A DNA stretch of 64,000 bases. It comes from an uncultured Actinomycetes bacterium (GTDB lineage Bacteria > Actinomycetota > Thermoleophilia > UBA2241). The notes below the pieces were generated by a model, which saw only the letters and a program-made list of their open reading frames with translations, was not told the origin of the DNA and searched no databases. How positions within the stretch are numbered: the stretch's first letter is position 1; each line of letters opens with the position of its first letter. The stretch covers positions 448,001 to 512,000 of the forward strand of contig CAVPVX010000007.1 in assembly GCA_963709345.1 (NCBI GenBank), in the 5' to 3' direction. The translations under genes were made by a program, and so were the position numbers. This document shows, piece after piece, positions 1 through 64,000 of this stretch.

Positions 1-53
1 GGCGGAAGACGCTTGAGGTGCCGATACCGCTGGGCGTAGATGGGTTCGGCCAT
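1..53 (-). CDS. 5' end of a CDS running off the left edge (MAEPIYAQRYRHLKRLP...); product unknown, weakly like the start of a Ser/Thr kinase domain
   Basis: AGGAGG RBS just upstream of an ATG at 53-51 on the minus strand; frame open to the window edge. Confidence 0.45.
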   Translation of the reverse strand, partial: MAEPIYAQRYRHLKRLP

Positions 54-327
54 GGGTCCTCCTGCGATCCGGGTGCCGTCGCCCCGATTCCTTCCCACTC
101 CCAGGGTCGCGAAACCGGCCTCGCCGCACATTCTGAGGGTGAACCGCCGGGCCGCACGGTCTAGAGTAGGCGCGGAGTCCCGCGCAGGACCACCATGATG
201 ACGGGCAGACGTGCAGCCAGGGCCCGGCATCCATGCGCGGCGACACCCCTCGAGTCAGCGCGATGACTCGTCGTGGAAGCGCACGACGCGGCGGAACAGA
301 GCAACCACGAAAGACGGGAACAACGAC

Positions 328-3012
328 ATGAGCACACGCAATCTCGACAAGCTCTTCGCGCCCACGAGTATCGCCGTCATCGGCGCCAGCAACAAGAAGG
401 GCTCCGTCGGCTACATCCTGTTGCGCAACCTGATCGGCGCCGAGTATGAGGGGATCGTCTACCCCGTCAACGTCGCGGCGCAGTCGGTCCAGGGCATCCA
501 GGCGTACGCGACCATCAGCCAGGTGCCGCGCAAGATCGACCTCGCCATCATCGCCGTGCCGGCCAAGGTCGTGCCGCAGACGATGCGCGAATGCGGCGAG
601 GCCGGTGTCTCCGGCGCAGTGATCGTGAGCTCCGGCTTCAAGGAGGTCGGCAAAGAGGGCAAGCACCTCGAGGACGAGGTCAAGTCCATCGCCGAGAGCT
701 ACGGGGTGCGCATCGTCGGCCCGAACTGCCTTGGCTACATCCGTCCGGCGGTGAACCTCAACGCCACCTTCGCACACGTCATCCCGCCGGCCGGACGCGT
801 CGCGTTCTTCAGCCAGAGCGGCGCGCTGGGCACGGCCATCCTCGACTGGGCGGCGGCGAACAACATCGGCTTCAGCGCCTTCGTCAGCGTCGGATCGATG
901 TGCGACGTCGATTTCGGCGACCTCATCGACTACTTCGGCGCGGACCCGCACACGAGCAGCATCATCCTGTACATCGAGGCGATCACCGACGCACGCAAGT
1001 TCATGAGTGCAGCGCGCCACTTCGCCAAGAGCAAGCCGATCATCGTCGTGAAGAGCGGCCGCACGGCGCGCAGTGCGCTTGCGGCTGCCAGCCACACCGG
1101 CGCGATTGCCGGCGATGACACGCTCTACAGCGCTGTCTTCCGCCGCGCCGGCGTAGTACGCGTCGACGAGATCGAAGACCTGTTCGACGCCAGCGAGGCG
1201 CTCAGTCGCGTCTCGAGTCCGCGCGGTCCGAACCTCGGCATCGTCACCAACGCCGGCGGCCCCGGCGTCATGGCCTGCGACCGGCTGCTCCACCTCGGCG
1301 GCGAACTCGCCGAGCTGAGCCCCGAGACCGACGAGAAGCTGCTTGCCACGCTGCCCGGCTTCGCCGCGCGCGGCAATCCCGTCGACGTCGGCGGGGACGC
1401 CGATGCACAACGCTACGCCGTGGCGGCACAGGCGCTCATCGACGACCCCAATTGCGACGGCGTACTCGCGATACTCACGCCCCAGGCGATGAGCGATCCC
1501 ACGGGCTCGGCCAAGGCGCTGATCGAGGTCTCGCGCAGCCACCAGCTCAAGCCGCTGCTCACATCGTTCATGGGCGAGATCAAGGTGGCCGAGGCCCAGC
1601 GCATGCTTCGCAACGCTCACGTTCCCACCTTCGACACGCCCGAAGACGCCGTGCGCGCGTACATGTACATGTACCAATACACACGGAACCTGGCGAACCT
1701 GTACGAGACACCCGACGACATCCTGCCGGACTTCGAACCCCACCGGGACGCGGTCAAGAAGATCTTCCTGGAGGTAGCGCGCGACGGGCGCAGCATCCTC
1801 AGCGAGCCCGAGGCCAAGATGGTGCTCGACGCCTATCGCATCCCAGCCGTGAAGACCGTGGTCGCGACGTCGGCGAAGGAGTGCGCCACGATGGCCGAGG
1901 AGATCGGCTTCCCCGTCGCCATCAAGATCCTGAGCCACAACATCACGCACAAGAGCGATGTGGGCGGCATCGCCCTCAACGTGCGCTCCGCCCCCGAGGC
2001 CGCCAATCAGTTCGTCAAGATCACCGAGCGCGTACACGAGGCCCAACCCGAAGCGACCATCATCGGCGTCACCGTACAGGCGATGAGCCGCGGCGGCTAC
2101 GAGGTCATCCTCGGCTCCAAGAAGGACCCCACCTTCGGCCCCGCCATGATGTTCGGCATGGGCGGGACCGGTGTCGAACTCTACCGCGACGTCGCCGTCG
2201 ACTTCCCGCCCGTCAACCAGGCACTCGCCAAATCGATGATCCAGAGCACCAAGGTCAGCCGACTGCTGGGCGGCTACCGCGGTAAGGCGCCCGTCGACAT
2301 GATCGCGCTCGAGCAGGCGCTCGTGAAGATGAGCTACCTGCTGGTCGACTTTCCCGAGATCCTCGAGATGGACATCAACCCGCTGCAGGTGCGGCCGGAC
2401 GGCATCTGCGCGCTGGACGCGCGCATCGTCATCGAGCCCAAAGACGTGCGCAAGATCCAGCTGCCGGGCGCCCATCTGATGATCTCCATGTACCCCAGCA
2501 AGTACCGCTGGGAGGTCCCGATGGACGGTGAGACCGTCGTCATGCGCGCCATCAGGCCGGAGGACGAACCGATGTGGAGCGACATGATCGAGTCGCTCTC
2601 GCCTGCGACCGCCGAGTACCGCTTCTTCGGGCCTATCAAAGAGGTCACGAAGTCGATGCTCGTGCGCTACTGTCACAACGACTACGACCGCGAGATCGCG
2701 CTGGTCGCCATCCGCGAACCCAAGGGCAGGAAGAAGCCCATGATGCTCGGCGTCGCCCGTCTGACGATCGAGACCTCCAACGTGGAGGAAGCGGAATTCG
2801 CGATCGTCATCCGCGACGCCTACCAGCGCAAGGGCATCGGCAGCAAGCTCATGGACGCGCTCATCCAGGCGGCCCGCGACCGCCACGTGCGCGAGATCAG
2901 AGGCCACGTGCTCACCGCAAACCCGGGGATGCGGCACTTCGCCGAAGACCTCGGGTTCGACATACGCCCGAGCGACGAGCCGAACGTGCGGGAGCTGGTG
3001 CTCAGACTCTAG
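328..3012 (+). CDS. Acetate--CoA ligase (ADP-forming) family protein fused to a C-terminal GNAT acetyltransferase (Pat/YfiQ-like)
   Basis: CoA-binding AVIGAS, GPNCLG, SQSG, ASHTGAIAG, ATP-grasp HKSDVGG and DINPL, and a C-terminal GNAT (YQRKGIGSKLM); start moved to MSTRNLDKLF. Confidence 0.92.
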   Translation: MSTRNLDKLFAPTSIAVIGASNKKGSVGYILLRNLIGAEYEGIVYPVNVAAQSVQGIQAYATISQVPRKIDLAIIAVPAKVVPQTMRECGEAGVSGAVIVSSGFKEVGKEGKHLEDEVKSIAESYGVRIVGPNCLGYIRPAVNLNATFAHVIPPAGRVAFFSQSGALGTAILDWAAANNIGFSAFVSVGSMCDVDFGDLIDYFGADPHTSSIILYIEAITDARKFMSAARHFAKSKPIIVVKSGRTARSALAAASHTGAIAGDDTLYSAVFRRAGVVRVDEIEDLFDASEALSRVSSPRGPNLGIVTNAGGPGVMACDRLLHLGGELAELSPETDEKLLATLPGFAARGNPVDVGGDADAQRYAVAAQALIDDPNCDGVLAILTPQAMSDPTGSAKALIEVSRSHQLKPLLTSFMGEIKVAEAQRMLRNAHVPTFDTPEDAVRAYMYMYQYTRNLANLYETPDDILPDFEPHRDAVKKIFLEVARDGRSILSEPEAKMVLDAYRIPAVKTVVATSAKECATMAEEIGFPVAIKILSHNITHKSDVGGIALNVRSAPEAANQFVKITERVHEAQPEATIIGVTVQAMSRGGYEVILGSKKDPTFGPAMMFGMGGTGVELYRDVAVDFPPVNQALAKSMIQSTKVSRLLGGYRGKAPVDMIALEQALVKMSYLLVDFPEILEMDINPLQVRPDGICALDARIVIEPKDVRKIQLPGAHLMISMYPSKYRWEVPMDGETVVMRAIRPEDEPMWSDMIESLSPATAEYRFFGPIKEVTKSMLVRYCHNDYDREIALVAIREPKGRKKPMMLGVARLTIETSNVEEAEFAIVIRDAYQRKGIGSKLMDALIQAARDRHVREIRGHVLTANPGMRHFAEDLGFDIRPSDEPNVRELVLRL

Positions 3013-5318
3013 TCGTCCCTGGTGGCCGGCAGGCGGAGGGTCGTCTCCGTCATCGTCCCGTCGCCGATGTGCCCGGGGAGCATGCCGGCCGGCCGGGCCG
3101 GGTAGAGCCCGGCGGCGCCGGATGGTAAGCCGTACGTGAAGTCGACGACGCGCAGCAGGACCGACGGGCCGGCGGCGAAGCGCAGCACCACGACGACGCC
3201 TTCCGGCGGAGGCGCATAGTAGTCGAACGACCAGCGCACCGTGGTGCCGTCGAGCAGCGTCGTGTCGCGGCCACCCAGGCGCTGCCCCTCGACGGCGGCG
3301 GTCAGATTGCCGACCACCGTGTGCACGAGCAGGCTGACGACCGCGGCGCCGCGGAACGAACGCAGCCGCAGGCGCACGGTGCGCCGGTCGCCGTCGGTCG
3401 TGTCCGAGAGTACGCGCAGTGAAGGCGAACGGAGTCCGAAGCGAGGCGCGGCGCCGATCAGCGTGTCCTGGGTGCCGAGTTGCGGGAAGTACGCTGCCAG
3501 GAACGGCGCCCGCAGCCGCTCGCGGAGAAAGCCGCGCGTGTAGTCGTCGAGCGGGTCGAGCGTCTGCCACACGGTCTCGCCGCCGGGTAGAGCCCGGTAG
3601 TAGACGCTGGTGAACTTCGGGTGTTCGCTGTCGAAAGCCACCGCCGACCCCACGGCGAAAAGGACGACGACGCCGGCCAGCGCAAGCGCCGCCGGCAGCC
3701 AGAGCCGGAAGGCGCGGACCACCGCCGCGAGCGGCAGCATCAGTAGCCCGGCCACCAGCCAGACGGCGATCACCGTGACCACCTGCTTGAGCCCCGCGGA
3801 AAGCAGGAGCAGGTGGGTCGCGGAACCGACGAGCAGCAACCCGGGCACCGCACCCGTCAGCGCGACCAGCACGGCGACATACGCCTGCGTTGCGCGCTCC
3901 CCGACCAGCGCGGCGCCGGTCAGGCCGAGCGCGCCGCCGGCAAGCGGCCAGACAAGGAGGTAGCTGGCGCCCGGGACGAGCACGCTCACCGCGACGGCGC
4001 CGGCCAGCCACCAGGCCAGCGCCACCGCTGCGAGATCCCAGACGCGCACCCGGCGTAGCAGTACCGCATACGCGGCGAGAACCGCCGCCGAGGCGAGCAG
4101 GACCAGACCCAGCCGATAGAGATCGCTGATCACCACGCCGGTATCGCTCCAGGCACGCTCCTCGTACGCCGTCCGGTACATCGCCCACACGACGCCCATC
4201 ACGCCGAGGGACGCCACCAGCGTGGCCCCGGTGCCGAGAGCCGACCAAGCGACGCCCGTGCGCGTGAGAAGGCGGCGGCGCACCGCGACCACGACCGAAG
4301 CGGCGTACAGCACGGCGGCAAGCGCCAGGAGCGGGAGCACCAGTCGGCGCGGATAGACCACTGCCAGTCCGTCGACGATGTCGAAGTACACAACGTCCTC
4401 ACGTCGCAGCCGCCAGAGGTCGAGGTCGCCGAGCCGGCGGCTGACCGCGAGCGCGGTCTCACCGGTATGCTGGAGTCCCGCCACGTCGAAATTGGCGAGG
4501 GAGTCATACGCGGTGTGATTGTGCGCCGGTCCGTCGAGCATCCCGAAGCTCATGCCGGGGATACCGCGCGCCACGAAGGGCCGAAAGTCACTGACGATCG
4601 GCTGCCGCCGTGACACTTCGTACATCAGCGACGACGTGTACGGCCTGGCCGCCGTGAGGTACTCACGTACCAACAACCCGTTGCCCGGGCTCGTCTCGTA
4701 CATGAGTGCCGGCGAGGACGACCCGGCGCTGTCGAAGTTGAGCACGACGCCCGCGGCGAATGCCCAGGAGTCGTCACGGAGAAAAGCCTGCGCGCCCAGG
4801 AGCCCGCGCTCTTCGCCATCGGTGAACAGCAAGATGATGTCGTTACGCGGCGGCGGACCCGAGCGGAGGGCGCGCGCCGTCTCGAGAAGTGCGGCCACGC
4901 CGCTGCCGTCGTCGGCCGCGCCCGGGGCGGTCGGCACGGAGTCGTAGTGCGCGATCAACAGGACCGCGCGCGAGGGATCACGCCCGGGCAGGCGCCCCGC
5001 CACGTTGTGCACGGTGCCGGCCACTCGCGGGTCGCGGGCGGAGACGACGGCCGCCGTCTGGATGTGGGGCCCCAGGCCGAGGCGCGACAGGCGGTCGTAG
5101 ATCGAGTCCCGCACCTCGGCCGCGTGGGCCGATCCCAGCGGGCGCGGCTCGGCGGCGATCTCCTCGAGCACCTCGAGGGCCCGCTCCGCCGAGAAGTCCG
5201 CGGCCGGCGCCGACGCCGGCTGAGGCCGTGGCGCGCCGAACGGCGTGACGGCGACCGCGACGACGCCGGCGACGGATCCCACGACGAGGACCGCGAGCAG
5301 GTACTTCCGCGCCTTCAT
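3009..5318 (-). CDS. Membrane-bound M28 family metallopeptidase
   Basis: AHYDS, GAADDGSG, FTDGEERGLLGA, SDF and HT motifs followed by multiple TM helices. Confidence 0.9.
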   Translation of the reverse strand: MKARKYLLAVLVVGSVAGVVAVAVTPFGAPRPQPASAPAADFSAERALEVLEEIAAEPRPLGSAHAAEVRDSIYDRLSRLGLGPHIQTAAVVSARDPRVAGTVHNVAGRLPGRDPSRAVLLIAHYDSVPTAPGAADDGSGVAALLETARALRSGPPPRNDIILLFTDGEERGLLGAQAFLRDDSWAFAAGVVLNFDSAGSSSPALMYETSPGNGLLVREYLTAARPYTSSLMYEVSRRQPIVSDFRPFVARGIPGMSFGMLDGPAHNHTAYDSLANFDVAGLQHTGETALAVSRRLGDLDLWRLRREDVVYFDIVDGLAVVYPRRLVLPLLALAAVLYAASVVVAVRRRLLTRTGVAWSALGTGATLVASLGVMGVVWAMYRTAYEERAWSDTGVVISDLYRLGLVLLASAAVLAAYAVLLRRVRVWDLAAVALAWWLAGAVAVSVLVPGASYLLVWPLAGGALGLTGAALVGERATQAYVAVLVALTGAVPGLLLVGSATHLLLLSAGLKQVVTVIAVWLVAGLLMLPLAAVVRAFRLWLPAALALAGVVVLFAVGSAVAFDSEHPKFTSVYYRALPGGETVWQTLDPLDDYTRGFLRERLRAPFLAAYFPQLGTQDTLIGAAPRFGLRSPSLRVLSDTTDGDRRTVRLRLRSFRGAAVVSLLVHTVVGNLTAAVEGQRLGGRDTTLLDGTTVRWSFDYYAPPPEGVVVVLRFAAGPSVLLRVVDFTYGLPSGAAGLYPARPAGMLPGHIGDGTMTETTLRLPATRDD

Positions 5319-5324
5319 GCTCTC

Positions 5325-5373
5325 AATGTAGCCGCGAGCGGGCGGTTTGCAACTGCGCCCGGCGGCTCACACT
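5325..5373. promoter_or_regulatory. Putative divergent leaderless promoters sharing a palindromic TTGCAA -35 element
   Basis: Minus strand: TTGCAA-16 nt-TACATT-6 nt-ATG(5318). Plus strand: TTGCAA(5347-5352)-15 nt-CACACT-6 nt-ATG(5380). No SD for either gene. Confidence 0.45.
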
Positions 5374-5379
5374 CCCATC

Positions 5380-6261
5380 ATGACTCGCCCGCCCCGCAGT
5401 CCGTGGCCAACCGCTCCGCTCGCGCCTCCGGGAGACACGGTCATGGTCAGTGGCATGCGTCTCCACTTCGTGCGCTCGGGCGACGGCCCGCCGGTGGTCT
5501 ACATCCACGGCGCCAAGAGCTCCGTGTACGACCTCGTGCTCTCGATCGGCGACCGACTGGCCGAACGGTACACGGCGGTCGCCATCGACCGTCCCGGGTC
5601 GGGATTCAGCGACCGCGCGCCGACCGGCGACGCCACGCCGCAGGCACAGGCCGCGATCCTCCGCGCCGCCGCCGCGGAACTCGGACTCGAGCGGCCGATC
5701 CTCCTGGGGCACTCCTTCGGCGCCGCGGTGGCGCTCGCCTGGGCACTCGACGCGCCGGGCGAGGTCGCCGCGGTCGTGACGCTGGGGGGCTACGTCATCC
5801 CTCTCGGGGGCCCACCGCCCTGGGTGGTGGCCATGATGCGCTCGCGCACGACGCTGCGAGCCGTGGGCCGCCTCGGGCGGTCGCGCCTCGGGCGCCCGCT
5901 CGTCGACGCGGCGCTGCGACGCGCCTTCTACCCCGGGCCCGTGCCCGAGCGTTACGCCCGCCTTGCCCCGGCGCTCGCCCTCGACGACTCCCGGCTGATC
6001 AGCGACGGCGCCGACCGCAAGGGTGCGGAGGCGGGACTGCGCGCCCTCCTTCCGCGCTACGCAACACTGGACGTGCCGGTCGTCGTCGTGGTCGGCGACC
6101 AGGACCGCATGGTGCCGCCCTCGAGCTCGCTTGCGCTGAACGACACGCTGCCACGCTCCGAACTGGTCCGGCTCCCCGGCGCCGGGCACATGCCGCAGTT
6201 CACCGCGCCGGACGCGGTGCTCGCCGCCGTGGACCGCGCCGCGGAACTCGGCGGCCGCTGA
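5380..6261 (+). CDS. Alpha/beta fold hydrolase
   Basis: IHG oxyanion motif, DRPGSG, nucleophile elbow GHSFG, GDQD acid and GH His near the C-terminus. Confidence 0.9.
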   Translation: MTRPPRSPWPTAPLAPPGDTVMVSGMRLHFVRSGDGPPVVYIHGAKSSVYDLVLSIGDRLAERYTAVAIDRPGSGFSDRAPTGDATPQAQAAILRAAAAELGLERPILLGHSFGAAVALAWALDAPGEVAAVVTLGGYVIPLGGPPPWVVAMMRSRTTLRAVGRLGRSRLGRPLVDAALRRAFYPGPVPERYARLAPALALDDSRLISDGADRKGAEAGLRALLPRYATLDVPVVVVVGDQDRMVPPSSSLALNDTLPRSELVRLPGAGHMPQFTAPDAVLAAVDRAAELGGR

Positions 6262-6329
6262 CGCGGCCACAGGCGGCGAAGAACCCTGCGGCCGGTCGCC
6301 GGGCGGCGGCCGGAGCTGCGCCGCCGCGT

Positions 6330-6358
6330 TTGCTTCTGGCGACCGCCCGGCGTAGCAT
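6330..6358 (+). promoter_or_regulatory. Sigma-A-type promoter of the SRP RNA
   Basis: TTGCTT-17 nt-TAGCAT ending 7 nt before the SRP RNA 5' end. Confidence 0.7.
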
Positions 6359-6365
6359 CCTAGCC

Positions 6366-6635
6366 GGTCGCGCTAGGCGGGGAGCCAGCGGTGCCCTGTA
6401 CCCGCAATCCGCTACAGCGGGGCTGAATCCCCGCCCGAGGGGCCGTTCCGCGAGGCTGTCAGCCGTGTCGCGGCGTTGAAGGTCGGGTCCTACGCAATGG
6501 AACCCTGCGAACCCCGTCAGGTCCGGGAGGAAGCAGCGGTAAGCAGGCCATTCCATGTGCCGCAGGGTCGCCTGACCGGAGCTTGCGCACGGCGAGGACG
6601 CTCGGAGAACGCGCTTCGACGGCGGGTGCGCGACC
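6366..6635 (+). ncRNA. ffs: Signal recognition particle RNA, large (Alu-domain-containing, Bacillus scRNA-like) type
   Basis: Helix 8 motif CAGGTCCGGGAGGAAGCAGC; 5' Alu-like GGCGGGGAG...GGTGCCCTGTACCCGCAATCCGCT; complementary ends GGTCGCGC/GCGCGACC; ~270 nt; directly upstream of dnaX as in Bacillus. Confidence 0.95.
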
Positions 6636-6675
6636 GCTACTTTCTCATCTCACACCGGGGTAGACTAGCCGTCCG

Positions 6676-8490
6676 ATGAAGCGCTCCCTCTACCGCGAGT
6701 ATCGCCCGCAGACCTTCGCCGAACTGGTCGGGCAGGACCACGTGGCGCGCACGCTGCGCAACGCGGTCGAGACCGACCAGGTCGCCCACGCCTACATCTT
6801 CGCGGGGCCGCGCGGCACCGGCAAGACGAGCACCGCGCGCATCCTCGCCAAGGCGCTGAACTGTGTGGGCGCGGATGGCTCCCAGGAGCGGCCCACGGCC
6901 ACCCCCTGCGGCGTCTGCCGCCACTGCGTGGCCATCGCCGACGGCGTCTCGCTCGACGTGGTCGAGATGGACGCCGCCTCTCACAACGGGGTCGAAGACG
7001 TGCGCGAGCTGCGCGACACGATCGCCTTCGCGCCCATAGACGGACGCTTCAAGGTCTATATCGTGGACGAGGTCCACATGATGTCGAACGCGGCATTCAA
7101 TGCGCTGCTGAAGACCCTCGAGGAGCCGCCGCAAAACGTGATCTTCGTGCTCGCCACCACCGAGCCGCACAAGATCCCGGAGACCATCATCTCGCGCTGT
7201 CAGATGTTCGACTTCCACCGGCCGCGGGTCACCGACATCGTGCGCCTGCTGGAGAGCATCGTGCAAGGCGAGAACGAGCGGCCGGAAGAGGAGCGTGGCG
7301 GCGCGCCCATCGCGATCCAGGACGAGGCGCTGCACATCATCGCGCGCCACTCCCAGGGAGGGTTCCGCGACGCCATCGGCACGCTCGACAAGCTGGTGAC
7401 CTACTCGGAGGGGACGATCGCCGCCGTGGACGTGCTCGAGGCGCTCGGCGTGACCAGCAGCGAGCTCCTCTTCGAGATCACCGACATCGTCACCGAGCGG
7501 CGCACCGCCGAGGCGCTCCAGTTCGTCCAGCGCCTCGCCAACGAGGGCGCCGACTACTCCCAGTTCATCCGCGACCTCCTGCGCCACCTGCGGCAGCTCT
7601 TCCTGCTCCAGCACATCGAAGAGGCGGCAGGCGACGCGTCGGCGCTGCGCACGCTGGGCCAGACCGTCGAACTGGACGGCGAGCTGCTCCGCGAGCACGA
7701 GCAGCGCGCCAACCAGGTGTCCCCGCGCGAAGTCGTGTTCTTCATCGAAGCACTCGGACAGGCCCAGCGCGAGATCCGCGACGGTCTCGATCCGCGGCTG
7801 CAGCTCGAGCTGGCGCTCGTCAAGGTCACGCGCCCCGAGCTCGATCACTCGGCCGCCGCCCTCGAGGAGCGCCTGCGGCGCCTCGAGGCCGGTGGCGTTC
7901 CCGCGCCGCCGCGGCCCACGCGCGACGCACCGGCGCGTCCGGCCGGCGCGGCCCCCGAAGAAGCCGCGACGACGCCCGACGACGCGCCGCGGGCGAAGAT
8001 CCCGGCGCCCGACGCGACTCCGCAGACGGCTCCTTCAGCGGCCGCGGCACAGAGCGCCGCGCCCTCGCCTGCTCCCGACGCTCCCGCGAGCGATGCGCCC
8101 CAGGAGCTCACTCTGGAGCGCGTGCGCCGTGCCTGGGAGCTCGTCTTGCAGCGCGTCCAGGCCGCGCGCGTCCCGCTCTACGGCTTTCTTCGCGACGCGC
8201 GCCCGGGCGCCCTCGACGGGGAGACGCTCACCGTCGTCTTCCCCTCGGACTTCGCGCTCCGCAACGCGTCCATGGGAGACAACGCCGCCGTGCTCGCCGA
8301 CGCCGTCCACGGCGTCCTCGGGAGCCGCGTGACGCCGCGCTTCGAGCTCGCCGCGGGCTCGACTGAGCCCTCCGCGCCTCCGGCGCCGGCCGCCGCGTCG
8401 CCCGCCCCGGCGGCCCTCCCCGACTTCACCGACCAGATCCGCGCCGCACAGACCAAGCTCGATGCCGAGCTGCTGCCCGACGACTCCTAA
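6676..8490 (+). CDS. dnaX: DNA polymerase III subunit gamma/tau
   Basis: LYREYRPQTF, Walker A GPRGTGKT, Zn-binding cysteines, DEVHMM, SRC motif, Pro/Ala-rich linker. Confidence 0.97.
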   Translation: MKRSLYREYRPQTFAELVGQDHVARTLRNAVETDQVAHAYIFAGPRGTGKTSTARILAKALNCVGADGSQERPTATPCGVCRHCVAIADGVSLDVVEMDAASHNGVEDVRELRDTIAFAPIDGRFKVYIVDEVHMMSNAAFNALLKTLEEPPQNVIFVLATTEPHKIPETIISRCQMFDFHRPRVTDIVRLLESIVQGENERPEEERGGAPIAIQDEALHIIARHSQGGFRDAIGTLDKLVTYSEGTIAAVDVLEALGVTSSELLFEITDIVTERRTAEALQFVQRLANEGADYSQFIRDLLRHLRQLFLLQHIEEAAGDASALRTLGQTVELDGELLREHEQRANQVSPREVVFFIEALGQAQREIRDGLDPRLQLELALVKVTRPELDHSAAALEERLRRLEAGGVPAPPRPTRDAPARPAGAAPEEAATTPDDAPRAKIPAPDATPQTAPSAAAAQSAAPSPAPDAPASDAPQELTLERVRRAWELVLQRVQAARVPLYGFLRDARPGALDGETLTVVFPSDFALRNASMGDNAAVLADAVHGVLGSRVTPRFELAAGSTEPSAPPAPAAASPAPAALPDFTDQIRAAQTKLDAELLPDDS

Positions 8491-8500
8491 GGAGAACGCC

Positions 8501-8827
8501 TTGGCGAACCCCCAGTACAACAAGATGATGAAGCAGGTCCAGGAGATGCAGCGCAAGATGGCGCAGGCTCAGGAAGAGCTCGCCGACGAGACCGTCGAGG
8601 CGAGCGCCGGCGGTGGCATCGTCACCGTCGTCATCACCGGCGCCCTCGAGGTCAAAGAAGTCCGCATCAAGCCCGAGGCCGTCGACCCCGAAGACGTCGA
8701 GATGCTGCAGGACCTCGTGGTCGCCGCGACAAACGAGGCGCTGCGCGCCGCGCAGGACGTCGCCAGCACCAAGCTCGGCGGCGCCACCGGCGGCATCGAC
8801 CTGCCGAACATCCCCGGTCTGTTCTGA
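8501..8827 (+). CDS. ybaB: YbaB/EbfC family nucleoid-associated protein
   Basis: MMKQVQEMQ...ASAGGGIV...DVEMLQDLVVAA; AGGAG RBS before TTG; dnaX-ybaB-recR synteny. Confidence 0.95.
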   Translation: MANPQYNKMMKQVQEMQRKMAQAQEELADETVEASAGGGIVTVVITGALEVKEVRIKPEAVDPEDVEMLQDLVVAATNEALRAAQDVASTKLGGATGGIDLPNIPGLF

Positions 8828-8885
8828 CACGCGCCGCCGCCGACGAGCCGTGAGAGCGCGTCCCAGCGGCGGGGGTCACATCTCG

Positions 8886-8915
8886 ATGGCAGTGGCCACG
8901 TGAAGCCGCTACAAT
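8886..8915 (+). promoter_or_regulatory. Putative internal promoter ahead of recR-por operon
   Basis: TACAAT at 8910-8915 with TGGCAG 17 nt upstream, in an unusually long ybaB-recR spacer. Confidence 0.45.
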
Positions 8916-9004
8916 TGGAAGTCGCGCCCGCGGGCTGCGTCACCGCCGGGTGCGCCTATTCATGGCACTGCATATCGACTCACGCTGCCGCGAGGAGAAC
9001 GAGA

Positions 9005-9607
9005 GTGTATTCACCGGCCGTCGAGCGTCTGATCACCGAGCTGGCCAAGCTCCCCGGCATCGGGCCCCGCACGGCGCAGCGCCTCGCCTTCCACATGCTG
9101 AGGCTGCGGCCTGACGAGATCCTTCCCCTGGCCGATGCGATCATGGAGGTCAAGGAGAAGATCGGCTTCTGCAGCCGCTGCTTCAACCTCGCCGAGGGAG
9201 ACCTCTGCGTCATCTGTGCCGATACCAGGCGCGACCCGCGGCTCCTCTGCGTGGTCGAGCAGCCGTTCGACATCGTGACCATCGAGCGCACGCGTGAGTT
9301 CCGCGGCTACTACCACGTGCTCGGTGGCGCGCTCAGCCCACTCGACGGCGTCGAGCCCGGCGACCTCCGCATCGCGGAGCTGGCCGAGCGCGTCGACGAC
9401 GACCTCGAAGAAGTCATCCTGGCGACCAACCCCACCATGACCGGTGAGGCGACCGCCATGTACATCGCCGACCTGCTGCCGAGCCGCGTGCGCGTGACCC
9501 GCCTCGCAAGCGGCCTGCCGGTCGGCGGCGACCTTGAATACGCGGACGAGCTCACGCTGGGCCGCGCCCTCTCCGGGCGGCGCAGCCTCAGGCGTGGAGA
9601 GGAGTGA
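9005..9607 (+). CDS. recR: Recombination mediator RecR
   Basis: LPGIGPRTAQRLAF HhH, C4 zinc finger, Toprim ATNPTMTGEATA; GAGGAG RBS before GTG. Confidence 0.97.
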   Translation: MYSPAVERLITELAKLPGIGPRTAQRLAFHMLRLRPDEILPLADAIMEVKEKIGFCSRCFNLAEGDLCVICADTRRDPRLLCVVEQPFDIVTIERTREFRGYYHVLGGALSPLDGVEPGDLRIAELAERVDDDLEEVILATNPTMTGEATAMYIADLLPSRVRVTRLASGLPVGGDLEYADELTLGRALSGRRSLRRGEE

Positions 9608-9609
9608 CC

Positions 9610-10221
9610 ATGGCGACCAAGAGTGGGGCCACGAAGCAGCCCAAGGCACCCAGCGGCCTCACGGAGATCCGCTGGCACGGCCGCGGCGGCCAGGGGGCCG
9701 TCACGGCGGCCAAGATGGTCGCCGAACTGGCGCTCGGCGAGAAGAAGTACTTCCAGGCGTTCCCCGAGTACGGGCCCGAGCGCTCGGGCGCGCCGATCGT
9801 CGCCTTCACGCGCGTCAGCGACGAGCCTATCCAGGTGTACGCCGGCGTCGAGCACCCGCAGATCGTCGTCGTGCTCGACCCGTCGCTGCTCGGCGTCGTC
9901 GACGTCACCAAGGGCGCGCCGGACGACGCCATCGTGCTCGTCAACAGCGAGATGACCCCCGCCGAGCTGCGCAAGCACTACAAGCTCGAGGGCTTCCGGT
10001 ACTGCACGATCGCGGCGACCCGCATCGCCACCGAGACGATCAAGCGGCCCATCCCCAACACCCCCATGGTCGGCGCCCTCACGCGCATCACGGGGCTCTT
10101 CCCGATCGACGACGTCGTCGCGTTCCTGCGCGAGGACTTCGGCAAGAAGTTCCCGCCCAAGGTGGTCGAAGGCAACATCAACGCGATCACCCGCAGCTAC
10201 GAGGAGGTCAAGGCCGAATGA
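9610..10221 (+). CDS. porC: Pyruvate/2-oxoacid:ferredoxin oxidoreductase gamma subunit
   Basis: EIRWHGRGGQGAVTAA, FPEYGPERSGAP, PNTPMVGA; alternative GTG start at 9604 overlaps the recR stop. Confidence 0.93.
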   Translation: MATKSGATKQPKAPSGLTEIRWHGRGGQGAVTAAKMVAELALGEKKYFQAFPEYGPERSGAPIVAFTRVSDEPIQVYAGVEHPQIVVVLDPSLLGVVDVTKGAPDDAIVLVNSEMTPAELRKHYKLEGFRYCTIAATRIATETIKRPIPNTPMVGALTRITGLFPIDDVVAFLREDFGKKFPPKVVEGNINAITRSYEEVKAE

Positions 10222-10604
10222 CCGTCGACAAGAAGGCCGGGGCCAAGAAGCCGGTCCCCCTCAAGAAGCCCCGCGCCCGCAAGGCCGCGACGAAGAAGCC
10301 CGCGTGGGACATCAGCGATGTCGACTCGTGGGGCCCCGAGCGACACGAGCTCGGCGCGACGATCATCGAAGCCGGGAACTCCGTGTACAACGAGACCGGC
10401 GGCTGGCGCTCGATGGTCCCCGAGATCGACAGGGCGAAGTGCGACGGCTGCATGCTCTGCTACTTCTACTGCCCCGACGCCTCGATCGTGATCGAGGGCG
10501 GCAAGGCCGTCGGCGTCGACCTCGAGCACTGCAAGGGCTGCGGCATCTGCGCCAGGGAGTGCCCCACCGACGCCATCGTCATGAAGATCGACGCGAAGGA
10601 GTGA
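10218..10604 (+). CDS. porD: POR delta subunit, 2x[4Fe-4S] ferredoxin-like
   Basis: TGGWRSMVP, CDGCMLCYFYCPD, CKGCGICARECP; ATGA overlap with porC. Confidence 0.92.
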   Translation: MTVDKKAGAKKPVPLKKPRARKAATKKPAWDISDVDSWGPERHELGATIIEAGNSVYNETGGWRSMVPEIDRAKCDGCMLCYFYCPDASIVIEGGKAVGVDLEHCKGCGICARECPTDAIVMKIDAKE

Positions 10605-10606
10605 AC

Positions 10607-11810
10607 GTGGCCCCCACCGACACCGAGATCCTCGCGGTCACCGGGAACGAGGCGGCCGCCGAAGCCATGGGTCAGATCGACCCGGACGTGGTGTGCGCCT
10701 ACCCCATCACCCCGCAGACCGAGGTCGTCCAGCTGTTCGCCCAGATGGTCGCCGACGGCAAGGTCGAGAGCGAGTTCGTCACCGTCGAGAGTGAGCACTC
10801 GGCGATGAGCGCCGTGATCGGCTCGGCGGCCGGCGGCGCGCGGACGATGACTGCCACCTCCTCCCAGGGCTACGCCCTCATGTGGGAGGTCCTGTACGTC
10901 GCCGCGAGCTACCGGCTCCCGGTCGTCATGACCACCGTCAACCGCGCCCTCTCCGGCCCCATCAACATCCACTGCGACCACAGCGACACCATGGGCGGCC
11001 GCGACGCCGGCTGGATCCAGCTCTACGGCGAGAACCACCAGGAGGCCTACGACAACTGCATTCAGGCAGTCCGCATCGGCGAGCACGCCGACGTCCGTCT
11101 GCCGGTCACGCACATGTACGACGGCTACGTCATCAGCGGCGCCATCGGCCCGCTGCAGATGCTCACGAAGGAGCAGGTGCAGGAGTTCATCGGCCCGTAT
11201 CACGCGATCAACCCCATGCTCGACACCGAGCACCCCGGTGACGGTGGGTCCCTTCGACGGCCTGCACGGCTGGTACTTCGAGCATAAGGTGGCGCAGAAC
11301 CGCGCCATGGACCGAGCCCTCACGGTGATCCAGGACGTCGCCGACGAGTACGCGGAGCTCAGCGGCCGTCAGTACGGCCTGCTCGACCCGTACCGTCTGG
11401 AGGACGCCGAGGTCGCCATCGTCGTGGTCGGCTCCACCGCCGGCACGACGCGCATGACGGTCGACAAGTTGCGCGCCCAGGGCGTCAAGGCCGGCATGGT
11501 GCGCGTGCGCGCCTTCCGGCCCTTCCCGCACGAGGCATACGCCAAGGCGCTCGAGCACGTCAAGGTCGTGGGCGTCATGGACCGTGCCGATTCGTTCGGC
11601 GCCCAGGGCGGCCCCGTCTTCCTCGAGGTCCGCGCGGCCCTGTACGACAGCGACCCGCGGCCCCAGGTCCTCCCGTTGATCTACGGGCTCGGCGGCCGCG
11701 ACATCTTCCCCAACAACATCGAGCAGGCGTTCGCAGTGCTCCAGAACGCCGCGCAGAGCAAGACGCGGACCTCGACGGAGCGTCGGTACCTCAACCTGCG
11801 CAAGGACTGA
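10607..11810 (+). CDS. porA: POR alpha subunit; one apparent frameshift near 11235 in a C run
   Basis: GNEAAA, AYPITPQT, ESEHSAMS, TATSSQG, NRALSGPINIHCDHSD; C-terminal half in another frame (FRPFP, YGLGGRD). Confidence 0.9.
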
Positions 11811-11820
11811 GGTGACCAGC

Positions 11821-12646
11821 ATGCCCAGAGACAAGGCACGGAACGGCAAGACGAGGATCGAGCCCAAGGGTTCCGCCCTCTACGAAGTCCTCAAGGGCAT
11901 CGACTTCGAGCGCCGCGAGCTGGTCGACAAGAGCAAGGGCGTCGGCCTGTTCGACCTCGTCAAGGCCAGGGACGGCGGCTACCGCTGCTACTCCTGCACC
12001 CTGTGCGAGCGCACTTGCCCCGTCGACTGCATCGAGATCGACTACTGCCCGGAGTTCGAGGAACTGCCCTTCGACGTCGAGGCCGAGCGCGCCGCCGCGC
12101 TGGCGACGCTGCCCGGCGAGAGCTGCGGCGCGGGCGCCGCCTGCGTGATGGGCGAGAAGCCGGCCGGCTACATGCCCGAGATCGACATGAAGCTCTTCGA
12201 CCCCGTGATCGCCGGGCTGCGTGACGGCACCGGCCTCGTCGAGGCGCTGCACGCCACCCAGGACGCCTTCGGCTGGCTGCCGCGCGTGGCGCTCGAGGAG
12301 ATCGCCGGCGAGATGAACCTGCCGTTCTCGCGGGTCTTCGGCGTGGCCAGCTTCTACGCGCAGTTCCGCCTCCAGCCGGTGGGCAAGCACGTGATCGACG
12401 TGTGCATGGGCACCGCCTGCCACGTGGCCGGCGCGCCGCTCGTCGTCGGAGGCCTTCGCCCAGGAGCTCGATACTCCCGTCGGCACCACGACACCCGACG
12501 GCTGTTCACGCTGCAGACGGTGAACTGCATCGGCGCCTGCGCCCTGGCCCCGGCCGTGCGCATCGGCGACGACGACACCCACGGGCGCGTCACGCCCCAG
12601 CGAGGCGCGAAAGCTCATCCGTCAGCTCCGCAAGAAGGAGGCCTGA
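11821..12646 (+). CDS. NuoE/HydC (BfuC)-like [2Fe-2S] subunit with an extra N-terminal NuoI-like CxxCxxCxxxCP segment; frameshifts at ~12450-12610
   Basis: ALHATQDAFGWLP, VASFYAQF, VCMGTACHVAG, VNCIGACALAP; N-terminal CYSCTLCERTCP. Confidence 0.85.
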
Positions 12647-12647
12647 G

Positions 12648-14577
12648 GTGGCGGCCGGCAAGACCAACGGGTCCGCCCGCCAGGCACGCATCGACGAAGC
12701 CCTCAAAGCCGCCCACCGGCCCGAGCTCGCGACCGGCGGCGAAGACACCGTCAAGATACGCGTCTGCGCCGGCTCGACCTGCCACGCCTGGGCCGGACGG
12801 CGCTGAGCCACGCCCTCACCAAGGCGATCGCGAAGCGTGGCCTCACCGACAGCGTCAGCCGTGGTGCTCACCGGCTGTCACGGCCTGTGCCAGGAGGGCC
12901 CCATCGTGGTGGTCCACCCGCAGGGCATCTTCTACCCGAGGCTCAAGGCCAAGGACATCGCCGAGATCGTCGACACGAGCGTCGTCGGCGACGGCGTCGT
13001 CGAGCGCCTGCTCTACAAGGACCCCGCGACCGGTGAGGCCGTCCCGCTCGAGAAGGACGTACCCTTCTAGCGCTGGCCAGACACGCGTCGTGCTGCGCCC
13101 TCAACGGCTACGATCGACCCCTGTCGATCGACGACTACATCTCGCACGGCGGCTACGCCGCGCTGGCAAGCGTGCTCAAGCAGGCCGACCCCGAAGCCGT
13201 GATCGCCGAGGTCGAGAAGAGCGGCCTGCGCGGCCGCGGCGGCGCCGGCTTCCCCGACGGGCAGGAAGTGGCGCTTCTGCCGCGCCAATCCGGGCGAGAA
13301 GCACTACGTCATCTGCAACGGCGACGAGGGCGACCCCGGCGCGTTCATGGACCGCGTCGGTGCTCGAGGACGACCCGCACCGCGTGATCGAGGGCATGCT
13401 CATCGCCGCCTTCGCGATCGGCGCCGACGAGGGCTACGTGTACGTGCGCCACGAGTACCCGTTCGCCGTCGCGCGCCTGCGCGACGCGCTGGAGCAGGCG
13501 CGTGAGCGCGGCCTGCTCGACGACGACATCCTCGGCTACGGGCTTGGAGCTTCGACCTGCGCATCAACCAGGGCGCCGGCGCCTTCGTCTGCGGCGAGTC
13601 GACCGCCCTCACCGCCTCCATCGAGGGACATCGCGGCATGCCGCGCGGCAAGCACATCCGCACGGTCGGCCCGCGGCCTCTGGGGTCAGCCGACCAACCT
13701 CAACAACGTCGAGAGCTACGCCAACGGTGCCGTGGATCATCAACCACGGCGCCGACGCCTTCGCGGCGATGGGCACGGAGACGTGCAAAGGGCACCAAGA
13801 TCTTCTCGCTCACCGGCAAGGTACGGAACTCCGGCCTCGTCGAGGTCCCCATGGGCGCCACGCTGCGCGAAGTGATCTTCGACATCGGTGGCGGCATGCA
13901 GGAGGGCCACGAGTTCAAGGCCGTGCAGCTCGGCGGCCCGCAGCGGGGGCTGCCTGCCCGCCGAGCTCCTCGACACGCCCATCGACTTCGAGAACCTCAT
14001 GGCCAAGTACGGCTCGATGATGGGCTCCGGCGGCATGGTCGTCGTCGACGAGACCACCTGTATGGTCGACTTCGCCAAGTTCTTCTTCCGGTTCACCGCG
14101 GAGGAGAGCTGCGGCAAGTGCGTGCCGTGCCGCGTCGGCACCCAGCGCATGCTGGAGATCCTCGAGCGCATCACCGCGGGCATGGGCACCGTCGACGACA
14201 TCGACCTGCTCGAACGGCTCAGCGGCGACATCGTCGAGGGTTCGCTCTGCCAGCTCGGCGGCAGCGCTCCCAACCCCGTGCTCACCATGCTGCGGTACTT
14301 CCGCGACGAGGTCATGGCTCACGTGGTCGACCACCGCTGCCCGGCCAAGGTGTGCCGGCCGCTGATCCGCTACACCATCGACGCCGACGCCTGCACCGGC
14401 TGCCACGTCTGCGTTGACGCCTGCCCGACCAACGCCATCAGCGGCGAGCGCAAGCAGCTGCACCTCATCGACCAGAAGCTCTGCATCCAGTGCGACACCT
14501 GCCGCCAGGTCTGCAAATTCGACGCCATCCCCGTCGTCGACGCGGAACCGGCGCTGATCGAAGGGAGGCGGCAGTGA
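12648..14577 (+). CDS. NuoF/HydB (BfuB)-like FMN/NADH-binding subunit with N-terminal [2Fe-2S] domain and C-terminal 2x[4Fe-4S]; several frameshifts 12790-13940
   Basis: Stitched across frames: [103 protein letters not shown]. Confidence 0.88.
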
Positions 14578-17500
14578 GCACGCGTACCAAAGCCGCCGTG
14601 AGACTCACCATCAACGGCACGACGCTGAACGCCCGCGAGGGCGAGACCGTCCTGCAGGTCGCGCGCCGCGAAGGCATCGAGATCCCGGCGCTGTGCCACG
14701 AAGAGGGCACAGCGGCGTGGGGCGCCTGCCGCCTCTGCATGGTCGAGGTCGAAGGCCTCGACAAGCTGCAAGCGGCCTGCACCACATGGGTCAAGGACGG
14801 CCAGGTGGTCAAGACCGACACGCCGCGTGTCCGCGCCCGGCGCGAGAGCTACCTCAAGATGTACCTCTCGGACCACAACGCCTACTGCGAGGCGCCCTGC
14901 TCGGACGCCTGCCCGACGCACATCGACATCCCCGCGTACATGGCGGCGCTGGCCGGCGGCGACGCATCCGCGGCCGCCGCGATCGTGCGCGAGGAGCTGC
15001 CGTTCCCCGGCATCCTCGGGCGCGTCTGCCCGCGCTACTGCGAGCCGGTGTGCCGGCGCGGCGACATCGACGAGCCGATCGCCATCTGCGCCCTGCACCG
15101 GGCGGCCGCAGACCACAGCGACACGCTGCTCGTGCCCGGCATCCCGACCGGCAGACGCGTCGCCGTCATCGGCGCCGGCCCGGCCGGCCTCGCCGCAGCC
15201 TGGTTCCTGACCGAACGCGGCAACCAGGTCACGGTCTACGACGCGAACGAGAAGGCCGGCGGCTCGCTCCGCTACAGCATTCCCGAGTTCCGTCTCCCGG
15301 AGAAGGTCGTCGACAAGGAGCTCGCGCCGTTGTGGCAGGCGGGCGTGCGCTTCGCCGGCGAGTCGGAGCTCGGCTACGAGGTCGATCCCGACGGGCTCTT
15401 CGACGCCGGCTTCGACGCCGTCGTGATCAGCGTCGGCACGTGGGAGGAGCCCGAGCACATCCTCCCCGGCGACGACGTCGCGCTCCGCGGCCTCGAGCTG
15501 CTGCGCCGCGCCCGCGAGGGCCGCGCGGTCAAGTTCACACAGAAGGTCGCCGTGATCGGCGACGGCATCACCGCCCTCGACGTGGCGCGCACGGCGCGGC
15601 GCAAGGGGGCCAAGCAGGTCGTCGTCATCGCCCAGCACGACGCCGAGAGCATCCCGGCCGGCGCGCGCGAGCTCGCGGCCGCACTCGAGGAGGGCGTCAA
15701 GTTCGAGTTCGGCACCCTCGCCAAGAAGGTCAAGACCAGGTCCGGCAAGGCCCAAGGCGTGGAGTGCGTGCGCGTGGTGCGCGAAAAGGGCCGCACCAAG
15801 GAGGTCCGCGGCTCGCGCTTCGAGATGGCCGCCACGACCGTGGTGCTGGCCACCGGGTACGCACCCAAGCTCGGAGACAGCGCCGACTACCTACCGCTCT
15901 CGGACGGCGTCCGGCTGATGGCGAACCACTACACCGGGCGCACGCCCGAAGACGGCGTGTTCGCGGCCGGCGACGCCAGCACCGGCCCCCGGTCCGTCAT
16001 CCACGCCGTCGCCGGCGGCAAGCGCACGGCGCTCGCCGTGGACGCCTGGCTCCGCGGCGAGGACCTCGAGGAGCTCGAGGAGAACCTCGCCGTGTTCGCC
16101 GGCCTCCCCTACCTCGAGCAGCTCAAAGACGAGGAGCGGCTGGGCGAGCTCGGCCTGCGCCTCGCCGAGCGCAGCCCCGTGTGGCTCAAGATGGGCGCGA
16201 GCGCCGAACCTGCGGCTCGCGCCACCATGCCCAAGGTCGGCAAGGTCAAGCGCCTCTCGGCGACCGACGTCGAGGTCGAAAAGGGGTACAGCCTCGCCGC
16301 CGCCCGCTCCGAAGCCATGCGCTGCCTGCAGTGCGAGTGCCCGAGCAACGGCGCCTGCGACCTGCAGAGGCTCGGGGTGGAGTACGGCGTCTCCGACAAC
16401 GAGCTCATCGTCAAGGGCGGCCTCGTGCGCAAGGTCGAGGCGCAGTACGAGCACCCCTTCATCCGCCGCGACATGGATCGCTGCATCGCCTGCGGCAAGT
16501 GCGTGCGCGTGTGCCGGGACGTGGCCGGCCCGGCCTGCTACGACTTCACCGGGCGAGGCTTCGCGATCAACGTCGACACACCGTACGGCGAGGCCCTCCA
16601 GCTCGCCGATTGCATCTCCTGCGGGCGCTGCGTCACCTCGTGCCCGACCGGCGCGCTCACCTACAACGAGCGTGAGCTCAGCTCGTTCCGCGTCGACGAG
16701 AGCCGCTGCATCATGTGCCACGAGTGCGTGGACGTCTGCCCCGTCGACGCTCTCAAGGAGACCAATCACTTCGAGAACGCGCGCACGAAGTGGCTCGAGC
16801 TCGTGGCTCAGGGCAGCCAGCTCGCCGGCGGGCACCGCATGTGCGCCGGCTGCGGCGCGCCGATCGTCGTCCGCCAGGTCCTCATGGGCACGAGCGACCC
16901 GGTGGTCGTGAGCGCGGCGACCGGCTGCCTGGAGGTGAGCACGACGATCTATCCGTACACATCGTGGAAAGGCAGCTACATCCACACCGCCTTCGAGAAC
17001 GCGGCCGCCACGCTGAGCGGCGTTGAGACCGCCTACCGCGCCCTCAAGAAGAAGGGCAAGCTGGAGGAGAACGTCAAGTTCATCGCCTTCGGCGGCGACG
17101 GCGGCACCTACGACATCGGCCTGCAGTCGCTGTCGGGCGCCATGGAGCGCGGCCACGACATGCTCTACGTCTGCTACGACAACGGCGCCTACATGAACAC
17201 CGGTTTCCAGCGCTCCGGCGCCACCCCACATGGCGCCTGGACGACGACGAGCCCCGTGGGCAAGGAGACGGCGGGCAAACTCCAGAACCGCAAGAACCTC
17301 ACCGACATCATGATCGCTCACGAGCTAGGCTACGTGGCTCAGGCCTCGCCGCACGACCCGCGCGATCTCGTGCGCAAGGCGTCCAAGGCACTGGCGACTC
17401 CGGGCGCCTCGTTCCTCAACGTCCTGGCGCCCTGCCCCCGCGGCTGGCGCGCAGACGGAGCCGAGACCATCGACCTCGCCCGCGAGGCCGTCAACACCTG

Positions 17501-17756
17501 CTACTGGCCGCTTTTCGAGGTGGTGGACGGCGAGTACCGCCTCACCTATCGGCCGCACCACAAGATGCCGCTCATCCCCTGGCTCAAGCGCCAGGGCCGC
17601 TTCGCCCACCTGTTCAAGCCCGGGAACGAGGAGACGCTCCTCAACCTCGAGGCCTGGGTGGACAAGGAATGGGAGAAGCTGCTGCGCAAGTGCGACGAGC
17701 CCAGCGAGGCCGACTGGCAAGACTACCTGCAGTCCAACGGCTGCCTGCTGCGCTGA
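14574..17756 (+). CDS. Multidomain fusion: NuoG/HydA (BfuA)-type Fe-S scaffold + GltD/NfnB-like FAD domain + extra 4Fe-4S motif + POR beta (TPP-binding) subunit
   Basis: Single uninterrupted ORF: IPALC...CRLC...AACTT, APCSDACP, GRVCPRYCEPVC, VIGAGPAG, VFAAGD, RCLQCEC, CIACGKCVRVC, CISCGRCVTSCP, CIMCHECVDVCP, then GHRMCAGC, GGDGGTYDIG, YDNGAYMNTG, PCPRGW. Confidence 0.9.
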   Translation: MSTRTKAAVRLTINGTTLNAREGETVLQVARREGIEIPALCHEEGTAAWGACRLCMVEVEGLDKLQAACTTWVKDGQVVKTDTPRVRARRESYLKMYLSDHNAYCEAPCSDACPTHIDIPAYMAALAGGDASAAAAIVREELPFPGILGRVCPRYCEPVCRRGDIDEPIAICALHRAAADHSDTLLVPGIPTGRRVAVIGAGPAGLAAAWFLTERGNQVTVYDANEKAGGSLRYSIPEFRLPEKVVDKELAPLWQAGVRFAGESELGYEVDPDGLFDAGFDAVVISVGTWEEPEHILPGDDVALRGLELLRRAREGRAVKFTQKVAVIGDGITALDVARTARRKGAKQVVVIAQHDAESIPAGARELAAALEEGVKFEFGTLAKKVKTRSGKAQGVECVRVVREKGRTKEVRGSRFEMAATTVVLATGYAPKLGDSADYLPLSDGVRLMANHYTGRTPEDGVFAAGDASTGPRSVIHAVAGGKRTALAVDAWLRGEDLEELEENLAVFAGLPYLEQLKDEERLGELGLRLAERSPVWLKMGASAEPAARATMPKVGKVKRLSATDVEVEKGYSLAAARSEAMRCLQCECPSNGACDLQRLGVEYGVSDNELIVKGGLVRKVEAQYEHPFIRRDMDRCIACGKCVRVCRDVAGPACYDFTGRGFAINVDTPYGEALQLADCISCGRCVTSCPTGALTYNERELSSFRVDESRCIMCHECVDVCPVDALKETNHFENARTKWLELVAQGSQLAGGHRMCAGCGAPIVVRQVLMGTSDPVVVSAATGCLEVSTTIYPYTSWKGSYIHTAFENAAATLSGVETAYRALKKKGKLEENVKFIAFGGDGGTYDIGLQSLSGAMERGHDMLYVCYDNGAYMNTGFQRSGATPHGAWTTTSPVGKETAGKLQNRKNLTDIMIAHELGYVAQASPHDPRDLVRKASKALATPGASFLNVLAPCPRGWRADGAETIDLAREAVNTCYWPLFEVVDGEYRLTYRPHHKMPLIPWLKRQGRFAHLFKPGNEETLLNLEAWVDKEWEKLLRKCDEPSEADWQDYLQSNGCLLR

Positions 17757-17763
17757 AGGAACG

Positions 17764-17807
17764 GCCGAGTCCACCGCGACCCTCACCCGGGTGGCGGTGG
17801 ACTCGGC
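17764..17807 (+). terminator. Stem-loop after the por/bfu operon
   Basis: GCCGAGTCCACCGC...GCGGTGGACTCGGC 14-bp inverted repeat starting 8 nt after the stop. Confidence 0.6.
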
Positions 17808-17832
17808 GCCTATGACCTTCTGTTCGACGGAA

Positions 17833-17870
17833 GAGACCAGGGTGCATCCTGCGCCCTGGTCTCCTCCTTT
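17833..17870 (+). terminator. Second hairpin with pyrimidine tail between the operon and acs
   Basis: GAGACCAGGG...CCCTGGTCTC followed by CTCCTTT. Confidence 0.5.
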
Positions 17871-17967
17871 GTCAGCTCGATGCGATGTTGCGCGTGCCTC
17901 GCAGGCCCGACGGCGAGCGTCACGTGTCACCGCTCGCGGAGCCAGTGGACCGTGAAAGGGAGGAAGC

Positions 17968-19854
17968 ATGTCAGAACTCACAGGCGAGGTCTGGTATCCG
18001 CCGTCGAGCGCACTGACCGGTGTGACCGGCGACGATCGCGAGGCGCTGCTGCGCCTCGCGGCGACCGATCCGCAGGCCTTCTGGGTGGCGTGGGCGGAGA
18101 AGCTCGACTGGTACGAGCCCTGGTCGCAGGTGCTTGACGCAAGCGAGGCGCCGTTCTATCGCTGGTTCTGCGACGGCAAGACCAACATCGTGCTCAACGC
18201 CCTGGACCGCCACCAGACGACCGCCACCCGCAACAAGCTTGCCCTGATCTGGCAGGGCGAGGCCGGAGAGGAGCGGACCTTCTCCTATCACGACCTGCAC
18301 CGGAAAGTCGGTCAGTTCGCGACCATCCTGAGGAGCATGGGGGTCGGCAAGGGAGACCGCGTCACGATCTACCTCCCGCGCATACCGGAGCTCGTCATCG
18401 CCATGCTCGCCTGCGCCAAGATAGGCGCCGTGCACTCGGCGGTCTACGGAGGGTTCTCGGTGGAGGCGCTGCACAGCCGGATCGAGCTCTCCGAGTCGCG
18501 TGTGATCGTGACCGCCGACGGCGGCTTCATACGAGGCAAGCTCGTGCCACTCAAGGCCATCGCCGACGAAGCCGTGAAGCGTGCCGGCGTTGTCGAGCAC
18601 GTGATCGTCATCCGCCACACCGGCGAGACCGTCCCCATGGAGCCCGACCGCGACTACTACTACGACGAGCTCAAAGCCCTCCCCATGGCCCGCACCCCCA
18701 TCGAGACGGTGGTCATGGATGCCGAGGACCCGCTGTTCCTGCTGTTCACCTCGGGCACCACGGGCCAACCCAAGGCGATCCTGCACACCCACGGCGGGTA
18801 TCAGGTCGGCATCACGGCGACGCTCCAGCTGGCCTTCGACCTGCGCCCCGAAGACCGCTGGTGGTGCACCGCCGATCCAGGCTGGATCACCGGTCACAGC
18901 TACGCTGTCTACGGCCCGCTCATCCTCGGCGCCACGTCGATCATGTACGAAGGCGCGCTCACCCATCCGTACCCCGACCGCTGGTGGCGCATCGTCGAGA
19001 AGTACGGCGTCAACATCCTCTACACGGCGCCCACGGCCGTGCGTGCCCTGATGCGGTTCGGCGATGCCTGGCCCAAACGCCGGGACCTGAGCTCGCTGCG
19101 CCTTCTGGGATCCGTGGGAGAGCCCATCAACCCGGACGCCTGGCGCTGGCTCAGCCACATAGTCGGAGGTGATCGCTGCTCCATCATCGACACATGGTGG
19201 CAGACGGAGACGGGGATGTTCATGATCACCCCACTGCCCGGCCAGCCGCTCAAGCCCGGGTCGGCAGGCAAACCGTTCCCGGGCATCACGATCGAGATCC
19301 TCGACGATGACGGTCAGCCCGTGAACGCCGGTGAGGAAGGCAATCTGGTGGTCACCTCTCCATGGCCTGCCATGATGCGCACCGTGTACGGCGATCCCGA
19401 GCGCTATAAGTCGCAGTACTGGGAGAAGTACCCCGGCAAGTACCAGTCCGGTGACTCGGCGCGTATGGACGAAGACGGCAATGTGTGGATCATCGGACGC
19501 ACAGACGAGGTCATCAAGGTCTCCGGCTACCGGCTGGGCACTGCCGAGATCGAAGCCGCTCTGGGCAGCCACCCGCTGGTCGGCGAGGCGGCCGCCATCG
19601 GCATCCCCGATGAGTTGCGCGGCAACGTGATCTACTGCTACGTCGTCTTGCGCGCGAGCGCCGAACCGACGCCGACTCTCGTGGAAGAGCTGATCCAGCA
19701 TGTCGGCAAGGAGGTCGGCCCCATCGCGCGGCCGGCGCGGCTGGAGATCGTCGACGAGCTGCCGCGCACACGCTCCGGCAAGATCGTGAGGCGGCTCTTG
19801 AAGGCGCGCGCACTCGGCCTGCCGGATGGTGACGTCTCTACCCTCGAGGACTGA
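17968..19854 (+). CDS. acs: Acetyl-CoA synthetase (AMP-forming)
   Basis: FTSGTTGQPKAILH, ADPGWITGHSY, SVGEPINP, DTWWQTETG, PRTRSGKIVRR. Confidence 0.93.
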   Translation: MSELTGEVWYPPSSALTGVTGDDREALLRLAATDPQAFWVAWAEKLDWYEPWSQVLDASEAPFYRWFCDGKTNIVLNALDRHQTTATRNKLALIWQGEAGEERTFSYHDLHRKVGQFATILRSMGVGKGDRVTIYLPRIPELVIAMLACAKIGAVHSAVYGGFSVEALHSRIELSESRVIVTADGGFIRGKLVPLKAIADEAVKRAGVVEHVIVIRHTGETVPMEPDRDYYYDELKALPMARTPIETVVMDAEDPLFLLFTSGTTGQPKAILHTHGGYQVGITATLQLAFDLRPEDRWWCTADPGWITGHSYAVYGPLILGATSIMYEGALTHPYPDRWWRIVEKYGVNILYTAPTAVRALMRFGDAWPKRRDLSSLRLLGSVGEPINPDAWRWLSHIVGGDRCSIIDTWWQTETGMFMITPLPGQPLKPGSAGKPFPGITIEILDDDGQPVNAGEEGNLVVTSPWPAMMRTVYGDPERYKSQYWEKYPGKYQSGDSARMDEDGNVWIIGRTDEVIKVSGYRLGTAEIEAALGSHPLVGEAAAIGIPDELRGNVIYCYVVLRASAEPTPTLVEELIQHVGKEVGPIARPARLEIVDELPRTRSGKIVRRLLKARALGLPDGDVSTLED

Positions 19855-19995
19855 GCGGCACCTCGCCGTCGTGGCTCGGGTCGAGACCGAACGTGACGGA
19901 TGCTGCGTGCTGGCGAGTGTGCGACAAACCGAGCCAGGCCGACTGGCGGGGGTGATGCCGGTCGAGTACAGCCGCAGCGATCGCCCCGGGCGACG

Positions 19996-21112
19996 TCAGT
20001 CGAACACGGCCTCGAGGTAGTACACCCAGAAGGCCGGGATCTCGCGGGCCACCAGATAAGGCGTCTCCCGTACCGGCGACGATGGCGCCGCCGGTACGGT
20101 GAGCACGTCCCAGCCGAAACGCTGGTACGCCAGCTTGATACGCGGCAGGTGGTAGAACTGGCTCACGGCCAGGACGCGCTTCCAGCCGGCACCGCCGAAG
20201 AACGGCACCGTGTCGGTGACCGTCGCGGTGGTGCTGACTCCATTGGAGTCGATCGCGATCGCCTCAGTGGGCACACCGGCCTCGACTGCCATGTCACGCA
20301 TCACCAGCGCCTCGTTATAGCCGCTCTCCCCCACCCCGCCGGAGACGAACACGTACTTGACGAGCCCGTCCTTGTGGAGCCGCACGGCTGTGTCCACCCT
20401 GTCGCGCAGGGAGGTCGACGGCCGACCGTCGTCATGGACCTGGGCGCCGAACACGACAACGACGTCGGCGGGCCGCCGGTAGTCCGTCGTCCCGAAGAAG
20501 AAGATCTGCGCGAGCGGGAAGAGAAGCACGCACGCCGCCGTGGTCGCGAAGAGGACGCCGGCCGCGGCCCAGCGCCGGCGCCGTTGCGCCGGCCCCCGCA
20601 GCGCGGCCCAGGCGATGAAGACGAAGAGGGCACAGAACACGAATGACAACGGAACGGGCATACCGGGATCGATGTCGCCGGCGCGCCAGGTAAGGTAGAA
20701 GTCGGCTCCATTCCAGACGGTGACGGCCGCGAAGAACAGGCAGAGACCGACGGTGGGCCAGCGCCGCCAGGCGGGCATGTGGGGGAGAAAGGCGTACGCA
20801 AGCAGCGCGACGGCGAGAGCCGTGAGAAGCGTCACGGCGAGGAAGCCGCGGCGCGAAGCGCAGATCGACCCACCAGAGATTCTCGTCGAAAGCCGGGGTG
20901 CGCAGAGCGCCGGCCGCGTTGACGAGCGTGAAAGCACCGATGAAGAGGGCCAGTCCGCGGGCCACCGCGGCGGCGAGCCAGTGGCGGCGCTTCGGTCTGC
21001 CGGCCGGCCGGCCGGCAGACGGCGACGGCGCCGTCAGCGACTCAGCCGCTGGGGACGAAGCGGCCGCGCCTCCTGCCACCGGAGGCTCGGGGAGTGCCGC
21101 GTCGGCATTCAT
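19996..21112 (-). CDS. Membrane protein with C-terminal YdcF/DUF218 (SanA/ElyC-like) domain; frameshift near 20845
   Basis: VVVFGA, LRDRVDTA, VSGG, EALVM, SQFYHLPRI, RE motifs; N-terminal TM part (MNADAALP...NLWWVDLRF) in another frame; TGnTACAGT-7 nt-ATG leaderless start. Confidence 0.8.
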
Positions 21113-21283
21113 GCGCGGGACTGTATCACGCGCCTCCGCTCGCGCGGGCGTGCGATCGGGCGCGAATACCTGACCGGCCGCGGGCCGTCCGCCGCCCCCC
21201 GCCGGCCCATAGTGGCGCCGGCGGGACAGCTGAGTGATGGAGCAGCACCGAGGCTCGGCCTCCCACGCGGCGAATTGAGAGAC

Positions 21284-22042
21284 ATGACACGAGCGACGCC
21301 AGACGCCGCACGCCGCGCACCGGTGCGCGCCACCATCCGCGGCGTCCTCGCCGCAGCCTTCGGCACCTATCGTCGCCGCTTCGGCCGCATCGTCATCGCC
21401 GCCGTCGCCGTCTTCGCGCCGATCGACATCGTGGTCACGCTGGCGACCCTGGCAGCGAAGCGGGTCGCCGAGAACGCCGATGCGCTGAGCCTGGCGGTGT
21501 GGCTCTCGAGCACGGCCGTCGGCGTCGCCGGCACCACGCTCTCCCTGGTCTTCTTCTCCGGAGTGATCGACCGCATCGTCGCCGTGGACCAGCACGGACA
21601 CGACGATCTGCCGCTGCTGCACATCGTGAGGCGCCTGCCGACGGCGCGGCTCATCCTGGCGAGCGCACTCGCCACGGTCCTCATCATCCTCGGCCTGCTG
21701 CTCCTGCTCGTCCCCGGCTTCATCCTCATGGTGCTGTTCGCCGTCGTGGGACCAGTGATCGTGATCGAGGACCTCCGGGTGTGGGCCGGCTTGCGCCGCT
21801 CCGCCGCGCTCGTCCGGCGGCACTTCTTCCTCACGTTCGTGGTCGTTCTGATACCGACCATGCTCGAGGAGGAGTGGACGTCGTGGCTTGAGCGATTCGT
21901 CCTTTATGACAACCCGGTCGCCCATCTGGCGATCGACGTGGCGTCGACGGTCTTCGTCGGAGGCCTGATCGGCGTCATCGAGGTGACCCTGGCACACGCC
22001 CTCATCCGCGACCATCGCCGACGCCGAGAGACGTCCGCCTGA
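21284..22042 (+). CDS. Integral membrane protein of unknown function (GDPD membrane-domain-like)
   Basis: About 6 TM segments; GLLLLLVPG...PVIVIEDL...GLRRSAALVR pattern. Confidence 0.7.
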   Translation: MTRATPDAARRAPVRATIRGVLAAAFGTYRRRFGRIVIAAVAVFAPIDIVVTLATLAAKRVAENADALSLAVWLSSTAVGVAGTTLSLVFFSGVIDRIVAVDQHGHDDLPLLHIVRRLPTARLILASALATVLIILGLLLLLVPGFILMVLFAVVGPVIVIEDLRVWAGLRRSAALVRRHFFLTFVVVLIPTMLEEEWTSWLERFVLYDNPVAHLAIDVASTVFVGGLIGVIEVTLAHALIRDHRRRRETSA

Positions 22043-22212
22043 CGGCCCGCGGTGCTCGCGACGGGGCGTCGAGACACACGTGACCGGGTCCGGGCGCGAC
22101 CCCGCGCCTCCGCGAGCAAGCCGTGGCATCATCGCCGCTCAAGAACAGGATTCCGCGCGCCGATTATGAATCAAGTAGTCGGAGGGCACGGGGGACTCGA
22201 ACGGGAGGGACC

Positions 22213-23920
22213 ATGGCGAAGGCAGCGCGTTCCACGACGGCCGCAGCCGGGACGGTCGCCGCAGGCGCGCCGGAGCTCCCCTTCAAGCTGATCCTGGTGG
22301 CCCTCTGCATGGCCCAGTTCATCAACGCCTATGACACCACGGCGATGAACGTCGCGGTGACGTCGGTGGTCAAGAGCCTCGACACCACCGTGTCCGGCGT
22401 GCAGTCGGCGCTGGTGCTCTACTCCCTCGTCATGGCGTCGTTCATGCTGATCGGCGGCAAGCTCGGCGACGTGTGGGGCCGCCGCGCGACCTTCACCATC
22501 GGCATCTCGATGTACGGCCTGGGCGCCCTGATCACCGCGTTCAGCGCCGCGCTGCCGATGATGATCGTCGGCTGGTCGCTGCTGGAGGGCCTGGGGTCGG
22601 CGCTCATGATCCCGGCGATCTTCGCCATCGTCGGCACCATCTTCCCCGCCGGCAAGCCGCGCGTCTCGGCGTTCGCCGCCGTCGGCGCCATGGCCGCCAT
22701 GGGCGCGGCCCTCGGCCCGCTCGTCTGCGGGTTCCTGACCACCTACCTCACCTGGCGCGTGTCGTTCCTGATGGAGGTCGCCATCGTCCTCATCACGCTG
22801 GCGCTCACGACGCGCATCAAGGTGCCCAGGCAGCCGCGGCCCAAGGCAAGGCTCGACTACCTCGGCGCCTTCCTCTCGGCGCTCGGCCTGGCGCTCGTCG
22901 TCCTCGGCGTCCTGCAGGCCGGCAGGTACGGCTGGACGGCCGCCCGGGTGCCGATGGTCGGATGGGGACGGACACTGGTTCCCGAAGGCGGCATTTCGCC
23001 GGTGATCCCGTTCGTCGTCGCCGGCGTCGTCGTGCTGATCTGCTTCGGGCTCTGGCAGCGCCACATGATCCGCGCCGGCAAGGACGCGCTGCTCAACATC
23101 GGCATGCTGAAGAACCGCGCCGTCCTGTTCGGGTTGCTGGCCATCATCGCGTTCATGTTCATGCAGGCAGGCTTCCTGTTCGTCACGCCGGTCTTCATGC
23201 AGATGGCTCTCGGCTACACTGCCTTCCACAGCGGCCTGCTCATCCTGCCGATGACGATCGCAATCATCCTCGTGGCCACGCGCGTGAGCAAGCTCACGCA
23301 GATCATCGCCCCCAAGCTGATCGTGCAGATCGGCATGCTCGTCGTCGTCGGCGGCATCTTCCTGATCGCGCTCGAACTGAAGGCCGACGCCGACCAGTGG
23401 GCCTTTCTCCCCGGCATGATCATCACCGGCATCGGCATCGGCCTGATCAACGCACCCCTGATGAACATCACCCAGGGCGCCGTGCCGGCGAAGGAGCAGA
23501 GCGAGATCTCCGGCCTCTCGCGCGCGATGAGCAACCTCGGCGGCGCCTTCGGCACCGCCGTGGCCGGCGCGGTGCTCATGAGCACCCTGATCGCGACCTT
23601 CTCGCGGCGCCGTCGAGCAGTACACCGGCATCCCGGCGAGCGAGAAGGCGCGGGTCGTCCACGACCTGCGCAAGGACGCCCAGACCGTGAGCAACGCCCA
23701 GGTCACGGTCTACCTCAAGGGCAAGAGCGAGCCGGCGCCGTTGGTCCAGAAGTTCGTCGAGTTCAATCAGGACGCGCGCAACAAGGGCCTGCAGAACGCG
23801 CTGATCGCCATCGGCGTCCTCGGCCTGTTCGGCTTCGCGACGAGCTGCTTCCTTCCCGGAGGCAAGACGAAGAAGCCGGCGGCCGAGCAGAAGGCGGACG
23901 CGCCGCCGGCGTCGGCGTAG
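22213..23920 (+). CDS. MFS transporter (DHA2/14-TMS-like); frameshift near 23605
   Basis: GGKLGDVWGRR motif A, LGPLVCG, WRVSF, LDYLG; the last TM continues in the frame ending at 23920. Confidence 0.88.
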
Positions 23921-23936
23921 CCGCACCGGACGCGGC

Positions 23937-25289
23937 TCAGGCCGCCTCTCCGCCGTCCGCGGCCGGCCCGGCGCAGTCGGGGCCGAGACAGCCGGCGGCC
24001 ATCGCCTCGGGGCCGGGCGCCCCGATCGCGACCGCCTCCCCCGCACGGCCCACGCCCGCGGCCGGCGCGGCGGGCTCCGCCCGCTCCGCGCGCCGCGCCG
24101 CCGCCAGCAGCGGCACGCCGGCGAGCTGGACGGCGCCGCCGACCAGCCAGGCGAACGGGATCGACACGGCCCGCGACAGGTAGCCCAGGCCGAGCTGCCC
24201 GGCGGTCATGCCGCCGTCTCCGAACAGCGCGTCCAGCGAGATGATCGTCGCGCGCTGTGCAGAAGGAATGCGCGCGTTCAGCCAGCCCTGTTTGACAGGC
24301 ATGGAGATCCCGAAGGCCGCGGTGGAGACGAGGTAGAGCGGCACCGCCACCCAGAACTGCTGCACCAGCGCGGCGCCGACGACGGCGGCGGTCGAGACCG
24401 CCGTGCACGCCATCAGGATCCTGCCCCGGTCGGGGAACCGATTGGTGATCCGCCCGACCAGCGAGTTGCCGAGGATCTGCGTGAGGCCGACCAGAGCGGC
24501 GATGACACCCGTGACCCACACGAGGTCGCTGCCGAGCAGGTCCAGGAAGTACTTCTGCCACGAGTAGAAGCCGTAGATGAAGAAGACGCCCTGGACGAGT
24601 GTGGCCAGCATGATGAAGCGCACGACGCGGTCGCGCAGTCCGTACGTGATGCCGGCGGTCGCGATGCGCCGGGTCTCGTGGCCGAAGCTCCCCACGGTCA
24701 GCGCCCGGCCCTTGAACCCCAGGTCGCGCATAAGGAAGACGCCTATCAGGAACGCCGGCACCAGCACGACGGCGCGAACGACGTACGGTATCCAGAGATC
24801 GAGTTGCCCCAGCACCCCTCCCAGCGTGGTGCCGATGAGCATGGACGCGCCGAACGTCATCCCGTACCGCGCGAACACCGGCTCGAGTCGCCCCTCGTAG
24901 CCCACCGAGTCCAGAGCGTCGACCATCCAGGCGTCGACCGCACCGGTGTAGAACGTGTAGCCCAGGCCGAGCAGCGCCGAGGCGGCTGCGAACGGCCATA
25001 CGCCGAGGCCGGCGAGCCCGAACCACACGTAGAGCAGCGTCGACAAGAGGATGATGGCGACCGCCAGCAGATAGGAGGCGCGGCGGCCGACCGTGTCCGC
25101 GACCACCCCGGTCGGCACCTCGAAGACCATCTGGGCGACGGTGTAGGCGGCGTTCACGAGCATCACCTGGAAGATGTCCAGCCCGACCGACAGCAGGAAC
25201 AGCGTGTTGACGCCCCAGATCAGGGACTGCGCCAGCGTCGTGCTGGCGGCGACCCCAAGATACGTGCGGATGATGCGCTGCGCCGTCAT
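23937..25289 (-). CDS. MFS transporter
   Basis: FEVPTGVVADTVGRR motif A; about 12 TM; IPSAQRATIIS. Confidence 0.9.
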   Translation of the reverse strand: MTAQRIIRTYLGVAASTTLAQSLIWGVNTLFLLSVGLDIFQVMLVNAAYTVAQMVFEVPTGVVADTVGRRASYLLAVAIILLSTLLYVWFGLAGLGVWPFAAASALLGLGYTFYTGAVDAWMVDALDSVGYEGRLEPVFARYGMTFGASMLIGTTLGGVLGQLDLWIPYVVRAVVLVPAFLIGVFLMRDLGFKGRALTVGSFGHETRRIATAGITYGLRDRVVRFIMLATLVQGVFFIYGFYSWQKYFLDLLGSDLVWVTGVIAALVGLTQILGNSLVGRITNRFPDRGRILMACTAVSTAAVVGAALVQQFWVAVPLYLVSTAAFGISMPVKQGWLNARIPSAQRATIISLDALFGDGGMTAGQLGLGYLSRAVSIPFAWLVGGAVQLAGVPLLAAARRAERAEPAAPAAGVGRAGEAVAIGAPGPEAMAAGCLGPDCAGPAADGGEAA

Positions 25290-25363
25290 AGGCGGGCTGT
25301 TCCCGCATACGGACGATGCGATGCGCGAGACCCTCGACCGGACGCGGGAGCGCCGGCCGCCAC

Positions 25364-25405
25364 TTGACGGCGGTCAATCACCGCGCATTGCCGCCGGAGT
25401 ATGAT
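25364..25405 (+). promoter_or_regulatory. Fnr/Crp-family box plus -10 element (class II geometry) of nrfHA
   Basis: Palindrome TTGAC-GGCG-GTCAA (25364-25377) and TATGAT (25400-25405); box centre ~41.5 nt upstream of the predicted TSS ~25412. Confidence 0.7.
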
Positions 25406-25471
25406 GGTCAAACCGACCAGCGGCGGCAAGACTCACCCGCGCCTCGGCCGACCGTCGTCGCGACCACGCCC

Positions 25472-25975
25472 GTGAAACGACGTACCCAGACACCCGGCAC
25501 GTGCTCAGCCCGCCGCCCCGTCCACCGGGCCGCCGCCCTCGTCCTGGCGTTGCTGCTCGGCGTTCTGGCCGGCGCCGGCCTCTTCACGCTCGCCTATGCC
25601 GAGGGCCTCTCCTACATGAGCAACGATCCCGAGGCCTGCATCAACTGTCACATCATGAACGAGCAGTACGACGGCTGGGTCAAGGGAACGCACAAGGACG
25701 TGGCCACGTGCAACGACTGCCACGTCCCCCACCGCCTGCTCTCCAAGTACCTCGGCAAGGCGCGCAACGGCTGGCACCACTCGTCGGCCTTCACGCTGCA
25801 GAACTTCGACGAACCCATCCGCATCAAACCCGGCAACGCCGCCACGCTCGAGCACAACTGCCGCGCCTGCCACCAGGAACTGACCGCCGACATCAGCGGC
25901 CACTACGGCAGCGACGGGGAAGGTCCGAGCTGCACCCACTGCCACCGCGACGTGGGCCACGGGCCCACACGGTAG
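25472..25975 (+). CDS. nrfH: Cytochrome c nitrite reductase small subunit (tetraheme); start uncertain
   Basis: N-terminal TM, SYMSNDPEACINCHIM, CNDCH, CRACH, CTHCH..VGH. Confidence 0.92.
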   Translation: MKRRTQTPGTCSARRPVHRAAALVLALLLGVLAGAGLFTLAYAEGLSYMSNDPEACINCHIMNEQYDGWVKGTHKDVATCNDCHVPHRLLSKYLGKARNGWHHSSAFTLQNFDEPIRIKPGNAATLEHNCRACHQELTADISGHYGSDGEGPSCTHCHRDVGHGPTR

Positions 25976-25987
25976 GAGGAGTCCCCG

Positions 25988-27438
25988 ATGAAGCAGACCT
26001 TGAGCCGCCTGCAGGCCAGCCCCTGGTTCTACGTCGTCACGATCGTCGTCGTCGCGCTGGCGACGGCCGGCGTCATGGCGCTGGGGCAGAACATCGTGGA
26101 GCGCAAGGCGGAGGGCGAGCGCGCCTACTACGAGATCGAGGAGCTCACCGAGAACTCCATCGACCCGGCGCTGTGGGGACGCAACTTCCCCCGGCAGTAC
26201 GACGGCTACCTGCGCACGGTGGACACCGAGCGCACGCGCTACGGGGGAAGCGAGGCGATCAGCAGGCTGGACGCCGATCCGCGCCTGCGCACGATCTTCG
26301 ACGGCTACGCCTTCGCCATCGAGTACGACGAGGAGCGCGGCCACTTCTACAGTCTCCAGGACCAGCGCGAGACGAAGCGGGTGACCGAGAAGGAGCAGCC
26401 CGGCGCCTGTCTGCACTGCCACGGTGCCATCACCAAGGCCTACTACGACGCCGGCGTCGCCGCGGGTGCCCACCGGCAGACGACGAGCCGCTGACCGACC
26501 CAACCCGTCGGGCGGCGGTGCAGAAGGGCTTCGAGATCGTCAACGCCATGCCGTACCTCGAGGCCACCGAACTCGTGGAGCACCCCGTGGCGTGCATCGA
26601 CTGCCACGACCCCGAGACGATGGACCTGCGCGTCACGCGACCCGGGTTCCTCGAGCGGCATCCAGCGGCTGGCCGAATCCGGCGAGGCCCTCCCGCATCT
26701 GCCGAGCATCGAGCGGTGGCGCGAGGGCGACCGCGACGAGCCGTACGACCCCAACACGCGAGGCCTCGCGCCAGGAGATGCGCACGTTCGTCTGCGGGCA
26801 GTGCCACGTGGAGTACTACTTCAAGGGCGAGCAGAAGCTGCTCACCTACCCCTGGCACGAACGGCCTGCAAGGGCGAGGAGATCGAGACCTACTACGACG
26901 AGGTGGGCTGGTCGGACTGGACGCACGCGCAGAGCCGGCGCCGCGGTGCTCAAGGCGCAGCACCCCGAGTTCGAGATGTGGAGCCAGGGCGTCCACGCGC
27001 GCAGCCGGCGTGGCCTGCGCCGACTGCCACATGCCGTACACACGCGAGGGCGCGATCAAGGTCAGCGACCACCACGTGCGCAGCCCGCTGCTCAACGTCG
27101 CGCCGCGCCTGCGGCAGCTGCCACCGCTGCGACCGGAGGAGATCGTGCGCGCGCGCCGAGACGATCCAGGACCGCACGCAGCGAACTGCTCGACGCGCGC
27201 CGAGACGCGCGACGGTCGACCTCATCGAGGCGATCACGGCCGCCAAGACCGCCGGGGCCACCGACGAGCAGCTTGGCGACCGCCCGCGAGCTTCCAGCGC
27301 AAGGCGCAGTGGCGCACGGACTTCGTCAACGCGGAGAACTCCATGGGCTTCCACGCGCCGCAGGAGACGGCGCGCATCCTCGGCGAGGCCATCGACTACG
27401 CACGGCAGGGCATGATCTCGCTGGCCGAGCTGAAGTAG
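25988..27438 (+). CDS. nrfA: Ammonia-forming cytochrome c nitrite reductase catalytic subunit (pentaheme); multiple frameshifts 26470-27300
   Basis: WGRNFPRQY, ERGH, heme motifs CLHCH, CIDCH, CGQCHVEYYF, CADCHMPY, CGSCH; LKAQHPEFE; AENSMGFHAP. Confidence 0.9.
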
Positions 27439-27600
27439 GGGCAGGGAGGCAGCTCCTCGTCGAGCAGGCCTTCGGCACCACTGGAGATGCCGGCACTGGT
27501 GCCGGCACTGGTGCCGCCAATGGGACCGCGGGTGGCGCCGCGTCACCGGCCACGTCCGGCCGTTGGACCGCCGGCCACGGCGCTGATACCGTGCGGGGGC

Positions 27601-30259
27601 ATGACGACCGCCCCCGACACTCTCCCGCCCGCCCTGCACGGCCTGAGCACCGCTGAGGCCGACCGCCGGCGTGCAGCCGGCCAGGGCAACGACGTCGAGA
27701 TCAAGGCCGGGCGCACCTACGGGCGCATCGTCCGCGACAACGTCTTCAACTTCATCAACAACCTCTTCTACTTCCTCGGCATCCTCCTGCTCATCCTGGG
27801 CAAGCCGCTCGACGCGTTCGCGGTGGTCTTCGTCATCGCCGCGAACACGATCATCAGCCTCGTACAGGAGATCCGCGCCAAGCGCGTGATGGACCGGATC
27901 GGCGATCCTGCCGCGGCCCAAGGCCGACGTGGTACGCGACGGCGAGGTGCGCGAGCTCGACCCGTCGCAGGTGGTGCTCGGCGACATCCTGTACGTGCAG
28001 CCGGGCGACCAGGTCGTGGTCGACGGGCCGATGGTCGGCGAGCGGCCGCATGGAGATGGACGAGTCGCTGCTCACCGGCGAGTCCGACCTCGTGACCAAG
28101 CACCCCGGCGACGAACTCATGTCGGGCAGCTTCTGCGTGACGGGCGGCGGCTACTACGAGGCCGCCAAGGTGGGTCTCGACAGCTTCGCCAACAAGCTCA
28201 CCGCCAAGGCCAAGGTCTTCAAGCGCGAGCTGACGCCGCTGCAGCGCCAGGTCGTGCAGATCGTCCGCGTTCTGCTGATCGTCGTGGTCGTCTTCGAGAC
28301 CCTCGTCTGGATCCGCAACATCGTCGGCGGCGTGCCCTTCGTCGAGAGCGTGCGCATGTCCACGGTGATCCTCGCGCTCATCCCCAACGGACTCGTGCTC
28401 TCGATCGCCCTGACCTACGCGCTCGGCGCCGTGCGCCTGCTGGGCAAGGACATGCTGGTGCAGCAGTTCAACGCCGTCGAGTCCTCAGCAACGTCGACGT
28501 GCTGTGCACCGACAAGACGGGCACGCTCACCTCGGGCGTGATCGCGTTCGAGGAGCTGGACGCGCTCGGGCGCCGACGAGGCGCGCGCAGCGCGCCTGCT
28601 CGGCGCCTTCGCCGCCGGCACGACCGACGCCAACCGCACCATCGAGGCGCTGCGCGCGGCGTTCCCGGCGGCCGCGGCGAGCCGGCGGCGCACGAAGCCT
28701 TCTTCTCGTCGGCAGCGCAAGTGGAGCGGCCTCGCCTTCGACGACGGCGAGCTCGCGCGGCACGTACGTGCTCGGCGCGCCCGAGATGCTGGCGCCGGCG
28801 CTTGCGCGCCGGCGCCGACTGGCGGCGGGCGCGCCGACGAGTGGGCCACGCGCGGCCTGCGCGTGGTGCTGTTCGCCGGGCTGGCCGAGCCGGTCTCCTT
28901 CGGCGACCCCGACGGCCGCGCCCGAGCTGCCGCCCGGCCTGGAGGCGCTGGCGCTCATCTGCTTCAGCGACGAGCTGCGCCCGGGCGTGCGCGCAGACGC
29001 TGGAGGAGTTCTCCGACGCCGGCATCGACGTCAAGATCATCTCGGGCGACAACCCGCGCACGGTCACCGCCCTGGCGACCCAGGCCGGCCTGCAGACGCT
29101 CCGCCGGCCCGAGGGCGTCGACTCCTACTGCGCGATGATCCTGGGCCACGAGCGGCGTGACGCGCTCCGCCGCTGACGAACGCGAGATCGTCGCCACCTC
29201 CGGCGCGGAGCTGGCCGAGCTCTCGGCCGAGCAGTTCGCCGCGACGGCCGACGAGGCCAGCGTGTTCGGCCGGGTGACCCCCGAGCAGAAGCAGGACCTG
29301 GTCGACGCCCTGCGCGACCACGGCCGCTACGTGGCGATGATCGGCGACGGCGTCAACGACGTCATCGCCCTCAAGCAGGCCAACGTCGCCGTCGCCATGC
29401 AGGGCGGCAGCCAGGCGGCGCGCGGCGTCGGCGACCTCATCCTGCATGAAGGACACCTTCCAGCCGCTCCCCTTCGCGTTCCGCGAGGGCCAGCGCATCA
29501 TCAACGGGATGAACGACATCCTGCGCATCTTCATGGTGCGCATCTTCTTCAAGGCGATCATGATCGCCGTCGTGACCACGCTCGGCGGCTTCCCCTTCGC
29601 GCCCGCGGCAGTCGGCTCTTCTCTCGTTCGTCGGCGCCACCGTCCCGGCCATCGCCTTCGCGCTGTGGGCGCAACCCGGGCCGACGCCCAAGGTGGGCCT
29701 CTTCAAGCTGCTGGCGCGATTCGTGCTACCCACGACGCTCCTGATGTCGGGCATGGCGACCGCCATCTATCTCGCCTGGGCGATCCCGGCCAAGAACAGC
29801 TACCTGGCCACGCATCCCGGCGCCGGCTCCAAGGAGCTCATCGAGTTCGCCTACCCGCCGGCGATGACGGCGCTCACGCTCTTCGCCTGCTTCGCCGCCA
29901 TCCTCCTGATCCTGCTCATCGTGCCGCCGAGCCCGTGGTGGGCCGGCGGCGCCCCGGTCGTGCGCAACGACTGGCGCATGGTGGGCGTCGTGGTGTTCCT
30001 GCTCGCCTGGATGGCCGCCGTCCTGGCCGTACCCCTGGGCCGCCTGCTCTTCGAGATCACGGCGTTGCCGGTGTGGCAGTACTTCGTGCTGTTCGGCCTG
30101 GCGGTGGTGTGGACACTGCTCTGCCGCCTCGTGTGGCGCAGCCGGGTCCTTGACCGCTGGCTCGGCACGGCGGAAGACCCGGGCAATCTGTGCGCGAAGG
30201 CCGCCGCCAAGGCGGCGACGGAGGCCGAGGCCGGCGCGGGAGCGATCAAGACCGCCTGA
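27601..30259 (+). CDS. P-type cation-transporting ATPase (CtpE-like); multiple frameshifts
   Basis: DESLLTGES, IPNGL, DVLCTDKTGTLT, ISGDNPRTV, FGRVTPEQK, MIGDGVND. Confidence 0.85.
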
Positions 30260-30284
30260 CGGAGGGCGACGCGGCCGGACGCCG

Positions 30285-30962
30285 CTAGGCGATCCCGGCC
30301 GACGGGCACATTCCCGCCAGCGGGCACTCGCCGCACTTCGGTCGCCGGGCGTGGCAGATGCGGCGGCCGTGCCGCACGAAGTCCACGTGCACGGCGTAGA
30401 CCTGGGCCGCGTCGTCCGGCCCCGCCAGCTCGGTGAGCAGCGGGTGCGCCTGCTCGGCGCTCACCTTCTCAGCGATGATCCCGAGCCGCCGCGCGACACG
30501 GTGCACGTGCGTGTCGACCGGCATGACCGGACGCTCCAGAGCGAAGAGCAGCACGCAGGCGGCCGTCTTGGGGCCCACGCCGGGCAGCGCCACAAGGTAC
30601 GCCTGCGCCTCGCCGTCGGTCATCCCGTCGAGCACGCTCAGGTCAGGCGCGCCGGTACGTTCGCTGATCGCCTCGAGGATGCGCTTGATGCGCGGCGCCT
30701 TGGTGTGCGCGAGGCCGCCGAGGGCGATGGCCTCCTCGATCACCTCGACCGCAGCGTCGCGAGCAGCGGTCCACTCGGGAAACCGCTCCTTGAGCGACGC
30801 AAACGTGCGCTCGGTGTTGACGTCGGCGGTGTTCTGCGAGAGGACGGTGAAGACGAGCTCGTCGACCGGCGGGTAGCGCGGCGAGAGCACAGGGCGGCCG
30901 TAGAAGTCGTCCAGCAGGTCGGCCGCCTCACGCAGCCGCGATCCGGGTGACGATGCGTTCAC
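30285..30962 (-). CDS. nth: Endonuclease III / HhH-GPD DNA glycosylase
   Basis: VLSQNT, LPGVGPKTAACV, PVDTHVHRV, C-x6-C-x2-C-x5-C; TGGTATACT extended -10 lies 8 nt before the GTG. Confidence 0.88.
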   Translation of the reverse strand: MNASSPGSRLREAADLLDDFYGRPVLSPRYPPVDELVFTVLSQNTADVNTERTFASLKERFPEWTAARDAAVEVIEEAIALGGLAHTKAPRIKRILEAISERTGAPDLSVLDGMTDGEAQAYLVALPGVGPKTAACVLLFALERPVMPVDTHVHRVARRLGIIAEKVSAEQAHPLLTELAGPDDAAQVYAVHVDFVRHGRRICHARRPKCGECPLAGMCPSAGIA

Positions 30963-31157
30963 GGCGAGAGAGTATACCAATGCTCGGCCGGGCCCCGACC
31001 CGTCGCCGAAGCAGGGCCGCCCCGTCTGATGGCGATGATCATGCGTCACTCCGGGGTCGGCTCTCCACCTCTCCACCCGCGAGCGCGTGAGCCCAGCCGC
31101 ACGCGTCGCCGATGGCGCGCGTGGTAGCCTCGCCGGATGATGGGCGACGAGGAGCGA

Positions 31158-34833
<3,676 letters not shown>

Positions 34834-34842
34834 CGCCCCGGC

Positions 34843-35136
34843 TCACGCCGCGTTGGCGCGGCGCCGCATCTCTCTCTTCTTGCGGCGCCTCAGCAGAGCG
34901 CTCACCAGGAAGCCGATGACGAAGCCGATGAGCAGCGTGATCACCAGCATCAGCCACGCCGGCCAGGTGAAGTCCCAGAAAAGGAATGAGAACTGCAGGT
35001 CCCGCGTGTTCTGCAGGATGAAGATCAGGATGATGATCGCGACCACGGCGGCGGCGATGAGCTTGCCGTACCCCTGTGAGGCCGGCCCCCTGTCGCGCTG
35101 CACCTGGATCTGCGGTGGATCCTGCGTCGAGCTCAT
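34843..35136 (-). CDS. Small LapA/DUF1049 family membrane protein
   Basis: IFILQNT...FLFW with two TM helices and a basic tail; GAGGGG RBS. Confidence 0.8.
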   Translation of the reverse strand: MSSTQDPPQIQVQRDRGPASQGYGKLIAAAVVAIIILIFILQNTRDLQFSFLFWDFTWPAWLMLVITLLIGFVIGFLVSALLRRRKKREMRRRANAA

Positions 35137-35375
35137 GCGTACCCCCTCGTGTCCGTCGGGGACTTGGTTCGCCACGTCTGCGCTGTACCCTTGGCGCCGC
35201 GGATCCATGCCGTCGTGCCGCCGGCACACCGAGATACCCGTGGTGGGCTCCCGGGCGCCGGGATCCGTCGGCAGCGGCGCCCGCGCCCGGCGTGCGCGCG
35301 AGGGGCGGTAAGCCTCCCGGCTCCCCGCCCCTCGCCGCTGGCGCGGCGCCGGGCCTCGGAGGCCCGTCGCAGACG

Positions 35376-36660
35376 TCACTGCTTGGCGTAGGCCTCCAGA
35401 GCGTCGGCCACGGTCGCGAACACGGTGTCGATCTGGGCGTCGTCGATGACGAGCGGTGGCTGCACACGCAGCACGCTGCCGAAGTTGCCGCCGACACCGA
35501 TGAGCACGTTGTGGTCGAGGCAGTACTGGCGCACGAAGCCGGCGGCGGTGGTGCCGTAGGCCTTCGTCTTGGGATCGGCGATGAGCTCGACGCCGATCAT
35601 GAGGCCCTTGCCGCGCACGTCGCCGATCAGCGGCTGCGTCGTGGCCAGCTCCTCGAAGCGGCGCTTGAGCGCGGCGCCCTTGACTGCCGACGCCTCGATG
35701 ACGCCGTCCATCAGGAACTCGATGTTGGCGAGCGACGCGGCGCAGCTCACGGGGTTGCCGCCGAAGGTGCTCAGGTGGTCGCCGATCTGGAAGGCGTCGG
35801 CGATGTCCGGCTTGGCGATGAAGGCGCTGAGCGGCCAGCCGTCGGCGATACCCTTGGCCATCGTCATGATGTCGGGCACGACGCCGTAGTGCTCGATGGC
35901 GAACATCTTGCCGGTGCGTCCGAAGCCGCTCTGGACCTCGTCGGCGATGAAGAGGATGCCGTCCTCGTCGAGGAACTCCTTGACGCGCTTGAAGTAGTCG
36001 TCCGGCGGCACGATGATGCCGCCCTCGCCCATCACCGGCTCGGCGATGAAGGCGCAGACGGAGCCGGAGAGGTGCAGGCGGGCGATCTCGGCGACGCGGC
36101 GCGCACAGAGCAGGTCGCAGGTGTCCGGGGTCTTCTCGAAGGAGCAGCGGTAGCAGTAGGGCGTGGGCACGAAGGCGACGCCCGGCATGTAGGGGCCGCC
36201 GCCCTTTTTGCGGCCCGAGTTGCCGGTCACCGAGAGGGTCGCGTACGCAGCGGCCGTGGAAGCTCGACTCGATGGCGAGGAACTCGTTCTTGCCGGTCGC
36301 GCGCTTGGCGAGGCGGAAGGCGCCCTCGATGGCCTCGGCGCCGCCGTTGCCGAAGAAGCTCTTCTGCAGCGTGCCGGGGGTGATCTCTGCGAGCTTCTCG
36401 GCGAGCGCGCCGACCGACTCGACGTGGTAGACGTAGCTGCAGGCGTGGACGAGCTTCTCGGCCTGCGCCTTGGCGGCGTCCAGCACCTTCGTGTTGTGGT
36501 GCCCGGCGTTGGTGACGCTGATGCCGGCGAAGCAGTCGATGTACTCGGTGCCGTCGGCGTCGTAGAGGAGGGCGCCGTCGCCGCGGTCGGCGACCACCGG
36601 CTCCACGCGCTTGACGAACCCGGTCATGACGTAGTCGCGGTACTGTTCCTTCACGCCCAT
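35376..36660 (-). CDS. Class III PLP-dependent aminotransferase (GABA/beta-alanine/ornithine AT-like); frameshift near 36245
   Basis: YIDCFAG, GAEAIE, SFHGR, EPVMGEGG, DEVQSGFGRTG, MAKG, STFGGNP. Confidence 0.9.
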
Positions 36661-36689
36661 GCTATCGACTCCCCTTCGGCGAACGCTTG

Positions 36690-36724
36690 GTTAATCACTT
36701 GATTGACTCGTGGCCACTAGGTTA
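36690..36724 (-). promoter_or_regulatory. Extended -10 promoter and palindromic repressor operator of the aminotransferase
   Basis: TGnTAACCT (-10 hexamer at 36724-36719, minus strand) and GTTAATCA-CT-TGATTGAC (36690-36707, 7/8 symmetric), an AT-rich island in GC-rich DNA. Confidence 0.6.
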
Positions 36725-36954
36725 TCAGATGCGGGCCCGCGCGCGTGACGCATGCGCGCGACGCCGAGGCCAACGCACACCGCGACGGGCACGACGCGCG
36801 GGCCGACGGGGGCTTCGCCGTTCACCTGCGCGGACACACGAGGCACGGCTGCGCCGCGCCTCGCGGAGACGACAAACTGTGTCAAGCCCCCCCCCGACGG
36901 ATATAGTGCTGCAAGGAAGTCTGTAGTCGCAGCCTAGCGATCGGGGACAGGGCG

Positions 36955-39930
36955 TTGACGACCAGAAAGCGCAAGGGGACTTCGCGCAAAGACACTTCGC
37001 ATGAAGCTCCGTCGGCATCGGCGTTCCCCGTCGTCGGGATCGGCGCGTCCGCCGGCGGCCTCGCCGCCATCGAGGAGCTCCTCGCCGCCCTGCCGGCCGA
37101 CGAACCGCTCGGCATTGCCCTCGTGCTCGTGCAGCACCTGGACCCCGACCACAAGAGCCTGCTGCTCGATCTCGTGCAGAAGTACACGCACGTCGAGGTC
37201 GCATGGGCCGAGGACGGCATGGAGGTGCGCCCCGGCTGCGCCTACGTCATTCCGCCCAACAAGGACATGGCGCTCGAGGGCGGTCGGCTGCGCCTCGTGG
37301 AGCCCGAGGCGCCCCGCGGCATGCGCCTGCCCATCGACCACTTCTTCCGCTCGCTGGCCGCCGACCAGCACGAACGTGCGGTGTGCATCGTGCTCTCGGG
37401 CACCGGCAGTGACGGCACCCTGGGCGTGCGCGCCGTGAAGGGCGAGGGCGGCATGGCGATCGCCCAGACCCCCGAGTCGGCCGCCTACGACGGCATGCCG
37501 CGCAGCGCCATCGCCACCGGCCTCGTCGACTACGTGCTGCCTCCCGCCGAGATGCCCGAGCAACTCCTCGGCTACGTGGGCCGCGCCTTCGAGCAAGCGC
37601 CGCAGGCGGCTCGCGCCACGGCGCCCGACACCGCCGATCTTCTGCCCGAGGTGCTGCGCCTGCTGCGCGACCGCAGCGGCCACGACTTCACCCAGTACAA
37701 GGCCACCACCTTGCGCCGCCGCGTGGAGCGTCGCATGGCCGTGACGAGGATCGAGCGCATGGAGGACTATCTCGCCCTCCTGAAGCACGATTCACTCGAG
37801 GGCGAGACGCTGTTTCGCGAGCTCCTCATCGGCGTCACCAGCTTCTTTCGCGACGCGCCGGCCTTCGAGACGCTGGCCGCCGAGGTGCTCCCCGCGCTGA
37901 CCGCCGCAAGCTCCCCCGACGACCCCGTGCGCGTCTGGGTGCCCGGCTGCTCCACGGGCGAGGAGGCCTACTCGATCGCCATCCTCCTCCAGGAGCAGGC
38001 GGCGAGCTCACCGCGCAGCGTTCCCGCCCAGGTGTTCGCCACCGACATCGACACCGAGGCCATCGAACGGGCGCGCGCCGGCGTGTACCCGGCCAGCATC
38101 AGCGCCGACGTGTCGCCCGATCGGCTCGCACGCTTCTTCGTGCAGGACGGCGATACGTACCGTGTCGTCAAGACGGTGCGCGACTGCCTGGTGTTCGCCA
38201 AGTCAGGACGTCGACCAAGGATCCGCCCTTCTCCAGGGTCGATCTCATCAGCTGCCGCAACCTGCTCATCTACATGGACGGCGAGCTTGCAGCAACGGCT
38301 CATGCCGCTGTTCCACTACGCGCTCGACCCGGACGGCTACCTGTTCCTCGGCAGCTCGGAGACGATCGGCGACGCCGGCGACCTGTTCGCCCCGGTCGAC
38401 AAGAAGTGGAAGCTGTACAAGCGCCGCGCCGCCGTCACGCCACGGCGGCAACTGCTGACCTCCACGATGCCGCCGCCGGCGCCCACGCCGACGGCCGCCC
38501 GGCGCTCCCCAGGCCGCCGCTGCCGCCTGCGCGTCCGCGACCTGGCCGAGAAGACCCTGCTCGCCAAGCACACGCCCGCCTGCGCGGTGGTCAATGCCGA
38601 AGGCGATGTGCTCTACATCCACGGACACACCGGCCGCTACCTCGAGCCGCCACCGGGCGAGCCGAGCGGCAGCGTCCTCAAGATGGCTCGCGAGGGTCTG
38701 AAGCTCGAGCTCTCTTCCGGCGTGCGCAGGGTCCTTGCGAACAAGGAGGCGGTCCGGTACGAGCGCCTGCGCGTCACCAGCGACGGCGGCGTGTCCCTCG
38801 TCAATCTGATGATCGAACCCATGCCCGGACCGGACGCCGTCAAGGGCGTGCTGCTGATCCTGTTTGAAGACGTGCCAGAGGCCGACGAGACGGCTCGCGC
38901 ATCCGATCCGGAGCCCATCGCCGACCGCGAGCAGCGCATCGCCGACCTCGACCGCGAGCTCTCGGCCAAGGAGGAGTACCTGCGCACGACCGTCGAGGAG
39001 CTGGAGACCTCGAACGAGGAGCTCAAGTCGACCAACGAGGAGATGCAGTCCTCCAACGAGGAACTGCAGTCCACCAACGAGGAGCTGGAGACCTCCCGCG
39101 AGGAACTGCAGTCGATCAACGAAGAACTCGTGACCGTCAACAGCGAGTTGCAGCAGAAGATCGAGGAGCTCTCGCGCGCCAACGACGACATGAGCAACAT
39201 GTTCGCCGGCACCGGTATCGGCACGTTGTTCGTCGACCGGAAGCTCCGCATCCAGCGCTTCACCCCCGCCGTCACCGAGATCATGAACCTGATCGCCACG
39301 GACGTGGGCCGTCCTCTCGGCGACATCGCCGCACGCCTTTCCGGAGACACGGACGTGGTCGCCGCCGCGACCAGCGTGCTCGACACCCTGGACACCATCG
39401 AGATGCAGGTCGAGGCCAGTGACGGGCGCTTCTTCCAGATGCGCGTGCGTCCGTATCGCACCCTCGAGAACGTGATCGAGGGCGCGGTGCTCACGTTCGT
39501 CGACGTCACCGAGCAGCGCCTGCTCCAGATGCGGCTCGACGAGGCGGCCCGAGCCGCCGCCCAGGCCGGCGAGCTCGCCCAAAGCGTGCTCGACGCCGGG
39601 CAGGAGCCGCAACTCGTGCTCGACGCGGACCTCACCGTCGTCACCGCCAACAAGGCGTATCTGACGACCTTCGGAGAGGAGCCGGAGGCGGTGCTCGGCC
39701 GTTCGCTGAGCGAGCTCGGCGGCGGGGCGTGGGACCGGACCGGTCTTCTCGATCAGCTCCTGACGATCCTGCCCGAGAAGAGACGGCTCGACGGCTACAA
39801 GATCACCCTGGTCGAAGGCGCGATGGAGCCGTGCGCCGTGACGCTCAACGCACTCGAGCTTCTGCCCACGCCCGGCAAGCAGCGCCTCGTGCTGCTCGTG
39901 GTCACCGGCATCGACAGGATCGCCCCATGA
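36955..39930 (+). CDS. CheB methylesterase-CheR methyltransferase-coiled coil-PAS fusion; compensating indels ~38200-38285
   Basis: GIGASAGG, VQHL, SGTGSDG (CheB triad); IGVTSFFRD, GCSTGEEAYS, FATDID (CheR); DLISCRNLLIY in a shifted frame; EELQSTNEEL heptads; PAS. Confidence 0.92.
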   Translation: MTTRKRKGTSRKDTSHEAPSASAFPVVGIGASAGGLAAIEELLAALPADEPLGIALVLVQHLDPDHKSLLLDLVQKYTHVEVAWAEDGMEVRPGCAYVIPPNKDMALEGGRLRLVEPEAPRGMRLPIDHFFRSLAADQHERAVCIVLSGTGSDGTLGVRAVKGEGGMAIAQTPESAAYDGMPRSAIATGLVDYVLPPAEMPEQLLGYVGRAFEQAPQAARATAPDTADLLPEVLRLLRDRSGHDFTQYKATTLRRRVERRMAVTRIERMEDYLALLKHDSLEGETLFRELLIGVTSFFRDAPAFETLAAEVLPALTAASSPDDPVRVWVPGCSTGEEAYSIAILLQEQAASSPRSVPAQVFATDIDTEAIERARAGVYPASISADVSPDRLARFFVQDGDTYRVVKTVRDCLVFAKSGRRPRIRPSPGSISSAAATCSSTWTASLQQRLMPLFHYALDPDGYLFLGSSETIGDAGDLFAPVDKKWKLYKRRAAVTPRRQLLTSTMPPPAPTPTAARRSPGRRCRLRVRDLAEKTLLAKHTPACAVVNAEGDVLYIHGHTGRYLEPPPGEPSGSVLKMAREGLKLELSSGVRRVLANKEAVRYERLRVTSDGGVSLVNLMIEPMPGPDAVKGVLLILFEDVPEADETARASDPEPIADREQRIADLDRELSAKEEYLRTTVEELETSNEELKSTNEEMQSSNEELQSTNEELETSREELQSINEELVTVNSELQQKIEELSRANDDMSNMFAGTGIGTLFVDRKLRIQRFTPAVTEIMNLIATDVGRPLGDIAARLSGDTDVVAAATSVLDTLDTIEMQVEASDGRFFQMRVRPYRTLENVIEGAVLTFVDVTEQRLLQMRLDEAARAAAQAGELAQSVLDAGQEPQLVLDADLTVVTANKAYLTTFGEEPEAVLGRSLSELGGGAWDRTGLLDQLLTILPEKRRLDGYKITLVEGAMEPCAVTLNALELLPTPGKQRLVLLVVTGIDRIAP
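38995..39141 (+). repeat. Seven imperfect 21-bp tandem repeats encoding EEL-xx-S/T-N heptads
   Basis: GAGGAGCTGGAGACCTCGAAC-like units, in frame within the CheB-CheR gene. Confidence 0.8.
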
Positions 39931-41288
39931 CCGACTCGAGACGACCGCGCACCAAGAATGACGTGCAGGACGCTGCCGACGAACTGCGCCGGCAGGCCGA
40001 GAAGCGCCTCGACGAACTCTCGACCGCCGTCGAGGCCGCGGACGTCCCCGAAGGCGTCGCCGAGGTCGTTCATGAGTTGCGCGTGCATCAGATCGAGCTC
40101 GAGATGCAGAACGAGGAGCTACGCCGCGCGCAGCTCGAGCTCGACGACCAGCGCCAGAAGTATTTCGAGCTCTTCGACCTCGCGCCGGTCGGCTACCTCA
40201 CCCTGAGCACTGAGGGCATCGTCGGCGACGCGAACTTCACCGCGGCACGGCTTCTGGGCGTGGAGCGAAGCCGGCTCGTCGGGCAGCCTTTCAGCCGCTT
40301 CATCGTCGCGCCGGACCAGGACGTCTACTACCGCCACATCAAGCGGTTCGACCAGACCGAGCAGCCGCAGACGTGCGAGCTGCGGCTGCGGCGCGCCGAA
40401 GACACGGCGAAAGGCGACGCGACTCCCCGCTCCTTCTGGGCGCACCTTGATGGTCATCCACGGCGCATCGCCGACGACGACGCGCTGTGGTGCTGGCTGA
40501 CCTTCTCCGACATCGACGAGCGCGTCGCGGCGGAGGAGGAGATCCGCCGCCTCAATGAGGTCCTCGAACTACGCGTCCTCGAACGCACCCGTGATCTCGA
40601 AGCGAGCAACCGGGAACTCGAGGCGTTCGTCTACTCGGCCGCGCACGACCTGCGGTCTCCGCTGCGCGCGATCGACGGGTTCAGCCAGATCGTCGTCGAG
40701 GACGCCTCCGAGCGCCTCAACGAGCCGGACAAGGAGAATCTCCAACGGGTACGCGTCGCCGCGGAGCGCATGGGCAAACTCATCGACCATCTGATCGAGC
40801 TGTCGCGGACCGCCCTTGGCGACATGCTGACCGGCGAAGTCGATCTCAGTGCGATGGCCACAGAGGTGCTCGCCGACCTTCAGAGCGCCGCGCCCGAGCG
40901 CTGCGTCGAGACCGTCGTCGAGCCAAGCCTGACGGTCACAGCCGACCCCGCGCTGTTGCAGGTCGTTCTCATGAACCTCCTCGGGAACGCGTGGAAGTTC
41001 ACGTCCAGGCACGGGACGGCGCGCATCGAGGTCGGCGCCGCCGACCTCGACGGAGAGCGCGTCTTCTACGTGCGCGACGACGGAGCCGGCTTCGAGGCCG
41101 GTAAGGCCGAGCACCTCTTCGACGCCTTCCAGCGTCTCCACACCGCCGATGAGTTCCCCGGTGACGGCATCGGCCTGGCCACCGTGAGGCGGCTCATCAC
41201 GAGGCACGGCGGCCGTGTCTGGGCCGAGGCTGAGGTCGAGAAGGGCGCCACCTTCTTCTTCACTTTGCCGGTCTCGGCCGGCGCCTGA
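39927..41288 (+). CDS. PAS sensor histidine kinase
   Basis: HELRVHQIELEMQNEEL N-terminal coil, PAS, HDLRSPL H-box, GNAWKF, DDGAGF, GIGLA; ATGA overlap with the cheB-cheR gene. Confidence 0.92.
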   Translation: MTDSRRPRTKNDVQDAADELRRQAEKRLDELSTAVEAADVPEGVAEVVHELRVHQIELEMQNEELRRAQLELDDQRQKYFELFDLAPVGYLTLSTEGIVGDANFTAARLLGVERSRLVGQPFSRFIVAPDQDVYYRHIKRFDQTEQPQTCELRLRRAEDTAKGDATPRSFWAHLDGHPRRIADDDALWCWLTFSDIDERVAAEEEIRRLNEVLELRVLERTRDLEASNRELEAFVYSAAHDLRSPLRAIDGFSQIVVEDASERLNEPDKENLQRVRVAAERMGKLIDHLIELSRTALGDMLTGEVDLSAMATEVLADLQSAAPERCVETVVEPSLTVTADPALLQVVLMNLLGNAWKFTSRHGTARIEVGAADLDGERVFYVRDDGAGFEAGKAEHLFDAFQRLHTADEFPGDGIGLATVRRLITRHGGRVWAEAEVEKGATFFFTLPVSAGA

Positions 41289-41385
41289 CTCTCGCCCAGC
41301 GGCACGCGACCGCCGCCGCGCCATCGGAGTATCATTGCGGCCGCAGGCGCCCGCCGAAGGGGCGGCGCCGCACCGAGGGAGTCGC

Positions 41386-43383
41386 TTGGACCACAGCGAC
41401 ACACCCAGCGTCGAGCAGCTCGCCGCCGAGCTCGAAGAGGCGCGGCGGCGCATCGCGGCGCTCGAATCCGCAACGGCCGAGCACGACTTCTCCCTCATGG
41501 CCGAGTGCATGATCGACGGGCTCTCGATGCTCGACGCAGAGGGCGTCCACCTTGACGTGAACCCGGCGCTCTGTGAGATGACGGGGTTCTCGCGCGAGGA
41601 ACTCGTCGGCACTGGACCCCCGCATCCGTACTGGCCACCGGAGGACTACGCGACGATCGAGGCGGACCTCTCCAAGACCCTGAGCGGCGACGCGGAGACC
41701 GTATCGCTGACCTTCATGCGCAAGAGCGGTGAGCGATTCCCGGTCCTCGTGACCCCTTCGGTGCTCCGGGATGCCTCGGGGGCGATGATCAGGGCATACG
41801 CGACAGTGAAGGACGTGACCCCCCAGCGCCGGGCGGAAGAGGCGCTGCGTAGCAGCGAGGAGCGCTTCGCGGCGCTGTTTCAACAGGCACCGCTGGGCTA
41901 CCAGTCACTCGACGAGGACGGCAGGTTCCTGGAGGTGAACTCAGCCTGGCTCGAGATGCTGGGCCATACGCGCGACGAGGTCATCGGCACGTGGTTCGGC
42001 GACTTCCTTGCGCCCGAGCAGGTCGACGCCTTCCGGGAGCGGTTCCCGGTCTTCAAGGCACGTGGACAGATCCGCACGGAGTTCCGCATGCTCCACAAAT
42101 CGGGTGAGGAGCGCACCATCGAGTTCGAGGGGCGAATCGGCCGCGACCCCGACGGCGGCTTCCGGCAGACCCACTGCATCCTCTCGGACGTCACGGAGAG
42201 AAAGCAGGCCGAGCAAGCGTTGCTCGAGAGCGACCGCATACGCACCACTGCCGAGCGGGTCGCGCGCGTCGGCAGCTGGAGGTGGGAGCTCGCCACAGAG
42301 AGAGTCACCTGGTCGCCCGGCATGTTCGGGCTCTTCGACGTCGACCCCGAGGAGTTCGATGGCGACTTCACCCCCGTCCTCGAGACGCGCGTCCACCCCG
42401 ACGACCGGGAGGCTTTGAGGCGGACCACCGCGACGGTGACCGAGTCCGGCGACCCGCTGCCCGTCGAGTACAGGATCGTGCACCGCGACGGGAGCATCCA
42501 CATCGTGCACGGTGAGGGCGCGGCGGAGCACGACGACGAGGGGCGGGTGACGGCGGTCACGGGGTACTACCAGGACGTCACCGAGCGGCGCCGCGCCGAG
42601 ACCGAGATCCGGCGCCTCAACTCCGAGCTCGAGGCACGGGTCGCCAGCCGCACCGAGCAGCTCGATGCCGCGACCCACGAACTCGAGGCATTCGCCTACT
42701 CCATCGCGCATGACGTGCGCGCCCCGCTGCGCGCCATCGACGGATTCAGCGCCATGCTGATGGAGGACGAGCAGGACCGGCTCAGCCCCGAGGGGATCGC
42801 CGAGCTGGGTCGCGTCCGCTCGGCGGCGCAGCACTTGGGACGCCTGCTCGACGAGCTGATGGGGCTCTCCAGCGTCTCGCGCCGCGACGTGCTGCGCCAG
42901 ACGGTCGACCTCAGCGCACTGGCCGGGAGGATCGGCGAGGAACTGAGGGCCGAGACGCCGTCGCGCACTGTCACGCTGAACGTGCAGCCGGGTCTCGTCA
43001 CCGAGGCCGACCCGGCGCTCCTGCGCCTCGTCCTGCGCGAGTTGCTCGGCAACGCCTGGAAGTTCACCGCCGGGCACGCGACGGCGCTGGTCGAGGTCGG
43101 CGCGCTCGACGCCGAAGACGACGATCGCCCGGCCTTCTTCGTGCGCGACGACGGCGCCGGCTTCGACATGCGCTACGCCGAGCACCTCTTCGGCCCCTTC
43201 CAGCGCATGCACCCGCGGGAGCAGTTCGAGGGCACCGGCATCGGTCTCGCCACCGTACAGCGCCTGGTGCGGCGCCACGGCGGTCGTGTCTGGGCCGAGG
43301 CCGAGACCGAGAAGGGCGCGACCTTCTACTTCACAGTGCCGCCGGCGACCGTACCGGCGAGAACGGAGACCGGCGATGGCTGA
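41386..43383 (+). CDS. Triple-PAS cytoplasmic histidine kinase
   Basis: Three PAS/PAC domains, AHDVRAPLRAIDGFS H-box, HATPase boxes; GAGGGAG RBS before TTG. Confidence 0.9.
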   Translation: MDHSDTPSVEQLAAELEEARRRIAALESATAEHDFSLMAECMIDGLSMLDAEGVHLDVNPALCEMTGFSREELVGTGPPHPYWPPEDYATIEADLSKTLSGDAETVSLTFMRKSGERFPVLVTPSVLRDASGAMIRAYATVKDVTPQRRAEEALRSSEERFAALFQQAPLGYQSLDEDGRFLEVNSAWLEMLGHTRDEVIGTWFGDFLAPEQVDAFRERFPVFKARGQIRTEFRMLHKSGEERTIEFEGRIGRDPDGGFRQTHCILSDVTERKQAEQALLESDRIRTTAERVARVGSWRWELATERVTWSPGMFGLFDVDPEEFDGDFTPVLETRVHPDDREALRRTTATVTESGDPLPVEYRIVHRDGSIHIVHGEGAAEHDDEGRVTAVTGYYQDVTERRRAETEIRRLNSELEARVASRTEQLDAATHELEAFAYSIAHDVRAPLRAIDGFSAMLMEDEQDRLSPEGIAELGRVRSAAQHLGRLLDELMGLSSVSRRDVLRQTVDLSALAGRIGEELRAETPSRTVTLNVQPGLVTEADPALLRLVLRELLGNAWKFTAGHATALVEVGALDAEDDDRPAFFVRDDGAGFDMRYAEHLFGPFQRMHPREQFEGTGIGLATVQRLVRRHGGRVWAEAETEKGATFYFTVPPATVPARTETGDG

Positions 43384-44989
43384 CGGCAGGCGGCTCGACC
43401 GCGAGGCCGTGATGGGCCTGGATCCCCTCGGCTACCTTCCGGTCGCCGCCTACGTGGAAGAGGTGGACACCGCCGGCACCGTGCTTGTCACGTACATCAG
43501 CCCACGATACGAGGAGATCACCGGCATCCCGGCCAGTCGTCTCACGGAGGATGTGAGATGGTGGGACGATCGGGTCCACCCTCATGACCGGCCCGCGTAC
43601 CTGGCATCGTATGAACGACTCGCACACGAACTGATCGAACAGGACGTCGAGTACCGATTCCGGCGCCCCGACGGCACGACGATCTGGCTGCACGACCGCG
43701 CCTCCGCCGTGCGCGATGAGGAGCGCGGCGTCACCGTGATCAGCGGGATACTCACGAACGTCACGCGCCGTCGCGAGGCGGAAGAAGAGGCGGCCCGTGT
43801 CGGGGCGGAACTCCAGGCGACGGTCGAATCCCGGACCGCTCAGCTACGGCAGAGCCTGGCGGAACTCGAAGTCGCGCGCGCCAATCTGGCGGCGGCCCAG
43901 GCCCTCTCGCACGTCGGCAGCTACGAGCTCGAGCCGGCGACCGGGCGGACGTGGACCTCCGCCGAGATGCGCCGCATCTGGGGCGTGCCCGCGGAAGCGG
44001 AGTTCAGCATCGACGAGCTGCTCCCGGCGATCCACCCCGACGACCGCGGCGCCATCGATGAGGCTTTCGCTGTCGCGCTCCACGGCACGCTGCCGGAGTC
44101 CGCCACGTTCCGGATCATCCGCGACGACGGAGAGACGCGCGTGATCGAGACTCGCGCGCAGGCCGAGCGTGATGACGCGGGAAACGTGACACTCATGCGT
44201 GGCTCGGCTCAGGACATCACCGAGCGGCGGCGGGCCGAAGACGAGATCCGCCGCCTGAACGCGGAGCTCGCCGAGCGCATCGAGCTGAGCACGGCGCAGC
44301 GAGACGCGGCGACCCACGAGCTCGAGGCGTTCGCCTACTCGGTCGCGCACGACGTGCGCGCCCCGCTGCGCACCATCGACGGATTCAGCACCATGGTGAT
44401 CGAGGATGCCGCGGAGCGGCTGACGCCCGACGACCTCGCACACCTGGACCGGGTGTGCGCCGCAGCCCGGCGCATGGACGACCTCCTCGTCGATCTGCTG
44501 GGGTTGTCGCGCGTCTCGCGGCGCGATATGACCCGCGGCCCGTGCGACCTCAGCGCACTGGCAGAGGAAGTCGGTGACGAACTGCGCGCGGAGCAGCCGG
44601 ACCGGGCGGTGACGCTGTCGGTGGAGCCCGGCCTGGTCGCGGACGCCGACGCCGCGCTGCTGCGGGTGATCGTTCGCGACCTGCTCGAGAACGCCTGGAA
44701 GTTCACGGTCCACCGCCCGGAGGCTCATGTGGAGGTCGGCGCGGTGGAGGCCGGGGACGAGTCGGCCTTCTACGTGCGCGACGACGGCGTCGGTTTCGAC
44801 ATGCGCTGCGCCGAGCACCTGTTCGGCGCCTTCCAGCGCATGCATCCGCCCGAGCAGTTCGAGGGCACGGGCATCGGCCTCGCCACCGTGCAGCGTCTCG
44901 TGCGCCGCCACGGCGGCCGTGTGTGGGCCGAGGCCCAGCCGGACATGGGTGCCACCATCTTCTTCACGCTCCCCGCAGCGGCACGGTGA
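43376..44989 (+). CDS. Double-PAS cytoplasmic histidine kinase
   Basis: Two PAS_3-like domains (VHPHD, IHPDD), AHDVRAPL, ENAWKF, GTGIGLA. Confidence 0.9.
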   Translation: MADGRRLDREAVMGLDPLGYLPVAAYVEEVDTAGTVLVTYISPRYEEITGIPASRLTEDVRWWDDRVHPHDRPAYLASYERLAHELIEQDVEYRFRRPDGTTIWLHDRASAVRDEERGVTVISGILTNVTRRREAEEEAARVGAELQATVESRTAQLRQSLAELEVARANLAAAQALSHVGSYELEPATGRTWTSAEMRRIWGVPAEAEFSIDELLPAIHPDDRGAIDEAFAVALHGTLPESATFRIIRDDGETRVIETRAQAERDDAGNVTLMRGSAQDITERRRAEDEIRRLNAELAERIELSTAQRDAATHELEAFAYSVAHDVRAPLRTIDGFSTMVIEDAAERLTPDDLAHLDRVCAAARRMDDLLVDLLGLSRVSRRDMTRGPCDLSALAEEVGDELRAEQPDRAVTLSVEPGLVADADAALLRVIVRDLLENAWKFTVHRPEAHVEVGAVEAGDESAFYVRDDGVGFDMRCAEHLFGAFQRMHPPEQFEGTGIGLATVQRLVRRHGGRVWAEAQPDMGATIFFTLPAAAR

Positions 44990-45057
44990 GGGCGGCGGGC
45001 GGGACGCCCGCCGCCACGCACCCCTTGACGAAACCCCGCGCACGCGTCCTGCCCGTG

Positions 45058-45087
45058 TGGACGAGTGCACAAGCGGGTCGCTATAAT
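45058..45087 (+). promoter_or_regulatory. Sigma-A-type promoter of the hdr-met operon
   Basis: TGGACG-18 nt-TATAAT. Confidence 0.65.
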
Positions 45088-45164
45088 CGAACTACCCAAG
45101 TGGGCCGTTGAGTCTGTGGTCACCCACTGTCGTTGGGCCTGCCGCGTATCGCAAAGGAGTGCGT

Positions 45165-48100
45165 ATGTCGGGTACACCACCCAAGTCCACCGGTGCTGCG
45201 CTGGTCGTCGGCGGCGGCATCGCGGGAATCCAGTGTTCCCTCGATCTGGCCGAGGGGGGGTACAAAGTCCATCTCGTCGAGAAGGCGCCGGCCCTCGGAG
45301 GCCACATGGCGCAGCTCGACAAGACCTTCCCTACCAACGACTGTTCGATGTGTACGCTGTCGCCCAAGCTGGTCGAGGCCGGCCGACACCTCAACATCGA
45401 TGTCATCACCAACTCGGAGCTCATCGGCCTCGAGGGCGAGCCCGGTCACTTCCAGGCCAAGGTCTACCACCACGCCCGCTTCGTCGACCCGGACGTCTGT
45501 ACGAGCTGCGGTGAGTGCGTGCCCGTGTGCCCCATCACCGTCGCCGATCGGTACAACGAAGACCTCGGCGAACGCAAGGCCATCTACAAGCTCTACCCGC
45601 AGGCCATCCCCAGCACCTATGTGGTCGACAAGAAGGGCTACGCCCCCTGCAAGAGCAACTGTCCGGTCGAGACCTCCGCGCAGGGCTACATCGCCCTCAT
45701 CGCCGAAGGCCGCTTCGAGGCCGCATACACCGTTGCGGCCGAGCCCAACCCCTTCCCGTCGGTCTGCGGCCGCGTCTGCGCACACCCGTGCGAGACGGCG
45801 TGCACGCGCGGCTCAGTCGACGAGGCCATCTCCATCGCCAGTCTCAAGCGCTACGCCTGCGATCATGGCGCTCCTGCCGACCTGCCCGAGAAGCTGCCCG
45901 TCACTTTCGACGAGAAGGTCGCCATCATCGGCGGCGGCCCGGCCGGTCTGAGCTGCGCCCGCGACCTGGCCCAGTACGGCTACGCCACGACCGTCTTCGA
46001 GGCGCTGCCCGTGGCCGGCGGCATGTTGCGCGTCGGCATCCCCGACCACCGCATGCCGCCAGACGTCCTGCAGCGCGAGATCGACCAGATCTGCGCCCTG
46101 GGCGTCGACCTGCGACTCAACCAGCGCTGCGGCGTCGACTTCACCGTCGACGGTCTGATGGCCGACGGGTACAAGGCCGTCTTCCTGGCCGCCGGCCTGC
46201 ACGCCAGCGCGCCGGCGCCCGCCAAGGGCGACGACCTCGACGGCTGCCTGACGGCGGTCGAGTTCCTGCGCGAGCTCAACCTCGGCCGGCCGATGCCGGT
46301 CGGTGACCGTGTGGTGGTCATCGGTGGCGGCGACGTCGCCTTCGACACCGCTCGCGGGGCCTCGAGGCTCACCTCCACCGGCGGCAACGCCCCGGAGGTC
46401 ACCATCGCCTATCGTCGCACCAGCGAAGAGATGCCGGCCTCGCGCGAGGAGATCGAAGAGGGCCTGGACGAGCAGGTCAAGATCGAGTACCTCGTCGCGC
46501 CGGTCGAGATCATCGGCAGCGGCGGCAAGGTCAGCGCGATCAAGCTTCAGCACATGCGGCTCGGCGAACCCGACGAGCAAGGCCGCCGGCGTCCCGAGCC
46601 CATCGACGGCGACTTCGTCGAGATCCCGTGTGAGACGGTCATCTTCGCCATCGGTCAGGCGATCGTCGAGGACTTCGCCAAGGGTCTCGACGACGTCGAG
46701 ATCGAGTGGAACACGGTCAAGACCGACCCCGATTCGCTGGCCACCGCGCATCCCGGCGTCTTCGCCGGCGGCGACGTCGCCCCCACCGGGCCGCTGACCG
46801 CCATCGAGGCGATCGCCGCCGGCCGCAAGGGCGCCGCCAGCATCCACAACCACCTGCGCGGCGAGCAGCTCGTCTCGCTGTGGTCAGACTCGCTCGAAGA
46901 GGCCCGGCCGGACGATGCCGACCTCGCCAAGATCACGCCCGAGCCGCGCGTCGCGATGCCCGAATGGCCGGGCTCGGAGCGCCGGCGGAACTGGACCGAG
47001 GTGCGCAAGGGCTTCACCGAAGAACAGGCGATCGCCGAGGCGAAGCGCTGCCTTCAGTGCGCCGTCTGCTCCGAGTGCATGGAGTGTGTGCGCGCCTGCG
47101 GGCCCGGCGCACTGCTGCACGGCGAGCGCGACAAGGAGATCGCCCTCGACGTCGGCGCCGTCGTCATGGCGACCGGCTTCGACCTCTACGATCCCGGTGC
47201 CAAGAGCGAGTATGGCTACCAGCGATACCCCAACATCCTCTCGGCGCTCGAGTACGAGCGCATGCTGAGCGCCTCCGGCCCGACCATCGGCGACGTCCAG
47301 CGTCCGTCGGATGGAGTGCACCCGAAGAAGATCGCCTTCATCCAGTGCGTCGGCTCGCGCGACCAGGACCACGAGTACTGTTCGAGCGTGTGCTGCATGT
47401 ACGCCAACAAGCAGGCGATGCTCACGGTCGATCACGAGCCCGACTGCGAGCCCACCATCTTCCTCATGGACATGCGCGCCCAGGGCAAGGGCTTCGACGC
47501 CTTCTACCAGCGCGCCCAGGACAAGGGCGTGCAGTTCATCCGCTCGCGGCCCAGCTACATCAAGGAGGACCCGCGCTCGAACGACCTCCTCATCAGCTGG
47601 GAGGACGAGGGCGGCAAGCTGCACGAGACCCGCTACGACATGGTGGTGCTCTCTGCCGGCCTGGAGCCTGCGCGCAAGGCGCAGGAGGCGGCCGGCCACC
47701 TCGGCGTCGCCCTCAATCGCCACGGCTTCTGCCGGCTGCACGAGTTCAACCCGCTCGAGACCAGCCGCAAGGGCGTCTTCGTGGCCGGCCCGTTCGGCGA
47801 GCCCAAGGACATCCCCGACAGCGTCGCTCAGGCCTCGGCCGCCGCGGCCCAGGTGATGACTGGTCTCGCCGACTCCCGTGGCACGCTCACCGTGGACAAG
47901 GAGTACCCGACCGAGAGAGATGTGGTCGGCGAGGAGCCACGCGTCGGCGTGTTCGTCTGCCACTGCGGCAACAACATCGCCGGCGTGATCGGCGTGGAGA
48001 GCGTCGCCGAATACGCCCAGCAGCTCCCGGGCGTCGCCTTCGCCACCGACACCATGTACTCGTGCTCCAGCGACAGCCTCAGTCTCATCCGCGAGGCGAT

Positions 48101-49610
48101 CGAAGAACACGACCTCAACCGCGTCGTGGTCGCCAGCTGCACGCCGCGCACCCATGAGCCCATCTTCCAGGACACGTTGCGTGATGCGGGGCTCAACCCG
48201 TTCCTCTTCGAGATGGCCAACATCCGGGACCAGGCGAGCTGGGTCCACGCGGACGAGCCGGCGAAGGCCACGCAGAAGGCCAAAGAGCTGGTGCAGATGA
48301 GCGTCGCCCGGGCACGCATGCTCGAGCCGCTCTACAAGGTCGATGTGCCGCTCACTCACGCCGCCCTCGTGCTCGGCGGCGGCGTGGCCGGCATGACCAG
48401 CGCCCTCGCCCTGGGCGAGATGGGCCACGAGGTACACCTCGTGGAGCGCTCGCCCAAGCTTGGCGGGCACGTGCTCGAGCTTCGCGAGACCATCAAGGGC
48501 AACGACCCCACCAAGTACGTCGAGGACCTCGAACAGCGCCTCGTCGACAACCCCAACGTCAAGATACACCTCGAGGCCGAGCTCGCCGACTTCCACGGCT
48601 TCATCGGCAACTTCTCGAGCATCGTCACCGAGAAGGACGGCAAGCGCATCCCCGTCGACCACGGCGTCGTGATCGTCGCCACGGGCTCGCACGAGGAACG
48701 CCCCGACCTCTACGGCCTGGGCGAGAGCCAGAAGGTCGTCACCGGTATGGACCTCGAGCGGATGCTCAAGGATGACGACCCGGCCCTCGCCGACATCGGG
48801 TCGGTCGGATTCATTCTCTGCGCCGGCTCGCTCGACGAGAGCCATCCGTACTGCTCGCGCACCTGCTGCCAGCAGAGCATCAAGAACGCGATCGCGCTCA
48901 AGGAACAAGACCCCAGCCGGCCCGTCTACGTGTGGTTCAAGGAGATCCGCACCTACGGCCTGCTCGAGGAGTACTACACGAAGGCGCGTGAGCTCGGTGT
49001 CATCTTCACGCGCTACGACAACGACAGCCTGCCGCAGGTCAGCGCCAACGGCAGCCTCAGCGTCTCGGCCCGCGACCCGTACCTGCGCCGCGACGTCGAG
49101 CTGCCGCTCGACCTTCTGGTGCTCGCCACCCCGGCGGTCGCCGCCGACGGCAGCCTCGAGCTGAGCAAGATGATCAAGGTGCCGCTGCAGAGCGACGGCT
49201 TCTTCCTCGAGGCGCACGTCAAGCTGCGCCCCGTGGACTTCTCCAGCGAAGGCATCTTCCTCTGTGGCTCGGCGCACTACCCCAAGAGCATCGAGGAGAC
49301 GATCTCGCAGGCCTACGCCGCCGCGGGTCGCGCCGCGGGCGTCCTCGCCAAGCCGGCGCTCAAGGCCGGCGGCGTCGTCGCCGAGGTCGACCAGGACAAG
49401 TGCGCCGCCTGTCTCACCTGCATCCGCATCTGCCCCTACGAGGTCCCGGTCATCGACGTCGAGGCCAAGAAGGCCAAGATCGAGGCGGCCGCCTGCCAGG
49501 GCTGCGGCGTGTGCGTCAGTGAGTGCCCTGTGAAAGCGATCACCCTGCACCACTACACCGACGCGCAGATCTTCGCCAAAGAAGAGGCGCTCTTCATGGA
49601 GGTGAGCTGA
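45165..49610 (+). CDS. hdrA: Large HdrA-like flavoprotein (HdrL type: HdrA + inserted GltD-like NAD(P)H module + second HdrA module)
   Basis: VVGGGIAG, LDKTFPTNDC, IIGGGPAG, GGGDVA..AYRRT, FIQCVGSRD, YCSSVCC, GVFVCHCG, CTPRTHE, FLEAHVKLRP, terminal 2x[4Fe-4S]. Confidence 0.92.
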   Translation: MSGTPPKSTGAALVVGGGIAGIQCSLDLAEGGYKVHLVEKAPALGGHMAQLDKTFPTNDCSMCTLSPKLVEAGRHLNIDVITNSELIGLEGEPGHFQAKVYHHARFVDPDVCTSCGECVPVCPITVADRYNEDLGERKAIYKLYPQAIPSTYVVDKKGYAPCKSNCPVETSAQGYIALIAEGRFEAAYTVAAEPNPFPSVCGRVCAHPCETACTRGSVDEAISIASLKRYACDHGAPADLPEKLPVTFDEKVAIIGGGPAGLSCARDLAQYGYATTVFEALPVAGGMLRVGIPDHRMPPDVLQREIDQICALGVDLRLNQRCGVDFTVDGLMADGYKAVFLAAGLHASAPAPAKGDDLDGCLTAVEFLRELNLGRPMPVGDRVVVIGGGDVAFDTARGASRLTSTGGNAPEVTIAYRRTSEEMPASREEIEEGLDEQVKIEYLVAPVEIIGSGGKVSAIKLQHMRLGEPDEQGRRRPEPIDGDFVEIPCETVIFAIGQAIVEDFAKGLDDVEIEWNTVKTDPDSLATAHPGVFAGGDVAPTGPLTAIEAIAAGRKGAASIHNHLRGEQLVSLWSDSLEEARPDDADLAKITPEPRVAMPEWPGSERRRNWTEVRKGFTEEQAIAEAKRCLQCAVCSECMECVRACGPGALLHGERDKEIALDVGAVVMATGFDLYDPGAKSEYGYQRYPNILSALEYERMLSASGPTIGDVQRPSDGVHPKKIAFIQCVGSRDQDHEYCSSVCCMYANKQAMLTVDHEPDCEPTIFLMDMRAQGKGFDAFYQRAQDKGVQFIRSRPSYIKEDPRSNDLLISWEDEGGKLHETRYDMVVLSAGLEPARKAQEAAGHLGVALNRHGFCRLHEFNPLETSRKGVFVAGPFGEPKDIPDSVAQASAAAAQVMTGLADSRGTLTVDKEYPTERDVVGEEPRVGVFVCHCGNNIAGVIGVESVAEYAQQLPGVAFATDTMYSCSSDSLSLIREAIEEHDLNRVVVASCTPRTHEPIFQDTLRDAGLNPFLFEMANIRDQASWVHADEPAKATQKAKELVQMSVARARMLEPLYKVDVPLTHAALVLGGGVAGMTSALALGEMGHEVHLVERSPKLGGHVLELRETIKGNDPTKYVEDLEQRLVDNPNVKIHLEAELADFHGFIGNFSSIVTEKDGKRIPVDHGVVIVATGSHEERPDLYGLGESQKVVTGMDLERMLKDDDPALADIGSVGFILCAGSLDESHPYCSRTCCQQSIKNAIALKEQDPSRPVYVWFKEIRTYGLLEEYYTKARELGVIFTRYDNDSLPQVSANGSLSVSARDPYLRRDVELPLDLLVLATPAVAADGSLELSKMIKVPLQSDGFFLEAHVKLRPVDFSSEGIFLCGSAHYPKSIEETISQAYAAAGRAAGVLAKPALKAGGVVAEVDQDKCAACLTCIRICPYEVPVIDVEAKKAKIEAAACQGCGVCVSECPVKAITLHHYTDAQIFAKEEALFMEVS

Positions 49611-49611
49611 C

Positions 49612-50217
49612 ATGGCCGACGCCGACGTGAAGGCGGCCGTGGCCGAGGGCGGCGCAGCCGCTCCCGAGGCCGCGGACGAGACCCCGGCGAAGCCGGTCGA
49701 CCCGGATTTCGAGCCCGAGATCATCGTGTTCGCGTGTCACTACTGCGCCTATGCCGCCGCCGACCTGGCGGGCAGCATGCGCCTGCAGTACCCGAGCAAC
49801 ATCCGCATGATCAAGCTGCCGTGCACCGGCAAGCTCGAGATCATCCACCTGCTCAAGGCGATCGAGGCCGGCGCCGACGGCGTGTACGCCGCCGGCTGCC
49901 TCGAGGGCGAGTGCCACTACCTCAAGGGCAACCTCTGGGCGCGCAAGCGCGTGGAGCACGTCAAAGGACTGCTCGAAGAGCTGGGCATCGATCCCGCACG
50001 CATCGAGATGTACAACATGTCGTCGGCCGAGGGCGCCAAGTTCGCGGCCGCGGCCACCGAGTTCACCGCGCGCATCAAGGCGCTCGGCCCCAGCCCGATA
50101 AGACGCGACGGCGTGAACGCGCATGCCGCCGCCCGAGAAGCGCTCGGCGGCACGGCCATGCCCGATGACCCCACCCCGTCCGGCGCGGCAACTGCCCAGG
50201 AAGGACACGCAGAATGA
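49612..50217 (+). CDS. mvhD: MvhD-type [2Fe-2S] protein
   Basis: FACHYCAYAAADLAG, PCTGK, GADGV..GCLEGECHY. Confidence 0.93.
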   Translation: MADADVKAAVAEGGAAAPEAADETPAKPVDPDFEPEIIVFACHYCAYAAADLAGSMRLQYPSNIRMIKLPCTGKLEIIHLLKAIEAGADGVYAAGCLEGECHYLKGNLWARKRVEHVKGLLEELGIDPARIEMYNMSSAEGAKFAAAATEFTARIKALGPSPIRRDGVNAHAAAREALGGTAMPDDPTPSGAATAQEGHAE

Positions 50218-50897
50218 TCACCGCCGAACGCAAACCCCTCGACGAGATCATCGAGCTCGTCGGCGACAAGAAGAAGATCCTCGTGGCCGGCTGCGACACC
50301 TGTGTCGCGATCTGCCTCACCGGCGGTGAGAAAGAAGCCGAGATCCTGGCCAGTGAGCTGCGCATCAAGGCGCAGGCGGAAGGCCGCGACGTGGAGATCG
50401 AGCACACGGCCGCGATCCGCCAGTGTGAGTGGGAGTACCTCGACCTGATCGCCGAGAAGGTGGAGCAGGCCGACGTGGTGCTCAGCATGGCCTGCGGCAT
50501 CGGCATCCAGAGCATGGCCGAGAAGTTCGAGCCCAGGCTTGTCGTGCCGGCCGTCAACACCAACATGCTCGGCATGCCGCAGGAGCACGCCGTGTGGCTC
50601 GAGCGGTGCGTCGCCTGCGGCGAATGCCGCATCGGTCTCACCGGCGGCATCTGCCCCGTGGTGCGCTGCAGCAAGAGCCTCATGAACGGCCCGTGCGGCG
50701 GCTCGCACGACGGCCTCTGCGAAGTCACCGGGCCGAACAAGGAAGAGATCGAGTGCGCCTGGGCCCTCATCTGGGAGCGTCTCAAGGCCCAGGGCCGCGA
50801 AGAGTTGATGTTCATGGAACGGCCGCCGAAGGACTGGAGCAAGAGCAGCTCCGGCGGCCCGCGGAAGATGGTGCGCGAGGAGGCGAAGCCGGTATGA
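50214..50897 (+). CDS. metV: Methylene-THF reductase small subunit MetV
   Basis: GCDTCVAIC, RQCE, ACGIG, CVACGEC...GGICP..RCSKSLMNGPCGG, CAW. Confidence 0.92.
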   Translation: MITAERKPLDEIIELVGDKKKILVAGCDTCVAICLTGGEKEAEILASELRIKAQAEGRDVEIEHTAAIRQCEWEYLDLIAEKVEQADVVLSMACGIGIQSMAEKFEPRLVVPAVNTNMLGMPQEHAVWLERCVACGECRIGLTGGICPVVRCSKSLMNGPCGGSHDGLCEVTGPNKEEIECAWALIWERLKAQGREELMFMERPPKDWSKSSSGGPRKMVREEAKPV

Positions 50898-51838
50898 CCG
50901 CGACTGAGTACAAAGCCGGCAGCAACCTCGAGAAGATCCTCAGCGAGGGCAAGTTCGCGGTGACCGGCGAGTGCGGCCCGCCCAAGGGCGCCGACGTCAC
51001 CGTCATCGAAGAGAAGGCCAGGATCCTCAAAGGCTACGTCGACGCCGTCAACATCACCGACAACCAGACCGCCGTGGTCCGCGTCTGCTCCATGGCGTCG
51101 GGCTTCACCGCCCAGCAGAACGGCGTCGAGGCGATCATGCAGATGACCTGCCGCGACCGGAACCGCCTCGCGATGCAGGCGGATATCCTCGGCGCCTCCA
51201 CGCTGGGCCTCAAGAACATCCTCTGCCTCACCGGCGACCACCTGAGCTTCGGCAACCACCCTGAGGCCAAGGGCGTGCACGACCTCGACGCCATCAACCT
51301 GATCAAGATGTACAAGGACATGCGTGACGAGAACAAGTTCCAGTGCGGCGAGGAGATGACGGTGGCGCCGCCACTGTTCATCGGCTGTGCTGAGAACCCG
51401 TTCGCCGACCCGTTCGAGCTTCGCGCCCTGCGCCTCAAGAAGAAGATCGAGGCCGGAGCGGACTTCATCCAGACCCAGTGCATCTTCAACGTGCCCAAGT
51501 TCAAGCAGTGGATGGAAGAGGTGCGGGCGATGGGCCTGCACAAGGAGATCAAGATCCTCGCCGGCATCACGCCGCTCAAGGGCGTGGGCGGCGCGCGCTA
51601 CATGCAGAAGTTCGTGCCCGGCATCGATGTGCCGCAGGACATCGTCGACCGCATGGCCGCGGTCGAGAAGGGACCCGCGTCGCACGCCGAGGGCAAGAAG
51701 ATCGCCGTCGAGATGATCAAGGAGTTCACCGAGATCGAGGGCGTCGCCGGCGTGCACATCATGGCCATCGAGTGGGAGATCGCCGTGCCCGAGATCGTCG
51801 AGGCCGCCGGCCTGATGCCACGGCCGGCCGTGGCCTAG
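50894..51838 (+). CDS. metF: Methylenetetrahydrofolate reductase
   Basis: ECGPPKG, NITDNQ, QMTCRDRNR, LTGDH, KKKIEAGADFIQTQ, GVHIM. Confidence 0.94.
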   Translation: MTATEYKAGSNLEKILSEGKFAVTGECGPPKGADVTVIEEKARILKGYVDAVNITDNQTAVVRVCSMASGFTAQQNGVEAIMQMTCRDRNRLAMQADILGASTLGLKNILCLTGDHLSFGNHPEAKGVHDLDAINLIKMYKDMRDENKFQCGEEMTVAPPLFIGCAENPFADPFELRALRLKKKIEAGADFIQTQCIFNVPKFKQWMEEVRAMGLHKEIKILAGITPLKGVGGARYMQKFVPGIDVPQDIVDRMAAVEKGPASHAEGKKIAVEMIKEFTEIEGVAGVHIMAIEWEIAVPEIVEAAGLMPRPAVA

Positions 51839-51847
51839 GAGGCTCGC

Positions 51848-52483
51848 ATGACGACCTGCACCGTGAGCCCGCTCCTGGCCGAGAACGTCGGCACAGGCTG
51901 CGGGGAGAACGCCTACAAGTGCTATCAGTGCAAGAAGTGCACGTCCGGCTGCCCCGTGGCGAGGTACTCCGATATGCATCCGGCGATGATCATGCGTGCC
52001 GTGCAGCTCGGCCAGCTCGATCTGGTCTTCAACGACCGGTTCATCTGGCTGTGTACCGGCTGCGAGACGTGTACGACGCGGTGCCCGCAAGGCATCGACA
52101 TCGCCGCGATCATCGACGAGCTCAAGATCATCGCCCGCCGCGAAGGCCGCATCCCGGCGAACACGCCTTCCGCGGACATGCTCAAGCTCAACTACGACTC
52201 GTTCGTGCGCTGGGGCCGCATGTGGGAGGTCGAGCTGCTCACGCGCGACATCCTCAAGCGGCCGGCAAGCGTCAAGTCGTGGCTGTCGCTCGGACCCAAG
52301 ATGATGCTCAAGGGCAAGATCAACCCGACGCTCAAGAAGGGTGACACCGCCGCCATGAAGCGCATGGTCGAGGCCGCCGAGAGCATCACCAAGGCCAAGA
52401 TGGAGCAGCAGGCCGAGGGAGCCGTGAGCGCCACCGCCGCCTCAGCCGACGCCGGACCCGCCGACACCGGAGGTGAGTCGTGA
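51848..52483 (+). CDS. hdrC: Heterodisulfide reductase subunit C-like
   Basis: CYQCKKCTSGCP, IWLCTGCETCTTRCP. Confidence 0.9.
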   Translation: MTTCTVSPLLAENVGTGCGENAYKCYQCKKCTSGCPVARYSDMHPAMIMRAVQLGQLDLVFNDRFIWLCTGCETCTTRCPQGIDIAAIIDELKIIARREGRIPANTPSADMLKLNYDSFVRWGRMWEVELLTRDILKRPASVKSWLSLGPKMMLKGKINPTLKKGDTAAMKRMVEAAESITKAKMEQQAEGAVSATAASADAGPADTGGES

Positions 52484-53343
52484 GCAAGACCCTCGCCTAC
52501 TACCCCGGCTGCTCGCTGCACGGTACCTCCGGCGAGTTCGACTCGAGCTTCAAGGCCTCGGCTCGGGCGCTCGGCCTGACACTGCAGGAGATCCCGGACT
52601 GGGAGTGCTGCGGCAACACCGCGGCGCACTCGATCAACCGCCTGCTCGCGACCGCTCTGCCGGTGAACGAGCTGGCCAAGGTCGAGCAGGACATGAAGCT
52701 CGACGCGGTGGCCGTCCCCTGCGCCGCCTGCTACAGCCGCTTCAAGACCGGCGCGCACGACGTGGAAGACCCCGAGACGGCCCACGACGTCAAAGCTGTC
52801 GTCGGACGCCCGTATGGCGGCGGTGTGGACGTGCAGAACCTCATCGATGTGTACCACGACGGCGTCGGCCTCGAGGAGCTGGCCGCCAAGGTGATCAGGC
52901 CGTTCGACGGCCTCAAGATCGCCTGCTACTACGGCTGCCTGCTCACCCGGCCGCCCAAGATCACGCTGGCCGACGACCCCGAGTACCCGACGCACATGGA
53001 CGAGGTCGTCCGCGCGCTAGGCTGCGAACCGGTCGACTGGAACTACAAGACCGACTGCTGCGGCGCCGCGCTGGCGCTCACCGAGCAGGGCATCGTCGAC
53101 GATCTCGTGACGACCATCCTCAAGGACGCCAAGGCATGCGGCGCCCAGGCGATCTCCGTCGCCTGCCCGCTCTGCCAGGTCAACCTCGACGGCCGCCAGA
53201 GCGAGATCATGCGCAAGCAGAGCGAGTGGCAGCCCATCCCGGTGATCTTCCTCAGCCAGCTCGTCGGCCGCGCCGTCGGTGTTAGCGACAAGGAGCTCGG
53301 CATCAAGAAGCACCTGATCGACATCACCGGGGTGATGGCGTAG
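52480..53343 (+). CDS. hdrB: Heterodisulfide reductase subunit B-like (two CCG domains)
   Basis: YYPGC, WECCG, PCAAC, YYGCLL, DCCG, ACPLCQ. Confidence 0.92.
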   Translation: MSKTLAYYPGCSLHGTSGEFDSSFKASARALGLTLQEIPDWECCGNTAAHSINRLLATALPVNELAKVEQDMKLDAVAVPCAACYSRFKTGAHDVEDPETAHDVKAVVGRPYGGGVDVQNLIDVYHDGVGLEELAAKVIRPFDGLKIACYYGCLLTRPPKITLADDPEYPTHMDEVVRALGCEPVDWNYKTDCCGAALALTEQGIVDDLVTTILKDAKACGAQAISVACPLCQVNLDGRQSEIMRKQSEWQPIPVIFLSQLVGRAVGVSDKELGIKKHLIDITGVMA

Positions 53344-53400
53344 CCCATCGTAACCTCACGGCGCGTCACTGACTCGGGCGCCGACCCGCACCAAGCCGTG

Positions 53401-53436
53401 AAGAGGGCGGCGGGCCATCCGGCCCGCCGCCCCTTT
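53401..53436 (+). terminator. Intrinsic terminator after hdrB
   Basis: GGGCGGCGGGCC-ATCC-GGCCCGCCGCCC stem followed by CTTT. Confidence 0.7.
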
Positions 53437-53569
53437 CGAATCCAGCGACTCCGGGACGGAGTCGTCGACGGAATCGGCGCCGATTCGGACGATGGACGCA
53501 GTCTTGCAGGGTGGTTTCGAGACAGAGATGAGGACATTCCAGGCGGCGTCCACACGAAGAACCGCCGGC

Positions 53570-53638
53570 CTCCCAGCCGGCGGCCCTGAACTTCGGCTCC
53601 ACGTACAGGCGACAGGTGTCGGCTTCGTTGTGGCTCAC
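53570..53638 (-). pseudogene. N-terminal remnant of a type I restriction enzyme R subunit (HsdR-like)
   Basis: GGGAG RBS + GTG then SHNEADTCRLYVEPKFRAAGWE, resembling the NEADTCR..V.PKL..AGW start of EcoEI/EcoAI-like HsdR; similarity stops after ~23 codons. Confidence 0.5.
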
Positions 53639-53784
53639 GCGACTCCCACGTGTACGCCCCACTCCAGCGGACGACCCCTCCGGTCGCGCGGCATGGTCAA
53701 CTCACCTTATCGCGGTAGTCGGTCGGATGTGAGATAAGTGGAGGGGAGTACAGTCTCACCGACAGCGGCATCGAAGGAGGAGCG

Positions 53785-54471
53785 ATGAGCGGAAACGCAG
53801 ATCGGGAAGCGTCCAGAGCCGTCTCGGCCACCGAGGCGGCGGCCGCAGGCCCTCCGCCCTCCCGCACCGCCACCTCGACCGGCACCCGCATCCTCCTCGT
53901 CTACGCCACGCGTCACGGTTCCACCCAGGAGGTGGCCGACACGGTCGCCGAAGAGCTCCGCGCGGGAGGCACGAAGGTCGATGTCCGCGTGACCGACAAC
54001 GCGCCGGGGCCCGGCGGCTACGACGCCGTCGTCGTCGGCGGCCCGATGATCATGGGCTGGCACCGTCAAGCGGCGAAGTACGTCAAGACACACCGCCGTG
54101 AACTGGCGCAGGTCCCGACCGCGCTCTTCATCACCGCGGCGTCACTCACCGAGGATGGCGCCGAAGAGGTCCAGGGCGTGCCCGTCGTCAAAGACCCCTG
54201 GCTGGTGAAGGCGCCGCGCGACGCCGCCAAGCTGAGCCGCAAGGAGCGCTACGCTCTGCCGAGCCACTACCTCGGCGGCATCCTCAAGAAGTGCGCGCCG
54301 CTCAAGCCGCGGACGGTCGCCTTCTTCGCCGGGTCGCTCGACCTGACCGGCATGAACGCCATCGAGAAGCTCTTCGTCCTCCTGGTGATCGGTGCGACGC
54401 CGGGTGACGGCCGCAACTTCAAGATGATCCGCGAGTGGGCCGCCGGTCTGGGCGAGGTGCTCGGACGCTAG
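53785..54471 (+). CDS. Flavodoxin-domain protein (Flavodoxin_5/HemG-like)
   Basis: ILLVYATRHGSTQEVA, YDAVVVGGP, FFAG, WA at C-terminus; GGAGG RBS. Confidence 0.82.
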   Translation: MSGNADREASRAVSATEAAAAGPPPSRTATSTGTRILLVYATRHGSTQEVADTVAEELRAGGTKVDVRVTDNAPGPGGYDAVVVGGPMIMGWHRQAAKYVKTHRRELAQVPTALFITAASLTEDGAEEVQGVPVVKDPWLVKAPRDAAKLSRKERYALPSHYLGGILKKCAPLKPRTVAFFAGSLDLTGMNAIEKLFVLLVIGATPGDGRNFKMIREWAAGLGEVLGR

Positions 54472-54698
54472 ACGGGCGCGGCGCTCGCACTCCTACACGC
54501 GCTCCTGGACGACGCCGGGACTGCCGGCATCTCACGACGTCCGAGGCGCAGGTGTCTCAGCCGCGGCGCAGGCGTGACGGGAGGGCGACTCTCCCGGATG
54601 GGAAGGGCGACGGATCTCACCCGCCGATTCCGGCCGAGTCGCGCGGCGGGCCCGGCGTGACAAGTGCCGTGCCGCGCGGGGCCGCGCCGGTCGACGGT

Positions 54699-55073
54699 TC
54701 AGCTCTGCTTCGCCGGCGCGTGCACCCCGATGCGATTGCCCTCGCTGTCCAGGAAGAACCCGATGAAACCGACCATCTCGCCCATATCGGTGACCGGCAT
54801 CACCTCCGTACCGCCGGCGGCGACGGCACGCGCCAGCATGCCCTCGGGGTCGCCCTTGCTGTCGAAGTAGACAGTGGTCCCCTGGGCGCTCGGCTTCTCG
54901 TCTTCACCAATGACGAGGTCACCGGCGGTGCCTCCCGGCTCCATGGGCAGGAGAGCGACGCTCTCCGCGCCCGGCATGAGCTCGATATCCGCCTGCAGCA
55001 CCGCGGCGTAGAACTTCCTCGCTCGATCCAGATCCGTGACTGGGATGTCCGCCCAGACGATGGTGTTGGCCAT
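54699..55073 (-). CDS. VOC/glyoxalase family protein
   Basis: IVWADIPVTDLDRARKFY...VYF...FLDSEGNRIGV. Confidence 0.88.
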   Translation of the reverse strand: MANTIVWADIPVTDLDRARKFYAAVLQADIELMPGAESVALLPMEPGGTAGDLVIGEDEKPSAQGTTVYFDSKGDPEGMLARAVAAGGTEVMPVTDMGEMVGFIGFFLDSEGNRIGVHAPAKQS

Positions 55074-55200
55074 GATGCACCTCGGTCGAAGTGATTGTTC
55101 GTATGGGGAAACCATCGCCGCGGCGCCGTGCGTCGAAACCCCCGGGCGCAGGACACTGCGACGCGCCGGGCATCCAGACCCGCCGGGGCCGTAGCGAAGG

Positions 55201-55228
55201 TCACGGCGCGTTCCCAGCGAACTTCCAG
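55201..55228 (+). promoter_or_regulatory. Putative OmpR-family direct-repeat boxes upstream of the lipoprotein gene
   Basis: TCACGG / TCCCAG / TTCCAG at 11-bp period, similar to the arrays at 62571-62677. Confidence 0.4.
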
Positions 55229-55291
55229 ACAGCACCAATGCCGGGAGCGGCCGCCACTGGGGCGCCGTCGACGGCCGCAACGGGAGGGACG

Positions 55292-55675
55292 ATGCACATG
55301 AAGAAGAGGAGCCCGCGCTCGACAGGCCTTGCCGGCAGGGCGCTCGCGCTGCTGATCATCGTGGCGCTCGGCGCGCTGATCGTCGCAGGGCTGAGCGCCT
55401 GCGGCGGCGGCGACGACGGTGTCGCCGGCGCTTACAAGTTCGACTCGGGCAGCGAGGAGGGCATGGAGGGCTTCACGCTCACGCTGAACGACGACGACAC
55501 GTTCGCGCTGGCGCAGGCCGACCCCGAGGGCGGCGAGGACGTCAGCATCAACGGCACCTACACGCTGGACGGCGAAAAGATCACCCTCGAGGTCGAGGAC
55601 GGCTCCGACTCCGAGGTGGGGACGGTCGAGGGCGACAAGCTCGTGTTCGAGACGATCACCTGGGTCAAGCAGTAG
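55292..55675 (+). CDS. Acidic lipoprotein of unknown function
   Basis: Basic N-terminus, hydrophobic signal, lipobox LSAC, beta-rich acidic body; GGGAGG RBS. Confidence 0.8.
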   Translation: MHMKKRSPRSTGLAGRALALLIIVALGALIVAGLSACGGGDDGVAGAYKFDSGSEEGMEGFTLTLNDDDTFALAQADPEGGEDVSINGTYTLDGEKITLEVEDGSDSEVGTVEGDKLVFETITWVKQ

Positions 55676-55713
55676 CCACGAGCAGCGGAGGGCCTGCCTC
55701 CCCGCTCGTTGAA

Positions 55714-55765
55714 GGAACGGCCGAAGGGCCCGGGTGGCGTGCCACCCGGGCCCTTCGGCCGTTCC
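55714..55765. terminator. Perfect 25-bp inverted repeat (terminator-like hairpin)
   Basis: GGAACGGCCGAAGGGCCCGGGTGGC-GT-GCCACCCGGGCCCTTCGGCCGTTCC. Confidence 0.65.
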
Positions 55766-55842
55766 GGCGCACGGATACGGCAGAAGTGAACCGGCACAGA
55801 GGGACACTACTGGAGTAGGATAAGGCGGAGGGAAGGAATGAC

Positions 55843-56529
55843 GTGGAGGAACTCGCGACAGACATCCACAGCTGGACGGCGTCCCACCCCGAGTGGAGGC
55901 CGGCAACGGAGCAGGTCCGGTCGTACGCACTGGTGGTCGGCGACGTTCTGCTGATCGTCGATCCCCAACTGCCCGGTGACGACGACGCCCGGCGGCGGCC
56001 GCTGCTCGCCGGCCTCGACCTTTTCGTCGGCGCCGCCGAACGCCTCGAGATCCTCGTCACCAACCCGTATCACACACGCAGCGCCGAGACGCTCTACGAG
56101 CGGTACTCGCGCACGCTGCCGACGCTCATCTGGGGACACCCCGGCGTGAAGAAGCGGCTCACGCGCCTCGCACCGCTCGAGGTGATCCCCCTGGGCGCCA
56201 CCGGCACGGCGGCGCCTATCGCCGACGGAGCGGCCGCGGCCTACACCATCGGCAAGCCGCGGCGCAGCGACCACCCCATCTACGTGCCCGCCCTGCGCGC
56301 CGTCGCCTTCGGTGACGCCGTCGTCGGCACCGAGGACGGCCCCCGGTTCTGGAACCAGAGCAGCGGCACGGACGCGGCGTGGTACCGCGACGTGTTCGCG
56401 CCCACGGTGGCGCCGCTCGCGGAGCTCGACCTCGCCCACGTGCTGGTCACGCACGGCCCACCGGTGATCGGCGAGGGACGGCGAGCGCTCGCGGAGTGCC
56501 TCGCCGCTCCCCCCGTACACGCGTACTGA
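55843..56529 (+). CDS. Metallo-beta-lactamase-fold-like protein (degenerate metal motif)
   Basis: LLIVDP, LVTNPYHTRS, FGDAVV, LVTHGPP. Confidence 0.65.
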   Translation: MEELATDIHSWTASHPEWRPATEQVRSYALVVGDVLLIVDPQLPGDDDARRRPLLAGLDLFVGAAERLEILVTNPYHTRSAETLYERYSRTLPTLIWGHPGVKKRLTRLAPLEVIPLGATGTAAPIADGAAAAYTIGKPRRSDHPIYVPALRAVAFGDAVVGTEDGPRFWNQSSGTDAAWYRDVFAPTVAPLAELDLAHVLVTHGPPVIGEGRRALAECLAAPPVHAY

Positions 56530-56555
56530 GAGGGAGCGGCCGCGAGGGCAGCCGG

Positions 56556-56595
56556 CCGCTCTCCCGCTCTCCCGCTCTCCCGCTCTCCCGCGCTC
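56556..56595. repeat. 8-bp tandem repeat (CCGCTCTC)x4 plus one variant, between convergent genes
   Basis: Read directly from the sequence. Confidence 0.85.
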
Positions 56596-56602
56596 CCCGC
56601 CG

Positions 56603-58324
56603 TCAGTCTGTCGGGTGCTTCTCTTCGCGCCGCTTTCGCAGCTCCACGCGCGCCAGGCTGATCAGGAACCACGCCACGCTGGCGAGCGCCGTGAACAGCA
56701 CGACACGGTAGCCGACCTGCTCCGCCCTCGAGAGATCCGGCCGGCTGACCAGGAACGAGAAGCCGATGATCAGCGCCGCGACGATCAGCGCGTAGGCGAG
56801 TCGCGTGAACCCGGCCTCGAGCCGGTCCATGATCGGCTTGAACTCAGTCGGCCGGATCGAGATGCGGAACTCGCCCTCGCTCGCCCGGCGAAGCACCCTG
56901 GTGAGCTGCAGCGGGAGCTGGTCGAAGAAGCGGGCGTAGGCGCGCCCCGAGCGCAGCGTCGCCTTGAAGATCTTCTCCGGCCCGAACTGCTGCGGGATCA
57001 TCTTCTTGGCGAACGGCTTGGCGGCGTCTTCGAGCCTGAAGTCCGGGTCGATCTGCCTCGCCGTCCCGTCGACCATGCCGAGCGTCGTCAGCAGCACGGT
57101 GAGCTCCGTCGGGAGGTGCAGACCGTGCTCGCGCAGCATCGCGAGCAGGCGCTGCACCATGTCGTCGAGCCCGCCGCCGCTCGCCTGCGCGCGTCGGTAC
57201 TGGTTCATGATCGCCGCGAGCTCCACCTCGAGCGCCGCGATGTTCACGTGAGGCGGCGTCCCGGTCATGGCGAGCACGGCCTCCGTCGCCGCGGAAGGGT
57301 CGTCGTCGAACACCGCGAGCAGCATGTCGAAGACCGCGTCGCGATTGCGCGCCGAGATGGTGGCCACGCGGCCGAAATCGACGAACTCGATGCGGCCCTC
57401 CTCGAGAGCGAAGAGGTTACCCGCGTGAGGATCGGCATGGTAGTAGCCCATCTCGAAGATCTGGCGGAAGTAGCACGCCACTCCCGTCTCGCAGACGCGG
57501 GCGCGGTCGATTCCCGGATGGTCGCCCTCGTCAAGATGCGTCGCCGGCACGCCGTCGACGAAGTCCATGGTGAGCACGCGCCCCGAGGTGTGATCCCAGT
57601 ACACGACCGGAAACAGGACCTCCGGTGTGTCCGCGAAGGCGGCGTTGAAGCGGTCGAGAGCGCGTCCCTCGTGCGTGTAGTCGAGCTCGGAGCGGAGCAC
57701 CGTCGCGAACTCCTCGGCGAGACCGGCGACGTCGAAGTCCTTGCCCCACTGGGTGTGCGCCTGGACGCGATGCGCCTGCTCCACGAGGATCTCGAGGTCG
57801 AGCTCCATGGTCTCACTCACCCCGGGTCGCTGGACCTTGACGGCCACCCGCGTGCCGTCGGGCAGCGTCGCCCGGTAGACCTGCCCGATGCTCGCGGCGG
57901 CCAGCGGCGTCTCGTCGAACGAGGCGAAGAGTTCCTCGACGCTGCCGCCGAGCTCTTCCTCGATGCGCACGCGCATCTCGGGCCACGGCACGGTCGGCAC
58001 GTCGTCCTGCAGCCTGGCCAGCTCCGCGGCGAGATCCGGCGGCACGAGATCCCGGCGCGTGGCCAGGATCTGGCCGATCTTGATGAACGCCGGACCCAGG
58101 CGCTCGAGCGCGTGACGGATGCGCACCGCGCTCGGCAGGTCCTTCTCGCGGGCGGCGGGCTCGCGCCCGGCACGCGCCGCCTCCGGCGGCGCGTGCTCCT
58201 CGAGCCCGCTCCCCCTCACGGCGCTCAGGATACGCTCGTCCCAGAGCACCTTGGCGATCTCACGGTACCGCGCTCTGCGCCGGGCGCCCCGGCTCGGCGG
58301 CGCAGCAGCCTCGTCTGGATCCAT
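56603..58324 (-). CDS. ABC1/AarF/UbiB family atypical kinase
   Basis: LGPAFIKIGQ, AAASIGQVY, VAVKVQRP, ELDY, HADPHAGN, DFG; C-terminal TMs. Confidence 0.93.
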   Translation of the reverse strand: MDPDEAAAPPSRGARRRARYREIAKVLWDERILSAVRGSGLEEHAPPEAARAGREPAAREKDLPSAVRIRHALERLGPAFIKIGQILATRRDLVPPDLAAELARLQDDVPTVPWPEMRVRIEEELGGSVEELFASFDETPLAAASIGQVYRATLPDGTRVAVKVQRPGVSETMELDLEILVEQAHRVQAHTQWGKDFDVAGLAEEFATVLRSELDYTHEGRALDRFNAAFADTPEVLFPVVYWDHTSGRVLTMDFVDGVPATHLDEGDHPGIDRARVCETGVACYFRQIFEMGYYHADPHAGNLFALEEGRIEFVDFGRVATISARNRDAVFDMLLAVFDDDPSAATEAVLAMTGTPPHVNIAALEVELAAIMNQYRRAQASGGGLDDMVQRLLAMLREHGLHLPTELTVLLTTLGMVDGTARQIDPDFRLEDAAKPFAKKMIPQQFGPEKIFKATLRSGRAYARFFDQLPLQLTRVLRRASEGEFRISIRPTEFKPIMDRLEAGFTRLAYALIVAALIIGFSFLVSRPDLSRAEQVGYRVVLFTALASVAWFLISLARVELRKRREEKHPTD

Positions 58325-58436
58325 CGACCCTCCCTCTCGCCGGCGGCCCCCGGCCGCCGGTCCTCTGCTCCCGATCCTCCGGCCCTATTCCCCGCCGGGG
58401 GCCCTTGCCCTGCCGTTCGCGGACTGCGGCTGTGGG

Positions 58437-58477
58437 GCCGGCCGCGGCGATGCCGGCCGCGGCGATGCCGGCCGCGG
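58437..58477. repeat. 15-bp tandem repeat GCCGGCCGCGGCGAT x2.7, intergenic
   Basis: Read directly from the sequence. Confidence 0.7.
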
Positions 58478-58510
58478 ACGCACGTCCCATCGCCCCGGCT
58501 CATCCGCGGC

Positions 58511-60116
58511 TCAGTCGGCCCGGCGACTCACCACACGGTTGCAGCCCTGCTCGCGCGCCTGCCTCAGCGCCCACTCCGCCGGCGCGAGGAGGTCGGTGAG
58601 ATACTCCGTCTCGGCGCGCTCGGTGCCGGCGACGCCCACGCTCGCCGTCACGCTCACCAGCTGGTCGTCCTTCCAGACGGCGAGCCCTTCGACGGCCTGG
58701 CGCAGCCGCTCGGCGCGTCTCCTCCGCCTCGGTGCGCGTGAGGTGCGGCAACAGCAGCGCGAACTCCTCCCCGGCGATGCGCCCCACCTCGTCGAACGCC
58801 CGAACGACGCGGCGGCAGACGCGGGCGACGGCGCGCAGCACCTCGTCGCCGGCGTCGCTTCCGTAGAGACTGTTGACGAGCGCGAAGTCATCCAGATCGA
58901 GAAGGACGACCCAGACGGGGAACCCCTGCCGCCGCGCGCGCGTCATCTCCCGCTCCCCCACGTCGAGGAAGGCCTTTCGCGTGAGGACCTCCGTCAGGGG
59001 ATCGGTGGTCGCGAGGCGCTCCACCTGGCGCAGGAGCTCTGCGCTGCGAGTGACGTCGTGGAACATGACGGAGTGCCCGAGCAGACGGCCGTGACGGCCG
59101 CGCACCGTCGAGAGCGCGAGCGTGAAATGGCGCGACTCGGGAGGCGCCCCGCCCGCCGGCCAGTCGCCGGGGAGCGACATCGACAACTCGGCGACCACGG
59201 TGTCGGGCGCCGGCTCGCCGGCGGTTGCCTGCCTGATGCTCTCGAGCAGGCCGGGGTGGAAGGCCAGCACCTCCGAGACGGGCCTCCCCGGGGCGCCGCG
59301 CCCGAGATCGGTGAAGAGCCGGGCCGCCGCCGGGTTGAAGTCGACGATGCGGTCGTACGCATCGAGCACGATCACGCCGTCCGCCATGCCTTCGACCACG
59401 GCGTCGCGCGCCAGGGGTGCGATGTCGAACAGCCGGTACCTGAAAAGGGCGTACGCCATGATCGCGCCGGAGACACTGACCACCGCCGTCGTCGGGTTCA
59501 GCCCCGGCGCCGGCTCGACGCCGAGCACGTAGAGGGTCCCGGCGAGCAGCGGCAGCACGACGGCGACGATGAGGAGCGCATACTGACGCCGGTACAGTGA
59601 CTGCCGATCGCGCCAGATGCTCTGCGCGAGCAGCGCGATGCTGGCGCAGAGCAGGACGTAGAGCACGAGGAGCGAGAAGAGCCAGAACGTGCCGTAATCG
59701 GGCACGAGCACCGTCGGTGACGTGGACACGTCCAGAGTGGGAGCGCCCCGGAAGATGCTGCCGGGGTTCGCGTAGATCACCGCCACGGTGACCGCGACGT
59801 AGGCGCCGAGCAGCCAGTTGGCCATCCTGGGCAGCGGCGGCCGCCCGGTGTAGCGCCACACGACCTCGAACCACATCACCGGCAGCACCGTGATGCCGAC
59901 GAACTGCACGTCTGCCCACCAGAGCTTGCCGTCGAGCGTCGGGCTGAGGATCTCGAAGACGTACCCGACCGTCCAGACCAGGAAGGCGAAGAGCGTGGCC
60001 GCGAACCACGGGGCGATGGCGTCGGCGCGGTTGCGCCAGGTGATCACCAACAGGGCGACCAGCACGGCGGCCGACACGACGAGGGGCGACACGTACAGAA
60101 TCATGCTCGTGCTCAC
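58511..60116 (-). CDS. HisKA_7TM-type membrane sensor + PAS + GGDEF-domain protein (AGEEF variant); frameshift near 58720
   Basis: 7 TM N-terminus, DGVIVLD PAS, ATTDPLT, DLDDF, RIAGEEF; C-terminus VTASVGV...GCNRVV in the frame ending at 58511. Confidence 0.85.
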
Positions 60117-60253
60117 GAACTGGTCCTTCCCGATTCCAGAGGCTCTCTCCTTCTCTCTGTCGGCCGGGCGAGCGCAGAAGTGAAGCAGGAGGGGCGGAGA
60201 CAGGGCGCGCGGGCGGTAAGCGCCCGCGCGCGCCCGTCACCGAGGAGTCGCCG

Positions 60254-61012
60254 CTAGCTCACCGCCACCGGCGGGGCGGGCTCGAGCAGGAGCGCAGCAT
60301 CGAGCTCGTCGTCGGCCGCGCGGACGCTGGATGGCGCGCCCTCCAGCTCCTTGATGCGTCCGCGGTCGAGCCAGATCCGGCGCGACGCGCGGCTCGCGAC
60401 CCACGTATCGTGCGTCACGACGATCAGCGTCTGGCCGCGTTCGCGCCAGAGCTGCTCGAGCAGCCCGACGATGTCGTCACGTGTGCGCTCATCCAAGTTC
60501 CCGGTGGGCTCGTCGGCGAAGATCACGCGGGGGGCTCTGACGACCGCCCGCGCGATCGCCACGCGCTGCTGCTCGCCGCCGCTCAGCTCGGCCGGGATGT
60601 GTCGGGCGCGGTCTGCCAACCCGACCCCTTCCAGCGCCTCGGCGGCGCGCCGGCGGCGCTCCTCGCCGCCGACATGCCACGGCACGAGCGCCGTCTCCAC
60701 GTTCTCTTGGGCGTTCAAGGTCGGAATGAGGTTGAAGGCCTGGAAGATGAAGCCGAAGGCGTGGCTCCTGAGCTCCGAGAGGTCGCCCTCGCCCATCTTG
60801 GCGAGGTCGCGACCCTCGAACAGCAGCTTGCCACCCGAAGGCCGGTCCATGGCGCCGAGCATCTGCAGAAGCGTCGTCTTGCCCGATCCGGTCGAGCCTT
60901 GGATCGCGAGGAACTCGCCCTCGTCGATGGTCAGGTCGATCCCCGCCAGAGCGTCGATCCGCTTGCGGCGCTGGGTGTAGCGCTTGGTCACGTCGGTCAG
61001 GTCGTACAACAT
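60254..61012 (-). CDS. ABC transporter ATP-binding protein (MacB/LolD-like)
   Basis: GSTGSGKT, FIFQAFNL, LSGGEQQRVAIARA, ADEPTGNLD, VTHD. Confidence 0.93.
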   Translation of the reverse strand: MLYDLTDVTKRYTQRRKRIDALAGIDLTIDEGEFLAIQGSTGSGKTTLLQMLGAMDRPSGGKLLFEGRDLAKMGEGDLSELRSHAFGFIFQAFNLIPTLNAQENVETALVPWHVGGEERRRRAAEALEGVGLADRARHIPAELSGGEQQRVAIARAVVRAPRVIFADEPTGNLDERTRDDIVGLLEQLWRERGQTLIVVTHDTWVASRASRRIWLDRGRIKELEGAPSSVRAADDELDAALLLEPAPPVAVS

Positions 61013-61064
61013 CGCGTTTCCTTTCGCGTGAGTGATCAGGGTCTGGCCGGTCGACTCGCTGGCG

Positions 61065-62486
61065 TCAGTCGACCCGGCGCAGGGCGTCGGCCGGACGCAG
61101 CCGTGAGGCACGCCAGCCGCCCAGTGCACCGGCGACCAGAGCGCCGGCCAGAGCCAGAGCCACGGCGATGCCGACGAGCTGCAGGCTCACGGGGGCCGTC
61201 AGGGCAACGCTGACGCTCTGGGCGGCTTCGGCAGCCCCTTCCGCGCCGGGCCCGCGCATGCCTTGAGCGGCGGACTCCACGGTCGCCTCCAGCGCGGGAG
61301 AAAGCGCGGCGATGAGCCGAGCTCCCAGGACGCCGAGAACCACGCCGAGCACGGCGCCGATGACGCCCTGCACCATGGACTCGCCGAGCACTTGGCCGAC
61401 GATGCGGCGACCCTTCCAGCCGAGAGCCTTGAGGGTGCCGAACTCACGCACCCGCCGGGAGACCGCGGACACGGTCAGCAGGCTGGCCACGGCGAAGGAG
61501 GCGACCAAGGCTGCGACGGTGAGCCACTTGCCGAGCGTATCCGCGAGGCCGGAGGCACTCGAGAGCGAGCCACTCACCTGGTCGGCGAGATCGGCCGACG
61601 TGGTGACGGTCGCCTTGGGAAGGACCTTCTCGATCTCGGCCTTCACACTCGCGATCTGGTCGGCGCTGCCCGCCTGCACATAGATCTGATTGACCTTGTC
61701 CGCGTTGTCGCTGAGTTTCTGGGCACGCGCCAAGGGGATGTAGACGTCCGACGACGTGCTTCCGCTGGGCAGGGCGACGATGCCGACGATCTCGAACTTG
61801 GTCGTGTCGATCTTCATCGTGTCGCCGACCGCCAGGGAGTTCTGCTTCGCGTAGGCCTTCGTGACCAGCGCCACCTTCGCGTTGGTCTCATCGCTGGTAA
61901 GCGTGCGACCGGAAGTGATCTGCCCGGCACTGAGAGGGCCCAACTTGAGATCCGTGACTTCCACGCCGGTGATCGAGAACGTTGAGACGTCGATGGCCGA
62001 CACGCCGGACGCGCCGCCCGCCTGTTCCTCGGCGCCGCCAGCGCCCCCGCCGCCGCCCCCGCCGCCTTCCTGGCTCGGGTCGAACTCGCCGGATACGTGG
62101 ATGGAGTTCAAGCTCAGGCTGCCGGTGACGGCATTCACGCCATCGAGCGCGGAAATGGTCGCCACCCTCTTCTCCGCGATGGCCTGCTGGCCCGGGCTGC
62201 TGGTGATCCTGGTGCGGTCGATGGTGCCGCCCTCTGTCGCGTCTCTGGGCGGCCGCATGCCCAATCGCTGGGGGCCGCCCTCATCGAGTTTGCGCTCCTG
62301 CGAGACGGTGATGTCGGTGCCGACACCGTAGAGCGATTGCAGCACCTCGTCTTGAGCGTTGCTGACACCGCCAGCGTAGGCAGTCACCGCCACGACCAGG
62401 GCCACGCCGACGGCGAGCCCCAGAGCAGTGAGCAGCGCCTGCCGATGTCGGCGGCGCAGCTCACGGAACACGTAGGTGAAGAACAT
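61065..62486 (-). CDS. ABC transporter permease (MacB/FtsX family)
   Basis: N-terminal TM, large extracytoplasmic domain, RRVREFGTLKALGW, RLRPADALR. Confidence 0.92.
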   Translation of the reverse strand: MFFTYVFRELRRRHRQALLTALGLAVGVALVVAVTAYAGGVSNAQDEVLQSLYGVGTDITVSQERKLDEGGPQRLGMRPPRDATEGGTIDRTRITSSPGQQAIAEKRVATISALDGVNAVTGSLSLNSIHVSGEFDPSQEGGGGGGGGAGGAEEQAGGASGVSAIDVSTFSITGVEVTDLKLGPLSAGQITSGRTLTSDETNAKVALVTKAYAKQNSLAVGDTMKIDTTKFEIVGIVALPSGSTSSDVYIPLARAQKLSDNADKVNQIYVQAGSADQIASVKAEIEKVLPKATVTTSADLADQVSGSLSSASGLADTLGKWLTVAALVASFAVASLLTVSAVSRRVREFGTLKALGWKGRRIVGQVLGESMVQGVIGAVLGVVLGVLGARLIAALSPALEATVESAAQGMRGPGAEGAAEAAQSVSVALTAPVSLQLVGIAVALALAGALVAGALGGWRASRLRPADALRRVD

Positions 62487-62570
62487 CGTCCCTCCTCGTT
62501 CGCTGACGGGCGGCACGGTACGCTCCGCTCCGCCGCCACATGGCGTCCTGCCCCAGTTCTAGCGGGCGGG

Positions 62571-62692
62571 GCTTGGAACCGACTGAAGCCACGCTGTGAG
62601 TCGCCTGAGACCCGTCGGCGCGGCCGCCCGGCGTGAGCTTCAGGCGGCCTTCAGGCTCTTCTCAGGAAACGCACAGAAAAGGCGCGTACAAT
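62571..62692. promoter_or_regulatory. Divergent promoter with two oppositely oriented arrays of 11-bp-periodic OmpR-family boxes
   Basis: Plus: CTTCAGG, CTTCAGG, TCTCAGG, GCACAGA (62638-62677), then TACAAT (62687-62692). Minus: TCTCAG, TCACAG, CTTCAG, TCCAAG (62610-62572). Confidence 0.7.
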
Positions 62693-62736
62693 CGTCGCGG
62701 GGAAGAAAACGGACGGACCACCGCGGGAGGGCCACC

Positions 62737-63441
62737 ATGATCGAGACACCGGCCGGGGCGACACGGGTGCTCGTCGTCGACGACGAGGACAGCATCACCG
62801 ACCTCGTCTCGATGGCTCTGCGCTACGAGCAGTTCGCCGTGCAGGTGGCTCACAACGGCCGTGAGGCTCTCGATGCCGCGGAGGCGTTCGCGCCGGACCT
62901 GATCGTGCTCGACATCATGATGCCGGGAATCGACGGCTTCGAGGTCGCCCGGCGCCTGCGCAACAGCGGCGCCGGCACGCCCGTCCTCTTCCTCACCGCC
63001 CGTGACGCGACGGACGACAAGGTGCGCGGGCTCACGCTCGGCGGGGACGACTACATGACCAAGCCGTTCAGCGTCGAGGAGCTGGTGGCGCGCATCCGCG
63101 CGATCCTGCGGCGCGTGCAGCCGGCCTCCGCTTCGCCCGGCCGGCTCGCCTTCTCCGATCTCGAGCTCGACGAGGACACGCACGAGGTCTGGCGCGCGGG
63201 GCGCGAGATCGAGCTCACGGCGACCGAGTTCAAGCTTCTCCGCTACCTGCTCCTCAACGCGCGCCGCGTGCTGAGCAAGGACCAGATCCTCGACCACGTC
63301 TGGAACTACGACTTCGGCGGCAACGCCAACATCGTCGAGACCTACATCAGCTACCTGCGGCGCAAAGTCGACGCCGGGGGCGCCCCGCTGATCCACACCG
63401 TCCGCGGCGTGGGCTACAGCCTGCGCCTTCCCAAAGAGTGA
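62737..63441 (+). CDS. OmpR/PhoB family response regulator (TcrX/PhoP-like)
   Basis: VLVVDDE, LDIMMP, FLTARD, DDYMTKPF, winged helix VETYISYLRRK, TVRGVGY. Confidence 0.95.
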   Translation: MIETPAGATRVLVVDDEDSITDLVSMALRYEQFAVQVAHNGREALDAAEAFAPDLIVLDIMMPGIDGFEVARRLRNSGAGTPVLFLTARDATDDKVRGLTLGGDDYMTKPFSVEELVARIRAILRRVQPASASPGRLAFSDLELDEDTHEVWRAGREIELTATEFKLLRYLLLNARRVLSKDQILDHVWNYDFGGNANIVETYISYLRRKVDAGGAPLIHTVRGVGYSLRLPKE

Positions 63442-63451
63442 CGACGACGCC

Positions 63452-64000
63452 GTGAGCCTGCGCACCCGCCTGCTGCTGGCCGTCCTTGCCCTGGTGGCCA
63501 CCGGCTTCGTCGTGGCCGGCGCGGCCACGTACCTGTCGCTGCGCTCGTTCCTGCTGGAGCGCGTCGACCAGCAGCTGCGCGACGCGCGCGTGCCCGTCGC
63601 CAGAGCGCTCTCCAGCGGGCCCGGCAGCGCCCTGCCGTTCGACCCTACGAGGGACGGTCGCGACGGCAACCTGCCCCCCGGGACGTACGGTCAGGTCCGT
63701 GACGCGAACGGTTCCATCCTCAACACGGTGACCTTCTCCTACGGCGGCGACGAGCCGGCGCCGGTGCTGCCCGACCCGCTGCCGTCAGCGGCACGCGCCC
63801 GCGGCGGGACGATCTTCTCCGCCGGCAGCACCGCCGGCAGCGCGGCTCCGGGCTTCCGCGTGCTTGTCCAGGACGTGCCCGGCGTGCAGCGGGTGCTGGT
63901 CGTCGCGGTGCCTCTCACGGAGACCCGCCAGACGCTCACGCAGCTCATCGGCGTGGAGGTCGTGGTGCTGCTCGGCGTGCTCGCCGCGCTCGCCGTCGCC
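63452..64000 (+). CDS. Sensor histidine kinase, partial (runs off the right edge)
   Basis: MSLRTRLLLAVLALV...LRSFLLERVDQQL; TM - extracytoplasmic domain - TM, directly after the response regulator; kinase domain not in window. Confidence 0.8.
   Translation, partial: MSLRTRLLLAVLALVATGFVVAGAATYLSLRSFLLERVDQQLRDARVPVARALSSGPGSALPFDPTRDGRDGNLPPGTYGQVRDANGSILNTVTFSYGGDEPAPVLPDPLPSAARARGGTIFSAGSTAGSAAPGFRVLVQDVPGVQRVLVVAVPLTETRQTLTQLIGVEVVVLLGVLAALAVA

What the first reader, a model, noticed from the sequence alone, without database searches (positions are those of the whole stretch)
9610..17756. Candidate electron-bifurcating pyruvate/2-oxoacid oxidoreductase: POR covalently joined to a HydABC/Bfu module
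Seen: a tightly coupled operon porC-porD-porA-nuoE-like-nuoF-like-fusion. No standalone POR beta gene is present. The TPP-binding beta subunit (GHRMCAGC, GGDGG...YDN) is instead the in-frame C-terminus of a ~1060-aa protein whose N-terminal part is a NuoG/HydA-type Fe-S scaffold with an inserted GltD/NfnB-like FAD domain. Established: HydABC-type (Bfu) enzymes couple NAD(H) and ferredoxin to a third reaction whose catalytic site is on or attached to subunit A (H-cluster, Mo/W centre, or NADP site). As I recall, POR-linked Bfu members have been proposed from genomics, but I know of none characterised, nor of this triple BfuA-GltD-PorB fusion. Inference: a six-subunit complex that either splits pyruvate electrons between NAD+ and ferredoxin/NADP+, or runs in reverse to drive reductive carboxylation of acetyl-CoA with an internal low-potential wire. 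YPITP and NRALSGPINIH in PorA favour pyruvate over oxalate (YPIRP).
Basis: partly seen in the sequence, partly recalled or inferred. Interest (0 to 1): 0.92.

Follow-up and report, generated by a model that had tools for sequence, protein, structure and literature searches.

The report
Pyruvate oxidoreductase fused to bifurcating module
An uncultured actinobacterium encodes a pyruvate-splitting enzyme whose catalytic subunit is welded onto the input subunit of an NADH/ferredoxin electron-bifurcating module, which is genetic evidence that a predicted but never purified enzyme type is one physical machine.

Summary
The fusion is real. Window 14574-17756 is one open frame: 2Fe-2S domain, NfnL/GltD-like flavin domain, Fe-S domain, extra CxxCxxCxxxCP motif, PorB. 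Of 67 related loci holding both parts, 53 carry it as one ORF of at least 1000 codons and none has a stop at the junction. All 56 loci with enough upstream sequence have the same porC-porD-porA-bfuC-bfuB-fusion order.

These are most likely long-read consensus errors.

The best reading is a Por-linked member of the Bfu (HydABC-type) family, built on an Nfn/Stn-type scaffold. PorB replaces the dead-end Fdh-like domain of NfnA. The NADPH signature is lost in 109 of 109 full-length homologs. No biochemistry exists, so bifurcation and direction are inferred.

New here: a NuoI-like two-cluster domain looks split between the BfuC N-terminus and the BfuA-PorB linker. A complex model supports this (0.72; best control 0.00).

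"Por-Bfu" was predicted in 2022 with separate subunits in other phyla. This scan has already reported the fused form in other genomes. It is a new variant of a known kind.

The parts
9604..10221 (+). porC (gamma subunit, 205 aa), intact. Its GTG start overlaps the recR stop by 4 nt.
   Evidence: Pfam POR, E 1.2e-38. NCBIfam TIGR02175 scores 196 bits against a cut-off of 81. A single tblastn HSP, 84% identical to L001.
10218..10604 (+). porD (delta subunit, 2x[4Fe-4S], 128 aa) with a Lys/Ala-rich N-terminal extension, intact.
   Evidence: Pfam Fer4 families. NCBIfam TIGR02179 scores 91.8 bits against a cut-off of 60. Boundaries.
10601..11810 (+). porA (alpha subunit). As assembled it is split over two frames by one extra base at about 11237.
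   Evidence: POR_N in frame 10604-11287 and PFOR_II in frame 11238-11810. Insertion relative to L001, L011 and L046. Contigs of X1, X2 and X15 lack this base. It is an intact 400-aa gene in L001.
11812..12646 (+). bfuC (NuoE/HydC-like, about 273 aa in relatives), with 3 frame-breaking indels at 12448, 12501 and 12600.
   Evidence: 2Fe-2S_thioredx. Indels. Boundary.
11812..12186 (+). N-terminal extension of BfuC (about 125 aa) with 8 conserved Cys. Residues 38-74 resemble the first half of NuoI.
   Evidence: C59, C62, C65, C69, C79, C105 and C111 are invariant and C73 nearly invariant in 28 sequences. The same pattern holds at 90% consensus in 60 sequences. NuoI model positions 28-63 match. Window 11965-12045 matches model positions 37-63.
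12648..14577 (+). bfuB (NuoF/HydB-like, 633 aa in relatives), with 11 frame-breaking indels in this assembly.
   Evidence: Pfam pieces lie in four frames. Indels. Codon-position divergence against L001 is 0.118/0.087/0.267. The intact L001 ortholog matches 7t2r_B at E 6e-237.
14574..17756 (+). bfuA::porB fusion gene (1060 aa), intact.
14598..14873 (+). N-terminal [2Fe-2S] domain of the fusion (aa 9-100). C41, C52, C55 and C69 are invariant.
   Evidence: Fer2_4. Invariant columns.
14874..16073 (+). NfnL/GltD-like domain (aa 101-500), with two [4Fe-4S] sites and an FAD fold. Its NAD(P)H subdomain lacks the NADPH signature.
   Evidence: Fer4_20 and Pyr_redox_2. Alignments to 9bov_A, 8oh5_C, 9n5u_A, 4ylf_B and 2vdc_G. 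Conservation.
16308..16661 (+). NuoG/HydA-type Fe-S domain (aa 579-696): CxxCxCx5C plus two CxxCxxCxxxC motifs.
   Evidence: Fer4_Nqo3. Aligned to the end of the region shared with NfnA. Invariant Cys.
16665..16814 (+). Linker with the third CxxCxxCxxxCP motif (C712-C722), resembling the second half of NuoI. It stands where NfnA has its Fdh-like domain.
   Evidence: NuoI model positions 69-118 match. The predicted interface places BfuC C65 and C69 next to C718 and C722.
16815..17756 (+). PorB part (TPP site and proximal [4Fe-4S]): GHRMCAGC, TGC, GDGG...YDN, APCP.
   Evidence: TPP_enzyme_C. 9bt4_C at E 4.9e-78. PRK11865 scores 357 bits against a cut-off of 405. Mean column identity 0.89.
11237..13941 (.). 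Cluster of 15 frame-breaking indels: 13 insertions and 2 deletions.
17833..17863 (+). Terminator-like hairpin (14-bp stem) between the fusion gene and acs.
   Evidence: This is a consensus match only; 4 were found against 3.6 expected in the region.

Best explanation
The six genes encode one complex. It combines a four-subunit-type pyruvate (2-oxoacid):ferredoxin oxidoreductase with a BfuABC (HydABC-type) flavin/iron-sulfur module, and the TPP subunit PorB is the C-terminal domain of BfuA.

Inferred mechanism: the TPP site exchanges electrons through the PorB [4Fe-4S] and the two PorD clusters. These connect to a NuoI-like pair of clusters assembled from the BfuC N-terminus and the BfuA-PorB linker, then to the BfuA clusters, and finally to the B1-FMN-C1 site of BfuBC. 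There the pyruvate/acetyl-CoA+CO2 couple is coupled to NAD(H) at the FMN and to ferredoxin at the C-terminal clusters of BfuB. The proposed reaction is 2 pyruvate + 2 CoA + NAD+ + 2 Fd(ox) <-> 2 acetyl-CoA + 2 CO2 + NADH + 2 Fd(red).

The scaffold derives from an Nfn/Stn-type cassette, the same one that feeds this genome's complex-I-like operon. PorB has taken the place of NfnA's dead-end Fdh-like domain, and the former NADPH site has lost its signature.

Shown: the covalent fusion, conserved gene order, cofactor motifs and homologies. Inferred: complex assembly, the electron path, coupling to both NAD and ferredoxin, direction and substrate. The frame breaks in porA, bfuC and bfuB of this window are taken to be assembly errors.
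For: Fusion and synteny:
- 109 of the 120 listed homologs are at least 1000 aa, and 100 of those 109 have the FAD motif upstream of GHRxCxGC.
- In 53 of 67 loci holding both parts, one ORF of at least 1000 codons spans them. In the other 14 the ORF holding PorB is 426-981 codons.
- 56 of 56 loci with at least 5.2 kb upstream have porC, porD, porA, nuoE and nuoF in order, and in 58 of 58 the PorB part follows directly.
- Short-read contigs of relatives bridge the junction without gaps: X1 record 7 covers 16122-17117, and X15 record 16 covers 16692-16909.

Homology:
- Residues 9-696 match NfnA/StnA chains 9bov_A, 8oh5_C and 9n5u_A. Residues 748-1030 match PorB 9bt4_C.
- BfuB of L001 aligns end to end with bifurcating B subunits. 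It keeps the N-terminal 2Fe-2S Cys, [20 protein letters not shown] and two C-terminal CxxCxxCxxxC motifs.
- In Csac NfnA the A2-A4-A5 branch into the pterin-less Fdh-like domain is a dead end (PMC11829005, section 11). That domain is what PorB replaces.

NADPH site:
- The signature is absent in 0 of 109 homologs but present in the paralog of the Nuo-type operon.

Split NuoI:
- The two halves of the NuoI model hit the BfuC N-terminus and the linker.
- No NuoI scores over the cut-off in this 98%-complete genome.
- Complex model: score 0.72 (runs 0.72, 0.74, 0.70) against a best control of 0.00. That mark was reached by 58 of 80 solved complexes and 2 of 110 mismatched pairs. Contacts agree in at least 73%, and partner pLDDT is at least 55. 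The closest pairs are C722-C65 and C718-C69. The pass may partly reflect likeness to the known ferredoxin/NuoI fold.

Precedent and context:
- Wor-Bfu couples a low-potential donor to NAD and Fd together, as reported in PMC9304861 (passage read).
- The genome holds several [FeFe]-hydrogenase/NuoEF sets, so it is an anaerobe with ferredoxin metabolism.
Against: - No biochemical or structural data exist for any member. Por-Bfu itself is uncharacterised.
- Pyruvate (about -500 mV) could reduce NAD+ or ferredoxin without bifurcation, so coupling is not thermodynamically required (the paper says so too).
- Characterised non-bifurcating NuoEF-type relatives exist, and sequence alone cannot exclude that here.
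- The FAD fold of the NfnL-like domain is still well conserved in most members, so a second nucleotide site of changed specificity is not excluded.
- PorA, PorB and PorC fall below NCBIfam's pyruvate-synthase equivalog cut-offs: 481 against 550, 357 against 405, and 198 against 270. The 2-oxoacid is therefore not established.
- As assembled, three of the six genes in this window are frame-broken, and the raw reads of this assembly could not be found.
- The His175/Cys172 variant at the A7 site is shared with the NADPH-signature paralog, so it says nothing about loss of the NADPH site.
Confidence: 0.55

Rival explanations
1. The complex is a non-bifurcating pyruvate:NAD(P)+ oxidoreductase. POR electrons run down the Fe-S wire to the FAD of the NfnL-like domain and/or the FMN of BfuB, and reduce NAD(P)+ without obligatory ferredoxin coupling. 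Recalled, not read here: this would be analogous to the five-subunit phenylglyoxylate:NAD+ oxidoreductase of Azoarcus, or to non-bifurcating NuoEF-containing dehydrogenases.
For: - NCBIfam models of 'NADH-dependent phenylglyoxylate dehydrogenase' subunits alpha, beta, gamma and delta hit PorA, fusion residues 716-1035, PorC and PorD, all below their cut-offs.
- The FAD Rossmann motif and GG.LRY.IPEFRLP are conserved.
- The donor potential makes bifurcation unnecessary.
- Non-bifurcating BfuABC homologs are known.
Against: - BfuB keeps every extra domain of the bifurcating B subunits, and its six best PDB matches are all from Bfu-type enzymes.
- The NADPH signature is lost, and the nucleotide subdomain is the least conserved region at 0.49 mean column identity.
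- No PadH-type model is among the 25 best hits of the flavin domain.
Confidence: 0.2
2. The complex works as an anabolic pyruvate synthase. NADH plus reduced ferredoxin (confurcation) drive the reductive carboxylation of acetyl-CoA, as proposed for Por-Bfu of Dehalococcoides. This differs from the best explanation only in physiological direction.
For: - This is the proposal of PMC9304861 for Por-Bfu.
- An acetate-CoA ligase gene lies 212 nt downstream in this genome. It scores 839 bits against TIGR02188's cut-off of 725.
- The por genes score best against 'pyruvate synthase' models.
Against: - acs is downstream in 0 of 78 related loci, and a terminator-like hairpin separates it from the operon.
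- The genome has several [FeFe]-hydrogenase sets and no acetyl-CoA synthase (CdhC) match, which fits a fermenter that oxidises pyruvate.
- Direction cannot be read from sequence.
Confidence: 0.3
3. In this particular genome the operon is a decaying pseudogene cluster, and the 15 indels are real mutations.
For: - The indels are clustered: 15 in 2.7 kb and none in the adjacent 3.2-kb fusion gene.
- The raw reads of the assembly could not be examined.
- Another nuoF paralog on contig C3 is also spread over three frames.
Against: - Substitutions in bfuB against L001 are concentrated at third positions (0.118/0.087/0.267). Positions 1 and 2 are less diverged than between two intact orthologs (0.169/0.154/0.28).
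- 13 of the 15 events are insertions, whereas bacterial mutation favours deletions (established knowledge).
- Contigs of relatives roughly 92-95% identical lack the extra bases at 9 of the 13 insertion sites listed.
- Many other long-read MAG loci of this family show multi-frame hits in the same genes.
Confidence: 0.12

Closest known systems
Por-Bfu, a predicted class of the BfuABC family (Schut et al. 2022, PMC9304861; passages read)
   Same: BfuA, BfuB and BfuC genes sit in one cluster with the four POR subunit genes. Pyruvate/acetyl-CoA is the proposed third substrate beside NAD(H) and ferredoxin. Neither has been characterised.
   Different: The published class has 12 sequences from Chloroflexi and syntrophic Proteobacteria, with seven separate subunits and a 'Type 2' BfuA. 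Here PorB is fused to BfuA, BfuA is of the Nfn type with an NfnL/GltD-like domain, BfuC has a Cys-rich NuoI-like extension, and the hosts are Thermoleophilia/Actinomycetota. The words 'fused', 'fusion', 'GltD' and 'Actinobacteria' do not occur in the main text. The supplements could not be seen.
NfnABC / StnABC (Nfn-Bfu) transhydrogenases: C. saccharolyticus 9bov, S. ovata 8oh5, T. sibiricus 9n5u
   Same: Fusion residues 9-696 align with NfnA residues 4-672, covering the 2Fe-2S domain, the NfnL-like flavin domain and the Fe-S domain. BfuB aligns end to end. The subunit order is C-B-A.
   Different: PorB and a NuoI-like motif replace the Fdh-like C-terminal domain. The NADPH signature GGGNTAMD...YRR reads GDGITALD...AQH here. 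His175/Cys172 stand where Csac NfnA has the cluster ligand Lys170. Three POR genes are present in addition.
Four-subunit pyruvate:ferredoxin oxidoreductase / pyruvate synthase (PorABCD; solved 9bt4)
   Same: All four subunit types are present. PorB keeps the TPP motif and four cluster cysteines. The PorB part is 57-66% identical to free-standing PorB proteins of about 310 aa in other Actinomycetota.
   Different: PorB is not a separate protein. bfuC and bfuB lie between porA and porB. NCBIfam equivalog cut-offs are not reached.
Complex-I-type operon with a split NuoI and an Stn/Nfn-type input cassette
   Same: It has the same three-gene cassette. BfuC has the NuoI first half at its N-terminus. 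The BfuA-like protein (41% identical over residues 9-736) ends with the NuoI second half.
   Different: There the cassette sits among nuoB, D, H, K, L, M and N and keeps the NADPH signature. Here it is joined to POR and has lost the signature.

Membership tests
Bfu (BfuABC) family | A BfuB subunit with an FMN/NADH site, an N-terminal 2Fe-2S domain, the NuoF-type 4Fe-4S and a C-terminal two-cluster domain | tested here: met
   The L001 ortholog has Complex1_51K, NADH_4Fe-4S, 2Fe-2S_thioredx and Fer4. Its full-length alignments to 7t2r_B, 8a6t_B, 9n5u_B and 9bov_B keep the motifs. In the window itself the gene is frame-broken.
Bfu (BfuABC) family | A BfuC subunit (NuoE-like) with a 2Fe-2S cluster | tested here: met
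   2Fe-2S_thioredx, E 9e-42 in L001. The Cys are conserved in 60 orthologs.
Bfu (BfuABC) family | Tightly coupled reduction or oxidation of NAD(H) and ferredoxin with a third substrate | not testable with these tools
   This needs an enzyme assay.
Por-Bfu (predicted class) | BfuABC genes clustered with the POR subunit genes | tested here: met
   56 of 56 loci with enough upstream sequence.
Por-Bfu (predicted class) | Four separate POR subunits and a Type 2 BfuA without an extra catalytic domain | tested here: not met
   PorB is fused to BfuA, and BfuA carries an NfnL-like domain.
Por-Bfu (predicted class) | BfuB belongs to clades 35, 44 or 45 of Schut et al. | not tested
   No reference sequences of those clades were at hand, and the supplements are closed.
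Nfn-Bfu / Stn | An NfnL/GltD-like FAD domain inserted in BfuA | tested here: met
   9bov_A 4-672 at E 2.2e-136.
Nfn-Bfu / Stn | An NADPH-binding signature (GxGx[TS]AxD ... [YF]RR) | tested here: not met
   0 of 109 full-length homologs have it. It is present in five solved NADPH-using relatives and in the genome's own paralog.
Nfn-Bfu / Stn | An Fdh/NuoG-like C-terminal domain of NfnA | tested here: not met
   The alignment to NfnA ends at residue 696, and PorB follows.
PorABCD 2-oxoacid:ferredoxin oxidoreductase (pyruvate/2-ketoisovalerate family) | Alpha, beta, gamma and delta subunit domains, with the TPP motif and cluster cysteines in beta | tested here: met
   Pfam hits. TIGR02175 and TIGR02179 score over their cut-offs. 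Motifs. Invariant C757, C760, C785 and C954.
PorABCD 2-oxoacid:ferredoxin oxidoreductase (pyruvate/2-ketoisovalerate family) | Pyruvate as the substrate (equivalog level) | tested here: inconclusive
   The best models are pyruvate-synthase PorA, PorB and PorC, but all fall below their cut-offs. YPITP is present; its meaning is recalled, not tested.
NuoI / TYKY | Two CxxCxxCxxxCP motifs in one polypeptide that scores over the TIGR01971 cut-off | tested here: not met
   Only half-model hits were found, on two different proteins. Nothing scores over the cut-off in the genome.
Phenylglyoxylate:NAD+ oxidoreductase (PadEFGHI) | Equivalog-level match of the subunits | tested here: not met
   All Pad models score far below their cut-offs, for example PadI at 230 against 700.

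The most novel reading that the evidence does not exclude
The complex is a ferredoxin-independent pyruvate synthase/oxidase with an internal low-potential wire. The two [4Fe-4S] clusters of a NuoI-like domain are each ligated by cysteines from two different polypeptides, the BfuC N-terminus and the BfuA-PorB linker. This ties POR directly to the mobile, gating C subunit of the bifurcation site. Low-potential electrons made by bifurcation of NAD(P)H then never leave the enzyme and instead drive acetyl-CoA carboxylation. The cassette would be a portable 'plug' that evolution has attached both to complex I and to POR.
Probability: 0.12. Interest if true: 0.9.

Novelty: new variant of a known kind. 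Interest (0 to 1): 0.66.

Why it matters
Flavin-based electron bifurcation by HydABC-type (Bfu) enzymes is a central energy-saving device of anaerobes. Most predicted classes, Por-Bfu among them, rest on gene neighbourhood alone.

A conserved in-frame fusion of PorB to BfuA is much stronger evidence that POR and the bifurcating core form one machine. It also points to a defined six-gene operon for expression and cryo-EM.

The fused form shows how such enzymes are built. A dead-end branch of the Nfn scaffold is replaced by a live catalytic subunit while the old NADPH site decays. The same cassette, carrying the two halves of a split NuoI-like domain, is used in this genome to feed a complex-I-like enzyme.

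If the coupling is confirmed, it would change carbon and redox budgets inferred for widespread sediment and soil Thermoleophilia.

Tried and rejected
- Source reads. The best run holds only 0.15 of the sampled words, so the indels and the junction could be checked only against contigs of relatives.
- Genome-wide frameshift load. The GC3 phase-switch scan gave 34 clusters, several of them at contig ends. It is too unspecific to quantify assembly errors, so I made no claim from it.
- A functional link to the downstream acs. acs follows in 0 of 78 related loci, so I rejected it as conserved context.
- Literature on phenylglyoxylate dehydrogenase PadH. The search returned nothing relevant, so that analogy rests on NCBIfam model names and recall.
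- Literature on this form. 'Thermoleophilia' + 'ferredoxin oxidoreductase' + 'bifurcating' finds 0 papers. 'Por-Bfu' finds 2 papers, neither describing a fusion.
- Lys170 to His175/Cys172 as a sign of a dead NADPH branch. I rejected this because the paralog with an intact NADPH signature has the same residues.
- Structure prediction and fold search of the fusion were not run. Sequence matches to solved chains were already unambiguous, and the tool returns no coordinates.
- Two independent adjacent enzymes. The in-frame fusion excludes this.
- NiFe hydrogenase (PF00374) and CdhC (PF03598) were not found in the 98%-complete genome. I used this as context only.

Full report
**What is in the sequence**

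The window has about 70% G+C. It lies at G000:C7:448001-512000 of a 3.1-Mb, 11-contig genome rated 98% complete.

On the + strand between 9604 and 17756 lie six genes:

| Gene | Coordinates |
|---|---|
| porC | 9604-10221 |
| porD | 10218-10604 |
| porA | 10601-11810 |
| bfuC (NuoE-like) | 11812-12646 |
| bfuB (NuoF-like) | 12648-14577 |
| bfuA::porB fusion | 14574-17756 (1060 codons) |

Neighbouring genes overlap by 4 nt or are 1 nt apart. Pfam assigns the expected domains. In the last gene it finds Fer2_4, Fer4_20, Pyr_redox_2, Fer4_Nqo3, Fer4 and TPP_enzyme_C. A terminator-like hairpin with a 14-bp stem follows at 17833-17863, ahead of an acetate-CoA ligase gene. The upstream gene is recR, whose stop overlaps the porC start.

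porA is read in two frames and bfuB in at least four. I aligned the DNA with three short-read relatives (L001, L011, L046). The window shows 13 frame-breaking insertions: 11237 in porA; 12448 and 12600 in bfuC; and 12857, 13070, 13095, 13252, 13356, 13542 (2 nt), 13668, 13726, 13787 and 13941 in bfuB. It also shows two one-base deletions, at 12501 and 12789. There are none in porC, porD or the fusion gene.

Several observations favour assembly error:
- bfuB substitutions against L001 fall mainly on third codon positions (0.118/0.087/0.267). Positions 1 and 2 are less diverged than between two intact orthologs (0.169/0.154/0.28).
- Insertions outnumber deletions 13 to 2.
- Contigs of relatives in four public runs lack the extra bases at 9 of the 13 insertion sites (table 4; 28 further rows were not shown).
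- A second nuoF paralog on contig C3 is also spread over three frames.
- Many other long-read MAG loci of this family give multi-frame hits in these genes.

I read the breaks as long-read consensus errors (about 0.8). A real, very recent decay remains possible (about 0.12). The raw reads of this assembly could not be found, since the best run holds only 0.15 of the words.

**The fusion is real and conserved**

- A protein search returned 5096 hits among 7998 scored candidates. Of the 120 best listed, 109 are at least 1000 aa, and 100 of those 109 carry the FAD GxGxxG motif upstream of GHRxCxGC in one chain.
- A scan of one genome per species gave 78 loci. Of these, 71 are of the fused actinobacterial type (Thermoleophilia, Gaiellales, 'Actinomycetes', and one bin labelled Armatimonadia). 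Six, from other phyla, match only residues 4-731 at 34-37%.
- In 53 of 67 loci holding both parts, one ORF of at least 1000 codons spans them. The other 14 are cut by contig ends or frame-shifted, but the ORF that holds PorB is still 426-981 codons, so it is open across the junction.
- All 56 loci with at least 5.2 kb upstream have porC, porD, porA, nuoE and nuoF in the same order and spacing. In 58 of 58 loci the PorB part follows directly.
- Independent short-read contigs bridge the junction without gaps. One is a 996-nt DNA contig of X1 (16122-17117). The other is a 254-nt contig from a metatranscriptome library, X15 (16692-16909). The latter is only a weak hint of expression.
- In an even sample of 401 genomes of the phylum, full-length fused matches appear in 3 (G000, G355 and G030). 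Most other matches are free PorB proteins of about 310 aa or unfused BfuA-like proteins of 780-1400 aa. One genome in that sample, G239, is unpublished.

**What the parts are**

- Fusion residues 9-696 align with the A subunit of the three solved Nfn/Stn-type Bfu enzymes: 9bov_A residues 4-672 (E 2.2e-136), 8oh5_C and 9n5u_A. Residues 748-1030 align with PorB of 9bt4 (E 4.9e-78) and with the oxalate oxidoreductase beta subunit.
- In C. saccharolyticus NfnA, electrons run FAD-A7-A6-A3-A2-A1 to the B1-FMN-C1 site and on to B3-B4. A2-A4-A5 is a dead-end branch into a pterin-less Fdh-like domain (PMC11829005, sections 7 and 11 read). The alignment to NfnA stops exactly where that Fdh-like domain begins. 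Here a third CxxCxxCxxxCP motif (C712-C722) and PorB stand in its place.
- The intact BfuB of L001 aligns end to end with bifurcating B subunits (7t2r_B, E 6e-237; 8a6t_B, 9n5u_B, 9bov_B, 8oh5_B, 7q4v_B). It keeps the N-terminal 2Fe-2S cysteines, [20 protein letters not shown] and both C-terminal cluster motifs.
- The por genes score best against pyruvate-synthase models but fall below equivalog cut-offs. The gamma and delta subfamily models are passed.
- The PorB part is the most conserved region, with mean column identity 0.89.

**The former NADPH site**

Five solved NADPH-using relatives (Csac, Tsib and Sov NfnA/StnA, T. maritima NfnB, Azospirillum GltD) share G[GA]G[ND]TAMD and YRR at the positions where the window reads GDGITALD and AQH. 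None of the 109 full-length homologs has this signature.

The nucleotide subdomain (residues 316-445) is the least conserved part, with mean column identity 0.49 and only 12% of columns at 90% or more. Some divergent members have also lost the GD motif of the FAD fold. The FAD Rossmann motif itself is well conserved.

I infer that NADPH is no longer a substrate. A site of changed specificity cannot be excluded.

**A split NuoI-like module**

- BfuC carries a conserved extension of about 125 aa with eight cysteines.
- Extension residues 38-74 hit positions 28-63 of the NuoI model TIGR01971. The fusion linker hits positions 69-118.
- Genome-wide, no NuoI scores over the cut-off. The best partial hits are these two pieces, the corresponding two pieces of a complex-I-like operon on contig C4, and a lone 508-aa NuoI-like+PorB protein.
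- The C4 operon holds nuoB, D, H, a NuoE-like gene with the same extension, a NuoF-like gene, an 824-aa BfuA-like gene, and nuoK onward. It has no nuoI gene.
- Its BfuA-like protein is 41% identical to fusion residues 9-736, up to and including the third motif, and it keeps GGGFTAMD...YRR.
- A complex model used fusion residues 620-1060, PorD, BfuC residues 1-130 (the partner) and four 4Fe-4S clusters. It scored 0.72 (runs 0.72, 0.74, 0.70) against a best control of 0.00. That mark was reached by 58 of 80 solved complexes and 2 of 110 mismatched pairs. Run contacts agree in at least 73%, and partner pLDDT is at least 55.
- The tightest pairs are strand 700-708 with 74-78, C722 with C65, and C718 with C69. 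This is the cross-ligation pattern of a two-cluster ferredoxin fold. The partner also touches PorD and PorB.
- The model supports binding but does not show it. The pass may owe something to the known NuoI/ferredoxin fold, and the riding ligands and my own alignments differ from the calibration.

**How it most likely works**

The covalent link, the conserved operon and the intact Bfu-type core point to a Por-linked Bfu enzyme. The TPP site would communicate through the PorB, PorD and NuoI-like clusters with the BfuA clusters and the B1-FMN-C1 site. There the pyruvate/acetyl-CoA+CO2 couple would be tied to NAD(H) and ferredoxin.

The characterised Wor-Bfu shows that a low-potential donor can be obligatorily coupled to both acceptors (PMC9304861, passage read).

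Direction is open. The genome has at least three [FeFe]-hydrogenase/NuoEF sets and no CdhC or NiFe hydrogenase match, which suggests a fermenter. The 2022 paper instead proposes pyruvate synthesis for Por-Bfu. The acs gene downstream is not conserved, being found in 0 of 78 loci.

The rivals are a non-bifurcating pyruvate:NAD(P)+ oxidoreductase (0.2) and real pseudogenisation of this copy (0.12).

**Comparison with what is known, and novelty**

Por-Bfu was predicted in 2022 from 12 gene clusters of Chloroflexi and Proteobacteria, with seven separate subunits. It remains uncharacterised. 'Por-Bfu' occurs in two papers of the searchable library. No paper combines Thermoleophilia, ferredoxin oxidoreductase and bifurcating. 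The supplements of the 2022 paper, which list all sequences, could not be opened and might include this lineage.

Earlier reports of this scan describe the same fused operon in at least eight other genomes and reach the same reading. They also describe split-NuoI complex I operons in Chloroflexota and Thermoleophilia. I consulted them after my own analysis.

- the mapping of the 15 indels;
- the link between the two designs, namely that the POR operon carries both NuoI halves;
- the contrast between the NADPH signature kept in the complex-I paralog and lost in the POR fusion;
- the supporting complex model.

My verdict is a new variant of a known, predicted kind.

Noticed in passing
G000 contig C4:325887-339091 (L080 1887-15091), outside the window: A complex-I-like operon holds nuoB, nuoD, nuoH, a NuoE-like gene with the first half of NuoI at its N-terminus, a NuoF-like gene, an 824-aa BfuA/GltD-like gene ending in the second half of NuoI, then nuoK and large ORFs taken to be nuoL-N (not scanned). 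It has no nuoI gene. The flavin domain keeps the NADPH signature. The scan has noted the same design in other genomes.
   Followed up: partly
G000 contig C4:217096-218622, minus strand (L079 7097-8623): A lone 508-aa protein combines a complete NuoI-like two-cluster domain with PorB. It is 61% identical to fusion residues 679-1047 and has no por genes beside it. Homologs of about 485-500 aa are common. Its partner subunits are unknown.
   Followed up: partly
G000 contig C3:16242-18580, minus strand (L081): Another nuoE/nuoF pair has its nuoF spread over three frames in five pieces. This is a second cluster of frame breaks in a nuoF paralog of this assembly.
   Followed up: partly
G000 contig C7:296713-313074 and 629472-634526, outside the window: At least three [FeFe]-hydrogenase large-subunit genes lie next to NuoE/NuoF-like genes, consistent with HydABC-type sets.
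   Followed up: no
window 17968-19854 (+): An acetate-CoA ligase gene (TIGR02188, 839 bits against a cut-off of 725) lies directly downstream of the operon, behind a terminator-like hairpin. This neighbourhood is seen in 0 of 78 related loci.
   Followed up: yes
window 8900-9607 (+): The recR stop overlaps the porC start by 4 nt. recR sits in the same place in the closer relatives, and the only promoter-like match in the region lies upstream of recR at 8886-8915.
   Followed up: no
window 11812-12186 (+): Beyond the NuoI-like motif, the BfuC extension has four more conserved cysteines (C73, C79, C105, C111). They could hold a further cluster, and nothing tested here explains them.
   Followed up: no
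window 10218-10350 (+): PorD begins with a Lys/Ala/Pro-rich stretch of about 40 residues that canonical delta subunits lack. The PorD_Arch model aligns only from residue 45.
   Followed up: no
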